Shown here: piece after piece, positions 1 to 64,000 of the stretch
Numbering within the stretch: position 1 is the stretch's first letter
How the letters are laid out: the number at the start of each line of letters is the position of its first letter
Translations under genes and position numbers: made by a program
The notes under the pieces: model-generated
Seen by the model: the letters and a program-made list of their open reading frames with translations, nothing else
Databases searched by the model: none
What the model was told of the DNA's origin: nothing
From: Fistulifera solaris
Taxonomy: Eukaryota
DNA length: 64,000 nucleotides
Direction of reading: 5' to 3'
Assembly (NCBI GenBank): GCA_030295235.1
Contig: AP026131.1
Location: 1,426,001-1,490,000 of the forward strand

Positions 1-1443
1 AGTCTTGGTTGGATAATTTTGTGACACACGAAGATGTCCGGGAACTCAAGAGCTTGGGGTTCAATATAATCAAGGCCCCCTTGCATTATGAATTGTTTAC
101 GTTGCCCATTCAAGAAGAGCCTGTTCGTGGACAAGATACTTGGATCATGACAGGATTCGAATTAGTGGATCAGCTTTTGGAGTGGGGCGGCGGAGGAAGA
201 GATATACGTGTTGCTGGATCTTCAAGCCGCTCCGGGTGGTCAGAACTTTGACAACGCTACAGATTACGACCCCAACTTTTATTCGTTTTGGCAAGATGGT
301 GAAAATCAGCGTAAAGCGATTGCCCTGTGGCGGGAGATTGCCATGCGGTACGCCGATAATCCTTGGGTAGCGGGTTACGACCTTTTGAATTCGGTTGGAT
401 GGAATTTCGACGAATTGGATATTACCAAACATCAAAATGGCTGTGACGAAGAGACAAATGGCCCCCTTCGTTTGTTTTACAATGGAGCGATCAATGCCAT
501 TCGCGACTTCGATACAAATCATATGATTGTGCTTGCTGGAAATTGTTGGGGTACGAACCACAAGGGTCTATTTCCCATGAATGACGATAATGTAGTTTTG
601 GGTTTCCGCATGTCTTGGACGTCGTTAAAAGAAGGAGAAAAGGCGCAGAGGGATGTGCCACCAGAAGAGACCATTTTTCAGCAACTATTCGAAAGGGAGA
701 AGTACAACGTTCCATTGCTAATGACACATGCAGGCGATTTTCACAACAAATGGTACTCGGATACAACGTCCATGCTGGAAGCGAATGATATTGGCTGGAC
801 ATGGTTTACGTGGAAAAAGATGAACTCAACGGATAGTCCCTTTGAAATTTACAGCACCACTTCGTACAATACTCTGCTTTCGCACTGGGATTACAACTGC
901 GATGACATTCATCAAGAAAGCGCTTTTCGCGCGCTCATGCAAATAGCAAACAATACACAGCTCAGCAAAACAAGGCGTAACCGACCAGTCATTGAAGCCT
1001 TGCTGAATGAAGTTCGAAATTGTGACTCAGCATTGCAATATGAAGTGACAACCGCTGAGCCTAGGCGAATTGAAGGTGAAGATTTCTGTATGTCCTTGGG
1101 CGTGGCTACAGAGCTTGGAGCAGACGTCGACTCGGTCGGATCTAATGTCGGCTGGCTAAACAGTGGATCGACCATATCATACAAAATTGGAGTCGCTGTT
1201 CCGGGCACCTATAACATAAAATTTCGAATAGCCAGCCCCTCGGGCGACGGTGGTCTTACCATCCAGTCGAATGGCGTCCAGATTGGATCGTCAAGCGGAT
1301 TCACGCGAACGTATGGCTGGCAAAATTGGGCAGACGTCGACACATCAGTGGTTTTGCCCACCGGTGTACAAGTTCTTGACATTATTTCAACAGGTCCAGG
1401 TTGGAATTTGAATTGGCTAGAGCTATCGTTCGTTTCCGCTTAG
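1..1443 (+). CDS. GH5-fold (cellulase family, Bacteroidetes-type) protein with C-terminal CBM6; 5' end outside the window; apparent frameshift near 190; catalytic Glu residues substituted
   Basis: ORF 9..251 (LGFNIIKAPLHYELF) joins ORF 208..1443 (LDLQAAPGGQ, WREIAMRYADNPWVAGYDLL, GNCWG, IGWTWFTWKK). The C-terminus is CBM6-like (IEGEDF, NVGWLNSG, FRIASP, TYGWQNW, GWNLNWL). Confidence 0.88.
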
Positions 1444-1609
1444 TTTTGAATGGTTATGACTGTCCATTCGGCTTGTATCATATTATTTGATTCTTCAGCA
1501 TCACAGCAAAGGCGGTCAGTTGACCGTGTAACCAAGGCCGTAGTGACAAGAATAAGAGGCAGTCAGCTATAGCGATGTCCAGAGATACTAGAACTTTTCA
1601 TTATAAGTT

Positions 1610-3992
1610 TTAACCAATTTGACGGCTTTCCACTGTGTTATTACCTAGCAACATTTTGACAACCGACGATATTGGTTTTGCCCTGTACACCAGAGTGTTG
1701 TTGGCGATTTGCATCAAAGCACGAAAGGCGCTCTCTTCTTGGATGTTGCTGCAATTCTTGCTCCAATAATCTGCTAGTGTATTGTAGGACGTAGAACTAC
1801 CGAACTGAAAAGGCATCATTGTTGTATTGAGACCTTTCCATGTCCACCATAACCATCCCAGATCACTGGATTCCATTCTTTGAATGACACTCGCCGAAGA
1901 CTCATTAAGCTCGCCGCTGACATGCGTCATAATGACTGGCACGTTGTGTTTTTCTCTGTTTGCAATCAACGACTCTATGGTCTCCATCGCCGGTTCCATT
2001 CTGTATAAATGAAATCCAAGCGCTACATTCGTGTCATCAACCGGTAAAAGCCCTTGGTGATTCATGCCCCAACAATTGCCTGCTAATATAATCATATGGT
2101 GCTTATCAACTTCCCGGATGGCGGAAATGGCTTGTTCGTACAATGCCCGTAATGGTTTATTGGAGGTTTCGTCACAGCCATTCCAGTGTCGAGTCGCCCA
2201 TTCATCTTCTTGGAAATTCCAATCAACCGCGCTGAGCAGATCGTATCCCGCTAACCACGGATGCTCAGCATAGCGTCGGGCCAATTCTTGCCACAATGCG
2301 ATTGTTTTCCGTCTATTTTCCGCATATTCCCACAGCGAAGGGTTTTGCACATTAAAATCTGTGATGGGATCCAATCCCTGTCCTCCAGGTGCTGCCATCA
2401 TATCCAACAGTACATAGAGTTCGTGTTCCGAAGCCCAATCCATTAATTGATCCAACAAACGAAATCCTATAGCGGACCAAGTATCATATCCGGCCATCGA
2501 CTCTTCTTGTATCGGTAACGTAAAGAGTTTATAATGCAGTGGCACGCGAATGGCATTGAAACCAATTGCCTTGATCTCTTGCAAATCATATTTCGTGACA
2601 AACGATTGCAGCCAGGCTTGTTGAAAAGAACGACGAGAGTTCGTCCCTACCGTTGTTTCGACTCGTTTCCACCATTCACCCGCGGAAATGGAAGACGAAT
2701 TCATAACCAGATGCGGTGTCATCCAGCCACCCAATGCAACACCTCGTAGTAACAGAGGCTGATCTTTTGGATCACGTAAGATGGTTCCATCAGCGTGTAC
2801 AAAGCCTGTGGCCGTATCCGTAAACGATGTGGGTGTCGCTGTTGTGGGGGAAGACGAGGTAGGCGTTGCTGTAGGTTCCGCTGTTGGGAGAATGTCCTCG
2901 CTGGGTCTCGGCGTGAGAAGGCCATTGTGGGGTCTGGATGTGGGAGTCGCTGTGGGAATCTCCGCCTCCCAATCCCAACACCACCAGCGAAAATTCCATC
3001 CACCCTGTTCGACCGTCAATGTCATTGTAGTTCTTGCGGATGGCGTCAAATAGACCCATTCGGAGGATGCCTTTTCGTATTGGTACCAACTACTCGTCGC
3101 GGGCAATTGCGAAATCGTGAAGCGAATGGGTTCGGGTGCATTCTCTTCTATATTCTCTAATTCGACGCGAAAGGCTCCTTCACCACTGGGTGTGGAAACA
3201 CCAAAATGAAATTGATACCATCCTTCTCTTGGTAATGCCATATCATACACCACTAGATCCGAAGGATCCAACCAAGCCAAATTGGAAATTTCTTTTCCCT
3301 CAATGGTCATGCCTTGCACGAGACGATAGTCTCGAGCCGCTTGATACGTTTGTCTACATTCGCTGGAGGGTGTAGGAGTAATCGTCGTGTCCGGCACAAA
3401 GACGACCTTCGAGGGTGTTATCGAAGGCACCATCGAGGGTGTTATCGAAGGCTCCATCGAGGGCTCCATCGAGGGTTCCTTCGATACCTCCTCTGCGGCG
3501 GCGATGATGGTTGAATCGTTCGCAGACACAAGGATTGTAAATTAAAGCCACCTTGTAAAATCTGCAATTTCAGGGGAATCATGGCGGATTCGTTGCTCAC
3601 CGGGGGAATTGTGAATTGCGACGTCACGGATTGATAAGTATTCCAGTCGCCCGTGACAGGCATTTCGTACAAATGCGTATAATACTGTCGGGTGTCGGCA
3701 TGGACGACCATGACTTTTCCTTCTCCAGGAGGACTCGCAACCCTCCATTCGATTTCGTTATAGGAAGCAGAAGGAATTTCGTAAATAACCCAATCGTTCA
3801 CATCCAAATACCCCAATGCATCGGAAATTGGCAATACGCCTTGCATGGACGTATAATTTGTAGCCGGTACAAAAAGGTGCAGTTTTGAGCAACGGTGGCC
3901 GACGAGAAGCCCAACACGAGCACGGAAGCGACCGCTGCCGTTCTTCTCCGTTTTCGGCTGCGCTTCCCTTCACGCAAGGGTAAGAAGCTCAT
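1610..3992 (-). CDS. Secreted 2xCBM6 + GH5-fold protein, paralog of the convergent gene; apparent frameshifts near 3840 and 3500; catalytic Glu residues substituted
   Basis: Hydrophobic leader in ORF 3798..3992. CBM6 in 3442..3846 (LGYLDVNDW, RVASP, TGDWNTY, GGFNL). Second CBM6, Pro/Thr linker and GH5 (LRGVALGGW, GFNAIRVPLHY, LDMMAAPGGQ, GNCWG) in 1610..3529. Confidence 0.88.
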
Positions 3993-4441
3993 TGTTTCGA
4001 TCGTTCTTCTGCAGTGGTGACTTGAAAGGAAGCTAATAACTTTGTAAGGGACTGTTCAATGGATGCTTCCTTCTTGAGGAAAGGAAAGTCGTTGTCGTCG
4101 ATCGATCTCGTGCAAGAAAACGTGTGAAGCGGCCGAAAAGGCCCGACAAAATTGTGCTCGGAGTTTATACGAGAAGTACTCTTTGGGTGAGTGCCATCGT
4201 CGCACCGCTGCCGAAATTAACGGCGACGAAAACTCATGACGCGTGACTGACTCGTGACTGCGTCGACGCATTCTAAAGCAACTATTTCCTTCATCGAGCC
4301 AAACTAAGACCTACTTTTGTTAATAAAGGATGAATGCAGTGTTATCCAGTTTCATTATGATTACTGTTTTATGAACGCTTGTTTTGATATGCATTATAAA
4401 CCGGAGCTGGATGCACCAGCTTTGTGTAGATCGGCGCTGGT

Positions 4442-5398
4442 TTATTTCTGATACGCGACGGATCGAGCCATCCCAATGATGGGATCGTAATCGTAGACGG
4501 CGGCTCCTCCGGATTTAGGGAAACGAAAGACCAGTGTTTGTTTTCCACCGACGGTTTCTACTTTGGGATATCCGGTTGGCATTTTCACGATGCGACCATC
4601 GATGTTGATGTTTTTCGCCAACAAGAGAGGAATGCCGGCACCGAGATCACCGTTTTTAATTTTCTTGTTGCGGCCTTGAATTTCAATGCCGACATCAATG
4701 AAATCACCGGTACCGTCTTGGCAAGGACTGCACCATTTCCAATCCAACAGTTGCACAGAGAATTTGAAATCACCCGGCAAGACTTTCATCAATTCTCCGG
4801 TATTCGAAACGACTTCACCACCTTCCATCATAATGTAAGCGTCAATTTGAACGGATCCGACATTCGAGACAGCCGAAGTGAAGGAGAATGATTTGGCGTC
4901 AAGGCCGTACAAATCGGTGTCAAACAAAGAAGTAAAGGCGAACTTCTGACTAGCGAACGACTCGATGGTGTGTTTGATTTTGCCGGCCTTGCCCACAACT
5001 TTCCCGGTCTTGCCGCTCACTTCACGAAGGAAACCCATTCTCATGGTGACCGCATTGGGATCGGAAATGCCCGGATAGCGGTTGTCGTACAAGGTGATCT
5101 TGCCGCTGTTGCCGTGCGTAAAGACGGCCGTGTGAATAATGGGCTCGGGTTGTTCCGAAGGCGCTTCACTCGGACTGGAAGTAGGATTGGGGGTGGGAGC
5201 TCGAGTGGGAGCTCGCGTTGGGGCAACCGTCGGTGCTTCCGACGACAAAGTCGGTTCACTGGTGGTAACCCCGGAAGTCGGTTCATCGCTCGCCTGTACA
5301 GATGAAGGTGCAGGAGTCGGCACCTCGATAGCAATCGCTTGACTCACGAATGCGAGAAGCATGAGAGCTCTCACGAGTACTGTCATTGACGTTGCCAT
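4442..5398 (-). CDS. Secreted protein with Pro/Thr/Ser linker and a domain resembling the coral skeletal aspartic-acid-rich protein (SAARP/CARP4) core
   Basis: Signal peptide (MATSMTVLVRALMLLAFVSQAIA) and PTRA repeats. Core motifs GNSGKI, KHTIESFASQKF, KFSVQLLDWKWC, MPTGYP, FRFPK and YDPI recognised from memory. Confidence 0.6.
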   Translation of the reverse strand: MATSMTVLVRALMLLAFVSQAIAIEVPTPAPSSVQASDEPTSGVTTSEPTLSSEAPTVAPTRAPTRAPTPNPTSSPSEAPSEQPEPIIHTAVFTHGNSGKITLYDNRYPGISDPNAVTMRMGFLREVSGKTGKVVGKAGKIKHTIESFASQKFAFTSLFDTDLYGLDAKSFSFTSAVSNVGSVQIDAYIMMEGGEVVSNTGELMKVLPGDFKFSVQLLDWKWCSPCQDGTGDFIDVGIEIQGRNKKIKNGDLGAGIPLLLAKNINIDGRIVKMPTGYPKVETVGGKQTLVFRFPKSGGAAVYDYDPIIGMARSVAYQK

Positions 5399-5679
5399 TT
5401 TGAAAAGAGCCGTGCTTGTGTTGTTTTCGAGATGTTGTACGAAGCTCGATTGTATTTGTGAGAACAAGTCAAGGAAAGATGGCTGTTGAGTTCTTGAAAT
5501 AAATTGTGATCGTGAGGCCGATCTTTTACGGAGGAAAGGTAATCCTCCGGCAAAGAATATTCATTGAGACCCGTTTGGCGTTAACGGTTTCAAATGGGAG
5601 GATACACATGGGAGTGGTACTTCTTATTTTTTAGGTTGTAGGTTGTAGGTTGTAGCTGATAGTACGTAGTAGGGAGATA

Positions 5680-5758
5680 GAAACGGCGTTAAAATTCTGC
5701 CTCGCCCTAGGCTCTACGTAGAAATTTGTACTGAGAGGCAGAATTTTAACGTCCTTTC
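5680..5758. mobile_element. ~79-bp hairpin mini-element (family A), intact uninterrupted copy
   Basis: gaaacggcgttaaaattctgcctc...gaggcagaattttaacgtcctttc inverted ends. The same sequence recurs at 44887-45754 (split) and 50260-50482 (three copies). Confidence 0.85.
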
Positions 5759-6133
5759 ATACAGTACCAGGTAGCAGTTAGGTAGAAGTTAGAAGTTAAC
5801 TACACTGGTAGCGGCCTTTCGGCTTTCGGCTGAGATGATTTCCTACTGTTGGGTCATCGGTCATAGTCACAAGTCACAAAAAGACTTTAGAGGAAAATAA
5901 CCAGGACCAGGACCAGGACACAGGAGCCGAGCCCGCCCAGTTGCCAGGAGCAGGAGCCAGAGCCAGGAGCCAGGAGTGAAGACGAGGAACGAGGAACGAG
6001 GAACGATGACCAAAAGAACCAAGAACAAGAATCAAGAAATTACAACATACAACATACATGAATACAAGCACATCTCATGTCACACTTCACACTGTACTAC
6101 GTGTGTCGTATGTGACATATCACATGTTACAAG

Positions 6134-7015
6134 TAAGGACGTATAAAAATGTAAGGACGTGGAGCGTTTCTGGAGGTTTTGACACCCTGAGCGCTGAATC
6201 CCAGTCCGTCATGACACCGTTTTTCAGTACATTTCTACAGCACGTCTTGATTTTCGTACATGCGATAATTACCGGACCTGAGGAGGAGAAAACGCATCTT
6301 CATTACGTGAAATAACACGTGCAACCGACCATATTGTATTCGACTATTTTATATTGATTCTCAACTATCTTTGAATCTAATTTTTGTTTTAATCTACTTT
6401 AAATAATATTGGAATGTTGTGGTATGCTTGTTGTTCCAGGAATCAATGAAATAGCGGCTCATTAAGAAAATTTGGCTGTTGTTGCATGCACTCCTACCTT
6501 TATAAATGCACTTATTGAATCGTCTGGGGGTAAACTCCTGTATATTTTAATAGGAAAATGAAGTTTAAAAGCTATATTGTCAGTTTAATCAACTGCATCG
6601 CCATTTACCGGTTCCGCTGGTTGTGTGAACCTTGCCCATGGTCGGGGCTGGAGAATTGTTGAGAAGGCACTAGTTCAATTGTAACCTTTTCGGTCGACCA
6701 CAGAAGTATTTTCCGACCGGATCTCTCAATTGTCCTCAACTAGTGACTATAGAAGCTTTGTAGATTAAAAGATAACAATAACAATACATATTTCGATCAA
6801 AAGAGATCGTTTCTGTTGTGGTCCAAATTGCGCGCTTTTTCATGTAAATGAAGGCTCGTTTTCTCCACCGGGGTCCGGAAATTATCGCATGTACGAAAAA
6901 TAACATGGGCAAAAAACGGTGTGATAACAGACTGCGATTCAGCGCTCAGGGTGACACGGATCTATCACGGAGCTTGTGCGTGCGCCCCGCGTCCTTACAT
7001 TTTTATACGTCCTTA
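6134..7015. mobile_element. Small MITE with ~33-bp terminal inverted repeats, interrupted by the 6185-6951 element
   Basis: taaggacgtataaaaatgtaaggacgtggagcg (6134-6166) versus cgccccgcgtccttacatttttatacgtcctta (6983-7015). Confidence 0.75.
6185..6951. mobile_element. Non-autonomous TIR DNA transposon, 767 bp, with ~130-bp imperfect TIRs and a candidate 5-bp TSD (TGACA)
   Basis: Ends ccctgagcgctgaatc... and ...gattcagcgctcaggg. Subterminal IR ttttcgtacatgcgataatt(a/t)ccggacc. tgaca at 6180-6184 and 6952-6956. AT-rich core with no long ORF. Confidence 0.85.
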
Positions 7016-7879
7016 ATTACAAGTTACAAGGCTTTACATCTTATGACTTATGACTTATCGCTATCATCCATCATCCCACATCCCACCACCCTCCGTGTAC
7101 CTTGTACTCTATAATCTACGCTCATCCTACTTCTTCCGAACTCCGAACTCCGAGCAACTGAGAACCGAGCACCGAGAACCGAGAACCGAGCGCCGAAGAA
7201 CACCGAACACAGATACGCTGTAAAACGTAAAAGTACAGTGGTATGTGGTATACTTTGTAATCAATAATGACCTATGACCTATGACCAATGACGCCAAGGA
7301 CAGTACTAACGATGCGGAGTATAAGTATACAGTATACAGTGATGACGAAAAACTCAGGACTTGGCTCTTGGATCTTCCTATTTTTTTTTCATACTGAGTT
7401 AAGACAATAGACAATAGGTCTAACAAAATTTACAGACGCCCTAGACTACTCGTAGTCTAGTCTACCTTGCAGTGGCGACGACAGCAAATTTCATAACAAT
7501 AAAGAACGAAGCATTAGCGGAGTAGCTGATCAAGCTTAGCGAAGCCTGGTCTGCTGCTCTCTTTCCAATACACCGTAGTACTATATCTAGATAAGAAGAG
7601 CTAGGACGATTAATTCCGTTGCATAGTTTCGAGTTGAAAGTTCCACCTTTCATAACACCAACTGATCTTTTGTCCATGCGATGGCAAGAACTAGGTTTAC
7701 CAAGAAGAGCTCTAAAGCGGCCAATATTTCATGACTACCCAGCTGAAATCACATACACCATGCTTCCATGTACGTCAGGAGATGTTATAATGGATGCTTG
7801 TCATATGCGAACCGCCAATCCACTTGCAGCTTCGTTCACCTGTTATTTGGATTGTTTCTTTTATCTGTCAACAACTTTC

Positions 7880-9283
7880 TTAAAAGGGTGAGGAACAGTC
7901 GTGAGGCGGCCGCACTGGTGCTTCAGAGTTAGTTCTCGTAAACGTCGCTGCTGCCGTCGGTTCCATCGTCGGTGGACCAGGAATCTGGAACGGTGGTACC
8001 TCAGAAGTGGTTTCTCGAAAGCAAAGAGATTGTAAATTCCAACCATCACTGTAGATTTTCATTTCGAGTTGATATGGTGTAGCTGTCGAGGTAGGCAAAG
8101 CAAGAACGGTACTGGCGACTTGCCAGGTTGTCCAGTTTCCCGTCATGGGTAATTTGTTTTGCAGCATCAACGGTGTTTGTGATGCGGCATCGAGCAACAA
8201 AAATGATCCCATTCCTTCAGGACTGGCGACTACAGTGTCTAATTGATATGTTCCGGATGGTAAAGTAGCATTGTAAACGATCCAATCTCCCGCGTCCAAA
8301 TAACCCACGTAATCTGTACCCACTTCGTAGCTCACACCTGACATAGAAGTATAGTCAGATGCATTCATGAACAAGCTGCACTCGTCAGGACTGTTCACAG
8401 GCGGAAGTATGGAGGTAAGTGGAACAGAGACGGGAGTCGTTACGGGGGCAATGGGCTTAGATACCGGTGCCGCAACTGGTATTACGACAGGAGCCATCAC
8501 CGGAGACGCCACAGGAACCGTGACAGGTGCTGAAACTGGAGCGAAGAGAGGAGGCATCGCTTCTGGCGCCATTGGAATGACCACTGAAGGGATGACCGGA
8601 GCAAGAGGAGCTGCCATAGGAGCACTTGTCAACACTGCCGGAGCAGTCGTCAGTGATGTTACTGTCGGAGCAGTGGTTTCTGAGACTGGTGGCATTACGG
8701 GAGCCATCGTTGTCGAGACATTAGGTGACGAAACAACATCCATCGGCAACAAATTCATCCATTGCAAACTCCATCCTCCTTGATCGACAAAGAATTCGAT
8801 GGTATGCAATCCCACGGGCAAGGTCAAATTCGTGGAAACTGTCGTCCAGGCACTGCCTGAAAAAGGCAGATCCGAAAATGTCGCCAAAACCGCACGCGTG
8901 TCAACCGAAACCACACGCACCGATCCCCCTTCCGCCGCGGACGAAATCCGCAACGACAACTGATACAATCCTTCCTCGGGTATCCCCAAGACATAGCGCA
9001 ACCAGTCATTTTGTTGTAAATTTATGACGCTCTTCGTTCCTTCGGACGATACAGCTACCGTGGCTGTACTGGGTGTTTGTGTAAAAGATGCTGTAGCATA
9101 ATCGGCGGCCGAAATAAGACTGGTAAAAGCCGGATGTTGGGAGCCCCATTGCAGTTGTCGTGTGTGTTGTGGGAAGGATTGCGTTCGTCGTCGCCGTACG
9201 GACTCTGTGTCGCCGTATGGACACGTAGCATTGACTGCCAAAGCAGTAATTGTGAGAATGATTGCAGATACAAGGGCCGTCAT
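7880..9283 (-). CDS. Secreted protein with two CBM6 modules and a Pro/Val/Thr-rich linker, no catalytic domain; 3' end uncertain
   Basis: Signal peptide MTALVSAIILTITALAVNA and RQLQ motif. CBM6 motifs NDWLRY..LRISS..QGGWSLQW and VGYLDAGDW..VASP..TGNWTTW..DGWNL. Confidence 0.82.
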   Translation of the reverse strand: MTALVSAIILTITALAVNATCPYGDTESVRRRRTQSFPQHTRQLQWGSQHPAFTSLISAADYATASFTQTPSTATVAVSSEGTKSVINLQQNDWLRYVLGIPEEGLYQLSLRISSAAEGGSVRVVSVDTRAVLATFSDLPFSGSAWTTVSTNLTLPVGLHTIEFFVDQGGWSLQWMNLLPMDVVSSPNVSTTMAPVMPPVSETTAPTVTSLTTAPAVLTSAPMAAPLAPVIPSVVIPMAPEAMPPLFAPVSAPVTVPVASPVMAPVVIPVAAPVSKPIAPVTTPVSVPLTSILPPVNSPDECSLFMNASDYTSMSGVSYEVGTDYVGYLDAGDWIVYNATLPSGTYQLDTVVASPEGMGSFLLLDAASQTPLMLQNKLPMTGNWTTWQVASTVLALPTSTATPYQLEMKIYSDGWNLQSLCFRETTSEVPPFQIPGPPTMEPTAAATFTRTNSEAPVRPPHDCSSPF

Positions 9284-9855
9284 TCGTCTGTTTGAAAGAA
9301 GTAAATATGGGGAGACTTGGTAGGAATCGCTCTCTCACGCGACAAGCTCGATCTGGAAAATTGAAAAGAAAGGTTCGTCTTTTCTTTCAGGGACAACAAG
9401 ACTTCTTGTAACAAGGGATAACAAAAGGACCGAAGGTGTTGATGCGAAAGAAAAAGCCATCGGCATCATCTCGCAACAATAGGCTTCGCGGGCATTTTCT
9501 GGACTTTTTACAGCTCGTTCTTTTGGCAAACAGTCAAAGTCCACCATACTCAAATGTTTATACTAAAATCAACTCCAAACTTCAAGGGCCTTATTGGGCT
9601 GAAATCATCATCGTGAATGAGCTTTCCGTGATTAAAATGTTGCATTCCATCCGTCCGTCGCTCGTATGTTCTGATCCGAAGCCAACAAAATGCGAGGAGC
9701 ACGTTTCCACTTGCGCATCGTTCCATAATCCATTCGAGCAAGAGGAGACGAGTGGATAATTTTCTTTGCTATAGACCAATCACTCAATCTTCTTTGCGTT
9801 TTAGCATACTCTAACGACTGATTTCGAGATACGAGCGCAAAAAAGTTGCGGAAGA

Positions 9856-11681
9856 ATGGCGACACCAACCGAACTAATCCAGAAACAACACGAGGAAGCC
9901 CTTTCGTTGCTCTCCATCGATTCGTCGAACTATTGTCCTTGCGCCGAACGACACAATCACGGAGAAATTCCCTTAACCGCGAAGCGTTCTCCTAGTGCAG
10001 ATCGACCGTCGTGGTCGAGTCGGGGTCAAATTGATGTCACACCTATCCAAGAAATTGTTCGAGAAGGATACAATGTCAATTATCACAAAGACAAAACTGA
10101 CTCCAGCACTACGAATTTATGGCATCCCGTGACCGCCGCACAACACAATGTCTCTGTGTGTCGACCATCGCACGATCAATGGGGCATCGGAAAGATCGTC
10201 TTGATTTTTTGCGATGATTTCTTGCAGCAGTGTTATCATTTTCCGTATTGGCATATGCGTGCCGACATTCGTGCCGCCGTACAACCCATCTTGGATGTAC
10301 TGCAATTACAGGTATCACAATGTGTGCGATTGCTGTTGGCGTCCTTGCCACCCCAAACCACCATTCCGTTGCATCAAGACAGTGGTGAATGGGTCCATCA
10401 GACGCATCGTGTCCATGTTCCGATTTTAGTGCCATCGCCCGAGGATATTTTGTTTCGTTCGGGGCCCGATGATGCAACACTGCAACGGATCGATTGTCGC
10501 GAAGGTCATGTTTTTGAAATCAACAATGCCCAACGACATGCCGTCACCAACGGAAGTTCGGTACACTATCGTGTGCATTTGATTTTGGATTATACGGATC
10601 AACCGTTTCGATTACCGCCCGTGGTGTTGACGCCAGCGGAAGTCTTATATCAAACACGACGTTCTCTGAATCGCGTTTGCGATCAAGGGAGTCGTCCCAC
10701 GCCTTCCTTTATGATTTTGGGAGCGCAAAAGCCGGCACCACGAGTTTGTACCAGTATTTGACGCAGCACGATTTAGTCATTCCCGCGAAACGCCGAGAAA
10801 CTCATTGTCTGGACTGGCGTTGGAATGAGAAACTAAAAACGGTCGAGCAACAACGACAATGGTGTCAGAAATTTTATCACACGGAAGAATTGTACAAGCA
10901 CGCTGCTTGTTTGACGGGTGATTCGACACCGAGTTATCTACTGGACAGTCGTCGCGTAATTCCTCGGATCCAAGCCGTCTTTCCTTGGCCGTTGCGTTTC
11001 TTTGTGATGGTCCGTGAACCCGTCGCACGGGCCGAATCGCAGTACGCCATGGTTACGAGTCTCGTGGGGACCGAAGCGCAGCTGAAAACGCGGGGCGTAG
11101 AATGGCGGAACAAGTCCTTTTGGCAAGTGGTGCAAGAAGATTTGCAACACATGCACGAATGTGGATTGTTGCCGCATTGGAATGTGGAAGAGGGTATTTT
11201 CGATGCGAATGTTTGGAAGGAATTCAGTGGCAGTGCGGCCGAAGACCAGGCTTGGTCATTGTATTTGGAGCGGCATGTTCCCTTGAATACCGGTTCGTAC
11301 GGATTGCTTACACGGGGTCTCTACGAGTTGCAGCTACGTTCATGGTTGAAGACGTTCCCTGTAGAGCAGTTTCTTGTGTTGGTGTTGGAACGGGATTTGG
11401 CGGATACCGATTCTTTGCATGATACTATGGAACGTGCTTGGGCGCACTTGGGAATCCCGGGCATTACGTCTTTGGACACCACCGCTCAGAATACACGGGA
11501 GTACAAGAGTTTTCTGGAGGAAGAAAACGAAGAAAAGAAAGAAGAAGATGGGGAATCGGGAGGAACCAGAATCGCCAAGAAAGAATATTTGCAACGCTTC
11601 TTTCGACCGTACAACGAGCGACTCGAGCAATTAATGGAGGAGCACGCTTGGGGTAGTCATAGATGGAATTATGAATTTTAA
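9856..11681 (+). CDS. Fusion of an Asp/Asn beta-hydroxylase-like 2OG-Fe(II) dioxygenase and a PAPS-dependent sulfotransferase; frameshift near 10730
   Basis: HQD..HRVHVPI..INNAQRHAVTN..RVHLILDY (HxD..H triad plus Arg). Sulfotransferase motifs ILGAQK|AGTTSL (5'-PSB), DSTPSY, VREPVARAESQY (3'-PB), RGLY and FFRPYNERL. Confidence 0.85.
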
Positions 11682-12030
11682 ATTGATGATTAATAAATTC
11701 TTCTTTTCTTTTGCTGAATGGGTAATGGGGACATGAAACTAGGGCGGCGAGGTGAAAGGCGACAGAATGAACTATCGATAAATAAGTAGCGAATAGACGT
11801 TTTATTCCTAAGATTACGGCGCGCGTTGTTGTTTTTTATAAATGTCGCGCCAGCCAAGCTCGTCCGCCTCGCAGTTGACATCATCGCAAATGGAGAGACT
11901 TCGAAGGATTTTTGTTGTTGTTTCACTCACTTCTTTGATTGCTTTTGTTGACACCTTAGAATGAATTCATTTCCTTGTTGACTGTTTTATTTTCTCACAA
12001 AATACAAGATAGATAGACACAAAAGCAAAA

Positions 12031-15000
12031 ATGGATCCACCACGTTTATCGTACGCCGAACGCAAACGATTGCGCGAAGGTTTGCACATGCGACAGGATT
12101 CGACCGGAAGTGTCGGACATTCGTTCTATGCGACAAATGATAGAATTACACCGAACAAAGAAAAACGAAAGAATCATCGTCGTCGGTCGAAGAAGACACA
12201 GCCGAGCGTGGAGACGTTGTTAGACACGATTAACGACTCGTCGGAACATTCGAGCGAACACGCTCACTCGAAAAGTCTCACCGGAAAATTTTCCGCCAAT
12301 CATCCACGCGTGAGTGTCACGAGCCTCGAAGACAGTTTACGATACTCCACGATTTTGCCTTCCATGTCTACCATTGAAGGTATTTCCTTAGAAGATTACG
12401 GTTTGGATGCGAGACGATCGTCGGAATTGGATATTGCAGCATTTTCGGCCATGGTCTTGTCTCCGGAGAATCCTACTCCAGTAGCAGCAGCAGCTGCTGC
12501 TGTCGCAGCTCCAACGCCCTTACCGCCGGCGTTGCGGCCACCGCGACCAAAGCCTCGAAGGAAGGAGAGAGAAGAAGATGACTATGATGCGGATGAAGAT
12601 GAGCATCAAATGGAGGAAGAATCATCATCGGAATGGACCGAGGAAGAATCGCAAAGTTGGTGGGATTTCGTTTCACGTCGGTTGGATCCTACCGATTTCT
12701 TGATGCAAGATGCCAAGATAGGAGCCGATGGGAACCCGTATTTTGATCAAGATGAGGAACGATGGTGGTCTCTTGCCGCTGCCGCGCGAAACGTTTTTTA
12801 CAATCCTCTCGAACCAGAATTCACGTCGTTGCAACAATTCTCGTGGGCTGTCGTTATTGGTATCGTCATGGGTATTTATGTGAGCTTTTGGAAATCACTC
12901 ATCGAAGGAGGCGTGGAGTTTATGTGGAAGACACTGCCGGCGGAGTTATTGCGTCTGGGTGTCTTTACCGATCTTCATGGCTCGTTTCCCCTGTATCATT
13001 ACATGTGGATCTGTCCAGCTATATGGGGAGGAATACTGTCCTACATATTTGTCATTTTACCGTTCAAAATACCGGATCAAAACGAGTGGATTACCGGCGT
13101 GCATTCGAAAGGCATCTTGGATCACCGAGGATTTGGAGCTTTGTTTGTACTGTCGACGCTGGCAATGATGTCGGGACTCAGTCTAGGACCAGAACTGCCG
13201 CTGGTGCTGACCGCCGGGATGGTAGGATCCTGGTTTGGGCTCTTGTGTAAGCAGAGCATGTTGCAGGCTCGTGTACTCAATCTTACTGCCGCGTCGGCTG
13301 CGGTCGGAGGCTTTTTCGGTTTCCCTATGGCGGGTGCTGTGTTTGTATTGGAAATACCGCATCGAATGGGTCTGCAGTATTTCGAAGCTTTGTCGCCGGC
13401 GACAATATCATCGATTGTGGCCGTTCTGACGAATCGTCTCATCATCAACAACGATGTCACCGGATATTACAGTTATCCCTTTCTTTCCGCATCATTGCCC
13501 AGTGAGATATTCACCAGTGCCATTGTGTACGGATTGTATGGTACACTCGTGGGAGTACTGTATGGAAAGGGAGCGTTGCTTTTTAAGGGGTATGTGCACG
13601 AGTTTTTTCAAACTCCTTCAAAACAGCATATCACGGACGTTTCTTCTTCAAAGGAAGAAGAAACTCCTCTAATGGTTTCGTCCCGAAGAAAGAGAAAGAA
13701 GCGACGGCCGCCGACACCACAGCCAACGTGGAGAGAGCGCGTGTTCGGATTTGGCTGTATTTTCATCAAGGATGAGAAAACACGTGCTGGTTTTGCTGGC
13801 TTCGTTGCGGGTGCTTTGGTAGGTCTCGTCGGTATGTATCTTCCTCACACAATGTTCTGGGGCGAAGCGCAGCTCCAAAACTTGATTGATAAAGGAAGAA
13901 CGCCGCTGCCCATCTTCACGACTGGCATTGAACCCACAGCTGTCCTCACAGCTCGAAGCATGTGTATCATCGACCCCAAGGATCACGGAGCTGTTCTTCA
14001 GGGGTTCGGAATTGGCTGCTCCCTTCTCATTACCTTTGCAAAAATTGTGGTCGTTGGTTTGAGTCTCGGTACAGGAATCGTCGGTGGTCATTTTTGGGGA
14101 CCGCTGTTTTGCGGCTGCTCGGCTGCACACTTGTTTACGGATGTGTCCGTATGGTTATCGAAGACTTACGGTGTAGGTGCAAGTCTGTCGGCCTATCCAT
14201 GCGTAGTCATTCTCTGTACGATGGGAAGTGCACATGTTGTGACCTATCGAGCGCACATGGCAATTATGTTGATACTGACTCTCACAATTAGTGCATTCAA
14301 CCCGCAAAACGAGACAGAGGGCGTGGGAGTGGTTGGTGTTTCCGGTGATTACTCTGCCGTTTTCCCGTTACTAGTGGTTTCTGTGTTTGTGGCACTCATG
14401 GCATCGCGAAAGTTTTATTTTTACACCGCTCAACGTAGTAGAGGCGATATTTTGGCTGTTCCAGAAGTTCTCTGTGAGCCTGGAATGAAGGGGCGACCTG
14501 CCGTTATCGAGTACATTGACGGAAGCGACGACGAGGGCTTGGATAACGACGAGGGGTATGCATATATGGTTTCTAGTGCGGTAGAACCAACACCACACGA
14601 GACGGTTCATGTCAATATCGCTGGAGCTGACTACGAAGCAACGCATGTGAGTCCTCCTCCGGCGGGAAGTCCAACTCAGCATGATATAGAATGGGGATTT
14701 GCACAGACAAACGCAGAATTGTCCGAGTCGAGAAAACGAACGTCTGCTAGAGAAAATAGTAAACTTGAAGAGTCGTCTAACTTGGATCTATTTTCAACGG
14801 CACGACTGGATGAACTGCTGAAAGAGCCCCTTGAAACGGATGTTGAACCTCCTCAAACCAATCATCGACGGTTCCACAGTGCTCCTTCGATCCCCCGTGA
14901 CGCCGTTCGAGGGCGCTCGATTTCTCCAAAGCGACCTCCTGCGGGTAACCGAGACCGTGCTGATAGCGGTAACCTCCGTAAACACATGCTGCGCATCAAC

Positions 15001-15396
15001 AGCTACGGCGAGATTCATGAGCATCAGCCCTCCTTGATGGATCAGGCTCGCGAACGATCGGCTTCCTCCGCCGCCGACTCACTCCATCGTCGCGTGCCTT
15101 CAATAGATGCGAACGAAACCAAACAACATCAACGTCATCGACGCATCCCCAGTTCGCCTGGATTGCCCCGAAAGAGTTCCACCGATGGAAGTGTGGGTGC
15201 TTTGAGTAGTGAGTCGACAAAGAGACATCGTCGTAAAACGTCCAACGATAGCATCAATTCCGATCAGCACAAGATGATGGAAGAGACGGGTGCTTTGACG
15301 TTGGATGATATTGAGCAATCCTTTGATCAAGTCATGGCTGCACGACAATCCGATCTCTCGAGCAGTAACCTGTGGACACCGAATAGTTTGAGTTAA
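12031..15396 (+). CDS. CLC-family chloride channel/transporter with long disordered termini
   Basis: Intact 1121-aa ORF with many TM helices. Motifs LSLGPELP (GxExP gating motif), FGFPMAGAVFVLE and GIVGGHFWGPLF. Confidence 0.85.
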   Translation: MDPPRLSYAERKRLREGLHMRQDSTGSVGHSFYATNDRITPNKEKRKNHRRRSKKTQPSVETLLDTINDSSEHSSEHAHSKSLTGKFSANHPRVSVTSLEDSLRYSTILPSMSTIEGISLEDYGLDARRSSELDIAAFSAMVLSPENPTPVAAAAAAVAAPTPLPPALRPPRPKPRRKEREEDDYDADEDEHQMEEESSSEWTEEESQSWWDFVSRRLDPTDFLMQDAKIGADGNPYFDQDEERWWSLAAAARNVFYNPLEPEFTSLQQFSWAVVIGIVMGIYVSFWKSLIEGGVEFMWKTLPAELLRLGVFTDLHGSFPLYHYMWICPAIWGGILSYIFVILPFKIPDQNEWITGVHSKGILDHRGFGALFVLSTLAMMSGLSLGPELPLVLTAGMVGSWFGLLCKQSMLQARVLNLTAASAAVGGFFGFPMAGAVFVLEIPHRMGLQYFEALSPATISSIVAVLTNRLIINNDVTGYYSYPFLSASLPSEIFTSAIVYGLYGTLVGVLYGKGALLFKGYVHEFFQTPSKQHITDVSSSKEEETPLMVSSRRKRKKRRPPTPQPTWRERVFGFGCIFIKDEKTRAGFAGFVAGALVGLVGMYLPHTMFWGEAQLQNLIDKGRTPLPIFTTGIEPTAVLTARSMCIIDPKDHGAVLQGFGIGCSLLITFAKIVVVGLSLGTGIVGGHFWGPLFCGCSAAHLFTDVSVWLSKTYGVGASLSAYPCVVILCTMGSAHVVTYRAHMAIMLILTLTISAFNPQNETEGVGVVGVSGDYSAVFPLLVVSVFVALMASRKFYFYTAQRSRGDILAVPEVLCEPGMKGRPAVIEYIDGSDDEGLDNDEGYAYMVSSAVEPTPHETVHVNIAGADYEATHVSPPPAGSPTQHDIEWGFAQTNAELSESRKRTSARENSKLEESSNLDLFSTARLDELLKEPLETDVEPPQTNHRRFHSAPSIPRDAVRGRSISPKRPPAGNRDRADSGNLRKHMLRINSYGEIHEHQPSLMDQARERSASSAADSLHRRVPSIDANETKQHQRHRRIPSSPGLPRKSSTDGSVGALSSESTKRHRRKTSNDSINSDQHKMMEETGALTLDDIEQSFDQVMAARQSDLSSSNLWTPNSLS

Positions 15397-15516
15397 TGAT
15401 AACCTGGATGTACCACTGTCTACTGGATGATGATCTATACACGACAGCAAGCGCCATATCCTCCTTAAACTTTTTAATTGTTCAAAAAGCTAAAGAAGTT
15501 ACTATTCCTTTCGTAC

Positions 15517-15957
15517 TTAGTCCAGCTTTCCGATATGTTTCGCGATGCAATCTTGCAAATCATTCATCATAGACTGACACTTCAAACGAGGATTCTTGGA
15601 CAAACAACGAGAGTAGTTTCGATACAAGTCATCGCAGGGTGTAGCATCCAATCGTTTTCTAGTTTCTTCTGCACATTGCATCATCTTTGTAAACAAAGTG
15701 AGTGAAATATCGCTGACATTCTTTCTTTTTATCTAAGTAATATTTCACACATACCTTTTCAGCAGCCTCCAGTGCCGTAGCAGGACCCCCTAACATGCTC
15801 TTTTTGTTGACATACTCGGAAATCGTATCCGCACAAGTAATTTGAATGCACTGGAAACACACAATTTGGAGTCAATCGATCGAAAAAGGTCTTGTCAGCC
15901 AGTGGAGCGACTTACCGGAGAGAGTGCATCTAACGTCGCTGCATACATAGGGGCCAT
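15517..15957 (-). CDS. Three-exon 101-aa twin-CX9C mitochondrial intermembrane-space protein, NDUFA8-like
   Basis: Exons 15957-15916, 15850-15755 and 15684-15517 with phase-0 GT-AG introns. Product MAPMYAATLDALSP|CIQITCADTISEYVNKKSMLGGPATALEAAEK|MMQCAEETRKRLDATPCDDLYRNYSRCLSKNPRLKCQSMMNDLQDCIAKHIGKLD carries two CX9C motifs. Confidence 0.75.
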
Positions 15958-16259
15958 TTTTTCTTTTTTTTCTTTAATTAAAATGATTGCTTCGGAATGT
16001 GAGTAATCGAATAGTGTAGCGAAACAACAACAATGCAATTACGGCTTCACAGCAATAACAGCAATCGATCAACAATCCTAAAAACGCCGAGCCGAAAACG
16101 TTTGCCGTTTGTGCAGTGTCATGGCCGCTTGTACGAAATCGCTCCGATCAAACGTCAGCACTATACGCTATAATGTAAGAGTAGAGAGACGTACCAGGGA
16201 CAGACTACTAAGGGCTATTACTCAGTATTATTTATAGGAGTAGTCTTCCTTGTTTAGTT

Positions 16260-17216
16260 TTACGATGAAGCCGCCTGTTTCAATGATTGCTCTTTCGTCT
16301 TGGGTGGCAATACCTTCAAGCTATAATCAATGCAATCGTATCCTTGTGTCAATTTCCCCTGGGATACAATGTCGACGTCGTCACAAAGGTAATCTTTCAT
16401 AGTCTCAGTTGTAATTCCTCCACTGGCTTCAATGAGCACATGCGGATACTCCTTTTTCAACATCCGCGCCGTAACTTTCAGTACTTGTGGCTCCAAATTG
16501 TCCAGCATGACAATATCGGCTCCGGCTTGGGCGGCTTCCATGGCTTCCGCCAACTGACTGCATTCGACTTCGATCTTTTGACTGAAACCCGCGGCTTGTC
16601 GTGCCATTTGAATGGCAGAACGAATCGATCCCGCCGACTGAATGTGATTGTCTTTGAGCATGACCATTTGACTCAAATCAATTCGATGTGTGGCGGCACC
16701 GCCCACGAGTAAGCCATATTTTTCCACAATACGGAAGCCCGGAGTTGTTTTGCGCGTTCCGGCAACCCATCCTTTCCAGTGGGCGTCTCGCGCGGCAGTG
16801 ACAGCTTGTTGCGACAGTGTAGCGACTCCAGAACAGCGAGAAAGTGTATTGAGTGCGGTGCGTTCTCCCTGAAGTAATTTATGAATGGGACCGGAGACCG
16901 TTGCGAGTGCAAGTTTTTGTTCCGGAGAGGCCGAAAGGTAAACTCCTTCAGCAGCGGACGGATGCCATGTTACCGAGCAACCGAGAATACGAAAGACTGT
17001 TTCAAAGAAAGGCTTTCCTGCCAAAACACCGGGTGATTTCATCCACAAGGTCGCTTCTCGAGGAACATCACCCACTACTAATCCTCCGACATCGAGAGAC
17101 GGCATATCATCGTGCAGCCACTGTTGTACGATGACGTCTATTTGATGCTGAGGAAGTAATGTAGCGAAGAAGTCATTTGTTTGTTGATGTTGCTGATTAA
17201 TATTAGGTGAACTCAT
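16260..17216 (-). CDS. QPRT: Quinolinate phosphoribosyltransferase (nicotinate-nucleotide pyrophosphorylase)
   Basis: Motifs GERTALN, GTRKTTPG, HRIDLS, LKDNH, KIEVEC, IVMLDN and EASGGI; intact 318-aa ORF. Confidence 0.97.
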   Translation of the reverse strand: MSSPNINQQHQQTNDFFATLLPQHQIDVIVQQWLHDDMPSLDVGGLVVGDVPREATLWMKSPGVLAGKPFFETVFRILGCSVTWHPSAAEGVYLSASPEQKLALATVSGPIHKLLQGERTALNTLSRCSGVATLSQQAVTAARDAHWKGWVAGTRKTTPGFRIVEKYGLLVGGAATHRIDLSQMVMLKDNHIQSAGSIRSAIQMARQAAGFSQKIEVECSQLAEAMEAAQAGADIVMLDNLEPQVLKVTARMLKKEYPHVLIEASGGITTETMKDYLCDDVDIVSQGKLTQGYDCIDYSLKVLPPKTKEQSLKQAASS

Positions 17217-17728
17217 TTTCTAATAGCATTTGTGTCCTTGAAAATGAAGACGATGATTTTTTGAGCGGAAAAGAAAACGCGGCGATCGCGACGAGCGCCT
17301 TTCATTTTTGCCCTCGGCTCGTCGTCCGTCCTTCGTTTAGAAACTATTAAGGTTGGCGTTAAGTATAGCAATAAGGAAGCGGACATTTTGGTACTCTATG
17401 ACTCATAGTGCGTCAGGGTCATAAACGGAGTATCGGACAGACAATACTGTGCCCCATAATGTCCCAGTGTGTGCCACTCTAGAAAAATAAGTAGTTAACA
17501 CAAAGAGGATTTTTGCCTTCTCGCTTCTTGGCAAGCTTCTTGGGTCTTGCATTGATGCCAATTATCATTCATTCAATTGAACTCCTGGTATTTCGAAAGG
17601 ATTGGTTATTATTGGCCTTTCAACGTCTATCATCTCGGAAAACTGGTAGCTCTGCCTTCAAAACCCTATTCGTGGCCTATTGATTGACGTTCGCTTGAGA
17701 GTGCTTCGTCTTTGCGTCTATCGGCATC

Positions 17729-20700
17729 ATGGTAAAGTCGTCTTCTTCCAGGAAGCTCAAAGATGACGGCGTGAAGACTACCTGGATCAAGACAGAGGAG
17801 GCCAGTTTGGATATCGATACTCTTGTTCATTACGGTTTCGCGGAAGATAGGTGCCATAGATGCGGAATACATAATAGCGAAATCAGTGGCTTGCTCATGC
17901 AGTGTGGAAAGTGCAAAAGGCGTATTACTGCAGCATGAAATGCTTTAACGATGATTTGGCCTGGCATCAACAGTTCTGCCAAACTTCTCGTATCGACTAC
18001 GCCCCCTCGTTGGAAGATGCTACAAAGATCAAAGTCAACCTGCCTCCGCGCATCAGCATCGAACCAATCGGAGAGAATCTTTACAGGATCAAAGCAACGC
18101 ATCACCAGTCGATTTTAGCAACAGATGCTAGTGGGCATACGTTCAAACCGAATCTCAACGATGGAACCATTTTTTCTTACACGAAAGGAAAGTCACACGA
18201 GAAAAGGGGCACAGTCGATGGTCACAAGGACGTTAGAAAGCTCTATGGATCAGGCCCTCTTACTTTAACAGTCGACAATGGGAATGGGAAGAAAGTCTCT
18301 GTTACAGTGGATCCGGCGGAAGCCGGTCCTCCGAAAATCAAAATTGAAGAGATCAGGCCAGGATTGTACAAGATTGTTGCTTCAGATCAAGCAGGATTTC
18401 CCGTTACTGTCAAAGGTAGCGATTCGGAGGGCAATACTTTTCAGAACTTGGAGCCTGGTTCGTTTTTTTACCTATGACAAAGCTTGGAAAGGATTCCATC
18501 AGGAGGAAAACAAACACGTTCAGCAATTGGCAGGACAAGGCACGTTGCATCTGACTGCGGTGAATGTGGATGGTAAAGAAACGACGATCGAAGTAGCACC
18601 ATCGGATCCAAGTCAGCCAAAAATCAAGATACAAAATCTCACGGAGAATCTGTATAAACTGAAAATTAAAGACCCCGCAGTCTTCCAAGGACCACTCGAA
18701 ATCACGGCTAAGGACAGTGATGGGAGTCCGATCACTCTTAAAAACAACGATATTTTCAGCTATGTCGATGCAGGGTCCGGTAAGACCCATCAACAACCAG
18801 AAAACGATGAGGAACACGGAGCCTTTCAGAAAATCCGAGGCCACGGGAACCTTACAATTACCGTTGTCAACTGTTTTGGGAAGGAAGTGAGCTTCTTTGT
18901 ATCTCCCGGATCTGCTCCTCCACCGTCTCTTCGCTTTGGAGTCCTTAAAAGACGGTTATTACAAACTCCATGCTAGTGATCCAAATGATGAGCACTTGAC
19001 AATTCAAGTTGTGGATCACAATGGAGATACGTTTCTGCCTGCTCTGGAGAATGCGTCTGTATTTTCGTACACGGACGCGGGGTCAGGGAAGCAATCAGCA
19101 GACTGCGAATGAACACCCCTATTATGGCAGTGTGCAGAAATTGAGAGGTCACGGACAACTCACCGTAACCGTCACAAATGCCTCAGGAAAGACGGTGCAA
19201 GCTATGATCGAGCCTGCAGAAGCAAGTTCGCCTGTTGTGAATATTCATGAGTTAGAGAAGGGCGTGTATAGACTTGAAGTTTCTGATGAGAGCGTGTAAC
19301 CCAGTCACTATCCTGGCCGTTGACTCGGAACGTAACACGTTCAATGATGCATTGGCGGACCAATCCATTTTTCGGTACGAGGAAGCTGGTGAACGTTCTG
19401 CTACACAGGAGATTCAAGGAGATAGCAGGCACGGTGGTACGCAAAAAATCCGTGGAAAAGGTGATCTTACCATTACTGCAATCAATTCGGCTGGTAAGGA
19501 AAGTTCAATTGTACTGAAGCCCACGGAAGCGGATCCTCCATATCTTCGAATGGAAGATTTAGGAGACGGTTTCTTTAAAGTAATTGCGAAGCGACGGTGA
19601 TGGCGAGCCTGTCAAAGTCAACGCGGCAGATCAAGAAGGTAATGCATTTGCAGTGGAACCTGGCACAGTTTTCCGCTACGAAGTGGCCGGCAAACGCCCC
19701 GTGTTCACAAGAAGCACGAGAGGACGGCAGACTCGGATTAGTCCAAAAGCTATTCGGGAATGGAAACCTCACTTTCAAGGCTTTTAATGCGGCAGGCAAG
19801 GAGAGCACTCTTGTCATTCAGCCGACAGAATCGGATCCTCCCTCACTTAATACTCGAAGAGTTAAGGGAAAGCTTCTTAAAAATTGTTGCCGGTGACAGA
19901 GATGGCGAGCCTGTTGCAGTTACGGCCGTGAGATCAAGAGGGCAACGCATTTGTTATGGAGTCAGGGACAATATTTCGCTACGAAGAGGCCGGTAAGCGC
20001 ACTGCTTCACAAGACCAACGCGACGACCAAAGATTCGGCACCGTGGAGAAATTGTGTGGACGTGGGAGTTTGACTATCACAGCAGTGAATTTGGCAGGCA
20101 AGGAAAATTCAGTTGTAGTAACCGCGACCGAACCGGATCCGCCATCCCTCAGACTTGAGGATTTAGGAGACGGTCTCCGCAAAATAATCGTCAGTGGCAA
20201 GGACGGTGGAAATGTAGTCGTTACCGCCTTTGATAGTCAGGGAGTATGAGTTTACCGCAAAGCCTGATATGATTTTTCGCTATCTCGGGACGGACGGAGA
20301 TTCCGGGCAAACATACCAGCAGGATTCTAATCACGGCGATGTCAGCAATATGTATGGAAAAGGTGAACTGACGCTCACGGCGACTAACGATTCGGGCAAA
20401 CAGGCCACAGCGAAAATCCAAGCAACTCATTCTGACGAGCCAAAAGTTGAACTTGTTGAGGTGGAATCGGGTGTGTTTACAATCAATGCCATCGACCCTA
20501 ACGGCGATCCCATAATGGTACACGCCGAAGATGCCAACGGTGATTCCATCGTTACAATCCCCGTGAAATCAACATTCCGTTATTCAGACGTCGGACCCGA
20601 ATACAGTAAGAAAGACGGCGACGTGTATGATTTTCAGATGCCCGAGCTATGGATAACTTGCTACAATAAGGCTGGGAAGAAGACGAAAACAAAGGTTAAG

Positions 20701-21057
20701 GCACCGGAAAAGAAGCAGGCGGAAGAACCCAGCTCGCCTAAGCCTCCCGCAGTTAGTAGTTCCGCTCAGTCTTCTGGCGCAGGCGAGCCAGACTCTCCTT
20801 CCAAGCGAAAAAAGAGAATACTAACACGTGAAGTACGTGACAAACTAATTTTCTGGTATGGCCGTCTTGGCTACCCAACCCGCGACGAGATGATCAAGAA
20901 AGTAGCCCGCTTGCCTGAGTCGTGCGGAATAAGAGCAGAAGATGTCGAACTTCTGCCATGGATAATGAATGGGAGAATGATAAGGACGAAAGACTTGCAT
21001 GAAAAGGTATTGGAAAATACGACAGTTTACATTGAAAAGGAAGTCGACAGCGATTGA
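17729..21057 (+). CDS. MYND zinc-finger protein with about nine ~100-aa tandem repeats and a C-terminal WYxRLGxP..DVELLPW domain; many frameshifts (assembly errors or pseudogene)
   Basis: CHRC..QCGKC|KAYYCSMKC..HQQFC (MYND). GxGxLT(I/L)TxxNxxGK recurs about every 300 nt across successive frames. Confidence 0.7.
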
Positions 21058-22627
21058 TTTAAATGGCCTAGTTCTGGAAAACACAAATCAGTATTGAGAT
21101 GCGCATTGAAGCGATAACATAAACAGGCTTTCTCTCACAACTCAATGTCTGCAAGAATGTTAATAATTGTCTTCATTGCGATTTTGTTTTTTTTTGTTCT
21201 AACTATCGACGGATCTCAAGAGAGCCAAAGTGAAAATAACTTCAATAAGAGTAGACGACGCAAAAAACTAACACAATCCTAAATATTTATTCCTACCTGG
21301 TAATTTCCTAAAGTCCGAATGAATTTTGACACTAGACTGATTTTTCCACTGTTTTTCCTCCTTTGTCACAAATATTCCGATTCCGATATGGCACTTTGCC
21401 GAGTAAGTGCTAGGGCTCGAGAGCCTTAGTGCTAGTGGGGGGCAAAGTCCCGAACCCAACCCCAATGAGGGGGGAAATCGTCTTGGCATTCCTTCTCTTG
21501 GATATTCCGAAGAAGCATACTAACCGACCGGACAAGAGAAGGACGACTCCGATGCGCGCTTTGATGAACCGACAAATCTCTAAGTATTGCCTTGTTGTTC
21601 TCTCGATGCTGAAATTTCTTGCTGTCCCATCATATCGTCAATGGCATTCAGACGACGCGAAAATCATGAGTCGTCCATCAGGCACAAAAAGGTAGATTGG
21701 TAACAACAATAGACGACGCGAAAAATATGCGCCAGGCACACCACACACAGGTAGCTCGGTCTCGTAAAGATTAAGTGCGTGTTTTGTCCGTGCCTGATGA
21801 TAAGCTTGTAAACCACCATTTATGAGCGGTCGACATGGCGGCTGTGTCGACTGGTCAAGCTAACGGGACATGCTCCCGACGAGGGCGCCGCTAAAGCGCG
21901 GACATAATGGACGCCACTCCTCTTAATGGATAAAAGATTTCGGTGAACGTGCCACATCGATTTCTATTATCTTCAGACCCCATCAAAGTTGCTTTTAAAC
22001 GTCCTATGCATCCGCTTTGCACGTTAAAGGGCTTTAATACAAATAATTGTTTCGCCCTTCGAGGCTGCGTTGGGAATTGATCCGAATGCATTGATTACGC
22101 AATTTTTTCTTCTCACGCTAAGTCTGCTTCGAGCTTCAATTAAACCACCTAGCTTATAAACTATTAAAAATTCATTCATCACCAGATCAACTCAAATCAC
22201 TTGCTCCAGCGTTGCTGGTACACTCATGAATAGAAATGAATTTTTTGGGTGATCCGATATTATGCCCGTGAATGATTTGACGTGCATATTTCTTTAAGGC
22301 CAACTAACCAGAAAAATGTTAAGACATACAAGAACGGATAGGGTAGCCAACAACTCACTTGTATCGGGTGCTAGCGACACGGAAAAGAGAAAAGCGTAAT
22401 GCTTCTCAATCATTTTCATATTGAGTAAGATATGGTGTTTGCTAACTTTCAATTTCATTAACGTATGTTTGCAAACGTTACATAACAGCGTTGTCGAGCC
22501 AAATGGTTTTCAAAAAAGTATAATCAATCATGACTGTCCCTTTTCTTAGTAATTTTTTATTCGAAATGATTTTTATAGTTATTATACTTAACCGACTATA
22601 AAGTTTACCGCATGGATCAGAACCATA

Positions 22628-22874
22628 ATGTTTTGATTAACCACGTGTTCGTTACAACCGAAATGTCATCAACCGAAGTTGTTAAAAGACACCTAAGGGG
22701 GCCATCTGAGTGGAGATGTTAAAGGAAAGGGGGATTCCAGATGAGTAATACATGTTTCGATTAACCGTGTTCGTTAGAACCAAAATGTCATCAACCGAAG
22801 TTGTTAGAAGACACTAAAGGGGGCCATCTGAGGGGAGATGTTAAGGGGAAAGGGGGATTCCAGATGAGTAATAC
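22628..22874. repeat. Two-copy ~123-bp tandem direct repeat
   Basis: atgtt(t/c)gattaacc...aaatgtcatcaaccgaagttgtta...ggccatctgag...gggggattccagatgagtaatac present at 22628-22751 and 22752-22874. Confidence 0.9.
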
Positions 22875-23856
22875 CCAGTTGCAGTTCTAATAGGGCCCAC
22901 GCTGTTAGAGCGTCTCAATAGAGTATCCGAATCCAAACCAAATTGGTCTCCAATTAGGGCCGCCAATAAACGGATAAAATCCTGTACATGACGCGTCCAA
23001 CATGGTTTGTCTGATTTTCTTAAGAGCTCATTAACGCATCTGCTTAACCAGAACATATGCCAATAAAAGGGCTCAAACTTTTTCAAGGATGGATAGGCTA
23101 GGCTACGGTAAAATTAATGAGTCAAACGCTACTGGTTGCTTTCATTGAAAAAAAACTTGTGCGAATAAAAGATAGCTACGACCGGAAGCTTAACCGTTAA
23201 CCGATCTTTTTCCGTCGGCGTTAACTAAACTCTCGACGTCAAATCAGAAAACATGGATAAAAAATTCCTAAAAATGTGTAAAGAAGAAGATTTTGCTTGG
23301 CTTTCATCTCATATTTTTCCTTGTCGATTGTCCTTATCATGACTTCACTAAGAACACCAGAGATTGCGTGACGGCGTATCTTCAGATTCGGACAGAAAAA
23401 ATATGTGTGTTTGTCGTTGTCCTAAAAACTAACAAACAATTGGGCTACTGGAGTTGCCATGATACGCATTTGTGCTTTATCTTGAGTATATCACAATGAT
23501 GTGGACATTAGACGACGGCATGTATAGCGTTGGCATTTCAAATTGGGGATCGCTTTTGATCGTGGTTCTCCTACCATTGGATGTAAAATATCAAATTGTT
23601 CAAAACTAATCATTTCTCAATTAAAGCTAATGACCCCAATTCCCGTCGAACGAAAAAAAACAGAACCTGAGGAATGAAATCATAAGTTCAAATCTCAAAA
23701 CTATCCTTATTATGCATTCCCCAATGTCAAAGAATTCTCGTTTTTGTGGTAATGTAAGGCAGGACTCGCTCGAGTGAAGGGCAGGACCAGAGTACGTTTC
23801 CCAGTGAGGGGGATGACCAGTTGGAATACCACGTAATGTGTGGCACTCTTTCTCTC

Positions 23857-24020
23857 GTATTTCGAAGGAGCGTACCAACCGAGCGGCTCGAAGAAAAACC
23901 ACTTAATTTTTATCCTTGAAGGTACCTCTTGTATTTCGAAGGAGCGAACTCACCGAACGGCTCGAAGAAGGACCACTCACGCGCGCTTTAATGAACGATT
24001 TTTATCCTTGAAGGTACCTC
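23857..24020. repeat. Two-copy ~75-90-bp imperfect tandem repeat
   Basis: gtatttcgaaggagcg...cggctcgaagaa...tttttatccttgaaggtacctct occurs twice. Confidence 0.85.
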
Positions 24021-24922
24021 TCTAATGGATTTTTTAGCGCCACAAACAAAATCCTAAATATTATTGCTCCTTTTTCGATGAAGTTGCACTGCTAGCGCCT
24101 TGATAATTCATTCAGAATCATTAGATGCAATCTGTCAATGTGGAATAGACTGAGGGAGTAAAACATCGTATCTGTGTTTTAGCATGACAAGGTATAATAA
24201 GTCATGCGGAATGGCAGCCATTGGCTGATTGGCTTTAACTTCTACAAGCGTACCTGAAGCGACTGTCGGATCTTGTGTCTTGTTCCTGGATTCTGGATCT
24301 CTTGTTCTCCCCCTGTCCTCCGTCCTCTCCTTTACTTCTCAAGGCAACCAAAATCTAGATAGGATGTAAAAGTGAAATCAATTGTTTCCCATTTCCTTGC
24401 AGAGTGCAGAGCGACAGTTACTGGAACCGATTCACGAGTGTCAGTGAGGAGCAAGTTGTGGACTTAAGGCTCGAGGAAAATATGCATAATTATCCAAGTT
24501 CCAGTGAAACAAACAAAGAAGACCGAAAGACGGACGACTTGAGCCTTTACCACTCTAGAGATGTCTTTGTCCTAATTTCTTATTTCTAACTCCTAATGAT
24601 AATGATAGAGGATACTGTATAGAGAATAGAGAGAATGAATCAAGGTTCCAGGGAGCAGTACTATGGGTTCTATGGTACAATGCGAATGCTGCACGACTGC
24701 GCGAAGCGCGAAATACGAAAGACTTCTTGATCCTGGATCTTTTGGTTCTTTCGCTTGAAACTTGACAGCGTCATCTCTTGCATGCTGCCATGTGCCAGTG
24801 TATCATTCTTGACAAACTTTAACGAAAGTGCAGCGGACGAGTTCGCCGCTGACCTCGGATCTTGGATCGTGCTTGCTTAAAAAAAATCTTTTTTTGTGCT
24901 CTTTCTTTGACTCTTCCGCGCA

Positions 24923-26079
24923 ATGAAAATGGTTATTCACCGTCGTCCAGTTTTTCCGTCTCTGGCGCGTGTCTTTGTCGGCACTTTATTGTTGCTTTCG
25001 TTCGTTAACGACGTGAAAGCTCAGCAATCCTGCAGCGCCCCGCAAAGTGTGCAAGTCCCAACGTCGATCGACGTGGTGGTCGAAGGGTCCAACGATTCCG
25101 GTTTTCTCGATGACCCGTGCAACGCTCCTACGTTGCCAGCCGGTCAATGGCTGAGCTACACTCCTGTCGAGTCGCGCATTGTCCATTTGATCTTGACTTC
25201 CACCGACAGTTTCGGGGTGTCCATTCCCCCCAAAATTGCGGTCTATCAAGGCGAATGTGAGGCACTTAGCTGTATCGGTAAAACCGATATTTCCGAATAC
25301 GAGTTGCTTGTTGAAATGACCGGTGGCGAAGAATACTTGATCTTTATCTTTTCACGATATGGTCAGCCGTTCCCTCATGCGCTCTCCATAGAGGAATACG
25401 AGCCACCGACCGCTGAACGACAATTGGGACGGTGCCATTGAATTCATGCAAGATGATCTGCCTTTTCAGGCCGAACATTCTTTGGTGGGTGCACTCTCTG
25501 ATTTCGATCTCGATGATTGCAGCTTGGATGGGACTTATGCAGTGTGGTATAAGTACACCACAGCATTGCCAGAAGAAATCGTCTATTTCTCCGCGACAAC
25601 CAGAGATTACACGCTCAGCTTGCAGAGGTATAACGTCATTGGGGTTCAGTCGCTTGTGAATGACTTATTTACTTGTGTTGCTGCTGCCAACGATTTGGAA
25701 AAATCGGTTTCATGGGTTGCGGAAGCGAATGTTCCTTATTATATTCTTGTCGGCGACGTCGTTCCGTACAGCGACAGTATCTTTACGGTCACCGTGGAGT
25801 CCGGCGGCGTACCAGAGACCAGTATTCCTGAACCGGTTTCATCTCCGCCTGTTTCGGCGCCAGATACTATCGATGAAGGATCGGATTCAGCGACGTCTCC
25901 TGCCCCGATTTCATCCCCCCGTTGCTGATGATTCTTCGCCAGTTGCGGCGCCTACTACAACGACAGGAGGAAATTCTACTGCAGCTCCTTCCGTATCCGG
26001 AGCTATTGACTTGCTGGAATCCGCTTTCAAAACTCAAATGATGGCGTTTCTTTTCTTGTTGTGGTTCCTCGTCGCGTAA
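24923..26079 (+). CDS. Secreted, probably GPI-anchored, Cys-containing surface protein; frameshifts near 25420 and 25920
   Basis: N-terminal hydrophobic leader ending VKA-QQ. Two related domains (C..GQWLSYTP..LSC..EEYLIFI and DDC..AVWYKYT..FTC..VPYYILV), a Ser/Pro/Thr stalk and a hydrophobic C-terminus. Confidence 0.7.
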
Positions 26080-26483
26080 TAAATGAGGCGCAAAGAAAGT
26101 ATGTTAAGTTTACCAGGTAGGGTCAAGAATGAAGACGCTCTTTACCAGTAAACCTTACGTAGCGATAAAAGTTGATAATCAGAGAGTTTACCTTCTTCAA
26201 AGGCTTGTAATGTTACGAAATGGGAGGTCAACATGCTTCAATAATAATGCAAACGATCGCTATCGTCGTTGAAAATCTCATCGCCATTGAATGACGTCGG
26301 TTTCGTGACCCAACTCGGTAAGACTCAGACCTCTTTTCAGAAAAAAAAATGACACACGCGATGAGATGCGACGATGACGATCATATAAATAATAATCATA
26401 ATAGCAAGTTACAAGGTATTGATTGTTATTATCTTTCATCCTCCTTGATTCATCTCATTTTCTGACAAGAAACTCTCGAAAAC

Positions 26484-27472
26484 ATGTCAGCGGCAGCAAC
26501 TTCGTGCGAAGCCGACACAACGACGTCGTTCCTTTCGTCGTCTCTCTTTACGGCACTCGCTTTCCTGTTTGCCTTTCCGACACTCTTCTGGTTCGTTGCG
26601 TATTTGATTCCACAAATCTACATGGCCTTTCGACCCGTTCCTAATTTGAAAAAGAAATACGCCGCCGAATGGGCTTTAGTAACGGGTGGAGGCAGTGGAA
26701 TTGGGAAAGCATTGTGTTTTGCACTCGCACAACAAGGATTAAATGTGGTTGTCGTTTCCTTGGACGATGATTTTCTCAAAACGACGATGCAAGAATTAAA
26801 GCGACAATTTCCGAAACAAGAATTCCGTTCAGTAGGAGTCAATTTCGCACCCGGCGTGAAATACATGGATGCTGTTATTAAAGCCACGAAAGATATTCAC
26901 ATCCCCATCGTCTTTTTGCAATGCTGGGTTCATGGTGACGGGTTTTCTCGATCAAGCTCCTATTGAAAAGCTACTTGCCAATATTGAATGCAACGCTACT
27001 TCCGCCGTCAATGTTTCGCATCATTTCGTGAAAATACTGGTACAAAACAAACAAAAAGGTTGCATTGTCTTTACCAGTAGTGTCGCTGGATTCATTCCGA
27101 CACCGTTCGCGGCCATGTACGCCAGTACCAAAGCCTTTGTCTCCCAATTTGCCGCTTGTTTGCACATTGAAGTCAAACCGCTCGGTATTGATGTGTGTGC
27201 GATCCATCCATCGCCCGTGGCTTCCAACTTTTATCACAAACTTGATCACAAGGTGGATATGATTGAAGCGGCGGCGAAATCGGCCGTCACGCCAGAAAGT
27301 GTCACCAATGACATGTTGCGGAGTATTGGGCCTTGTGCTTTGCGGGATATGGGTGGATTGGCGTGGGGAACACGCATGGGGACATTCTTTTGCCCTACAA
27401 CTTCTTTGCGGAAGTGTTTGCATTCTTTGCACCCTTTTGCCGGATTGGAAGACGCACAATCAGCATCGTTGA
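26484..27472 (+). CDS. Short-chain dehydrogenase/reductase, 17beta-HSD12 / very-long-chain 3-oxoacyl-CoA reductase-like; frameshifts near 26915 and 27390
   Basis: N-terminal TM helix, LKKKYAAEWALVTGGGSGIG, NAG, TSSVAG and YASTK. Confidence 0.88.
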
Positions 27473-27676
27473 ATGGAGGACGAAGAGGATGAAACAATGA
27501 GGTTGTTGGAGAATGGCTTATCAGATTATGAATCAGCTACCGCTTATGTGGTATAAACACGTGGCTCAATAAATATTAACTGATTATTTGGAAAAACTGT
27601 TCACGATGTCAAATATGTATCAATATAGATTCAAAACAATTGTGCGAACACATGAACAAAAACGTCATCGTGTCGC

Positions 27677-30600
27677 CTAGTAACTGCCCTGTGGCTGGAA
27701 CGTCGTTGCGGTGGACTCTTCACCCAGCATTGTAGAAAGCGCTTGGCTCACCAAAGGATCTGCCGCGTACATGCGAATCCGTTCACTGGTTGCCGGCATT
27801 CGCATTTCAAAATACTGTTGGTCGTTCAAATTGGATTTGCGCGCGGCAATCAAAGCATCCTTAATGGCGTAAAAGACCTGTGGAAGAAAGAAAATATGAA
27901 AAGTTTTAGCAAACGACGTGTCAAATCAACAAGCGATCAACCATCTTGAACTCACAGATGTTCCCAAAACAAATGGTGGTTCACCGACAGCTTTGCTGCT
28001 GTGAACTGCGAACGGATTATCAACATTCTCGAGAAGCGAAACATTGAAAATTTCTGGAACATCATTGAAGGCAGGTATCTTGTAGGTTCCGGGTCCGGCT
28101 GTAAAGACAGTGCCCCGAGGACCACACCACCTATGATCGTCGTCCGAGTAAATGACTTCTTCCATCGTACTCCAGCCCATTCCCTGAATAAATGCACCTT
28201 CAATCTGACCGATATCGATGGCTGGGTTGATACTAGATCCGACGTCCACCAGGACATCAGCGCGAAGCGTCTTATGGTTACCAGTTAGTAGGTCGAGTTC
28301 TACTTCCGCACAGGCAACGCCCTGCGTGAAGCTGTTAACAAACAGAAAACAATGTTAGATGACGAACTGTCAAGGAGAACAAGTATTCATGACTTGCTTC
28401 TACTTACTAGTTGAAGGGATGCCCTTTCCACGAGTTCTCGGGTGCATCGTCAGGAAAGTCCTCGGGCTTGTTTTTGGTCCAATCAAACCCACACCTACTA
28501 GTGTCAAGCGCGAAGAAACCATGAGCGGAAAGATCTATCCTTTCCATGTGAGCAGCCAAAGCAATTTCTTTGAGCGTTGCGTCAGGGCCAAGCTTATGCT
28601 GAATAGGTTTAATGCGAGCAATTATCTGGCGACAAGCGTCCAAGGTTGCCATTCCGTACATATCCGTCGACATGGACGCCGCGGTAGGAATAGCATTGGG
28701 AACTTTGTCACTGCTGCTATCATTCACATAAACATTCTCCAGCGGGATTCCAAAAGCTTGTGCCGCGACTTGACAGACCTTCGTGTGAAGACCTTGTCCC
28801 ATTTCCGTTCCTCCGTGACTCACTAAGACAGTACCGTCTGTATACAAGTGAACTAGCGCCCCTCCCTGGTTCATGAACTTCGCAGTAAACGCGATTCCGA
28901 ATTTCGTTGGCAGAACGGCAAGTCCTCGCTTGACCCATTTGTGCTTGGCATTGAAAGCGTCGATTTCCTTGCGACGTTCAACGACATTTTGATCCCTGTA
29001 TATACGATCCCACATGGATGGCACATTCCACTTTCCTGAAAATTGTTCTCCAATTATCATGCCGAAATGCATGTGATGACCAATTTGATAAAAGTTATCT
29101 TTGCGAATCTTGTCACCGGGCACCTTGCATGCTGTCGCAAGGTGGTCGATCACATGTTCAGCAACAACCTGTTGAAAAGCAATTCAAGTTTAGTTACGAA
29201 AGTGTAACGCTGCCATCTACGCCGAAACAGATCTTCTTACCATGCCTTGGGGACCCTAAACAATGAATAGCATTTGCAACATAGTGAGAAATGACATTGT
29301 GCAAGACGACCACAGCCGAAGGTCAACGTATTTACTACTTACTCCAAAGCCTCGAAACGCTGTGTGGGGAGGCTGAACGGTCTTGCAAGGTACACCCTCA
29401 ATCCTAAAGCGCGTTGTATGTGTGAGTGACGAAAAACAAGAATCAGCCATTGTATAGACAAAGTGTGATCGTACCTGAAATGGGGATAATAATAGCATCC
29501 GTCTACATGAAAAAGAGCTCGATCCATCACTGGACTGGATAAGTCCAAGCCTGACCCAGCATTGTTGAATAGTTTGGCATCGAAAGCAACAAGCTTTGCA
29601 CCATTTTCCGTAATTTCGGCACTGGCTGAGTAATAGGTAATAAAACAGTGACGAGTACCTGTCGTCTCTGTCGACAAAAAGTTTACAGCTAAGTGAGCGG
29701 TGTGAATAGCGCCATCTTTTTCAGTTTTGCACTTACTCATGTCAACGTCACGTCCTAGTGTCAAGCGTACAGGTCGATTGGATATCTTCGCAGCGACAGC
29801 CGCAGCGCAAGAAGCAAAGACGCTCCTCGTTTCCTTTCCTCCAAAGCCGCCACCCATTCGCTTCATACGTACTACGACTTTATTCGCTGGCGTGCCAGTT
29901 GCTGATGCAGCAAACATCTGTGTTTTATTGGTGGCTTGGGTGGAGCAATAAATCGTCAAGTCATTTTCGGAGGGGATGCACAAACTACAGTTAGTTTCCA
30001 AATAAAAATGCTCTTGGGCACCCGATTTGAAAACTCCCGAAACTTTAACAATGTCTCCGACCTTTGGTTCGCCCTTGGAAATCCTCTGTGGTGGCCAAAC
30101 TGTTAAGAACGCTTACGTCACCACGTTCAAGTCCGTGACGTCCAATTTCGTAGAAACTTCCCGCTTCAATCGCATCTTCAATAGAAACAATTATCTTTTT
30201 GGAACTAGCAGCACCGTACTCAATCTTACAACTACGGGCGCCCAATTCAGCACTTTCCAGAGTTTCCGCGACGACGATAGCGAGAACCTGCCCGACCATT
30301 CGAATCTCTTCACCCGGTGGAAGGAATACGGTTTCGTCCTTGACGACTGGGCCATACTCGTTCTTTCCGCCAAGTTTGATCAAGTCGTCGTAGCCATAGA
30401 CCGCTACAACGCCCGGTATCGAAAGTGCAGGAGCCGCATCCAAAGATTCAAATGTCACCCCGCATTGCTTCGCTTGGACCAGATACGCTTGTAAGGAACC
30501 GGGAGGGAGTGGGATATCATCAACGTACACGGCTTCTCCCGTGCAATGAAGAGGACCCGACATGTGTGTAGCTGCTTTTCCCACTTCGGCCGCCACTTTT

Positions 30601-32760
30601 GTCGATTCGCTATCCAGGTCCACCGAGGGCAAGCTTTTGTCTTCAAGACCACTGGCCACTTTCGGAGCAGGATACGTTTGAACTCCGTAAAACTGGGGCT
30701 TTGGTTTGCTCAAAAACGTCTTGGCACCACTCATTTCTTGATCATCTACAGCCGGGGCAGTTGGCAAGTCACCAACCAATGACAACAACGAAGGATCTTC
30801 CTTAATCTTTTGAATGTCTACCTGCAATTCCTCGACGCACTGCAAGTAAAATTTGTAAAGGAAAGACGCCGCAAGTGACATGCGAAACGCTGCTTGACCA
30901 CCGGGAACACTCGGTGGGAGCTTGAGCTCGTTCAGTAACGTCTCCCGTGCCACATCGAATGTCGCGGCACAGAATTCGGCACCAATTAAGACAGCAGCCG
31001 TTTGACTGGCCATGACGGTCGTCGGAGCCATACCTCCAAACGCCAATGCCGCGTCAGCAATTTTGTACGTTCCATCTTGCACCTGTAACTTGATGCGCAT
31101 CGATGCGGTGACAATACTAATATCATCTTCTCGACGACGCGCCTGCTTGAATGGCTTGTAATACTCCAAAACAGGAGCCACCAAAGGAATCTCGACACGC
31201 TCCACAATTTCATTGGATTTCAAATCGACGGTACGGTATTTGAGAAAGAACTCCGATACCCGAATCGTTCGACGCTGGATGCTTTCGTCACTGAGCGATG
31301 TCAATACGAGTGTGGCGCCACTCGCCGCCAACATCGGATTCATGTCGGAAATGGGACTCGCCGTGACCAAGTTTCCTCCCAAACAGGCAACATTGCGAAT
31401 TTGCGTGGAAGCAAACCACCGGAGCATGTCATGAATGGGCAGAGTCGTGCGCAACAAACGATCTTGTTGCGACCATTCGTGACATTTCTGTTGAATTGTA
31501 CTCAACGGACAACACGATCCAATCATCAAACAATTGTCAACGACTTCCATGCCGTAGATTTCTGTAATTCGATCCGAAGGACTCACCAAACGCGGATACA
31601 CGGCTTGCTTGAATTTCGTTTCAATGCCCACTTCGGTATTTCCCACCACAATTTTGCATCCACCTGCAAATTCTTTCAACAATGAAAGTAATTCCACGAA
31701 TGTCGTCGGCTTGAACCAGGTTCCGCCGGCTTGATATTCCGTCGTATCCACAACCATGAGAGATTGTGTCAATGCTTCCGATTCCTCTAGTAACTCTGCC
31801 GGAAACATTTGATTGGCTTGTTGACTCCAATCTTCCTTGTGTTTCATAAAGGTCTCTTGATACATTTGTTGTTTGTCTTTTGATGAGGAAGAACAGCACT
31901 GGTCGTTGACATTGCATTCCTGTTGACACGTGTCTCGTTCGGGACAGTCCCGACACGGCGTCCCACACGGTCCTTTCACAGCATCATCACACAACGACCG
32001 CGCTGCATCCCAAATGGGACGATATCCGGTACAGCGACACAAATTTCCATCCAAATGTTCTTCCAAATAGTCCGTGGAAGGATGATTCGTCAACAATGTA
32101 TAAATGCTCACAATGATCCCGGGTGTACAGAATCCACACTGCGATCCATGCAAATCGACCATGGCTTGTTGGACGGGATGCAATTGGGTGTGCACGGAAC
32201 CAATCCCTTCAATGGTGGTAATATGATATCCATCTGCGGCCAAAATGGGCATCAAACACGCATTGGCGGCCATGTGTCTATTAGAGTAGAAATAGATAAG
32301 GAGAGAGTGAAGAGAAGAAGGAGAATGCAAATGTGAGCCTATATCTTTCACTGCATTTCTTCTTTAAACGCACACACACAATCTTTTGTACGTACTGTAA
32401 CGTCCCGTTACTACTATTCTTCTTGGACAACATGACGGTACAAGCGCCACAGCCTCCTTCCGCACATCCCAATTTGGAACCTTTCAATTGCAACACGTCT
32501 CTCAAGAAGGAAAGCAGTGTTTGATTCGGACGCGCTTTTACAGCCTGTGCGAGAGGAACTTTCCGTCCATTGACAAACAGAAGAGGCGTCGTGCGGTATC
32601 CTACGAGTATAGAATAAATAAGTGAGTATAAAATTCTTTGTATACGCTGGCAACTCTTCTAGATTCTTTTCGTTCGTTCCTTCGTACCTTTCTTTTGATA
32701 CAAGGGAATGCGTGACACATCTTCATTTTCGTAATACAACGTGGTTTGATTGGGTGGCAT
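27677..32760 (-). CDS. XDH: Xanthine dehydrogenase, multi-exon
   Basis: 2Fe-2S motifs [23 protein letters not shown] and [12 protein letters not shown] motifs [16 protein letters not shown] and [10 protein letters not shown]. Moco motifs [31 protein letters not shown] and SSKAVGEPP. Ends FQPQGSY*. Confidence 0.97.
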
Positions 32761-33252
32761 TCTTGCTGTTTGTTGCTTGTGATAGAACTTTCTTTCTTAA
32801 ATTGTTTCTGCTTTGGAGTAAATGAAATGCAATCTTTATTGCAATAGGAATGAATCTTTTATACCTTTTCCTTCGTTATAACTTCTTCATCGTCGTCGTT
32901 TTCCGGATCTTCCGAACGATCCTGCGGAACATCCCAAAAGGGAAACGGCGTTGTGGGGAGCTTTGTCGCGGTGACGTTTTCGAGAGTGGAAAACGAGTAA
33001 TTGTACGACATAGACCGGGAAACGATCTTCGGCTCTCGACTTGCCGGCGCGTTTCACCGTTGATTACCGTTAGTACAATTTAATTTAACACTCGGAAACA
33101 ACCTTTCTCCGTTGGTAGGTCAACAACGACCCAGAAGTCGTGCGGAAGGAGGAGCCAAAGACACACACGCGACGACACGAGTGTTGTCAAAACAAAAGAA
33201 GATCGGCTTCATTCTTTCATTCCTATCACTTCTTCTTTCCTTTCTTTTCAAC

Positions 33253-36200
33253 ATGTCACACAACAACAACAATCCCCTCCATATTGGTATTCTCGGCCTC
33301 GAAGTTTACACGCCGCGGACCTACATACAACAAACCGAACTCGAACAGCATCTCCAAGTTCCGGCGGGGAAATTTACGATCGGCTTGGGACAAGAAGGTT
33401 TGGCCGTGACCGGCGATGTCGAAGATATTAATAGTATTTGTTTGACGGTCGTGCATCAATTGCTCGAAAAGTATGTACGGAGTACAATTGTTCTGATGTG
33501 TAAATGTCACTAAGTATTCACTCAACTCATTCAAACTCACTCTCTCGAATAGATACAACTTGGATCCACAGTCGATCGGACGTGTCGAAGTTGGTACCGA
33601 AACATTGATTGACAAATCGAAAAGCACCAAAACCGTCCTCATGGAATTGTTTCCCGACAACAGTGATATCGAAGGTGCGACCATTGTCAATGCGTGTTAT
33701 GGAGGAACGGCGGCGTTCTTGAATGCGTGTGCGTGGTGTTCACTGGACGAACGACTAGCGATTGTGGTGGCGGCCGATATTGCCACCTACGCGGCCGGAC
33801 CGGCGCGTCCGACGTGTGGCGTCGGGGCCGTCGCTGTCTTGGTCGGACGCGATGCGCCGTTGGTACTTGGTGAGAGAGCGACGCATGCGTCGCATGTGTG
33901 GGATTTTTATAAACCCAATCCTGTCAGTGAATATCCCGTCGTGGAAGGTGCCTTATCGCAACTGTGTTACTACCAAGCCCTGGAAGATTGTTACGCCAGA
34001 TGGTCGCAAAAGACAAACACGACGGCGACTACACCGGATTATTGGGTCTTTCATGCCCCCTACAACAAATTGGTGCAAAAATCCTACGCGCGATTGTTTT
34101 ATATTGATTCTTTAAAGCAAGATAATACGCCTCTTGAAAAATGGCGTGATATGGATCGCATACAATCGTATCATGACAAAGAATTAGAGGCGGCATTGAA
34201 ACAACACAGTGCCTCCGCGTATCAACAAAAATTGACCGATGCCAATCACGCGAGTCAACAAGTCGGAAATACGTATACGGCCTCAGTCTTTTGGGACTCT
34301 GTAGTTTGATCAGTCGTCGCTCGTTGGTGCCGGAACAGCAGATTGCCGTCTTTTCGTACGGTTCCGGGGCACTCGCGACCTTGTATTCCTTGCATGTGTA
34401 AGTATTGCTTGTTGCGGTGTGTGTTTGTGTCGTTCCAAATAATTTCGTGCTACTCATCCTAATCTCTTTTTTATTCGAAACAGCCGCACACCGACGCAAC
34501 AAACCGAATTCACGACGGAACGGATGCAGCAGGTATTACAACTGGAGACACGATTGTCGATGCGCGAACAAGTCGCCGCGCGCGAATTGGATTTGGCATT
34601 GGATACAAGGGCCAAGATGCATACGAGTGGCGTGCCCTATACACCTTTCTATCCGCACGATCGATTGTTTCCAGGAACGTATTATTTGACGCACATCGAT
34701 GCGCAATGGCGACGACATTACGCCCGAACACCCGTCGGGCCGATGACGCCGTGGGACGGTGTCGTGCGTCCACTCCAACCGGCTCCCTCGATTCGATCGT
34801 TTGCGGATGAAACTGATCTTTCGGCGTGCTATATTACTGGGACAGCGGCGGGTTTGCCTGGACAAGAACAAGTGTTTCGTGCCGACAATTTGGAGCGTTT
34901 ACTGAAAGGTGAAAATTGTATTTCGGCTGTTGATGTTAAAGTGCAACAATCCATGTTGGACAAGAATATCATTTTATTGAAAAGAATCCCGACCAGACGG
35001 CTCACAAGATACCCTTGACGGAGACAACCGATATGATTCAATTGGCGGCGCAGCTGGGGGCATTCGATTTGACGGAACGGTATGGGGTACCGAGTGGTTT
35101 GGCCAAAACTATGGATGTGGCGGCACAAGTCGCGGTTGCGGCTGGATTGGAAGCCTTGAAGAATGCTGGGCTGGTTTCGGGACGATCGAGCGATTCGTCC
35201 GAATGGAAATTGCCGGAAGCTTTGCAAGCCGATACCGGTGTCGTGTACGCGAGTTCCTTTCCGGCCATGGATGCGGCCATTGGAGAAGTCGTCCGATATT
35301 TTTCCTCTTCCACTCCAAAAGATAACCATCAACTCATTCAGGCACTCCGTCAGCGAATGTTGGATGTTCAGGGTACCTTGTCGTCAGAAGATGAAGATGC
35401 TTTGGCCCATTTGAAACAGCAAGCAGCAATGACGAATGGGCACAAAACAACCACCCGCTACGCGTTCGACCGTAAGTTCTTGTTTCGGGTCCTTGTGTTG
35501 GGAAATGCACAGTTGGCGCAACTTGCAGGTTGCAAAGGCCCCAACACGCAGACCAATGCAGCGTGCGCCGGAACAACACAGGCGATCAGTATGGCTCACG
35601 ATATGCTAGTAGCAGGACGGGCGGCACGCGTCGTCGTGATAGCGGGCGACAATGCGGCAGGACCGACGCTACTTCCTTGGCTGGGCAGTGGTTTCCGTGT
35701 ATTGGGCGCTGCGACCTGCAAATCCACAGTAGAAGAAGCGGCTCTTCCGTTCGATAAGCGGAGATCGGGTATGCTGTTGGGCGCAGGAGGCATTGGACTG
35801 GTTTTGGAGACGGCCCCAAGCATTCGATTGCGACAACTCAGCACTCTTCCCTGCGTACGATTGTTGGCAACTCAGTACAGCAACTCAGCATTTCACGGTG
35901 CGGCTTTGGATCGCCATCATATTGGCTCCGAACTGGTTCGCTTTCTCAACGATATCCAGAAGCGTTTTGGAATCACCAAGACGCAGATTGCTACGGAAGG
36001 TGTATACTTTTCTCACGAAACGTGCACGCACGCATCTGATGCATCGTCTTGTGCCGGAAATGAAGTTGCGGCATTGCGTCAAGCTTTTGGTGACGATTTA
36101 CCGAAGCTGTTGATTGTCAATACGAAAGGTTACACAGGCCATCCCATGGGCGTCTCATTTGAGGACGTCGCCGCAGTGGCGGTTCTGCATCATCAACAGG

Positions 36201-36349
36201 TCCCTGCTATGCCAAATTACCGTGTTCACGATGAATACCTGGGCGACCTAAATTTGTCAAAGGGCGGACCCTACAGCTGTAAGTTCGCCCTCCGCTTCGC
36301 TGCTGGATTCGGAAGTCAAGTGGCGTTTGCGCTTTATGCCAAAGTTTAA
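33253..36349 (+). CDS. HMGS: HMG-CoA synthase fused to a C-terminal beta-ketoacyl synthase (KS) domain; two introns (~33472-33552, ~34397-34483) and several apparent indels
   Basis: HMGS motifs GKFTIGLGQ, EVGTET, NACYGGTAA, HAPYNKLVQKS, GNTYTAS, FSYGSG and GTYYL. KS motifs ITGTAAGLPG, GPNTQTNAACAGT, PFDKRRSGMLLG, SHETCT, KGYTGHPMG and GFG. The HMGS C-terminus and KS N-terminus share ORF 34524..35018. Confidence 0.92.
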
Positions 36350-37145
36350 TGGGCCGAAAGCTCCTTCTTGAAAAGAGTTTCTTTGGTCGGATTAAGGTGC
36401 ATGCTGTTGCAACATATCCTGGAGAGGTCTAGAGAATTGTTGCCCTATCAATGACCTTGCGCCGTATAACTTTTTGTTGTGAAAAGCAGGTGAGATGTTG
36501 CAGCCAAATTTAGCGCAATGAGCTGGCGTCTTCAAACAGAGTTGGGTAAATAAATAGCACTTTGCTTGATAACGTCTTTATTTGTGAGAAACCATTCGAT
36601 TGACTTCGCAAAAAAAGATGATCACGATTTTTGCACGGCTTCGCATGAAAACTACACACGACGTCAGCGTGGACACAAATTTGTCCATCTTATTTGCCAC
36701 GTTTCAAACTACAATAGTCGAAAAGAAGAAAATCTAAGCTAAGTTGGTTGCGTTTCAAGTTGCCGAGGAATTAAGACGTAGGTGTTATCAAACCATAGAG
36801 TATTACTTTGTCACGGAGAAGATCCAAACGAAGTCGAATCATGATGATGTATATTTACGGAAAGTGATAGGTCACTTTTTCACGGAGTAGCTTTACGAGA
36901 CAATTATACATAGATGAAAGTCAAAGCCGAATAGTTAGCTTACATTTCAGAAGATGCTCAGCAACAGCAATACGGGCTTAAATACGTAGCCGCGATCAAA
37001 ACGAATCGACAGAAGAAAACGATGTTCTCAATCTGCGAATTCAAGAGGGAAGAACCAAACCCGTCCGAGCCTGCATCATCTCATTGTTCGCCCTCTTCTC
37101 AAAACGAGCCAGCTTTTTCTCATTTCGACACATTAGACCATTATC

Positions 37146-37525
37146 ATGAAATTGACACCCATTTATCTCCAAGTTGCGGCCATTGTCATTACTGGCGTCA
37201 TGAAGAGTTACGCGGACGACACTGCCTCGGGTTTGGATCCTACCATTGCACCCACTGTAACTCCGGCACCGACTTCCACGGGCACCAACATTCCTACGAC
37301 GGTCCAGCCGACCCTAACTTCTTCCGATACGGTGTCGGATATTCCTTCATTGTTGTCTTCGGATACAATCTCGGATATTCCTTCCTTTTGGAGTCGGATG
37401 AAGCGTCCGATGTTCCTTCCACTCTCCCCACAACTTTGACCCGCAGTGATCAAGAAGACAGTGGAGGTGCGGCGATGACGACGGGGCTGTTCGGAATGCT
37501 CTTGTTGTCGATGGGTCTCTTTTGA
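37146..37525 (+). CDS. Small secreted Ser/Thr/Pro-rich, probably GPI-anchored protein; one frameshift near 37388
   Basis: Leader MKLTPIYLQVAAIVITGVMKSYA, SDxxSDIPS repeats and C-terminal SGGAAMTTGLFGMLLLSMGLF. Confidence 0.65.
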
Positions 37526-38235
37526 GATTGTTGATCGAATTATGAAAAAGATCATCTGGAAAGCTTCGAATTCCTCAGACATATATTCCAAGAAGACGAC
37601 GAATCCCATGTACAACTTACACAATAACCGACAGATGAATGAGTCGGTAAATGTAGTAATGCTCCGTAACAAATAGAACCGCCTGAAAGTACATTGTCTT
37701 TCAAGAGGCGCTCTTCTTGCTGATCGACACTAGACTTTTCAAAAGAACTAATGTTGCTTTCCTGTCCATGTAGTGCGAGCAGCTTATTTCACTCCAGTTC
37801 CCACTCAACGTCGAGGGAGCAAAAGGAAAAATCACAAGCATGTCTAGACGAGGAGCATTTTTGTCTAACGGTTTTTGTTGCTTCCACTGACTTTTCAATT
37901 CGAGAGACTGTCAACGAGTGTCGTCGTCGTCGGCTTTTCTCCGACATCTTTCTCTGTCGCTATTTCAGATTCCTGTACAGCATCAAGAGCTTTACTATTG
38001 AAGCGAAAGGAGGAGTTCACGAAGACAAAAAGAACGCAACATTCCGAACGTCGACGATTTTTATTGGCAGCTAGCACAAGATGGTTGTAGCTTGTAGCTA
38101 TAGCCGTCTGCAACACATCGTAAAGTGACCGGTTACCGTGACTGAGATGGGTTGTGCCCATTGCTGCTGCGACTTCTTACAGTTGTTTGCTACAGTATGT
38201 TGCTGGGTATGACTTTTATTTTTTCATTCGATCTC

Positions 38236-38705
38236 CATAGGAGTAAGTAGAAACCCTGGGATGGAGATATGTCTGTTCTCGACCGTTTTTTACGCGATAC
38301 TCCGTCTTGTGAGCTTATCTGTCATTGTACACAGTGCGACATTGGTCGAAAATGGGTCGAATATCGAAGTCGAGGATGCCGCACCGTGTAATCATCACGG
38401 CAAAATGATCGATCTTTGCATGTCAATAACGTAATCAAAGTATGGTCCGACTTTTGGCCGTCATTGCAAATCTTTCTTTCTTAATATTTCAAAACAATTT
38501 AGTATCACGGCCAAGGGTCGGACCATACTTTCGTATTAAGGTAGGCCCACTAAGGTCAGCCTTTTGTCGTGCTGTTACGCGGTGAAAATTTCGCAGCAGC
38601 AGCGCAAAAGGGTCTGACGACGGACAAACGTTAGTTTAAGCGGTGAAACTATCAACGGTTGAAAACAGACATATCTCCATCCCAGGGTTTCTACTTACTC
38701 CTATG
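38236..38705. mobile_element. 470-bp MITE, P-element-superfamily-like (CATAGG ends, 7-bp TSD CGATCTC)
   Basis: ~50-bp TIR cataggagtaagtagaaaccctgggatggagatatgtctgtt at both ends. cgatctc at 38229-38235 and 38706-38712. Internal IR at 38437-38464 / 38504-38531. Confidence 0.92.
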
Positions 38706-38754
38706 CGATCTCATCTCATTATCATTCGATGATGTTTTCTTTCAACCCGCTTCA

Positions 38755-39455
38755 TACACTCTTGTTGCTTTACATTCCTTCTTTAAAACCAATTGAGAGC
38801 GTAAGAATTGAGGGCTATTCAATACAGCAATCAACGAGCGCAATAAGAGACGACAATGTATAAACTCGCACAATTTCTCGATCAATACGCTCTTTCTGTC
38901 GGAGCTTACTGCTTCGTTCTCATTAATCTATGCAGCTTGCGTGCGATTCTGCTGATCATTTGATTTGATTTTACTTGATTAGCTTGAGATTGCATCAGAA
39001 GAGAAAAGGAAGCAAGAAGAAACACAACAAGCGGACAGTTGCTGTCTCGGCTTCGACGTTTTTGTGCATTCGACAACTACGAAAGGATTCCTTTCATTCA
39101 TTCTTGTTGCTTTTCATTCGCTCTCATTATTTACACCTGGTGGAAGTGCAAAGAATAGGGTACTACAATACATCACTGACGCATCAATCAACGAGCGAAA
39201 ATAAAAGACGACAAAGTAAAAAATCGAAAGAGTTCGCGATCAATGCGATTTCCCTGTCGCTGCTGGTTAACTCGAACGCCTTGCTGTTTCATTCCCATTA
39301 TGTCCAGCAACTCGCGTGCGACTTCTTGACTCTGTAAATTAGCCGGCTATTGCACAAGCAGAAGCAACAATCAACACGAGAAGCGAGTCAACGATATTTC
39401 ATCGTTACACTCGATTGGGATTCTACAACTACGAAAATCGACTCCTTTTCTTTGA
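38755..39455. repeat. Degenerate ~350-bp tandem duplication
   Basis: Shared blocks tcttgttgcttt, caatcaacgagcg..aataa.agacgacaa, cgatcaat and acaactacgaaa recur in order about 340-360 bp apart. Confidence 0.6.
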
Positions 39456-39504
39456 CGGTCCTTTTCACATCCGTTCTACATATGAATTAATCTTCCTATG
39501 AATC

Positions 39505-42500
39505 CTAAAAGGCACCCGCTTCCGCCATGTCCAAATCACCCGTCGACATGACATCGTAAATGCAAGATTCGCGCGTCTCTTCCGACCAGTCAGCGCAAGC
39601 CATCGCGGCATCTTCGAAGCTCACCAACGATTCCGACATGCGACGATTCATCAAGGCCAAAGGAGTGGGCATCTGGCACAACTGAGGATATTGCGGGCCT
39701 TCGACTTTCTGGAACAAGTTGCCGTCGGTGTCATGAACTTGCCAGCTCAATCCGAATTCATTGTGATCGGCGTGAACTTGACCGTTGCGTCCAATGAGAC
39801 TACCGTCCGTGAACGCACCCATAAGACCGACACTATCACCAAAGCCGTCACTGTGGGCGTTATCGACTTCGACGGCCAAGAACTCGTTGAAGACCTTGAT
39901 GACAATCACACCCATGTGTCCCAAATCAATCTCGAACTTGTGACGCTTGGTACCGAAGTGGGTCAAAGTCAGAGGGAATCCACCGACGGTGGCGGGCAAT
40001 TCGGCACCGGCAACACCGTTCAGGTAGTAGTAAGCACGAGTGCCGACTTCCAAAACATCATTGCCGATGCGAACCGCGGCATCCGAGATGAACGACCAGT
40101 CGTCACGGATCTTGGTGCGAATGTGCAAGTCGAGACCGGCTCCGTTGTGGAAGGTGGGAGTCTTGACCAACACCAAATCACAAGCACCGTGGAAATCGTA
40201 AACTTCTCCCATCCAAGTCTTCAAGTGAGGATCACCGTAACCACCGCCTGATTCGCCGTCGCCAATCGAGTTGGCCGTGGGGAAACCGACCGTAGGATCG
40301 TTATCAATCGTCGAGCCAGTGGGAGCAGCAACCGGGGTGGAGCTGACTTCGGTCGGCGATGCGACAGGTGTGTCTTCGGGAGTGCCTTCCGGAACGAGGC
40401 ATTCGGGGTAGTCCATGGAAGCACCGATGACCGTCGATGCGGTGTTGTTGAGCGAAATGCTGCCGGAGTAACCCCAGTCAGCGTGAATCTGAATGTTCTC
40501 TCCAGTGGCGCCCTCAGGGAGCTCGAAACAACCTTCCCATGTAATGACCTTGCCGTTGGGGTCGCGCGTGAGAGTGATTCCAGGAGCTAGGGGCTGAATG
40601 GCACTGTCCGAGCACGAGTAATCCTTGAACCAGGCCTCGGTGTTGCCAAGTTGAATTCCGGGAGCGGCTTGGACTTTGATGCACATCGCACCCGCCTTGC
40701 AATCGGCAAGGCAGTAAGCAGCGGCTGTTTCCACAAACTCAGGGGCTGTGGTGTCGTTCTTGCCGGCGTTGAAAATCTTGAAGCACTCCTTGTATTTCTC
40801 GGGTGTGGCAATGAGGTTGGAACTGGTAAAGTTGAGGACTGGTCGGACTTCGTTGCAATCCATGACACCATCTCCGTCCGAATCAATATCAAGCTCTTCG
40901 CATCCGCAAATTCCAGCATCAGTTTTGTCAGGGTTCAAAGGGCATTCGTCCTCACAGTCATAAACGCCGTCTCCGTCTGTGTCGACGTCGGTGGTCTTGG
41001 AGGGGTCCATGGGACATTTATCATTACAGTCAGGTGTTCCATCATTGTCCGAATCCGTGTCTTGAACATCGCATCCGCATACCCCAGGTTCGATCTTGTA
41101 AACGTCGTCAACACACAAATCATTGCAGTCAGGCGTTCCATCGCTGTCCGTATCCGTCTCCGGCTCGCCGCATCCGCATAGTCCTTCCTCTGTCGTCTTC
41201 TCGGGATCGTTGGGGCAAACATCATCGCAATCGAGAACTCCGTCCGAATCACTATCCACATCCGGCGAACCGCAACCGCATGTTCCTGGTTCTGTTTTGT
41301 CAGCGTCTTCAGGGCACTTGTCATTACAGTCGGGGACTCCGTCGTTGTCTTTATCATTATCCGGTGTGCCACATCCACACGCCCCAGGAGCGATCTTCGA
41401 AGGGTCGCTTGGACAATCATCATCACAATCAGGGGTTCCGTCGCTGTCAGAATCCGTGTCTGCTACGTTGCAACCACAGACGCCTAGATCGTTCTTTGTG
41501 GGATCATTGGGGCAGGAATCTTCATGGTCGCATTTTCCATCAGCGTCGGCGTCCGCATCAACCATGCCGCACCCACATTTGCCTGGGTCGGTCTTCTTGG
41601 GGTCCGCAGGGCACTTGTCGTTGCAATCAGCCGTTCCGTCATTGTCCGCGTCCACATCCGTCTTGCCACAGCCGCACTGCCCTGGGGTAATCTTTCCTTG
41701 ATCAACAGGGCACTTGTCGTTACAGTCAGGAACACCATCTCCATCTGAATCAACGTCTGATGTTCCACAGCCACATTCCCCTGGCGTAATCTTGTTGGGA
41801 TCGGCGGGGCATGTATCCAAACAGTCTGGCGTACCATCACCGTCCGTGTCCGTTTCCATTTGGCCACAACCGCACTTTTCTGGGCAGGTTTTTACAGGAT
41901 CGTTAGGGCACCTGTCCTGGCAATCCACTGTTCCATCACCGTCCGAGTCTTTTTCAGATTGACCGCATCCACAAATTCCTGGAACGATCTTGCTAGCATC
42001 TTGAGGACACTGATCAACGCAGTCAGGGGTTCCATCTTTGTCAGAATCGACATCCGAAAATCCACAGCCGCACACCCCTGGGGCGATCTTTTTAGGATCA
42101 TCAACGCAATCATCGTCGCAATCCATGGTGCCATCCTTGTCCGAATCCTTGTCTGGCTCTCCACAACCACACACCCCTGGAGCAACCTTGGTCTTGTCGA
42201 TGGGGCATGCATCTATGCAATCCGGTGTTCCGTCAAGGTCAGAATCTGTTTCACTCACACCGCAACCACACTTGCCCTTCTTGTTCTTGTTGGGATCCAA
42301 CGGGCACTGGTCGTTGGCATCACATGTTCCATCGTTGTCCGAATCTTGCTTGCCACATCCACAGAGGCCTGGCTCAATCTTCGTAGGATCATCTTGACAG
42401 GCGTCTTTGCAGTCAGGGGTTCCATCTTTGTCGCTATCAACATCACTGACTCCGCAACCGCACACGCCTGGTTTCGTCTTGAGAGGATCGCGCGGGCATT

Positions 42501-44078
42501 CGTCTTTGCAGTCGGCCGTTCCGTCCAAGTCCGAATCTCTGTCTGAAACACCGCATCCACAAATGCCAGGCGTAATTTTGAGGTTGTCCGAAGGACATCC
42601 ATCTTTGCAGTCAGGTGTTCCGTCCGTGTCTGAATCTCGATCCGGAACTCCACATCCGCACTGCCCGGGAGTAAGTTTGGTTCGATCTCGAGGGCATCCA
42701 TCCTTACAGTCAGGCGTTCCGTCGCCGTCCGAATCCACCTCTGAAGCTCCGCATCCGCAATGTCCTGCGCATGTTGTCTTGTTTCTATCGTTGGGGCATA
42801 CATCCAAACAGTCAGGCAAACCGTCACCGTCCGTATCCGTTTCCGGTCGGCCACAACCACAGCGTCCGGCACTTGTAGTCTTGAGGGGATCGTTGGGGCA
42901 GACATCAAAACAGTCCAAAGTTCCATCGCGATCCGTATCAATGTCTTGGCGTCCACAACCACATCTAGGACACGCTACCAACTGAGCAGCACATCCCGTT
43001 TGCAATTGAGCTTCGGTGGCAGCACAAGTGCAGCCCTTGAGACCGCTGGTAGTGGAAACGAATCGGTTGTTGGGGCAAACATCGCAAAAGTCGGGCACAC
43101 CGTCTCTGTCAGTGTCAATCTTGTCGTCGCCTCCAGCGCATCTGTCACATCCATCAGGGATGCCGTCTCTGTCGGCGTCCATTCTGTCATTGTGTCCAGG
43201 GCAACGGTCAACACAATCCGCAACACCATCACGGTCCGTATCTGTATCCGGGACTCCGCAACCGCACTGCCCTGGCTCCATCTTGTTGGGATCCAAAGGA
43301 CACTTGTCGTTGGGATGAACACCGCAGCATTCGCCTTTGGTCCAGTCACAGCACATTTTGCCATTCAACTTTGTGGAGCGGACGTAAGGGCACGCACGTT
43401 CCCAGTAGGACCAGTAAGCTTTCTCCTGGGACCAATTCCACGTCGGGTTTCTGGCCTTGACATCGTAGCGAGTGCCGTGGTCTCTGATCAAATAATCTTT
43501 CGTGTTAGGACCCCAGGGAGAATAATCGCTTCTCTTGCAGTCGACCAACACATCATGTTCACGCATGTGCCCTCCGCCAGTTCCTTTCGGACCGTACCAG
43601 GCGCTCGAATCAATGGTGATGCGCACCCATGGGTTGGTTGGCGAACAAGTGCGATGACAGATGGTCACACGACGAGAGCCGCATTTGCTGCTGCCATCTG
43701 GATCGGCAAGTCCATAACTGTCTTCTGGGTTGCAAATTCCTGTAAATATAGCGCCATCTGAGCCGTTGTCGTTGAGTTCCGAGCACACTAGCCCGGAAGC
43801 GCACGCCATGCCCTTGACACTTGTATACTTGTCGGCATTCGTGTTGTAAGTAACTTGACAAGATTGACCTTGAGTTCTCGCGGGAGCGCAACCGGAAAAG
43901 CTCTTTGTACTGGAATTTCGGAGAAAGCGCGGCGTCACCTGTGATGAAAAAGGAAAAGCACTGTCAGGATTCACGGTTCGCGTGCAAATGTTTTTTTTCA
44001 AAGGCTCGCACTTACCTGAGCATCTGCAACAGAGTTGAGGAGAGCCGCAGCGAACAGCAAATTGCTGATGAATTTCAT
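39505..44078 (-). CDS. Large secreted protein with ~22 thrombospondin-type-3-like Asp/Cys repeats and a C-terminal GDPH/VWD-like domain
   Basis: Exon 1 44078-44016 encodes the signal peptide MKFISNLLFAAALLNSVADAQ; GT-AG intron to 43939. Repeat unit DxDxDGxxDCxDxCPxDPxKxxPGxCGCG. C-terminal GDPHLKTWMGEVYDFHGACDLVL. Confidence 0.9.
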
Positions 44079-44886
44079 TCTTTGCTTTGATATTGTTTAC
44101 TCAAAGAGAAAGGAAGAGGAAAACGAGGACAACGTTTTGTTGATTTCAAAAGTTGTGAGGCAAAGTCGGTTCTCCGTACAAAGTCATTGGGCACGAAAGG
44201 GAAGACGGGTAGTGAATACGGATGACCTGTCGGGCTTTGTTGATAAGGACTAGTCTTTTGTTTTCTTTATAGTTTCTCAGTCTTGCTCTTTATTATTCCA
44301 GCAACATTAGTATTATTTCGTCCCTTCCTGAATCACTAATCCTTGATCACTGATTAGTTTCATTGTGGAAAATGAAGTACATGCAAGATCTATGATAAAA
44401 CGATGGGTTCACTGTTTACGACTTTGTGTACGAAAACGATTTTTGGCACGATCGCTTCCATAAATATCTTGGGGTTTTACAGGCAACAAGTGACTCTCAG
44501 ACACGTGGAGTTACATGTACTATACAATTTTGTGATATCAAGGGAATAAGGGCCTTGAAGTGTTTTTTCGCCTCTACTACGCACTCGACACTCCACATTC
44601 AGCTGACTACTGCGGACAAATTTTGTCAGCTTTCGCTACATTGCACTATCGGGCTCATTTTTGTACGATCGCCTTGGGTATTCTAGTATTAGCTTTAATG
44701 TTGAGCATGTATCACGGCTGACGGCTGACGGCTGACTAAGACCTCGCAATTGCCAGCGAATTTTCAATCTTCTAAAGACCAGTTGTTACATAACGGAGAT
44801 ACCAGGTGGAGAATGGAGAAGAGTCAAGAGTCAAGTCACGCGCATCGCGGATCGTGATCGTAACGCGAAGACAAACAAATACTCTG

Positions 44887-45754
44887 GAAACGACGTTAAA
44901 ATTCTGCCTCGCCGTAGGCTCTACCATTCGGGTCAAATGAGTTTCTGAGTACTGTAAAATATATAGGACACGATTACTATATACATTAGTGTATTTTTAC
45001 GACAGAAATCGTATACCGTGTCAAAATCGACCGTTTTTTCCTCCTCCGCACCACGATGATATCGCGGTTAAACCATGGTCTTTCGACGATGCACATTGGA
45101 GTTGTTTGTGGTGCTGCTTGTGTCGTTTTGCACCATTCGAACAAACGACGTAAGAGCGACAGAACGGTGCGGCCACGCAACAGCAGCTTGATAGATTGCG
45201 GAGATTTATGATCGCCTGTGGAGGACAGGAAAAATTCCTCCCGACACAACGATCTCAGCCTTCGATACCGAAATGAAGGTTCTCTTTGGATTTCTTTCAT
45301 CAATGGGTATCGTTTATAGTAATTTACACTATTTCTAAGTTTTGTTATGAGAGATGGACTTTAAGCACCTTTTTGCTTTAAATGCATGTCGAAGCTCATG
45401 TTTCGTGCGACCAAACAGAACTCTGAAAACTCGGCACTCTGTGGTTCTCCTTGTGATGTTTTGCGCCATTCTATCAACCTGCTCTCGTTTGTTCGAATGG
45501 TGCAAAACGACACAAGCAGCACCACAAACAACTCCAATGTGCATCGTCGAAAGACCATGGTTTAACCGCGATATCATCGTGGTGCGGAGGAGGAAAAAAA
45601 CGGTCGATTTTGACACGGTATACGATTTCTGTCGTAAAAACACACTAATGTATATAGTAATCGTGTCCTATATATTTTACAGTACTCAGAAACTCATTTG
45701 ACCCGAATGGTACGTAGAAAATTGTACTGAGAGGCAGAATTTTAACGTCCTTTC
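44887..45754. mobile_element. Family-A hairpin mini-element split by the 44924-45710 insertion
   Basis: Left half gaaacgacgttaaaattctgcctcgccgtaggctcTA and right half TAcgtagaaaattgtactgagaggcagaattttaacgtcctttc; joined, they match 5680-5758. Confidence 0.88.
44924..45710. mobile_element. 787-bp non-autonomous Tc1/mariner-like element with ~225-bp near-perfect TIRs and TA TSD
   Basis: TIRs at 44924-45148 and 45485-45710 (ccattcgggtcaaatgag...ctcatttgacccgaatgg). The TA duplication is confirmed by comparison with uninterrupted family-A copies. Confidence 0.93.
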
Positions 45755-46102
45755 CCCGTAACCTTACAGTACTGCATGAACAGATGACTGACTAATCTAA
45801 CACTCATGACTCATCACCCAAGACTATTAGGGAGTCGAGTTATCACCAACAAATTTCTAGGATTTATAAAAAAGTTGGTAGGTTACCATAAAGCAATACG
45901 AAGACACACTCGACGATCGACAATGATGCGAGAGGACTACTAGTAAGAGTAATTCAATCGATCCTCCACGTGAGTTGCCAGCCTATCATCGCCGCGCAAA
46001 GGATCAGAGAGTTTGGTCTACCCCGATTAAAGACGGCGAAATCACAAAATGTCATGTTATTTTTTTGCTGATCGGTTTTTAAAGAGAAGCTAAACAGAGA
46101 AA

Positions 46103-49100
46103 CTAGAAAACCCCCAAAGCCGTCCGGGCACCTCCCTTTTCCAAGAGCTGAATGACGGCTCGTTTCTTGTCCTCTGACATTTCCACATCTTCTAAGGACT
46201 TCAGCAGTACGGCAACTTCTTTTTCTTTTTCTAAGTATTGAAACAAAATCTTCGCCAACTTTTCTTTGGGTAGTGACATAATGAAAGTCGTTCCTTCCTT
46301 GTACACCATTTTCGCGGCTAAAGCAGAGCTAATCGCATTTTTAATGTATTGCTTCGGGACTCTATCGTGCACTCGATCAAAGGCTAGATCAGCAATCGTC
46401 TTTGGTAAATGCATTTGAAACAGAGGCAAAAGAGCTTCCTGATCTGCTTCCGACAAAGAATCCAACGCAAGAGTCAGCGCATCGGTGGCCGCATTGATAC
46501 AGTTACTAATGACCTGAGAAATTTCGGGAAGCGAACCTCCGTGTGCCTCATATTCACGAAACAGAAGCTCCGCTTCCAGTTTGGCCAGCATGCGCAGCTT
46601 TTCCAACACTTCTTGCACAATTTGAGCCTTGTTGGCAACAAATTCTTCTTCCGACAACAGCATGGCAGCACAAATCTCGTACGACGATGTTATCACACCG
46701 CCCTTGTTGGCCGATGAATCTTTGACAATAACGACGCCGGCATCTTGAAAGAGCGAATTTCTGGCGTCTTTTGTGATGAAAAGATTGGCTCCTTCCACAA
46801 TGAGCGGTGCTGACGGACGTCCATCTGCCATAATAAAGTTCTTGTAATTGGAGCAATCAATCGTATTCGGACGTCCTCCGCATGGCAGGAATGCATCTGC
46901 TTGAAGTCGATTGTGCATCGTGTTGCGTGCTTTGGTTCCTTCAGGAGTGTCCGTTGTGTGCAATTTGCCCGACGGTCCGAGCTTAGTCGCGTCGAAATAG
47001 GAAATGCAAAGTGCCGAACTGACTAGTCGCAACAGCTCGTCGTGGTTCAGTCCATCCGGATCTTCTGCGCAACCGGAGTGGTCCGCAATGCCGACAATCT
47101 TAACATTTTCACCATATTCACGAACCAAAATTTTGATTTCATTGCCCGCAACATCTCCATCCGGACCGCCCGTCATCTTTACAGTGAAAGAGTTCTTTTC
47201 TGGATCGATTCCCAGCACGCGGCGAAGTGCGGTATCTAGATACACATTGACGCCTTCGCTTGTTACACCGAATTGTTTGTGATTGATCCCCGCCCTCGGC
47301 TTGCTGCTCATAAAAGCAGCTGGTGTGTTGTACCCTCGCTCCGAGGCTCGCTTCACAATCCATTCAATGTCCCCCGGAATGATCTGCTCGTCCGGACCCA
47401 AATAAAGAACTTCTGGTCGGCCTAAGCGATCAATAACAAACCTTTTGGTCTCCTCGGTTTCTACGATAAGATCCAAAATGGTATCAGTGAATGCTTTGAC
47501 CGATTTACGCATCACAAAGTATTTGCCAGAATCGTTCAATCCTGTTGTATTGATCAGCGCAACGGCTTTGGAACCTCCCTCGGGGCTGAGTTGGAAAAGC
47601 GTGGTTAGGATATTGCTACAACAATAAGTAAAAACTAGGATTTCGTACTTACATATCTTTGTTTTTTAGTTGTTGCGCAAATGCCAACCCATAGCATTCG
47701 TCGTATTGCCGAGCTGATTCCAGAGCATACAATTCCGTGTTGGCGGGTGTCACCAATCGCAGTCCTCCTCGACTGATATCACGGAATCGTACGTGAAAGC
47801 CGTTAAAACGACGACCGTGAACGAATAATACTCCAAACGGCAATTCAGCAGCATTTCCCGGTTCATGCATGACGGAAGGATCAAGCCGAAGACCCAATGC
47901 GTAACGATTTGGCATGTAGGCGTTCGTTTTTAGAGTGCGATCCACAATTTCAAGCATTTTGCTCAAAATCGAGGTAGCTACCTGATCCTCTACTTCCTTG
48001 GAAATCATTTGCGTCAGATCATCACGTCTACTTTGATACGATTCGCCACTCAAAGGATGATCCGGATGAAATCGATCGAGAAACAGGTCAGCAATCAATG
48101 CTGCATGGCCGATGTGTTGATGCACAACTTCGGCAATATTCGCTTTCGAATACGCCATCGTATTAATCTTGGTCAACACTGGATGGATCAAGGAGCACAT
48201 GGCCGTAATCACTTCTCCACGCGCAATTCCCAACCAAGGCTCTTTGCCAAACACCAAATCGACTGTATCCGGGTCCAACCATTTTGCGCGTTTAAGTTCT
48301 TGCGCCAATGTTTGCCAATCCGTCGTGGCATCGGCCGACAACAACGAGGTGGGGCTGATCAACGTCCGCAAAATCGTTACACTCCCGTTTTCACCATCCG
48401 GCACAATATCCAAACGTGCCCGCTGCACATCAAACTTGTGATGGTACAGCAACTGACACAGATTCTCCAATGCGACTTGCGGAATACTGTTCGCGACCGC
48501 CATTTCGACCCAATACAGCGGTCCACTCGTTGGTAAATGCATTTCGGGCGTTTGATCGGTCGCCAACCCAATGTGTACCGCCACTCCTTCGGTCCCCGAG
48601 ACTTCCGCAAACAACAACCGCTGCATACAAAATCGCGCCGGATTCATAAGACCAATTTGCACGTATGTCGGCCGACACATTTTCATGTATTCGACCAGCG
48701 ATTCTCTTTCCAATAAAGGCGACAACGGCAATTCTTCATCTACCACAATCCCCTGCTGCACATTGGCCGCATACTCTAAAATTGGTTCCGCCAAGGCCAT
48801 GACGTCCATGTCGACATCTTCATCGTGTACGGGTCGATGCCCGTACACAAACATATTCAAGCTCATCGTTTCATCCACGGTCGAAAAGACGTGCAATCGA
48901 CTGAGGGGCATTTCGAGACTGTACTTGTACGGCAATTCTTGCACCATGTGCAACAGCGTACCGGGAGCGGTGCCGGGACGAATGAACGTCAAGACGGTAC
49001 GACCATCGAGCGTATGCGATTTGAGATTGAGATAGAGGTCCATATTCGCATCCTTGACGGCCGCAATTGCTTTCATGTGATCCATGCGGTATCTTTCGGG

Positions 49101-49529
49101 GACTTGTTGAAAGTAGCTGCATAATAGTGAAGGGATTAAATGGTGAGATAGATGTCAAATATAGCGAATCTCACAGGAAAACAAAATACGTAACAAATAC
49201 ACTAGCAACATAATCTCACTCTCTTCACGCTCGTTACTTACACTGCCGGCATATTTTCAAGAAACCACGGTACGACCGATTCAATTGTTCGTGTTTGTTC
49301 ATGGATCAATTCATATATCATGGCTTTTTTGTGTGACACGTTGCACTTCGACGTTGTGAGAAGCTTGCCACGCTTTCTCGGGGGAAAGAGACGTTGGTGT
49401 TTCTCCTAAACTTCCGTATTGATGCGACATGCCCGGAATGCGGTACGTGTCATTCTTCGATGTGAAGACTCGACGTTGGTTTGTCACTAGACGACGTGAC
49501 GACGTCGTTAATTTCAACCACAATGTCAT
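46103..49529 (-). CDS. GDH2: NAD-specific glutamate dehydrogenase (large GDH2 type), multi-exon, with an N-terminal transit-peptide-like leader
   Basis: Motifs GFHVRFRDISRGGLR, AQQLKNKD|IPEGGSKA, YLGPDE, GINHKQFGVTSEG, TGGPDGDVAGN, EGANLF and DSSANKGGV. Introns near 47587-47652 and 49120-49243; apparent frameshift near 49312. Confidence 0.93.
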
Positions 49530-50259
49530 GTTCTCGAAAGAGTTCTCGAAAGAGCGTATCAGAACGAATGATGATTCGAACAACAGTCGCTGTTGCCTTT
49601 GTTTGTGAGGAACGACTCTATCGCAATTTTAACCTTCCTTTGTGAAAGCTTCCAGCGTCAAATCAGAAAGAAGAATAACAATTGAAGCTTTCTTGACACT
49701 TGCTGTCAAGATGCATGTCTCTTGTCATCCAGAGAGGAAAAACGAAAAAAAGGACGACAAAAATCATCCTCGAGCGTCGAAAATGACCAGAAACGCGAAG
49801 AAACCGAAACCGAACCCAAACACATTCTGCGACTAATTAGAGTGAGAACCGCAAGGATATTTTCAACTGAGTTCAAAAGAATAGCAACGTACATCGAAGA
49901 GGTATTGCATTTAGCAGCTGAAGTACCGGTACCGCTGGAGGCCGACCTTCCGATGATCCCATTTTCTCAGCCACCGAACAAGAGGATGAATGAACCGAAG
50001 AGCGAGGCGTCTTAGACGTTTTATACGCCCTTGGATACAAATGGCTATCGGAATGAAAGCGTTTCGTGGTCATGCACTTATTCGTGACGCGGAGGAGGCA
50101 CCGGACTATCGGGAGATCAGCATATTTGACAGAAATCGATCGTTTTTAAAGTCCAGATTTTTGAGCCTGGTCGTATGATACGTCGCTTGTCAAATGATAA
50201 GAAAGCAAACGAAACAATAAAACCAAAAGGATGGTAAAATAATAGGAGAGAGTTTGTCT

Positions 50260-50482
50260 GGAAGCGACGTTAAGATTCTGCCCGCCGTAGCCGTAGGCTC
50301 TACGTAGAAACTTGTACTAAGAGGCAGAATTTTAACGTCCTTCGAAAACGGCGTTAAAATTCTGCCTCGCCGTAGGCTCTACGTAGAAACTTGTACCGAG
50401 AGGCAGAATTTTAACGTCCTTTCGCTCTCAGTACAAACTTCTACGTAGCGCCTACGGCGAGGCAGAATTTTAACGTCGTTCC
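50260..50482. repeat. Cluster of three family-A hairpin mini-elements (two head-to-tail, one inverted and truncated)
   Basis: Copies at 50260-50343 and 50344-50424, and a reverse-complement partial at 50426-50482. Confidence 0.9.
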
Positions 50483-51355
50483 ACAACGCTCATCTCGACG
50501 AGCTTTATTTTCCTTCATTCTATGATTGTCATCAAAAGGTTAACAATTGTTTGTTTATTCTATCGTCGGTCCAACTCCACAAAGGACTTTTTTCGGCGTA
50601 GCCCGCTGCGCCCTTTGGATTCGCATTGCAACAAATCCGCCGACCACAATGCAAGAAAAATGAAAAAAAAACCTTCTTTTTTTTGTACATTCACGAGACG
50701 GCAACTTTTCTTGACACTTTCTCTCGTTCCAGCAACACTCCTCTGTATGGAAGAAACAACCCTTTCCGGCTCCATAGTGATGCAAGAATTATCATAAGTT
50801 CAGGCACTGCGCCAATGAAAAGAGGATCTCGCCTTGGTATTTCATTCCTTTTTCCGGGTAGACGCACAAGGACGCACATGAATGAACCACGGGTTTGAAG
50901 GATGAGAAGTCGATGCTGAGAACATGTCAAAGAGCACAATGGATGCTATCCGACAAACAGAGCGTATCAACGTTTACGCCCCCACCTAGCGGATAATGGG
51001 CAACCGAGACGACAAAGTCTTCTGTTCGACAAAGAAGAAGTAGCAACAGTTCGAATGGTATCCGCAATGACGACGACGAAAAGACACAAATTGTCGAGCT
51101 TCGACCGCGGGAAGAGAGACTTTGCAAACAACGATATTTGGACCTGTGATATTGAGGTGCTATAAGAAGATTGCGTGCCTGCATGAAATTCCCTACGATA
51201 CCCTTAGACCAACACGCTACTATCACTATGTGGACGTCGAATATACTACGGAGTATTTTAGCTACAATCAACCGAGTTCAATGGAGTGAATTTACAGGAA
51301 TGATTTTTCAGGAAGTTTCTTGTTCTGTTGGAACTCCATCAAAATCTCTTACAAC

Positions 51356-51795
51356 TTATCCACCACGGCGCACCTGTATCATGCAAATACTTTGAGAGCA
51401 TCCTCCAAAATCGACGCAGACATAACTCAGAAGTTTGTTAGAGACCTTTGAGATCGGCACAAGTCGGAATGCGCACGTCATACTTACCCATCGCTGCAAT
51501 CTCGAGACGAACTGCACTCTTTGCCTTCGACTGTGTCACTGACACAAACTACGCCACGTTCGGTTGTCTTGACACAGGCAAAGCCACCGTCGCACGTGTC
51601 GAACGATCCGGTTTCAAAGTTTTCGCAACCGTAAACCGTACTTCGAAAGTTGCAATCATCGAACAACGGCAAGCACAAGGCGTTTGAAAAGAGCGCCGAA
51701 CGTTCCAACAGCTTGTTGCTTTCCAAGATATCGCCTTTGACGCAGGATGTCTGCAGGAAGAAGAGGTGGATAGCTACGAACAAATGATGATTCAT
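51356..51795 (-). CDS. Small secreted Cys-rich protein, probably with two or more exons
   Basis: Leader MNHHLFVAIHLFFLQTSCVKG and Cys-rich body. Donor GG|gtaagt near 51487; a putative last exon encodes YVCVDFGGCSQSICMIQ, but its acceptor is non-optimal. Confidence 0.5.
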
Positions 51796-52311
51796 CGTGA
51801 TGAAACGTGTTTGTTGTAGCGTTGTTATTTTCGAAGGCTGTTGGGTCAAAGGTCCAAGCGAAGAAGTCATCAAATCATTGTTCATCGGAAGAGGGGGAAG
51901 ATACTGTATCTTTTGTTAGAGACTGAAGCACACGCAGAAGGGCGTCTGGCGTCTGACCGCATAGGCACGTCCCATTTCTTCAAAACCGCTCCGATTCGTT
52001 CATGTTCTTCATAATCCAGTACGATTTCTACATACGTGACGTCTCCGTAGGATGATGTAACCTTACCAGTTCCGCATGGCGCGCCTCCGAATTCGGAAAA
52101 TGGCGGAGCGCTTCGTTTTTCAAAGAACAAAAATCGCAACAATTCTGATTTCTCATTGTCACGAAAGGAAGGAATCACTTACTTTATGCTTCGCGTTGTC
52201 TTTCTCCCATTCTTTTTCATTGATAAGCTTTAACTGCAATTGAATTGACTGCAAAGTTCCTTCAAAAGCCCCTCTTTTGCCGTACCTACAAAAAAGAAAG
52301 AAGCTATCATC

Positions 52312-54189
52312 ATGACACGTTCGATGGTCGTTGTTTCGGATCATTTTCATTTCAGTCATTTTACCTGGAAGGCTTCCCCGCAGGATTCGGAAGAAGAGAC
52401 GACATCGACACCTTTGAAGTTGTCGTCTCCGCCACCGCAAGACATTAAATTGAAACTGTATTCGCGCATTCTTCATGATGACGAAAACAACATTCATTTC
52501 GGAAAATGGGATCGTGTTTCGCTGGAAGAGAAAGATGCGTATTCACAAGCGGCGCATCGCATGACTGACTATATGTACAACGATTTGGCCATACAACTGA
52601 TTCCGGAACATCGTCGTAATGCCAGCGACTTTCAATACATTGATTTGGGGAGCGGGACAGGAGCGAGTGCCTTGCGAATTGCTTCCCAATGTACGTTTCC
52701 GGGCAAGGTTGTGTGTTTGAATGTATGTCCGCAACAGAACCGCATTGCGCAACGCGCGGTCGCACAAGCCAACTTACAACAAACGATTCAAATTATGGAA
52801 GGCGATTTTGAGCAAATGCCGTTTGCCGAGAATGCCTTTGATGTGGCCTTTTCGCAAGATGCCTTCATTCATGCGCGCCGCAAACTGCAAGCCTTTCGAG
52901 AAGCCTTTCGTGTTGTCCGACCTGCGGGTGCCTTTGTCTTTTGCGATGTCATGGCGGGACCCATGACGACGGACGAACAAGTCGAACAACTCTCCAGAGA
53001 CAATGCCATTTCGAATTTGATGCGTCCGCACGAAACAGTCCAAGCGATGCAAGAAGCGGGTTGGAAGGACGTCCACTCGATCAATGTCACGAACGATATG
53101 CGGATTAGTTTTCAACTCATGCTACAAAAAGTGCACGCGAGCTTGGAGACGCATCAACAGGATCGCGATTTGTTAGAGTTGTACCGTCAGCAGATTCAGA
53201 CGCGCATTGATCAAATTGATCGTGGTATCATTCAGTGGTGTGTGTTTCACGGTCGCAAGCCCGTCGTACTGCAAATGTTGTGTCGACCGCCTTTTCCCTT
53301 GGTGAATACTTCGGAATTGATTGTGGTAAAAGAACAAGACAACGACCCGACGTCACAAGATCCGTCCATTGTGGTGGTGGACATTTTGACGCCCATGCCC
53401 CGCGCGAAAGTTGAAGCTTTGCCTTCTTCGGTGTCATTGTTGATTACCATGAGTGCCGGACTTGATCACATTGACATGGCAGCGTGTCACGAACGCAATA
53501 TTACAGTGCAACAGGCCGGTCGTCGCGCCATTACATCCCACGTCGCCCAATACGGATTGGCGTTGATTGTGTTGGGATTGCGGGATGCTTTGTCGCAACA
53601 ACAGGTTCCGTTTCCATCACAGGGATGGAATTTGACGTGGAATATTCCGGGAAAGCCTCTCGAGGAATCGAAGATTGCATTGATTGGTATGGGAACGATT
53701 GCGAAAGAATTGGTGCGTCAAATTCGTTGTTTGGCTCCCACCGCCGAAATTCTGTATCATGCCCGATCTCGTCATGAAACGGCGGAAGCCGAATATCATT
53801 TGCAATATTATGATGATTTGAAGGAAATGGCGTCCCATTGTGATATCTTAGTACCATTGTGTCCTTTGACCGATCAGACTCGCAATTTGATCAATGCCGA
53901 TGTGCTTTACCATTTACCGACGCACGCCGGATTGTTGAATCTGTCTCGCGGCGCCGTGGTCGATACGGAAGCTCTGACGCATGCTTTAGAAGCGAAGCAG
54001 TTTCGGTACGCCATTTTGGATACGACGGCTCCGGAACCTTTGCCGAAAGATCATCCCTTGTGGTCGTTGCCGAACTGTTTCATCTTTCCGCACTTTGCCA
54101 CCAACACTATGGCTGTTCGTCGTGCTTTGGTAGATGACATTCAGCCTTTAGTTGAAGAGTATTTTGGTCTGACATGCAGTGATGTGTGA
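52312..54189 (+). CDS. Bifunctional SAM-dependent methyltransferase (sarcosine/dimethylglycine MT-like) plus D-isomer-specific 2-hydroxyacid dehydrogenase
   Basis: Intact 625-aa ORF. MT motifs NNIHFG, YIDLGSGTG, GDFEQMPF, FSQDAFIH, RVVRPAG and IQWCVFHGRKP. 2-HADH motifs SAGLDHIDM, IGMGTIA, CPLTDQTRNLIN, NLSRG, DTTAPEP and PH. Confidence 0.92.
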   Translation: MTRSMVVVSDHFHFSHFTWKASPQDSEEETTSTPLKLSSPPPQDIKLKLYSRILHDDENNIHFGKWDRVSLEEKDAYSQAAHRMTDYMYNDLAIQLIPEHRRNASDFQYIDLGSGTGASALRIASQCTFPGKVVCLNVCPQQNRIAQRAVAQANLQQTIQIMEGDFEQMPFAENAFDVAFSQDAFIHARRKLQAFREAFRVVRPAGAFVFCDVMAGPMTTDEQVEQLSRDNAISNLMRPHETVQAMQEAGWKDVHSINVTNDMRISFQLMLQKVHASLETHQQDRDLLELYRQQIQTRIDQIDRGIIQWCVFHGRKPVVLQMLCRPPFPLVNTSELIVVKEQDNDPTSQDPSIVVVDILTPMPRAKVEALPSSVSLLITMSAGLDHIDMAACHERNITVQQAGRRAITSHVAQYGLALIVLGLRDALSQQQVPFPSQGWNLTWNIPGKPLEESKIALIGMGTIAKELVRQIRCLAPTAEILYHARSRHETAEAEYHLQYYDDLKEMASHCDILVPLCPLTDQTRNLINADVLYHLPTHAGLLNLSRGAVVDTEALTHALEAKQFRYAILDTTAPEPLPKDHPLWSLPNCFIFPHFATNTMAVRRALVDDIQPLVEEYFGLTCSDV

Positions 54190-54421
54190 GCCACTTTTTG
54201 GAAAATAGATAGCCCAATAGATAAGGGCACTGCATAAATCTCTTATAGACAAAAACATTACATGATGCTTGTTTCAGTTAAATCAGTTGTAACCTTACGT
54301 AGTATTCATTAGAGCGGCCTACGACCGCAAAGGAAACGCAAAAACTAATGATTTGATTGTATTTACTTTAGAAGGCGAGTTAATGGTTAACCATCCACAG
54401 AAATTACCACGGAATTGCTCG

Positions 54422-55260
54422 TCACGAACGGTGGGGTTCGAATGGAGAATCTTCGTTGCGCAAGAGGAAGGACTCTTTTGAAGTTATCGTGCGGAATCTG
54501 GCATCTAAATATTTGTGTTTCTGATAAGGAGTGTCTTTCTTTTTGTGTGTGCTGCGTTTAGGTACATACATCTTGCTTGGAGAAGTCTCTACATCGGTAG
54601 CCATCCAAACACCGGCGTATTGATCCCAAGAATACCCTTTCGGGGCTTTCCCCGGTGGCCGTGTCACAGTCCCGTCCTTGTTCAGCATAAGGAGGCGCTT
54701 GGATTTACGAAACATGGTGGGTGTAGTCTTTGCCAACTTTATTGAGGTCGGTCGTATTTTCCGATCCTTGTTGGACTTTCTCGTGTTCTTCTTTGTTTTC
54801 GGCAAGCTCTTTTTGTTGGCGGGTTCCTGTTCCGGCGAATGCAGCATCGCTAGTGAATCCATTTGTTGCAGAAGTTGCTTTGGAATGCCCGAGAACATCT
54901 TTTGAGTTCCTACCGATCTCGTAGTGGGACGTTGCAATTTCGGAGGAGACTTTCTTTTCGGCGTTGACACGCTCGGAGGTTTTCCTTTCGAAGAGCGTGC
55001 CTTTTTGGCTGGGTTGATCTTCCGTTTCGAAGGATTTGTCTTTTTTACTGGACTGCTCTTTCGCGGTGCTTTTCGCGGCATCTTGTACCATTCATTGTGA
55101 ATCGGATCCCAGGCATGGTCTTTCGGGGCACGTCCTTTGGGTTTAGGAAAAAGATGACATGCTCTTGATATCGTTGATGACCCACGCGCTTGCGGAGGAC
55201 GCGAGGACAACCTTTCTCATCTCCTGAATCACCAGCTGCAGCTTCTTTGTCTTTCATTGC
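54422..55260 (-). CDS. Lys/Arg-rich protein with two PxGxAPKxxxWD..W motifs; 5' structure uncertain
   Basis: ORF 54422..55210 contains PKGRAPKDHAWDPIHNEW and PPGKAPKGYSWDQYAGVW separated by basic low-complexity sequence. Confidence 0.55.
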
Positions 55261-55895
55261 ATCTAAATACAGCACAAGCGAGGAGCACCAACGCACCTTG
55301 GCACCATTTTTCTTTCGGCTACGATCGCCAGTTTACCGACGACATCCTTATTCAGAATCCCATTTTTCACGGCTCTCCGAAATCAATGAGCGACCCTTTT
55401 CTACACTGTTGTGTCAATGTGCGACATTGCGACCGTTTCTTTTCATCAAATAACAACAGCAAAATAATAGGAAGCCGGTGTTTTCGAGGTGCACTCATTA
55501 TTTTTGCGCCCTTCCGCAGCGAGCCAGACAGTGCACACCGACATGACATTCGTGTTACTTTCTGGATGCTATAGTTCTCCACTTACACGATTTCTTCATA
55601 AGTGAAGAAACAGTTCACAAATTGAAGAAACTGAAACTCCGAGTAGTTTACGTCGGACTCACAACGTTCGCGGACTCATGACTGAACACAGTCGTGGCAA
55701 TCGTGAATGTATAAGTGCTTCTTTTGAGAGACTTCTTACCTAGATACGAAGGTATCTACTCTAAAAAATGCAGCTTGGTACTGCTATAGACGACATATGA
55801 TAAAGCGAAAGACTTTTGAACCTTACAAATGGAAAATGTAGTCACATCCCTAGCACCTATATCAATGAAACTGAAACCTCGTCTTGATGCACTAA

Positions 55896-57885
55896 TTACA
55901 TCAAAGCAAGAAGCCATAAGGCCACGGAAGCGCCAGTCGCGAGGCGGAACGAGTGACTACTCTCCTCGGTGGTTCCCTCGTCGACGACGGGCTGGCAGTC
56001 GGCCAAATCGGCAAAAGGAACCGTCTCACAGGGCGGCAATGGCGGGACCATCCAGAATCGTATTGACGATACCACCTTTGGGGCACGCTTTCTTGGTCGA
56101 AAAGTAACTGAAGGAACCCACGGCTCCACGAAGACACGGCGGTGCAAACGGAGGATCGACGGTCATGTAGTAACCGTAATTGCCCGCGCTGTCTTCCTTT
56201 CCATTGCATTCATCCAAATCGTACGGCGCATCAACTGTCCTTGATCATCGTGAAATACCGAAAATGGGGAAACCATCGCGCGCCCATCCAATGACCGGAC
56301 TGGCGGGGCCCGTCGCAGGGAACTGGTTGGGCATGTCGGCGTACTCACGAACCTGATCCCCATCTTTCCACCAGTCGGCACTTTCGGCAAATTCCATTCC
56401 GAGCGATTCCAAGAAGCATTTCGGAGGAAGGTGGTAATGATACTGGTGCTTCTTGTCCGAATGCCCATTGCAGCTGTCATAACTCCAAGTCGGCTTGTGA
56501 CTATCGAGCAAAATGCCGTTGGTCATGACACCCACCACATCGTCATCTTTCAAGTAAGTTGGTTCGCCCGGAGTGCCTGGTTCGGAAGGAATGACCATGG
56601 TGTAATGCTGATACATCGGATCATAGGTACCATGTGATTCAGTGTGACAGGCGCCACATCCCCCGCACGATGCACCACAACCGCCACATCCCCCACAGCC
56701 ACCACATCCCCCACAGCCGCCACATCCACCCGCGCAGCATCCAGTCGAGTTGGAACCGCATCCGGCCGCACAGCATCCAGCACCACATCCGTCAGTCGCA
56801 TTGGCACCGCAAGAAGCATCGCAGCCCTGCAAGAACCGGTTCGCACTGGCCGCGTCGCATCCAGCCGAACAAGAGCCACAGCCCGCATCGCATCCAGCCC
56901 CGCATCCCGCCGAGCAAGAGCCACATCCGGCGTCGCATCCAGCCCCGCATCCCGCCGAGCAAGATCCACAACCAGCGTCGCATCCGGCACCAGAGCAAGC
57001 TCCACAGCCAGCGTCGCAACCAGCCGAGCAGGATCCACAGCCCGCCGAGCAAGATCCGCATCCGGCCGAGCAGGATCCACAGCCCGCCGAGCAAGATCCG
57101 CATCCAGCACCACATCCCGCCGAGCAAGATCCGCAACTTGCGCCGCAAGATCCACATCCGCCACCACATCCAGCGCCACAGGCTCCACACGAGCCGCAAG
57201 CCCCACATCCACCTTCACTGCTGGATTCATTTTGACCCGGAATCACGAAATCACCTTGCGGGTTCGCGACCGTTCCGGTGCTTCCTTGCATATTCGTATG
57301 ATCGGGACACCCGTTGCTTTCAATCACCATCGAATCGGCTTGCACGGTCACCACAACATCGGAACGGAAACAATAGTTGTTCGCTTCGAGATTGGGTTGC
57401 GTCGCATCTTCACAAACCACTTGATGCGTCGGTGCTCCTTGATAGTAAGAATCGTCCCAAGTATCTTGAATCGTTGCCTCAAACGCCAACGGATATCCGG
57501 CATCACTGGTTTCCGCGAGCGCTTCATCGTATTGTACCACAACTTTCGGAAACGGACCCGCCGTTTGACTTTCGATATACTGTACAGTCGTCGCTTGCGA
57601 TGCATTGCCGGCCAATTCGAGCAAAATGGAATGAATACCGTCACTATCGGGCGTTTCACTCAACAAGACGTATCCCGATTCGACACATTTAGGCAACAAT
57701 TTGCACCAGCCCGTGTGCAGTTGCGGAGTATAAAAGACGTTGATGCCATCGGGGGCACACGGGGCCGTCGGAGATGCACCCGTACACAACGCAATGCATT
57801 GCTTGTCAATCAAATAGCCCGACAACTCGGCGGCGAGTGTCGTAGAAAACAAGAGAACGCTCAAGAAGATCGATTTCATCATCAT
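55896..57885 (-). CDS. Secreted, probably GPI-anchored YHYH-domain protein with a ~190-aa Cys/Gly-rich insert; frameshifts near 56250 and 56035
   Basis: Signal peptide. YHYH-family motifs [44 protein letters not shown] and YGYYMT..PF..CLRG. Hydrophobic C-terminus. Confidence 0.85.
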
Positions 57886-59801
57886 GTTTTTGCGAGATTT
57901 GTGTGTTGTCAAAGGAAATCAAATAATCAAATCAATCGTTTCAAAATTGGTCAATGATCAATCGTGTCAAAAAATGAGATAGCCGTCGAATGCTGCTCGA
58001 GCTCATCCTCCGAAAGCGAATCTTTCACTGAATCATCCTCATGGTCGTCATAAAGATTGAAAATGGGCTCGAGCAGTTTTGGAGGATGTCGCGATGATTG
58101 CCTTGCGGAAAAGGAAGGAGGCTGACGAAAGCGTGCGTCCTAAAGAGGTGCGTCTGTGGATGTCATTTTGTACTTAGAAAAAAAAAAGGAGATTTATGCA
58201 GAGCTTGTCCGTTGCATAAATTCTCAACAGAAAAGATACTACGTACGCGGTACGCGAGGCCCATTCATTCGCGAGAGAAGTTGAGTCACGAGAGAGTTGC
58301 GCCGACAAAGAAAACAAGGATGAGTGAGGAGTCGATAAAGAACAACAACAGCAACAACAACAGCAACACTGTAGTCTAGTTTCATTCGAAGTGAAGGATG
58401 GCACCATCGCTAACAACGCAGCATCAATTTATGGAATGATATAAAAATGTTGCAGTCGACCAGAGACGTCGCTTGGAAGAGATCGGCTTCGTCATTCATT
58501 CAATCCATGAACGGGCCTCCGGTTTGCGACTCGAAGGAATGCTCCAGTATTTTTGCACCATTTACTCTTCTATTATTTGTCATAATCCTTCGAATGAGAA
58601 CGTCAGCTTGTGTTTCCAATTGTATCTTTTATTTCGATACAACACGGCGGCTTGAGGGCAGGTGCGGACGGCAGTCGTTTTGACGTCAGATCAAACGGAA
58701 GATTACATCCATCGCAGGATCGTAGCGAAGGATGAACATTATTGTGGATGTGACTGAAGACTGCCTTGAGAGCTTTTACGGCACATGCGATTGAGTCATT
58801 TTGGAAGTAATCAGTGCAAAGAAATGGATCCAAGCGAAAAAAACGTCGTTTCGTAGAACGAAGCACACAACCGTCACTCGATGCGCCCCGCTATCGACTT
58901 TCAAAAAGAATGATCGCTGCATTTGACGGCTATCTGAAACGGCAAATCATTTTTAGTGACGACTTTGGTTTTCGAAGGAGAAATGGAATTTGAGAGACGC
59001 TAGCAATCACTCTTGGAAGACTCGCAGCTGCTATCCATTACGCGGCAATTATCACATCTTAGCTTCATTCGAATGGAAGTGGACCGTATGAGTCAAGTCA
59101 TCGCGAAGAATCAGACATATTCTCCCACCGCCGTTTGCAGTTGGACGTTATCGCCCAAAACGAGTCGCTCCGGACAGCGAACCTCACAAGGTCCGCAGCA
59201 AAACAGCGTCTCGTGGCGTTCGGAAAGCGAAAATGGAGAAGTATATCGTTCAATGGGGATGTGTCAAAGAAGAATGAAGGATGATAATGAAGAAGTTGCG
59301 AGGACGAAGACTTTTCGATCGGCATAAAAATAAAATGGCGAAAACACGAAACACGAAACACGAAAGTGAAAACAGTGAAATTTGTCGTAGCGTTGACCGT
59401 TCAAAGTTTACTACCGCTGTAGTGGCTTTTGCTCTAGTATTGCAATAGGCTTAGAGTGTAGTAACACCTAACACTTACATAAACTCAAGCCTCGATCCAC
59501 ATTACTCCGTATTTATTTTTCAAAAATGCCTCCACCCTTCACCCTCACCTTCTCATGCAACTCCTTGCAATAATGGGAGTAAGAAAGGAAAGCTAGAAAG
59601 CTTATTTGTGACAGAGAATCGACAAAGGCATCTTTCAAGAATCAAGAAAGAAGATAATGTTGGAATTCACTTCCGGCTCGGAGCGACCTGCGGTGTTAAA
59701 CTTGTAGATCAATTAAGCTCCGAGCTTGTTAGTGAATAGGTAGATCAATAGTCTCTTTCTTGTCTCTTCTTAGTCTTAATTTTTACTGTCTACTGGATTC
59801 A

Positions 59802-59829
59802 TCCGAATCAATGAGCTCATTGATTCGGA
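59802..59829. repeat. Perfect 28-bp palindrome
   Basis: tccgaatcaatgagctcattgattcgga is self-complementary with no spacer. Confidence 0.9.
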
Positions 59830-62242
59830 CGAGCCTGGTTACTCCTCTTCCTGCCACTCGATCAGTCCACGTTACCGCTTTACTTGACTGCGCCGATATA
59901 GCCGACTGTACGACGACTTAGATGCTCAACGCCCTCTGCTAGTTTAAGCCAGATCGGGAGTCGTTCGAGTCACGACCAGTACTTGATTTTCTCCAACAGA
60001 TAATGCTGTTGTCGCCAAGGTTTTTGTTGCGTTGCAAAAGAGCGATGCACTTCTCCAATTGATTTTACAGCTTTTCTGTGTGATAAGCTAGTAGTCTTTC
60101 TTTTCAAGCACGTGAACACACCACTCCCCCAGATTTTCTGGGAAAGTCAAAATACCATAAACCTTACCGCACGACCAGATTTTCAAGGCACGTACAAACA
60201 CAACTCTCCCAGCTTTTCTGGGGACGTTTCTGGACAGGGAAAGAAACCAAATACAGTACTCAGAATTTCTGTATTATGAAGACGTCGTCAACGTCATCCG
60301 CGCCCCGCGCATTTGTTGCTGCGGAAATAAATAGCGATGAATAATGCGAGGGTGAATTATAAAAGCGAATGCATCTTTTGCCGCTTTTTGTCAAGTAACA
60401 AAAGAGAATACTATTCTCTCAAGCATTCACCGAAACGCGTCACTGCTATCAAAGGTTCTTTGGCACAAAAAATCTATGTCCGAGGAAGGGCCGACGAAAG
60501 TGTCGCGTGTTCATCATGTTGATGAAGGAAGGTATTCCGTTCCTTCATGGCGGTAATCTTTTTGAAGACAAGATGCTTGAGTGAGTCTTTCACGGCTTTT
60601 AGCTACTGCGGAGCACTCACGAGGATAATGGACTATCAACATCAGCAATTTGCAATTTGCCGCGAGATTTGACAACCATCTCAGCGTCCGTTGACCGTCA
60701 ACAAAAATCCTCTTTTCATTGAATCGAGCAAATCCGTTGCCGCTCCTCAAAAACGGTCGCTTCGGTCTGCGTATCAAGTCTCAAAGCTGAAGTGCTCCAC
60801 TTGATATTCGATTGCTAGTTACAATTTTGAAACAATCGGCCAAAGGCCGCGGCCAATCACTCCATGATCAGCACTGTGAAAAGCATCCCTCACAAGATTG
60901 ACAAGTCGGATGGAGTCAGCACCGGGAATCTGATAGTCCGGCGCGGCGAAGCATCCAGTCCAGCGGTGGCGAATTACGTGTTTAAGTCAGGTATTTGACT
61001 GGCGACAATAGTGGAATGAGGCGAATAGTCGCTGCTTGTCGCGATTCAAATATTTAAAGTCGTTATCATCTGCAGGACCATACAACAACGGACGACGATT
61101 TGGTAACAGGATGCTGATGACGGCAAATTATTTTTGAATATAGAAGGACCTTGTTGGTTTAAACTGCCGGGCGCGGATGCATTCTGGTGGTGAGTGGCAG
61201 GGCGCTTTCTGATGAATCATCTCTTTGAAAACGACTCTGATGGAGCGTAGTAGCAAGTACATTACCAGGAATCGTTCTTTCGACCAGATTTGTGAATTGG
61301 TCGCTCGTGGCACAGTATTTGGGCTTGCGTTCGCGTGGATGGTTTTCAGTGAGGCTAATTTGTCCAAGGCGATTGTTTTTTGGAGATCGGCCGTGTCGTC
61401 AAAAGCTCTTCGTACATCTGGACAAGCTCGATCCGCGATCACGTCAAGGCAGCAATTGCTTAGATCGCGGAAAGAGCAAAAAGGGTCTATTGATGGACGT
61501 CCACCTTGGCTAGAGTGAAAATAAAAAACGAGAAAACCGAATAGGAAAGCAGCGTTCAGTGTTGATAGAGTGGTCATGAAGAAGTACGTGGCTATCGTGG
61601 CTATCGCGGCTAGCGAGTAATTGATCTGAATCGAACAGGCCGCGGCTCGTGCGATTGAGATATCAAAAGCCGCCAAAAGCGAGGACAGGGGGTCAACAGG
61701 TTGCTTGGCGGCGACACTGTTTCTTCAAAAAAAGGGCGAGCCTTGTCTGTGTTTTACTGCCTGACTCTGATGCCTTTTTGTTGCAATCAGCGACACTTTT
61801 TGATCAGTTGGTTTCCGAAAGCGTTCATGCTGGAAAGTAAGGAAAAGTATATCGATTGTTCTTCTGGCTCAATTTATGTGAAAGGGTCGCTTGTGGCAAC
61901 ACACACTCGATCTCGCTACGTTGTTCAGAGCACTTTCGATTGGTTTCGGTTGCGTCCTGTCGCGAAGGCGATGGAAATGGAGACAGGGGTGTAGAGGCCT
62001 GCTAAAAGAGTCTACAAGTGCATACAAAAAACTATAAGATATTGATTGATGAAATAAGCTATTAGAGAATTATCTTATAGTGTTAGATTATCTGAGGAGA
62101 ATATTACGGCTAGGTCACTAAACTGAGCAAGATGTACAAAAGTTACCGTTATTTGTGAATTGGAAGGGGCAACTCGTTTGAAAAAACATATTAAATTGAT
62201 TGGCGCCTGCGGTGATGTCTTTCATATTTTGTTTAAACAATG

Positions 62243-62640
62243 TCAAGCTTGAAAGAACATTTTGTCCAAGGCCGTTGCAGCTGACACGTCCCACCCACTA
62301 ATGTCTTGGTTGAAGGATGAGGCACGCCCGAACATCATAAACATATTGGTGACTGCGGATGTGTCCCAGTCACCGATGGGCTGGTTGAAAGCAAGGGCCC
62401 TCACAAACATGGCTTGCATATTTGTGACTCTGGATGTGTCCCAGTCCCCAATCGGCTCGTTGAAATTCGTGGCACCTTCGAATAGAGAGCTCATATCTGT
62501 CATTCTTGAGACATCCCAGCAGTTGGGTGGTGGCCCTGACAGAAATTCCGAGCGCACAGATAGCTCACGGAATTCAGAATGCGGAATATCCTCACGCAAA
62601 GGCGACAATCAACCAACTCAACACTCTTTGATGAGATGAT
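62243..62640 (-). CDS. DUF285 / BspA-like surface-protein repeat gene fragment, possibly disrupted
   Basis: Three to four 25-aa repeats WD(V/T)SxVTxMxxMFxxAxxFNQPIG. The upstream part is frameshifted and abuts the copia LTR. Confidence 0.8.
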
Positions 62641-62718
62641 CAACTGACAAGCGAAAGCACTGATATCGCAAACACTCTTTGATTGCAATGATCAGCAAAG
62701 ACAACCACACAGTGCGCT

Positions 62719-63286
62719 TGTTGTTACTTACTCACTGTCTGCCTGCCTGGACTCCAAAGGATGTAGATCGACTACGCCAAGGTTTGTGGCCTTGAGAATT
62801 TCACCACACAAAGAAGACTCAGTAAACTCGGTATAGATTGATTGATTTCTAATTTTATGAGACCTATTCTAATGGAAAATGATTGCACACCTTTCTCCAA
62901 TCTTCATGAACTTGTGCTGAGGTGGCAAAGAAAACAAGTACTGGATTCCTGTAGAAAATGAACATAGCTCCGTAGGCTTCCGTAGGTTGGCTACGACACG
63001 TAAGAAAATGTACTGAAGGTCTACGTGACAGTCAGTCGTGGCAAGAGAAGAAACATGTCCACGTCTGCAAAATTGTCGACGTTGCACTCTCAACGGTATC
63101 CAAACCTTGTAACTGCAACTTCAAATAACTCCCAATGGTATCCAAGTGACTCTATCTTCAAATCGACAGTCGAAGTCTAAATAGCAATACCGATGCGCCG
63201 TTTCTGTGTAGTATAAGTAGTACGGTACACAAATACAATGGAAATTCAGTCACTAACATGACTCGATCTTGCTAAGAAAATTGTCA
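62719..63286 (-). mobile_element. Putative 3' LTR of the copia element; distal end approximate
   Basis: On the minus strand, the polypurine tract gagaagacggggag (63300-63287) is followed directly by TGACAA. Candidate terminal ..AACA near 62719-62722. The second LTR is not in the window. Confidence 0.55.
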
Positions 63287-63374
63287 CTCCCCGTCTTCTC
63301 GAAGGCACGGCGGCTGCAATAACTGACTCGCATTCTCGTTGAAGGTCTTCCATTTTCTTCCTAAATCCTAATCA

Positions 63375-64000
63375 CTAACACATGCATTTCTCTCTAAACA
63401 AATATATCTCTAACCCAAAGTAGTACCTGGTACTCTTTAGTTCTTCAGTTCTGTGGTGTCTCCAGTCCAGAAAAGTATCGCCTTCAAAGCGATCCCATAT
63501 CTGCGAATAACCCCAATGTTTGCTGAGAATATCAGCTGGGTTCATCTCCTGGGAATATGCAAGAATGCAACCATTCCTGGCCTTAATAGCCTCGCGTACA
63601 CAGTGAAAAGAGAGCATAGTATGTCTCTTGTGTAGCTTTGCGTGTACCATGGTAGCACTGTTGACGACAGACTCATTATCCCCAAACATGTAGGCCTTCT
63701 CGCGAATCGGTACCCCTAAATATCGCAGTGTATTGCGGAGATCGATGATCTGCTCAACGCACGTTCTCGCTGCAATAAATTGAACCATAAGTAGCAGTCT
63801 CAACAGTTGCCTGCTTCTTGGAGTACCACTCGATAGGGGTCTTGTTAAGAAGGTGAAGAATTCCAGTCACAGATCTCCCGTAGCCATGCAGTGCATAAGA
63901 TTCGCATCTACAAAGTGTACTGATGTGACGAAGTTCCCAAGAGGTTTGAAGCATCTTTGGGTTCCGCTTCCTTGACATCACCGTACACAGAGCGCGACCA
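63375..64000 (-). mobile_element. Ty1/copia (diatom CoDi-like) retrotransposon pol, RNase H region, frameshifted; continues beyond the window
   Basis: GRSVTG..TPIEWYSKKQATVETATYGS..FIAAR..LRYLGVP..MFGDNESVV..KRH..SFH.VREAI..NPADILSK. Confidence 0.95.

Follow-up and report, generated by a model that had tools for sequence, protein, structure and literature searches.

We observed that the genome of Fistulifera solaris encodes an HMG-CoA synthase (HMGS) fused to a ketosynthase (KS). We are close to certain that this fusion is real, that it is conserved and that the active site of its KS is intact. The gene lies on the forward strand at positions 33253-36349 of the window, i.e. of the whole 64,000-nucleotide stretch of contig AP026131.1 that was analysed, and it is a single three-exon gene encoding HMGS, a linker and KS. 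From its sequence, the locus is the Fistulifera copy of the stramenopile HMGS-KS gene. Its predicted product is one cytosolic polypeptide of ~975 residues, composed of a eukaryote-type HMGS and of a KS of the FabF class of roughly 520 residues.

Gene structure and integrity

The coding sequence starts with an ATG at 33253 and ends with a TAA stop at 36347-36349. Its parts are the following.

33253..33470, forward strand: exon 1, start codon and first 72 codons of the HMGS N-terminal domain (PF01154 with E 7e-19 on 33253-33468; GTATGT donor at 33471)
33471..33552, forward strand: intron 1, 82 nt, GTATGT..TAG, i.e. GT..AG (sequence reading; homologue alignment unbroken across it; retained in DNA contigs)
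33553..34397, forward strand: exon 2, HMGS core with the presumed catalytic Glu, Cys and His, and a one-base assembly deletion in the T run 34289-34292 (PF01154, PF08540, TIGR01833 at 294 bits)
34398..34483, forward strand: intron 2, 86 nt, GTAAGT..CAG (sequence reading and homologue alignment)
34484..36349, forward strand: exon 3 in full (sequence reading)
34484..34727, forward strand: first part of exon 3, C-terminal end of HMGS, ..HYAR, to 34727 (PF08540 positions 207-279 of 280 against residues 8-81 of the piece from 34485)
34728..34826, forward strand: linker, 33 residues, in frame (within open frame 34443..35018)
34827..36349, forward strand: KS domain, CYITG.. from 34827, and stop codon, with a one-base assembly deletion in the A run 34976-34979 (PF00109; FabF alignment; AF2 model)

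The end of HMGS, the linker and the start of KS all lie inside open frame 34443..35018. An earlier note on this DNA had placed the in-frame junction within 34524..35018, the ATG-to-stop form of the same frame, and this is what we find. It had also named a stop between the two domains as evidence against a fusion; in the genome, the reading frame runs open through the junction.

An artefactual fusion, or a pseudogene disrupted by two frameshifts, is scarcely credible. The window sequence does contain two frame breaks, in the T4 run at 34289-34292 and in the A4 run at 34976-34979, but both frames are restored in the contigs of all four sequencing runs (two studies), which have one extra T behind 34288 and one extra A behind 34979. 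Hence, both breaks are one-base assembly deletions, i.e. assembly errors, and the organism's gene is intact. Relative to variant metagenome contigs of a related environmental strain, 34 of the 40 listed differences are synonymous (16 of 18 in the KS part), and the gene is under purifying selection. The synonymous changes, the open junction and the existence of fused homologues derived from transcripts all argue against the artefact, which is refuted as far as the DNA evidence reaches. The contigs from runs guessed to be RNA contain both introns and no joints. They thus behave as DNA and are uninformative on transcripts. Relatives express the fusion as a single transcript, as shown by several fused homologues that are MMETSP transcripts of type:complete (e.g. 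P0005, P0016, P0018 and P0043).

The HMGS half

Pfam families HMG_CoA_synt_N (PF01154) and HMG_CoA_synt_C (PF08540) match across the four HMGS pieces, and one 246-residue piece alone exceeds the cut-off of the NCBIfam model of eukaryotic HMGS (TIGR01833, 294.4 against 286.2). The motifs VGTET, NACYGG and VFHAPY contain a Glu (33599-33601), a Cys (33695-33697) and a His (34052-34054) that we take to be the catalytic residues, and conservation of these columns reaches at least 90% across 87 fused sequences. The HMGS of homologue P0014 is 45% identical to the human and Brassica enzymes, with TM scores of 0.92-0.95 (Foldseek), while the HMGS half and the polyketide synthase (PKS) cassette enzymes CurD and PksG share 20-24% identity. 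These comparisons indicate that the HMGS half is of the CoA-using type of primary metabolism, i.e. of the mevalonate pathway, and not of the PKS cassette type.

The KS half

The KS piece matches Pfam ketoacyl-synt (PF00109) with 31.2 bits against a cut-off of 20.8; the Pfam scan did not report PF02801 on this piece at E ≤ 0.01. It carries the motifs NAAC, SHETCT and NTKGYTGH. The active-site residues within them are Cys209 (35564-35566), His359 (36014-36016), Lys396 (36125-36127) and His401 (36140-36142), numbered on the 469-residue piece; all 121 fused sequences share these four residues without exception. They align with the active-site residues of the solved FabF structure 4jrh, also by hhalign, and thus form the KAS I/II triad with its Lys. 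The KS is therefore apparently catalytically competent and of the FabF class, with a Cys-His-His triad and Lys. The earlier note had claimed that the triad is kept and that this is not a KS0 devoid of Cys; both claims hold, and the Lys can be added to the first.

The AF2 model of the KS (pLDDT 91.4, pTM 0.89) has the two halves of the thiolase fold. It superposes best on FabF (Z 45.4, 361 aligned residues, rmsd 2.2; VIA), followed by actinorhodin KS (Z 44.0), FabB (Z 41.4), a FabY-like KS (31.0), thiolases (~24) and type III PKS (~23). FabF and FabB (KAS II and I) have the same fold and the same Cys-His-His and Lys, yet share only 20-23% identity with this KS. It scores 104.5 bits with the equivalog fabF model TIGR03150, against a cut-off of 493.75, and is not FabF proper. 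Matches to FabH models are confined to a stretch of 37-39 residues surrounding the Cys (19.9 bits against 292.1). Relative to FabF, the KS has a helical insert of ~48 residues, and a Glu replaces the first Gly of HGTGT (SHETCT). We rejected a FabY-like initiating KS, given a Z of 31.0 against 45.4 for FabF and no match to a FabY-specific model.

One more residue is invariant in the 121 fused sequences, a Phe (35258-35260) that a profile-profile alignment places at the Ile of the SGIGG motif of FabF. The I108F change in FabF restricts the enzyme to short acyl chains. The Phe at this pocket position may thus hint at a short primer.

Conservation of the active site bears on the idea that the KS half has no catalytic role and serves as a dimerisation or regulatory module. 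Both KS and HMGS enzymes form dimers, which would suit such a module. Dead domains usually lose their catalytic residues, however, and here all four, with their surrounding motifs, are invariant from diatoms to oomycetes, making this explanation very improbable. It is also quite improbable that the KS is thiolase-like, i.e. that it condenses two acetyl-CoA without decarboxylation and passes acetoacetyl-CoA to HMGS as a covalent version of the archaeal complex. Thiolases belong to the same fold superfamily (Z ~24), but the best fold matches are FabF and type II PKS KS, the Cys-His-His triad, the Lys and both Thr of H-x-T-x-T are the decarboxylating set, and Pfam revealed no DUF35-like part. In its favour, the part of a thraustochytrid preprint that deals with coupling both steps gives a thermodynamic logic for doing so (10.1101/2020.11.20.391870).

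Distribution and previous records of the fusion

The earlier note called for a survey of stramenopile HMGS architectures. Among the matches listed, all 120 longer homologues contain both enzymes, the KS family being joined by one or more HMGS families; both PF01154 and PF08540 occur in most of them. The Fistulifera KS is 46-70% identical to that of these 120 listed fused homologues, the best match being at 70%, and it clusters with diatom KSs in the tree. The hosts are diatoms, brown algae, other ochrophytes and oomycetes; besides diatoms, they include Ectocarpus, Ascophyllum, Scytosiphon, Phaeothamnion, Pteridomonas, Saprolegnia, Phytophthora, Pythium, Plasmopara and Hyaloperonospora. Unfused HMGS also exists. 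For example, the chrysophyte Spumella has a complete-looking HMGS of ~464 residues. Truncated models may account for the HMGS-only entries of Seminavis, T. pseudonana ('partial'), Ditylum and Haslea. We considered whether the fusion is universal in stramenopiles; complete-looking HMGS of ~464 residues, including that of Spumella, leave this unsupported.

The HMGS-KS architecture is not new. The earlier note suspected that it had been noted in other diatoms, and Table 2 of Morris et al. 2009, PLoS One (PMC2705460) indeed lists it as Ps128154 (P. sojae), Tp260768 (T. pseudonana) and Pt16649 (P. tricornutum); the gene described here is another diatom's copy of the same two-enzyme architecture. 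The table entry records a multifunctional protein and gives no function for it. The P. tricornutum protein 16649 is Phatr3_J16649. Databases already annotate the HMGS-KS architecture, and later diatom papers treat the gene as a plain HMGS. Our literature search, of open-access scope (subscription journals excepted), found neither a functional assignment nor any experiment, biochemical or genetic, on the KS half. The suspicion that no function had been assigned was thus borne out, the 2009 table entry being all that this search retrieved.

Genomic context and origin of the KS

In the full-length AF2 model (pTM 0.57), the linker, which corresponds to residues 483-505 of homologue P0014, has a pLDDT below 50 and the domain-domain packing is without confidence. 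No AT, ACP, KR, ECH, thiolase-family or DUF35 domain matches the gene at the Pfam gathering level. Likewise, we found no PP-binding or ECH domain in 25 of the 94 open frames of at least 90 aa between 21 and 48 kb, a scan that a small or intron-split ACP could escape. This agrees with the earlier report of no ACP or ECH gene nearby, for the gene itself and ~12 kb around it, among the 25 of 94 frames scanned. The neighbouring frames match an SDR, pieces of xanthine dehydrogenase and an NAD-glutamate dehydrogenase. One neighbouring frame of 1531 aa has a weak, sub-threshold mucin-like match.

Sequence comparisons place the KS in the clade of the second KS (hereafter KS*) of Type R Pfa-like lipid synthases, where this domain is labelled 'CLF'. 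Its closest non-eukaryotic relatives (35-47% identity, E about 1e-90 to 1e-115) are all internal domains of KS-AT-KS*-ACP-KR-DH megasynthases, which presumably use ACP-bound substrates, and the closest of them in a quick tree are Asgard and Thermoplasmatota sequences. The motifs NAAC, SHET.T and NTKGFTGH are common to these relatives. The megasynthase genes adjoin those of a PPTase and of an acetyl-CoA carboxylase, and the bacteria encoding them also have true FabF genes, above the equivalog cut-off. Shulse and Allen 2011 (PMC3098273), in describing Type R, give the organisation as KS-MAT-CLF-ACP(3-6)-KR plus PPTase, call these enzymes 'secondary lipid' synthases and label the related domain 'CLF'. 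The Fistulifera gene shares only the KS* domain with them: excised from the context of an ACP-bearing megasynthase, this domain is joined to HMGS in a gene that has no carrier (ACP), AT or KR domain.

The 'CLF' label does not fit this KS, because the Cys is kept. KS0 and CLF domains are without an active-site Cys. We rejected a CLF identity given that the Cys is present in the Fistulifera KS and in nearly all of 145 representatives (one has AAW for AAC). We also rejected a KS0 identity given the invariant Cys and the absence of PP-binding and ECH domains from the gene and the 25 scanned frames. These observations weigh on a further explanation, in which the KS is mainly a malonyl-thioester decarboxylase or acetyl loader, resembling a KS0 or a chain-length factor, that gives HMGS its acetyl donor. 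We regard it as improbable. PKS cassettes do pair an HMGS with a decarboxylating KS, and the label given by Shulse and Allen would also suit it. Against this, the Cys is invariant, the HMGS half appears to be the CoA-using primary type rather than the cassette type, and acetyl-CoA is not limiting as acetoacetyl-CoA is.

Some eukaryotic members of the clade stand alone (in Prymnesium, Pterocystis, Gloeochaete and Ceratiomyxa) and others have weak methyltransferase-like regions attached. As a consequence, the clade is not tied to HMGS. This would fit a KS that is the condensing enzyme of another pathway, making a short polyketide or a specialised lipid on a separate carrier, and that was fused to HMGS for co-expression, shared dimerisation or localisation. 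The nearest relatives, as parts of Pfa-like 'secondary lipid' synthases whose product is unknown, point the same way. Yet all 120 longer homologues listed, from diatoms to oomycetes, retain HMGS as the fusion partner, neither the gene nor the scanned neighbouring frames revealed an ACP, an AT or a reductive domain, and fused enzymes usually catalyse linked steps. We thus consider this other-pathway role unlikely, if a serious contender.

A possible role in acetoacetyl supply

The product of a KS is a β-ketoacyl thioester, the kind of substrate taken by HMGS. Because the fusion partner is HMGS and the active site is intact, we infer a role in acetoacetyl supply: the KS may make an acetoacetyl thioester by decarboxylative condensation for the fused HMGS. 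This is the most economical reading, and we hold it tentatively. The KS cysteine would take up an acetyl group. The KS would then decarboxylate a malonyl thioester and condense it with the acetyl to give an acetoacetyl thioester, which the fused HMGS, with further acetyl-CoA, would turn into HMG-CoA. Acetyl-CoA carboxylase would thereby pay for an irreversible entry into the pathway, which would replace or complement the unfavourable reaction of thiolase. In this scheme, the substrates of the KS, their carriage by CoA or by a separate ACP and any transfer from domain to domain are inferred, and the use of CoA over ACP thioesters is an assumption, since the close non-eukaryotic relatives all reside in ACP megasynthases. 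The absence of ACP and AT domains from the fusion (Pfam) counts against acetoacetyl synthesis, and we know of no FabF-class enzyme that works on malonyl-CoA alone. Furthermore, published pathway maps of diatoms (e.g. a figure legend of PMC12942017) place a separate acetoacetyl-CoA thiolase upstream of HMGS, and a bypass is thus not obviously needed. The KS clade members that occur apart from HMGS, the unfused HMGS of Spumella and the low confidence of the modelled packing between the two domains also weigh against this reading.

Three known systems resemble the proposed one. NphT7 of Streptomyces catalyses the reaction proposed here, giving an acetoacetyl thioester and CO2 from acetyl and malonyl thioesters for the mevalonate pathway. 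It is FabH-like with a Cys-His-Asn triad, i.e. from another branch of the superfamily, whereas the present KS has Cys-His-His, ranks FabF-class enzymes first and does not belong to KAS III. The thiolase/HMGS/DUF35 complex of the archaeon Methanothermococcus thermolithotrophicus also couples an acetoacetyl-forming enzyme physically to HMGS. Its components, among them a true thiolase and a DUF35 scaffold, associate non-covalently, while the Fistulifera protein is a covalent fusion with a KS of the decarboxylating type and no DUF35 match. Finally, the KS of mammalian FASN, also of the FabF class, has been proposed to give HMGS a malonyl-derived C4 unit, and according to Carroll et al. 2018 (PMC5900750), cholesterol synthesis draws on its acetoacetyl units. 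The evidence presented there is indirect and pharmacological, and that KS acts on the ACP of FASN and is unfused to HMGS.

A broader scenario follows these lines, and we advance it with still more caution. In many stramenopiles, the first enzyme of the mevalonate pathway might be an acetoacetyl-thioester synthase of the FabF type that depends on malonyl and is fused to HMGS, and haptophytes, centrohelids, glaucophytes and some amoebozoans might do likewise with a stand-alone KS of this clade. The KS would have been recruited from the lineage of Pfa-like lipid megasynthases, and this would be a third independent answer to the unfavourable thiolase step, beside the archaeal complex and NphT7.

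Implications

Among the hosts of the fusion (diatoms, brown algae and oomycetes) are major primary producers as well as pathogens of crops and fish. Their sterols, and partly other isoprenoids, derive from the mevalonate pathway, and diatoms are being engineered for terpenoids. The pathway maps in the diatom papers run from thiolase to HMGS and leave out a conserved and apparently active fused KS. If this KS does something else than supply acetoacetyl units, a conserved enzyme of unknown role resides within a central gene. If it supplies them from a malonyl thioester, entry into the pathway would become an irreversible step linked to acetyl-CoA carboxylase, altering views of flux control and of engineering targets. 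The fusion would then be a compact two-domain module for HMG-CoA production, and KS inhibitors might offer a lever on sterol-independent isoprenoid synthesis in oomycetes.

Gene structure and integrity

The fusion gene (33253-36349, plus strand) joins a eukaryote-type HMG-CoA synthase (HMGS) through a linker to a ketosynthase (KS) and is built as follows.

33253-33470, plus strand: exon 1, opening with ATG at 33253
between 33470 and 33553, plus strand: intron 1, canonical ends (GTATGT..TAG)
33553-34397, plus strand: exon 2
between 34397 and 34484, plus strand: intron 2, canonical ends (GTAAGT..CAG)
34484-36349, plus strand: exon 3

Pfam assigns the first four pieces of the translation to HMG_CoA_synt_N and HMG_CoA_synt_C, and the last piece of 469 residues, weakly yet above threshold, to ketoacyl-synt. 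With NCBIfam, a 246-residue piece alone passes the eukaryotic HMGS equivalog (294.4 against a cut-off of 286.2), and the KS piece falls far short of the fabF models (104.5 against 493.75). As the earlier note described, the junction lies within a single open frame: 34443..35018 covers the HMGS end (..HYAR, 34727), the beginning of the KS (CYITG.., 34827) and the 33 linker residues that separate them.

Two homopolymers interrupt the frame, T4 at 34289-34292 and A4 at 34976-34979, and an aligned homologue runs unbroken through both. Since contigs from all four public runs carry an extra T behind 34288 and an extra A behind 34979, the breaks are single bases lost from homopolymers in this assembly, and the gene is intact. 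Three runs come from one study and the fourth is an independent wetland metagenome; one run may be the source sample of the window itself. The contigs retain both introns without joints and so represent DNA, silent on transcripts of this organism. Against the window, variant metagenome contigs show 40 listed differences, of which 35 fall on third codon positions and 34 are synonymous, each site taken singly; nine further sites lie outside these counts. Within the KS, 16 of 18 sites are synonymous. Purifying selection acts on both halves.

Compared with the contigs of the four runs, this assembly loses one base in short homopolymers; false frameshifts of this kind may also affect other genes of the window. 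A xanthine dehydrogenase/aldehyde oxidase-type gene (27929-32658, minus strand; Fer2, Fer2_2, FAD_binding_5, CO_deh_flav_C, Ald_Xan_dh_C and MoCoBD_1/2 domains) is split over several frames, which could reflect introns or further assembly indels. Elsewhere, 39508-44100 (minus strand) is one open frame of 1531 residues whose sole match is a weak, sub-threshold mucin-like C8 domain; its G+C content (0.53-0.54) is above that of the rest of the window.

Two intact active sites

The HMGS Glu, Cys and His are all present in the window gene. We modelled a full-length Fragilaria homologue (P0014; pLDDT 88.8, 87 sequences), whose HMGS domain superimposes on Brassica and human cytosolic HMGS (TM 0.92-0.95, 45% identity) but is only 20-24% identical to the PKS-cassette enzymes CurD and PksG. 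The HMGS half is the enzyme of primary metabolism.

For the KS, the window piece aligned with the KS regions of 120 listed fused homologues gives 121 sequences, and all 121 keep Cys209, His359, Lys396 and His401 (numbered on the 469-residue piece) as well as the Glu and the two Thr of the S-H-E-T-x-T motif. A search of solved structures matches the four numbered residues to the FabF Cys, first His, Lys and second His (4jrh, E 1e-14). The AlphaFold2 model of the piece (pLDDT 91.4, pTM 0.89, 76 aligned sequences) was compared with representative structures; Z scores were 45.4 for FabF, 44.0 for actinorhodin KS, 41.4 for FabB, 31.0 for FabY, 30.9 for yeast FAS KS, about 24 for thiolases and about 23 for type III PKS, and the Foldseek ranking is consistent with this order. 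The KS is a FabF-class condensing enzyme of the decarboxylating type. With FabF-class structures on top, it is neither KAS III/NphT7-like nor a thiolase; with its Cys invariant, it is no Cys-less KS0 or CLF, in line with the earlier note, where the retained Cys argues against a pure KS0 decarboxylase.

Compared with true FabF proteins of three bacterial genomes by profile-profile alignment, the fusion KS has an extra helical insert of about 48 residues, and the Ile of the FabF SGIGG motif is replaced by an invariant Phe (35258-35260). In FabF, an Ile-to-Phe change limits the enzyme to short chains, and Foldseek matches of our model include a structure of B. subtilis FabF I108F. The Phe is a weak hint that the KS may take a short primer.

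Distribution of the fusion

Every one of the 120 listed homologues that exceed the KS piece in length contains the HMGS families and the KS together. Their sources are many diatoms, Ectocarpus, Scytosiphon, Ascophyllum, Phaeothamnion and Pteridomonas, and, on the oomycete side, Saprolegnia, Phytophthora, Pythium, Plasmopara, Hyaloperonospora and Globisporangium. Several of the sequences stem from transcriptomes, as open frames labelled complete, which documents a single mRNA carrying both halves in relatives. The top match to the window KS is only 70% identical, so this diatom has no close relative in the collection searched. The fusion is not universal, since complete-looking, unfused HMGS of about 464 residues occur (P0395 and similar proteins, one from the chrysophyte Spumella). 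HMGS-only entries from Seminavis, T. pseudonana ('partial'), Ditylum and Haslea (P0281, P0289, P0320, P0321) may reflect gene models cut short or incomplete cDNAs.

The architecture, which the earlier note suspected had already been noticed in diatoms, is tabulated by Morris et al. 2009 (PMC2705460) and recognized in database names (a Plasmopara entry reads 'hydroxymethylglutaryl-CoA synthase, beta-ketoacyl synthase, thiolase'; others 'Ketosynthase family 3 (KS3) domain'). Papers using Phatr3_J16649 call it HMGS and leave the KS unmentioned. Full-text searching of the openly available literature found no functional study of the fusion.

Relatives and origin of the KS

An exhaustive search of cluster representatives gave 472 proteins at E <=1e-30 to the window KS. 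The best non-fusion relatives are domains, 35-47% identical, at positions about 1000-2000 of proteins of 2000-3900 residues. Four of the seven long proteins scanned are apparently complete and read KS-AT-KS*-ACP(n)-KR-DH-PPTase, with an enoyl-reductase-like domain at the start of one; the remaining three appear cut short and contain parts of this architecture. KS* denotes the second KS of Type R Pfa-like megasynthases and its eukaryotic relatives; the megasynthase domains share the NAAC, SHET.T and NTKGFTGH motifs. The Type R secondary lipid synthase was described as KS-MAT-CLF-ACP(3-6)-KR plus PPTase, product unknown (Shulse and Allen 2011, PMC3098273). 'CLF' is a misfit for a domain in which the Cys is kept.

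At least 572 loci of this kind occur in species-representative genomes of Chloroflexota, Actinomycetota, Acidobacteriota, Myxococcota and others. In Candidatus Oscillochloris fontis (L030:5033-21057), a Type R Pfa-like megasynthase of 3167 aa (KS-AT-KS*-ACPn-KR-DH) is flanked by genes for an acyl-CoA-dehydrogenase-like protein, a PPTase and three subunits of acetyl-CoA carboxylase; two further genes of this genome pass the cut-off as true FabF. Four named megasynthases (P0130, P0133, P0137, P0141) belong to MAGs labelled as Heimdall-, Thor-, Asgard-group and Thermoplasmatota archaea, and locus L032 is of the same type. Megasynthases in archaeal MAGs are unexpected, such archaea not being generally known for fatty acid synthesis on an ACP, and binning errors are possible.

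Stand-alone KS* of 550-700 residues in Prymnesium (haptophyte), Pterocystis (centrohelid), Gloeochaete (glaucophyte) and Ceratiomyxa (amoebozoan) (P0150, P0126, P0138, P0144) extend the clade beyond stramenopiles. Environmental eukaryote-side proteins (P0142, P0146, P0247; also P0170, P0140, P0177, P0164) carry 300-600 extra residues, some of which match SAM-methyltransferases weakly (E 2e-4 to 2e-2); the same KS thereby has a second fusion partner.

We built a quick maximum-likelihood tree (72 rows, short search, some forks open) and placed its root at the first KS from three of the megasynthases. Eukaryotic KS* form a single clade (32 rows, SH-aLRT 99), within which the stramenopile fusions, Pterocystis and a few unnamed proteins make a 19-row clade (support 100). 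Archaeal megasynthase domains join the eukaryotes in a 41-row group (support 96), separate from a 26-row group of mainly named bacterial loci (support 98).

Proposed function

We observe a conserved single polypeptide, under purifying selection, in which both active sites are intact and the KS fold is FabF-class. The mechanism we consider most likely, and hold tentatively, is that the KS would condense with decarboxylation to give an acetoacetyl thioester, which the fused HMGS would then use. It is suggested by a partner that consumes the kind of product a KS makes, by a coupling kept in 120 of 120 listed homologues from diatoms to oomycetes, and by the thiolase step being a known thermodynamic weak point of the pathway (about +26 kJ/mol; thraustochytrid preprint 10.1101/2020.11.20.391870). 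The same logic was proposed for mammalian FASN, where KS-derived acetoacetyl units are reported to feed cholesterol synthesis (PMC5900750). Several observations argue against it. The nearest relatives sit in ACP-bearing megasynthases, whereas the fusion has neither carrier nor acyltransferase; members of the KS clade also exist alone or joined to other partners; a separate thiolase is drawn in diatom pathway maps (PMC12942017); and the P0014 model predicts no fixed arrangement of the two domains (pTM 0.57; linker 483-505 pLDDT <50). Full-text searching of the openly available literature did not encounter this mechanism.

The window gene is a further member of a known fusion family that lacks a functional explanation. 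That the KS may supply the acetoacetyl thioester to HMGS, as the earlier note proposed, is a reasonable and directly testable idea.

What the first reader, a model, noticed from the sequence alone, without database searches (positions are those of the whole stretch)
52312..54189. Methyltransferase / D-2-hydroxyacid reductase fusion: candidate bifunctional MTOB reductase plus MTHB S-methyltransferase of DMSP biosynthesis
Seen: one uninterrupted 625-aa ORF joins a class I SAM methyltransferase of the sarcosine/dimethylglycine-MT type (IHFG, DLGSGTG, SQDAFIH; ~52430-53270) to a D-2-hydroxyacid dehydrogenase (~53360-54170). The dehydrogenase has an intact Arg-Glu-His triad (NLSRG, APEP, FPH). After GxGxxA the beta-2 strand ends YHARSR, with no Asp and with Arg/Ser, a fingerprint typical of NADPH preference. 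Established: the algal transamination route runs Met -> MTOB -> D-MTHB (NADPH-linked reductase) -> DMSHB (SAM S-methyltransferase) -> DMSP. The MTHB methyltransferases TpMMT, DsyG and DSYE resemble glycine/sarcosine-type methyltransferases, and DsyGD shows that pathway steps can be fused. To my knowledge the dedicated MTOB reductase gene is unassigned. Inference: the two domains match two consecutive steps, including D-stereochemistry and cofactor, so this may be a Rosetta-stone fusion that reveals the missing reductase. Alternative: synthesis of another betaine-type osmolyte from a 2-oxo acid.
Basis: partly seen in the sequence, partly recalled or inferred. Interest (0 to 1): 0.92.

Follow-up and report, generated by a model that had tools for sequence, protein, structure and literature searches.

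The report
Diatom TpMMT-like methyltransferase–hydroxyacid reductase fusion
A diatom gene joins a relative of the only proven diatom DMSP methyltransferase to an NADPH-type D-2-hydroxyacid reductase, and its relatives add two more domains that fit the remaining steps, so it is a strong, untested candidate for missing enzymes of DMSP synthesis.

Summary
Window 52312..54189 (+) is one intron-less 625-aa ORF with a class I SAM methyltransferase (aa 38-319) and a complete D-2-hydroxyacid dehydrogenase (aa 320-620). The Arg546/Glu575/His594 triad is intact. RNA-like contigs span both domains and end in a non-templated poly(A) 78 nt after the stop.

- In a tree of 56 MT domains, the window's domain lies in a 100/100-supported clade with T. 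pseudonana XP_002291473 (TpMMT) and all fused forms. It is 41% identical to TpMMT. SDMT and DsyGD lie outside.
- By my count, 40 of 108 relatives are ~870-910 aa and add a C-terminal class II aldolase domain of the adducin/NovR-like branch. NovR/CloR enzymes oxidatively decarboxylate 2-hydroxy acids.
- Four clusters add an N-terminal Phe/Leu-dehydrogenase-type domain, and one form is MT+aldolase.
- These partners fit Met→MTOB→MTHB→DMSHB→DMSP step by step.
- In five diatoms the tri-domain gene sits next to the TpMMT-type gene.

The window's protein belongs to a sub-lineage that lost the aldolase domain and evolves faster. There are no biochemical data. The family was noted in print only as "TpMMT-like, extra domains, function unknown". 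Odds that it is an MTOB reductase + MTHB S-methyltransferase: about 0.45.

The parts
52275..54267 (+). mRNA extent as seen in RNA-like contigs: about 37 nt of 5' leader, the ORF, about 78 nt of 3' UTR, then non-templated poly(A)
   Evidence: X2 contig 52275-54267 with an A23 loose end; X3 52281-54241; X4 three contigs 52292-54221; the genome after 54267 is not A-rich. These are contigs, so the ends are approximate.
52312..54189 (+). coding sequence, 625 aa, single exon
52327..52362 (+). conserved N-terminal motif of the fused family (VVVSDHFHFSHF); role unknown
   Evidence: D10, F12, H13 and S15 nearly invariant in 16 fused proteins; absent from Chromera P0056 and from the single-domain MTs; two strands, low pLDDT
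52423..53268 (+). TpMMT-clade class I SAM-dependent methyltransferase domain (aa 38-319)
52642..52662 (+). SAM-binding motif I, DLGSGTG (aa 111-117)
   Evidence: (D, G, G invariant)
53269..54171 (+). complete two-lobed D-2-hydroxyacid dehydrogenase module (aa 320-620)
   Evidence: Foldseek: GRHPR 2h1s TM 0.72 over 322 columns of a 321-residue chain
53620..54099 (+). NAD(P)-binding domain, PF02826 (aa 437-596)
53686..53703 (+). dinucleotide-binding motif GMGTIA (GxGxxA, aa 459-464)
53755..53772 (+). end of strand beta-2, YHARSR (aa 482-487). There is no acidic residue, and Arg485 aligns with the Arg of GRHPR's TGRQPR loop, which is consistent with NADPH preference.
   Evidence: alignment; the cofactor preference itself is inferred
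53947..53949 (+). catalytic Arg546 (NLSRG)
   Evidence: (invariant in 16 of 16)
54034..54036 (+). catalytic Glu575 (APEP)
54091..54093 (+). catalytic His594 (FPH)

Best explanation
The gene encodes a cytosol-type, single-chain, two-enzyme protein of a diatom. The C-terminal module is a D-2-hydroxyacid dehydrogenase that probably uses NADPH. It reduces the 2-oxo acid of methionine (MTOB) to D-MTHB. The N-terminal module is a paralogue of TpMMT. It uses SAM to S-methylate MTHB to DMSHB, the committed step of the transamination route to DMSP.

In most relatives a third, C-terminal, NovR/CloR-like class II aldolase-fold domain would then decarboxylate DMSHB oxidatively to DMSP. In some relatives an N-terminal Phe/Leu-dehydrogenase-type domain would make MTOB from methionine. 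The window's lineage has lost the third domain. Here the product would be DMSHB, which is finished by another enzyme or accumulated.

Shown: the domain content, the intact catalytic and cofactor motifs, a single mRNA, clade membership with TpMMT, the fusion partners, and gene adjacency with TpMMT-type genes in other diatoms.

Inferred: all substrates, the cofactor preference, and the role of each fusion partner.
For: 1. MT domain. It is 41% identical over 243 aa to T. pseudonana XP_002291473 (E 8e-69; accession). That protein was used as the 'TpMT2' DMSP-synthesis query in PMC11347835 (passage). TpMT2 = TpMMT is recalled.

2. Tree. In the careful IQ-TREE of 56 MT domains, all 22 fused forms, the 14 TpMMT-type singles and two fragments of fused forms (P0071, P0072) make one clade of 38 rows (100/100, stem 1.3). 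Its basal branches are all fused forms, so TpMMT lies among them. DsyGD and the other MTs lie outside.

3. Exhaustive phmmer. Only 19 clusters at 50% identity reach E <= 1e-30.

4. Reductase. R546, E575, H594, D570 and the GxGxxA motif are invariant in 16 of 16 fused proteins. The best solved relative is human GRHPR (E 3e-29). The loop ILYHARSRHE aligns ungapped on FLYTGRQPRPE. The model is a whole 2HADH.

5. Fusion partners.
- By my count, 40 of 108 hits are MT + 2HADH + PF00596.
- The PF00596 domain's PDB matches, after adducin, include 'Decarboxylase NovR' (1e-13), the Mlr6791 protein and TqaM.
- CloR/NovR are O2-dependent 3xHis iron enzymes that oxidatively decarboxylate an alpha-hydroxy acid (PMC13111500, passages). 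TqaM is described as NovR/CloR-like (PMC12006828, passage).
- P0073, whose cluster includes Chromera Cvel_6440, is MT + aldolase. This parallels the validated DsyGD, which is MT + decarboxylase.
- P0295, P0297, P0298 and P0306 carry mutually homologous N-terminal domains. That of P0295 matches Phe and Leu dehydrogenases, with both lysines aligned.

6. Adjacency. The tri-domain gene is the immediate neighbour of the TpMMT-type gene in Seminavis, Cyclotella cryptica, Thalassiosira sp., a Bacillariaceae MAG and Cylindrotheca.

7. Expression. The gene is made as one polyadenylated mRNA.
Against: - No assay exists for any member. [quoted passage not shown]
- Architecture-based guesses in this very pathway have failed. 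The Porphyra DsyG-like + aspartate-decarboxylase protein and a Planctomycetales DsyG-like protein lacked MSM and DDC activity. The Gynuella predicted MTOB reductase and the single-domain DsyD homologues were inactive (Wang 2024).
- Diatoms that have the tri-domain gene also keep a separate TpMMT-type MT. That would be redundant unless the two have different substrates or regulation.
- The window protein is 41% identical to TpMMT, well below the 70% that mLife 2022 required.
- The window protein sits on a long branch: path about 1.09 against about 0.41 for P0011 from the same node.
- It keeps only 51 of 62 MT positions and 109 of 122 reductase positions that are conserved in its relatives. The changes include D235N, D258N and D488H.
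- It has lost the third domain.
- It has no TpMMT-type neighbour within 64 kb.
- The reductase scores far below every NCBIfam equivalog cut-off, so its substrate cannot be read from homology.
- No expression response of this gene to salt or nitrogen could be retrieved.
Confidence: 0.45

Rival explanations
1. Same reaction logic, different substrate. The enzyme reduces another amino-acid-derived 2-oxo acid to a D-2-hydroxy acid and then methylates it on N, S, Se or O. The product would be a different onium or methylated osmolyte or metabolite, for example a nitrogen analogue of DMSHB/DMSP.
For: - The wider MT superfamily holds N-, O-, S- and As-methyltransferases.
- A separate TpMMT-type MT is kept beside the tri-domain gene, which suggests the two MTs are not redundant.
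- The reductase's substrate cannot be read from homology.
- The window MT differs at 11 of 62 family-conserved positions.
Against: - The nearest characterised enzyme is an MTHB S-methyltransferase that lies inside the same 100/100 clade.
- A Phe/Leu-dehydrogenase-type entry domain points to a neutral or hydrophobic amino acid. Among these, methionine is the one with a side-chain atom that is readily methylated to an onium (chemistry inferred).
- I know of no pathway other than DMSP synthesis that combines these four chemistries (recalled; not searched exhaustively).
Confidence: 0.27
2. Relaxed or decaying copy. In this diatom lineage the ancestral three-step enzyme has lost its last domain and its TpMMT neighbour. 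One or both remaining domains no longer perform the ancestral reactions, through loss or change of function.
For: - There is a nested series of domain loss. P0005 and P0006 keep a stump of about 45 aa. P0004, P0003 and the window keep none.
- The branch is long.
- The window has the fewest conserved positions retained of all 36 family members compared.
Against: - The ORF is intact over 625 codons and is transcribed and polyadenylated.
- All catalytic and cofactor residues are kept.
- The substitutions are mostly conservative.
- A 79%-identical orthologue has the same two-domain layout. This argues that the two-domain form is under selection.
Confidence: 0.13
3. Aromatic 2-oxo-acid metabolism. 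The reductase would act like hydroxyphenylpyruvate reductase, the NovR/CloR-like domain of relatives would act on aryl-lactate or mandelate-type acids, and the MT would methylate the product. This could be a route to hydroxybenzoate, arylacetate or quinone precursors.
For: - NovR/CloR substrates are aromatic.
- Coleus hydroxyphenylpyruvate reductase is among the structural and sequence hits.
- The best PDB hit of the N-terminal domain of the 4-domain relatives is phenylalanine dehydrogenase.
- There is a weak UbiE/COQ5 Pfam hit (E 1.7e-8).
Against: - The MT is in the TpMMT clade, not among the UbiE/COQ5 or O-MT families.
- A reduction to the lactate is not needed on the CloR route from arylpyruvate.
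- The PDB E-values do not separate NovR from other members of that branch.
Confidence: 0.08
4. Two unrelated activities on one chain: an ordinary glyoxylate/hydroxypyruvate reductase (photorespiration) fused by accident to a methyltransferase.
For: - Database names such as 'Glyoxylate/hydroxypyruvate reductase B' and 'formate dehydrogenase' have been given to relatives.
- GRHPR is the best solved relative.
Against: - The fusion is conserved from Chromera to centric and pennate diatoms, and it recurs with further pathway-like partners.
- GhrB scores 98 bits against a cut-off of 492, and FDH scores 117 against 329.
- The reductase has no close stand-alone relatives. The next full-length hits are 25-27% identical phosphoglycerate-dehydrogenase-like proteins.
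Confidence: 0.05

Closest known systems
TpMMT (Thalassiosira pseudonana MTHB S-methyltransferase; XP_002291473 / 'TpMT2')
   Same: - Same MT clade (100/100).
- 41% identity over the whole catalytic domain.
- The window keeps 51 of the 62 positions conserved across the clade; TpMMT keeps 62 of 62.
- Same N-terminal 'IHFGKWD' and C-terminal 'RISFQLML' blocks.
- In five diatoms the TpMMT-type gene is the immediate neighbour of the fused gene.
   Different: - TpMMT is single-domain, about 310-335 aa.
- The window protein carries a whole reductase and a conserved N-terminal motif.
- Its identity is below the 70% used by mLife 2022 to call a TpMMT.
- Its activity is untested.
DsyGD of Gynuella sunshinyii (AJQ93410.1; bifunctional MSM + DMSHB decarboxylase)
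   Same: It is the precedent for fusing consecutive steps of the same pathway to an SDMT-like MT. The MT fold is the same. MT + aldolase forms (P0073, Chromera Cvel_6440) mirror its layout.
   Different: - Only 28% identity to the window MT, and it lies outside the TpMMT clade.
- Its partner is a PF04115 ureidoglycolate-lyase-like domain, not a 2HADH or class II aldolase fold.
- It is bacterial or cyanobacterial.
Human GRHPR / bacterial GhrB (NADPH-preferring glyoxylate/hydroxypyruvate reductases, 2HADH superfamily)
   Same: Same fold (TM 0.72-0.79), the same Arg-Glu-His triad, the same GxGxxG/A motif, and a cofactor loop without the acidic residue.
   Different: About 24% identity. It scores far below the GhrB equivalog cut-off (98 against 492 bits). 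It is fused to an MT. Its substrate is unknown.
NovR/CloR and TqaM (class II aldolase-fold, O2-dependent oxidative decarboxylases). These concern the third domain of relatives, which the window lacks.
   Same: The relatives' C-terminal domain hits PF00596 (E 4e-35) and PDB 'Decarboxylase NovR' (1e-13) and TqaM (6e-12). It keeps an HxH...H pattern. The CloR reaction, 2-hydroxy acid to acid minus CO2, is the chemistry of DMSHB to DMSP.
   Different: Adducin and proteins of unknown function score higher. Metal and O2 dependence are untested. The window protein has no such domain.
Sarcosine/dimethylglycine N-methyltransferase (SDMT; PDB 2o57, NF041675)
   Same: It is the best solved MT relative (E 2e-17) and has the same fold and N-terminal helix motif.
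   Different: It scores 72 bits against a cut-off of 550. It lies outside the TpMMT clade. It is the source of misleading automatic names.

Membership tests
D-isomer-specific 2-hydroxyacid dehydrogenase superfamily | NAD(P)-binding domain, PF02826, above the gathering score | tested here: met
   140.7 bits against 25.1
D-isomer-specific 2-hydroxyacid dehydrogenase superfamily | Catalytic Arg-Glu-His triad and GxGxxG/A motif | tested here: met
   R546, E575, H594 and G459/G461/A464 are invariant in 16 of 16 fused proteins and align with GRHPR
D-isomer-specific 2-hydroxyacid dehydrogenase superfamily | Complete two-lobed fold | tested here: met
   AF2 pLDDT 81.7; Foldseek aligns about 320 columns to whole 2HADH chains, TM 0.72-0.79 normalised to the target
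Glyoxylate/hydroxypyruvate reductase GhrB (NF011938) or formate dehydrogenase (NF005750) equivalogs | Score at or above the curated cut-off | tested here: not met
   GhrB 98 against 492 bits; FDH 117 against 329 bits
TpMMT-type MTHB S-methyltransferase | Falls in one well-supported clade with the characterised T. pseudonana protein | tested here: met
   Clade of 38 rows, 100/100, includes P0288/XP_002291473
TpMMT-type MTHB S-methyltransferase | Single-domain architecture and >= 70% identity to TpMMT (the working criterion of mLife 2022) | tested here: not met
   Two domains; 41% identity; criterion quoted from PMC10989797
TpMMT-type MTHB S-methyltransferase | SAM-dependent S-methylation of MTHB to DMSHB | not testable with these tools
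   Needs an enzyme assay
MTOB reductase (an activity-defined step; no sequence family assigned) | NADPH-linked reduction of MTOB to D-MTHB | not testable with these tools
   Only the D-specific fold and an NADPH-type loop can be shown. No reference gene was found in print by two searches or in the 2026 review passages.
Sarcosine/dimethylglycine N-methyltransferase (NF041675) | Score at or above the curated cut-off | tested here: not met
   72 bits against 550
DsyGD | DsyG-type MT fused to a PF04115 (DsyD) domain | tested here: not met
   No PF04115 hit; 28% identity to the Gynuella cluster representative P0314; outside the window's clade
Tri-domain MT-2HADH-aldolase_II family of diatoms and Chromera | C-terminal PF00596 domain | tested here: not met
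   The stop codon follows ...GLTCSDV. There is no aldolase-like hit anywhere in the 64 kb (tblastn E <= 10). The mRNA is polyadenylated 78 nt after the stop. The window protein is nested in that family by descent but is a truncated variant.

The most novel reading that the evidence does not exclude
This gene family is a Rosetta stone for the whole algal transamination-type DMSP pathway. Across its members, one polypeptide lineage carries four domains:
- a methionine-deaminating Phe/Leu-dehydrogenase-type domain (Met to MTOB, in place of an aminotransferase);
- the long-sought MTOB reductase (a D-2HADH);
- the MTHB S-methyltransferase (TpMMT clade);
- a NovR/CloR-like, O2-dependent DMSHB oxidative decarboxylase (class II aldolase fold).

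On this reading TpMMT itself is a split-off copy of the MT domain. The window's protein is the MR + MSM version and makes DMSHB.
Probability: 0.35. Interest if true: 0.92.

Novelty: new variant of a known kind. Interest (0 to 1): 0.8.

Why it matters
DMSP is produced on a scale of billions of tonnes per year and is the main precursor of DMS. Yet for the transamination pathway only the S-methyltransferase step (DsyB/DSYB, TpMMT, DsyG/DSYE) and one bacterial decarboxylase (DsyD) have genes.
- Wang et al. 2024 state that knowledge of the decarboxylase step 'is still lacking'.
- Their predicted bacterial MTOB reductase was inactive.
- A June 2026 review still lists no reductase.

This family gives concrete, clonable candidates for the reductase. 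Through its relatives it also gives candidates for the decarboxylase and for an unexpected dehydrogenase entry step. If confirmed:
- the number of marker genes for DMSP production in 'omics data would roughly double;
- it would explain why TpMMT-like multi-domain proteins are so widespread in diatoms;
- it would provide a compact cassette for engineering DMSP or DMSHB synthesis.

If refuted, it points to an unknown methylated 2-hydroxy-acid-derived metabolite in diatoms.

Tried and rejected
- Own genome: none is held. I therefore could not ask whether this organism has a stand-alone aldolase_II, TpMMT-type, DSYB or DSYE gene.
- The search for related loci in genome contigs with the MT alignment A1: 20 pattern matches, none confirmed. 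No prokaryotic loci were obtained, and the Gynuella neighbourhood was not examined.
- The search of earlier findings by sequence: nothing.
- Window neighbours. The ELFV/Bac_GDH ORFs at 46103-49085 (-) looked like a possible link to the dehydrogenase domain of the 4-domain relatives. tblastn of those N-termini finds nothing in the window (E <= 1), so I rejected the link as coincidence. The other neighbours have no pathway-related Pfam domains.
- MtnB (methionine salvage) as the identity of the relatives' aldolase domain: only a match of about 30 residues, 31-33 bits against cut-offs of 137-226. Rejected.
- RNA evidence. No listed holder is on record as RNA. X2-X4 behave like transcript assemblies, but the tool's label is a guess. 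The X3 contig's 242-nt loose end at 54241 does not match anywhere in the window and remains unexplained; it may be a chimera or a distant exon.
- Expression under salinity. The S. marinoi paper reports that only the TpMMT homologue goes down at low salinity. The C. cryptica preprint reports that the DMSP methyltransferase is not differentially expressed in acute stress. Neither main text names the multi-domain gene. Those of Wang 2024 that are held as text do not list accessions for TpMMT, Phaeodactylum or Fistulifera. They may bear on expression and distribution.
- MT-PanE/ApbA fusions (P0320, P0336) as a convergent 'MT + 2-oxo-acid reductase'. They lie outside the TpMMT clade, near DsyGD with weak support. 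The nearest Atlas cluster is bacterial and of unknown function. I kept this only as a weak parallel.
- Labelling DSYE in the tree: no DSYE sequence with a name could be obtained, so DSYE's position relative to this family was not tested.
Full report
**1. The observation**

Window 52312..54189 (+) is one uninterrupted ORF of 625 codons, from ATG to TGA.

Pfam finds two modules:
- a class I methyltransferase: Methyltransf_11, aa 111-210, E 4.5e-19;
- a D-2-hydroxyacid dehydrogenase: 2-Hacid_dh_C, aa 437-596, E 4.1e-41, plus part of the catalytic-domain model, aa 349-451.

Five full-length relatives align by tblastn to one collinear stretch, 52315..54183, so the gene has no intron.

Four public runs hold the stretch.
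- One (X1) covers the whole 5.5 kb that I laid, as DNA would.
- Three (X2-X4) cover only 52275..54267.
- One 2018-nt X2 contig spans the entire ORF and continues with 23 A's, where the genome reads GCTTGTTT.

This is what a polyadenylated mRNA assembly looks like, although the tool's 'RNA' label is a guess. It also follows that there is no further 3' exon.

The window is eukaryotic. No whole genome is held for it, and by its relatives it comes from a diatom.

**2. The reductase module**

An AlphaFold2 model built on a 16-row alignment has mean pLDDT 81.7 and pTM 0.77. Its C-terminal half superposes on entire 2HADH chains: human GRHPR 2h1s at TM 0.72 over 322 columns of a 321-residue chain, and P. 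horikoshii PGDH at 0.79.

By sequence the best solved relatives are human GRHPR (E 3e-29), a Thermus glycerate dehydrogenase/glyoxylate reductase, and formate dehydrogenases.

In the HMMER alignment to GRHPR the catalytic positions coincide: Arg (NLSRG on NISRG), Glu (PEP) and His (FPH on LPH). The loop after strand beta-2, ILYHARSRHE, aligns without gaps on FLYTGRQPRPE. There is no acidic residue at the strand's end, and Arg lies on Arg. GRHPR's NADPH preference is established knowledge. For this protein the preference is an inference.

R546, E575, H594, D570 and the glycines of GxGxxA are invariant in 16 of 16 fused proteins.

The module reaches no NCBIfam equivalog cut-off (FDH 117 against 329 bits, GhrB 98 against 492). 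It has no close stand-alone relatives. Outside the fused family, the next full-length hits are 25-27% identical phosphoglycerate-dehydrogenase-like proteins. P0057, a 402-aa reductase-only protein at 55% identity over the shared part, may be a fragment. Its substrate therefore cannot be read from homology.

**3. The methyltransferase module**

SDMT is only a distant relative: NF041675 scores 72 against 550 bits, and PDB 2o57 reaches E 2e-17. An exhaustive phmmer search of 1.84 billion cluster representatives finds just 19 clusters at E <= 1e-30. After that comes a broad tail of MTs about 285 aa long and 25-32% identical.

The close relatives are of two kinds:
- MT domains of larger fused proteins;
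- single-domain diatom MTs of about 303-340 aa, 40-47% identical to the window.

One of the single-domain proteins is T. pseudonana XP_002291473.1/EED91580.1 (P0255; a fuller 334-aa model, P0288, is in the same cluster). It is 41% identical to the window over 243 aa (E 8e-69). PMC11347835 uses this accession as the 'TpMT2' query for DMSP synthesis genes (passage). That TpMT2 is TpMMT of Kageyama et al. 2018 is recalled; I could not read that paper.

- 22 fused forms;
- 14 single-domain TpMMT-type proteins;
- Gynuella DsyGD;
- 2 MT-PanE fusions;
- 3 large fragments;
- 14 of the best-scoring about 280-420-aa hits.
Redundant diatom sequences were left out. The settings were IQ-TREE, LG+C20+F+G4, and 303 columns.

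The tree shows the following:
- All fused forms and all TpMMT-type singles form one clade of 38 rows (100/100, stem length 1.3).
- Its basal branches are all fused forms: P0296 (MT-2HADH), Chromera, and the 4-domain proteins.
- The diatom singles, including T. pseudonana, sit next to or around the diatom fused clade (15 rows, 100/100).
- The label 'fused' needs at least 3 changes that starred branches force.
- DsyGD and the MT-PanE fusions lie in a neighbouring, weakly supported group (85/57).

So the one characterised enzyme of this clade lies among the fused forms. The simplest reading is that single-domain TpMMT-type genes arose from the MT part of a fused gene. The root was set on one outgroup row, so this order of events is not proven.

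**4. Fusion partners**

By my count of the table, the 108 hits break down as follows:
- 40 carry MT + 2HADH + PF00596 (class II aldolase) and are mostly 840-940 aa;
- 13 carry MT + PF02826 without PF00596, some of which may be truncated models;
- P0055 is 2HADH + aldolase;
- P0073 is MT + aldolase.

The domain order is MT, 2HADH, aldolase.

The aldolase domain (P0011 aa 637-866) scores E 4e-35 on PF00596. Its best NCBIfam model is the uncharacterised PRK07044 subfamily. MtnB models match only about 30 residues. In the PDB the ranking is adducin (1e-22), 3ocr of unknown function, two 'Aldolase' entries, 'Decarboxylase NovR' 9ryg (1e-13), Mlr6791 (1e-12) and TqaM (6e-12). All of these come before the sugar-phosphate aldolases. 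An HxH...H pattern is kept (IIHLHTPA ... NHG). Its equivalence to the FucA zinc ligands is recalled.

CloR and NovR are O2-dependent, 3xHis non-haem-iron enzymes. They convert an alpha-keto acid via the alpha-hydroxy acid (mandelate) to the acid shortened by one carbon (PMC13111500, passages). TqaM is described as a NovR/CloR-like oxidative decarboxylase (PMC12006828, passage). That is the chemistry of DMSHB to DMSP.

Four further clusters (P0295, P0297, P0298 and P0306; 1131-1234 aa; unnamed environmental eukaryote records) put a domain of about 330-430 aa in front of MT-2HADH-aldolase. These N-termini are homologous to one another (blastp 3e-51 to 7e-10). That of P0295 matches Rhodococcus phenylalanine dehydrogenase (E 2.6e-21), leucine dehydrogenase and tryptophan dehydrogenase, with both active-site lysines aligned. 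This is an amino acid to 2-oxo acid step.

P0314's cluster contains Gynuella sunshinyii AJQ93410.1. Its layout, PF08241 at 76-175 plus PF04115, is exactly that published for DsyGD. DsyGD is the validated precedent for an MT fused to the decarboxylase of this pathway. Chromera's MT + aldolase protein (Cvel_6440) mirrors that layout with a different fold.

Taken together, the partners that evolution has attached to this MT are an amino-acid dehydrogenase, a D-2-oxo-acid reductase and a candidate 2-hydroxy-acid oxidative decarboxylase. These map one to one onto Met to MTOB to D-MTHB to DMSHB to DMSP.

**5. Gene neighbourhood in other diatoms**

The TpMMT-type gene and the tri-domain gene are immediate neighbours in five species:
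- Seminavis robusta: Sro178_g078210 at r:65115-66038 and g078220 at f:67736-70588, divergent;
- Cyclotella cryptica: CCRYP_009897 and 009898;
- Thalassiosira sp. AJA248-18: ACHAXR_013457 and 013456;
- a Bacillariaceae MAG: SGBAC_008525 and 008526;
- Cylindrotheca fusiformis: scaffold6350, genes .4 and .5.

In two more species they share a contig: Cyclotella atomus (ACHAWO_005201 and 005208) and Skeletonema marinoi (a 1.07-Mb contig). Six further unnamed pairs share a contig length.

Adjacency of paralogues could simply reflect tandem duplication. Its retention across centric and pennate diatoms suggests shared regulation.

The window has no such neighbour within 64 kb. Its other neighbours look unrelated to the pathway.

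**6. The window's own lineage**

In both the alignment and the tree, the window, P0003 (79% identical), P0004, P0006 and P0005 form a 100/99 clade nested inside the tri-domain diatom proteins.
- P0005 and P0006 still carry the first 45 or so residues of the aldolase domain and then stop.
- P0004, P0003 and the window have none.
- No remnant is detectable downstream in the window.

The two-domain layout is therefore a secondary loss, not the primitive 'Rosetta stone' state.

The lineage also evolves faster. Its path from the shared node is about 1.09, against about 0.41 for P0011.
- The window keeps 51 of 62 MT positions that are at least 90% conserved in the other 31 clade members, whereas most members keep 60-62 (P0296 keeps 54). 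The changes include D235N and D258N.
- It keeps 109 of 122 such positions in the reductase, whereas ten of the eleven tri-domain proteins keep 118-122 and Chromera keeps 84. The changes include D488H.
- All catalytic and cofactor-motif residues are intact.

This fits either adaptation to working without the third domain or relaxed constraint.

**7. What is in print**

- mLife 2022 (PMC10989797, passages) mentions 'TpMMT-like proteins' of T. oceanica (EJK59074) and F. solaris (GAX25165). It says they have MT domains less than 50% identical to TpMMT, that they 'contain extra protein domains', and that their 'function is unknown'. It omits them and does not name the domains in the passages I saw.
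- Wang et al. 2024 (PMC11306096; passages, section 10 in full, and the held supplements searched) describe TpMMT and DSYE as single-domain. They report that a predicted MTOB reductase next to dsyGD was inactive. They state that knowledge of the decarboxylase step is lacking.
- Full-text searches gave no paper linking this architecture to DMSP. 'MTOB reductase' + DMSP found 1 paper. 'DMSHB decarboxylase' found 1. DMSP + '2-hydroxyacid dehydrogenase' + diatom found 0. DMSP + 'class II aldolase' found 3, whose listed titles and abstract openings concern methionine salvage and Arctic bacterial genomes; I did not open them. '4-methylthio-2-oxobutyrate' + reductase + dimethylsulfoniopropionate found 3. 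The identifier search found 2.
- A June 2026 review lists only the methyltransferases and DsyGD (passages).

Subscription-journal papers, including Kageyama et al. 2018, are outside the library.

**8. Verdict**

It still rests wholly on comparative inference.

Three facts restrain confidence:
- closely analogous predictions have failed at the bench;
- diatoms keep a separate TpMMT;
- the window's copy is a truncated, fast-evolving variant.

My odds are as follows:

| Reading | Odds |
|---|---|
| MTOB reductase + MTHB S-methyltransferase | about 0.45 |
| Same logic with another substrate | 0.27 |
| Relaxed or shifted function | 0.13 |
| Aromatic route | 0.08 |
| Unrelated activities | 0.05 |

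It is a new variant of a known kind (multi-step DMSP enzymes, TpMMT family). Its testability is unusually high.

Noticed in passing
window 46103-49085 (-): Two adjacent 478-aa ORFs carry ELFV_dehydrog (E 8e-32) and Bac_GDH_CD domains. They are probably one large NAD-GDH-type gene split by an intron or frameshift. The gene is transcribed divergently from the fusion gene, about 3.2 kb away. It has no detectable similarity to the Phe/Leu-DH-type domain of the 4-domain relatives.
   Followed up: partly
window 56245-57912 (-): A 555-aa ORF has an N-terminal signal-like start, a long Cys/Gly/Ser/Ala repeat (CGSCSAGCG...) and a C-terminal YHYH domain (E 8e-11). The local GC is 0.548, the highest in the window. 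RNA-like runs begin to cover it from about 55800.
   Followed up: no
window 39505-44001 (-): A 1498-aa ORF in a GC-rich stretch (0.53-0.54) has only faint TSP3 and mucin-like Pfam hits.
   Followed up: no
window 54422-55210 (-): A 262-aa Lys/Pro/Ser-rich ORF lies just downstream of the fusion gene. It has no Pfam hit and is not covered by runs X2-X4. It may not be a gene.
   Followed up: no
window 52327-52362 (aa 6-17): The N-terminal motif (I/V)xVSDxFHFSxxYW is conserved in diatom fused proteins. It is absent from single-domain TpMMT-type MTs and from Chromera. The model puts two strands there at low confidence. It might dock on the reductase lobe.
   Followed up: partly
window 51232 and 54241 (run contigs): The X1 contig's loose end at 51232 resembles a loxP-type circularisation linker (recalled), that is, a DNA mate-pair artefact. 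The X3 contig continues for 242 nt after 54241 with sequence found nowhere in the window.
   Followed up: partly
relatives P0320, P0336 (not in the window): A related SDMT-like MT is fused to a PanE/ApbA ketopantoate-reductase-type domain, a non-homologous NADPH 2-oxo-acid reductase. It lies near DsyGD in the tree. The nearest Atlas cluster with the same layout is bacterial. It may be a convergent 'reductase + MT' pairing.
   Followed up: partly
relatives P0005, P0006 (not in the window): These proteins end about 45 residues into the aldolase domain. They are intermediates in the loss of the third domain. They could also be gene-model or contig truncations; this was not checked.
   Followed up: no
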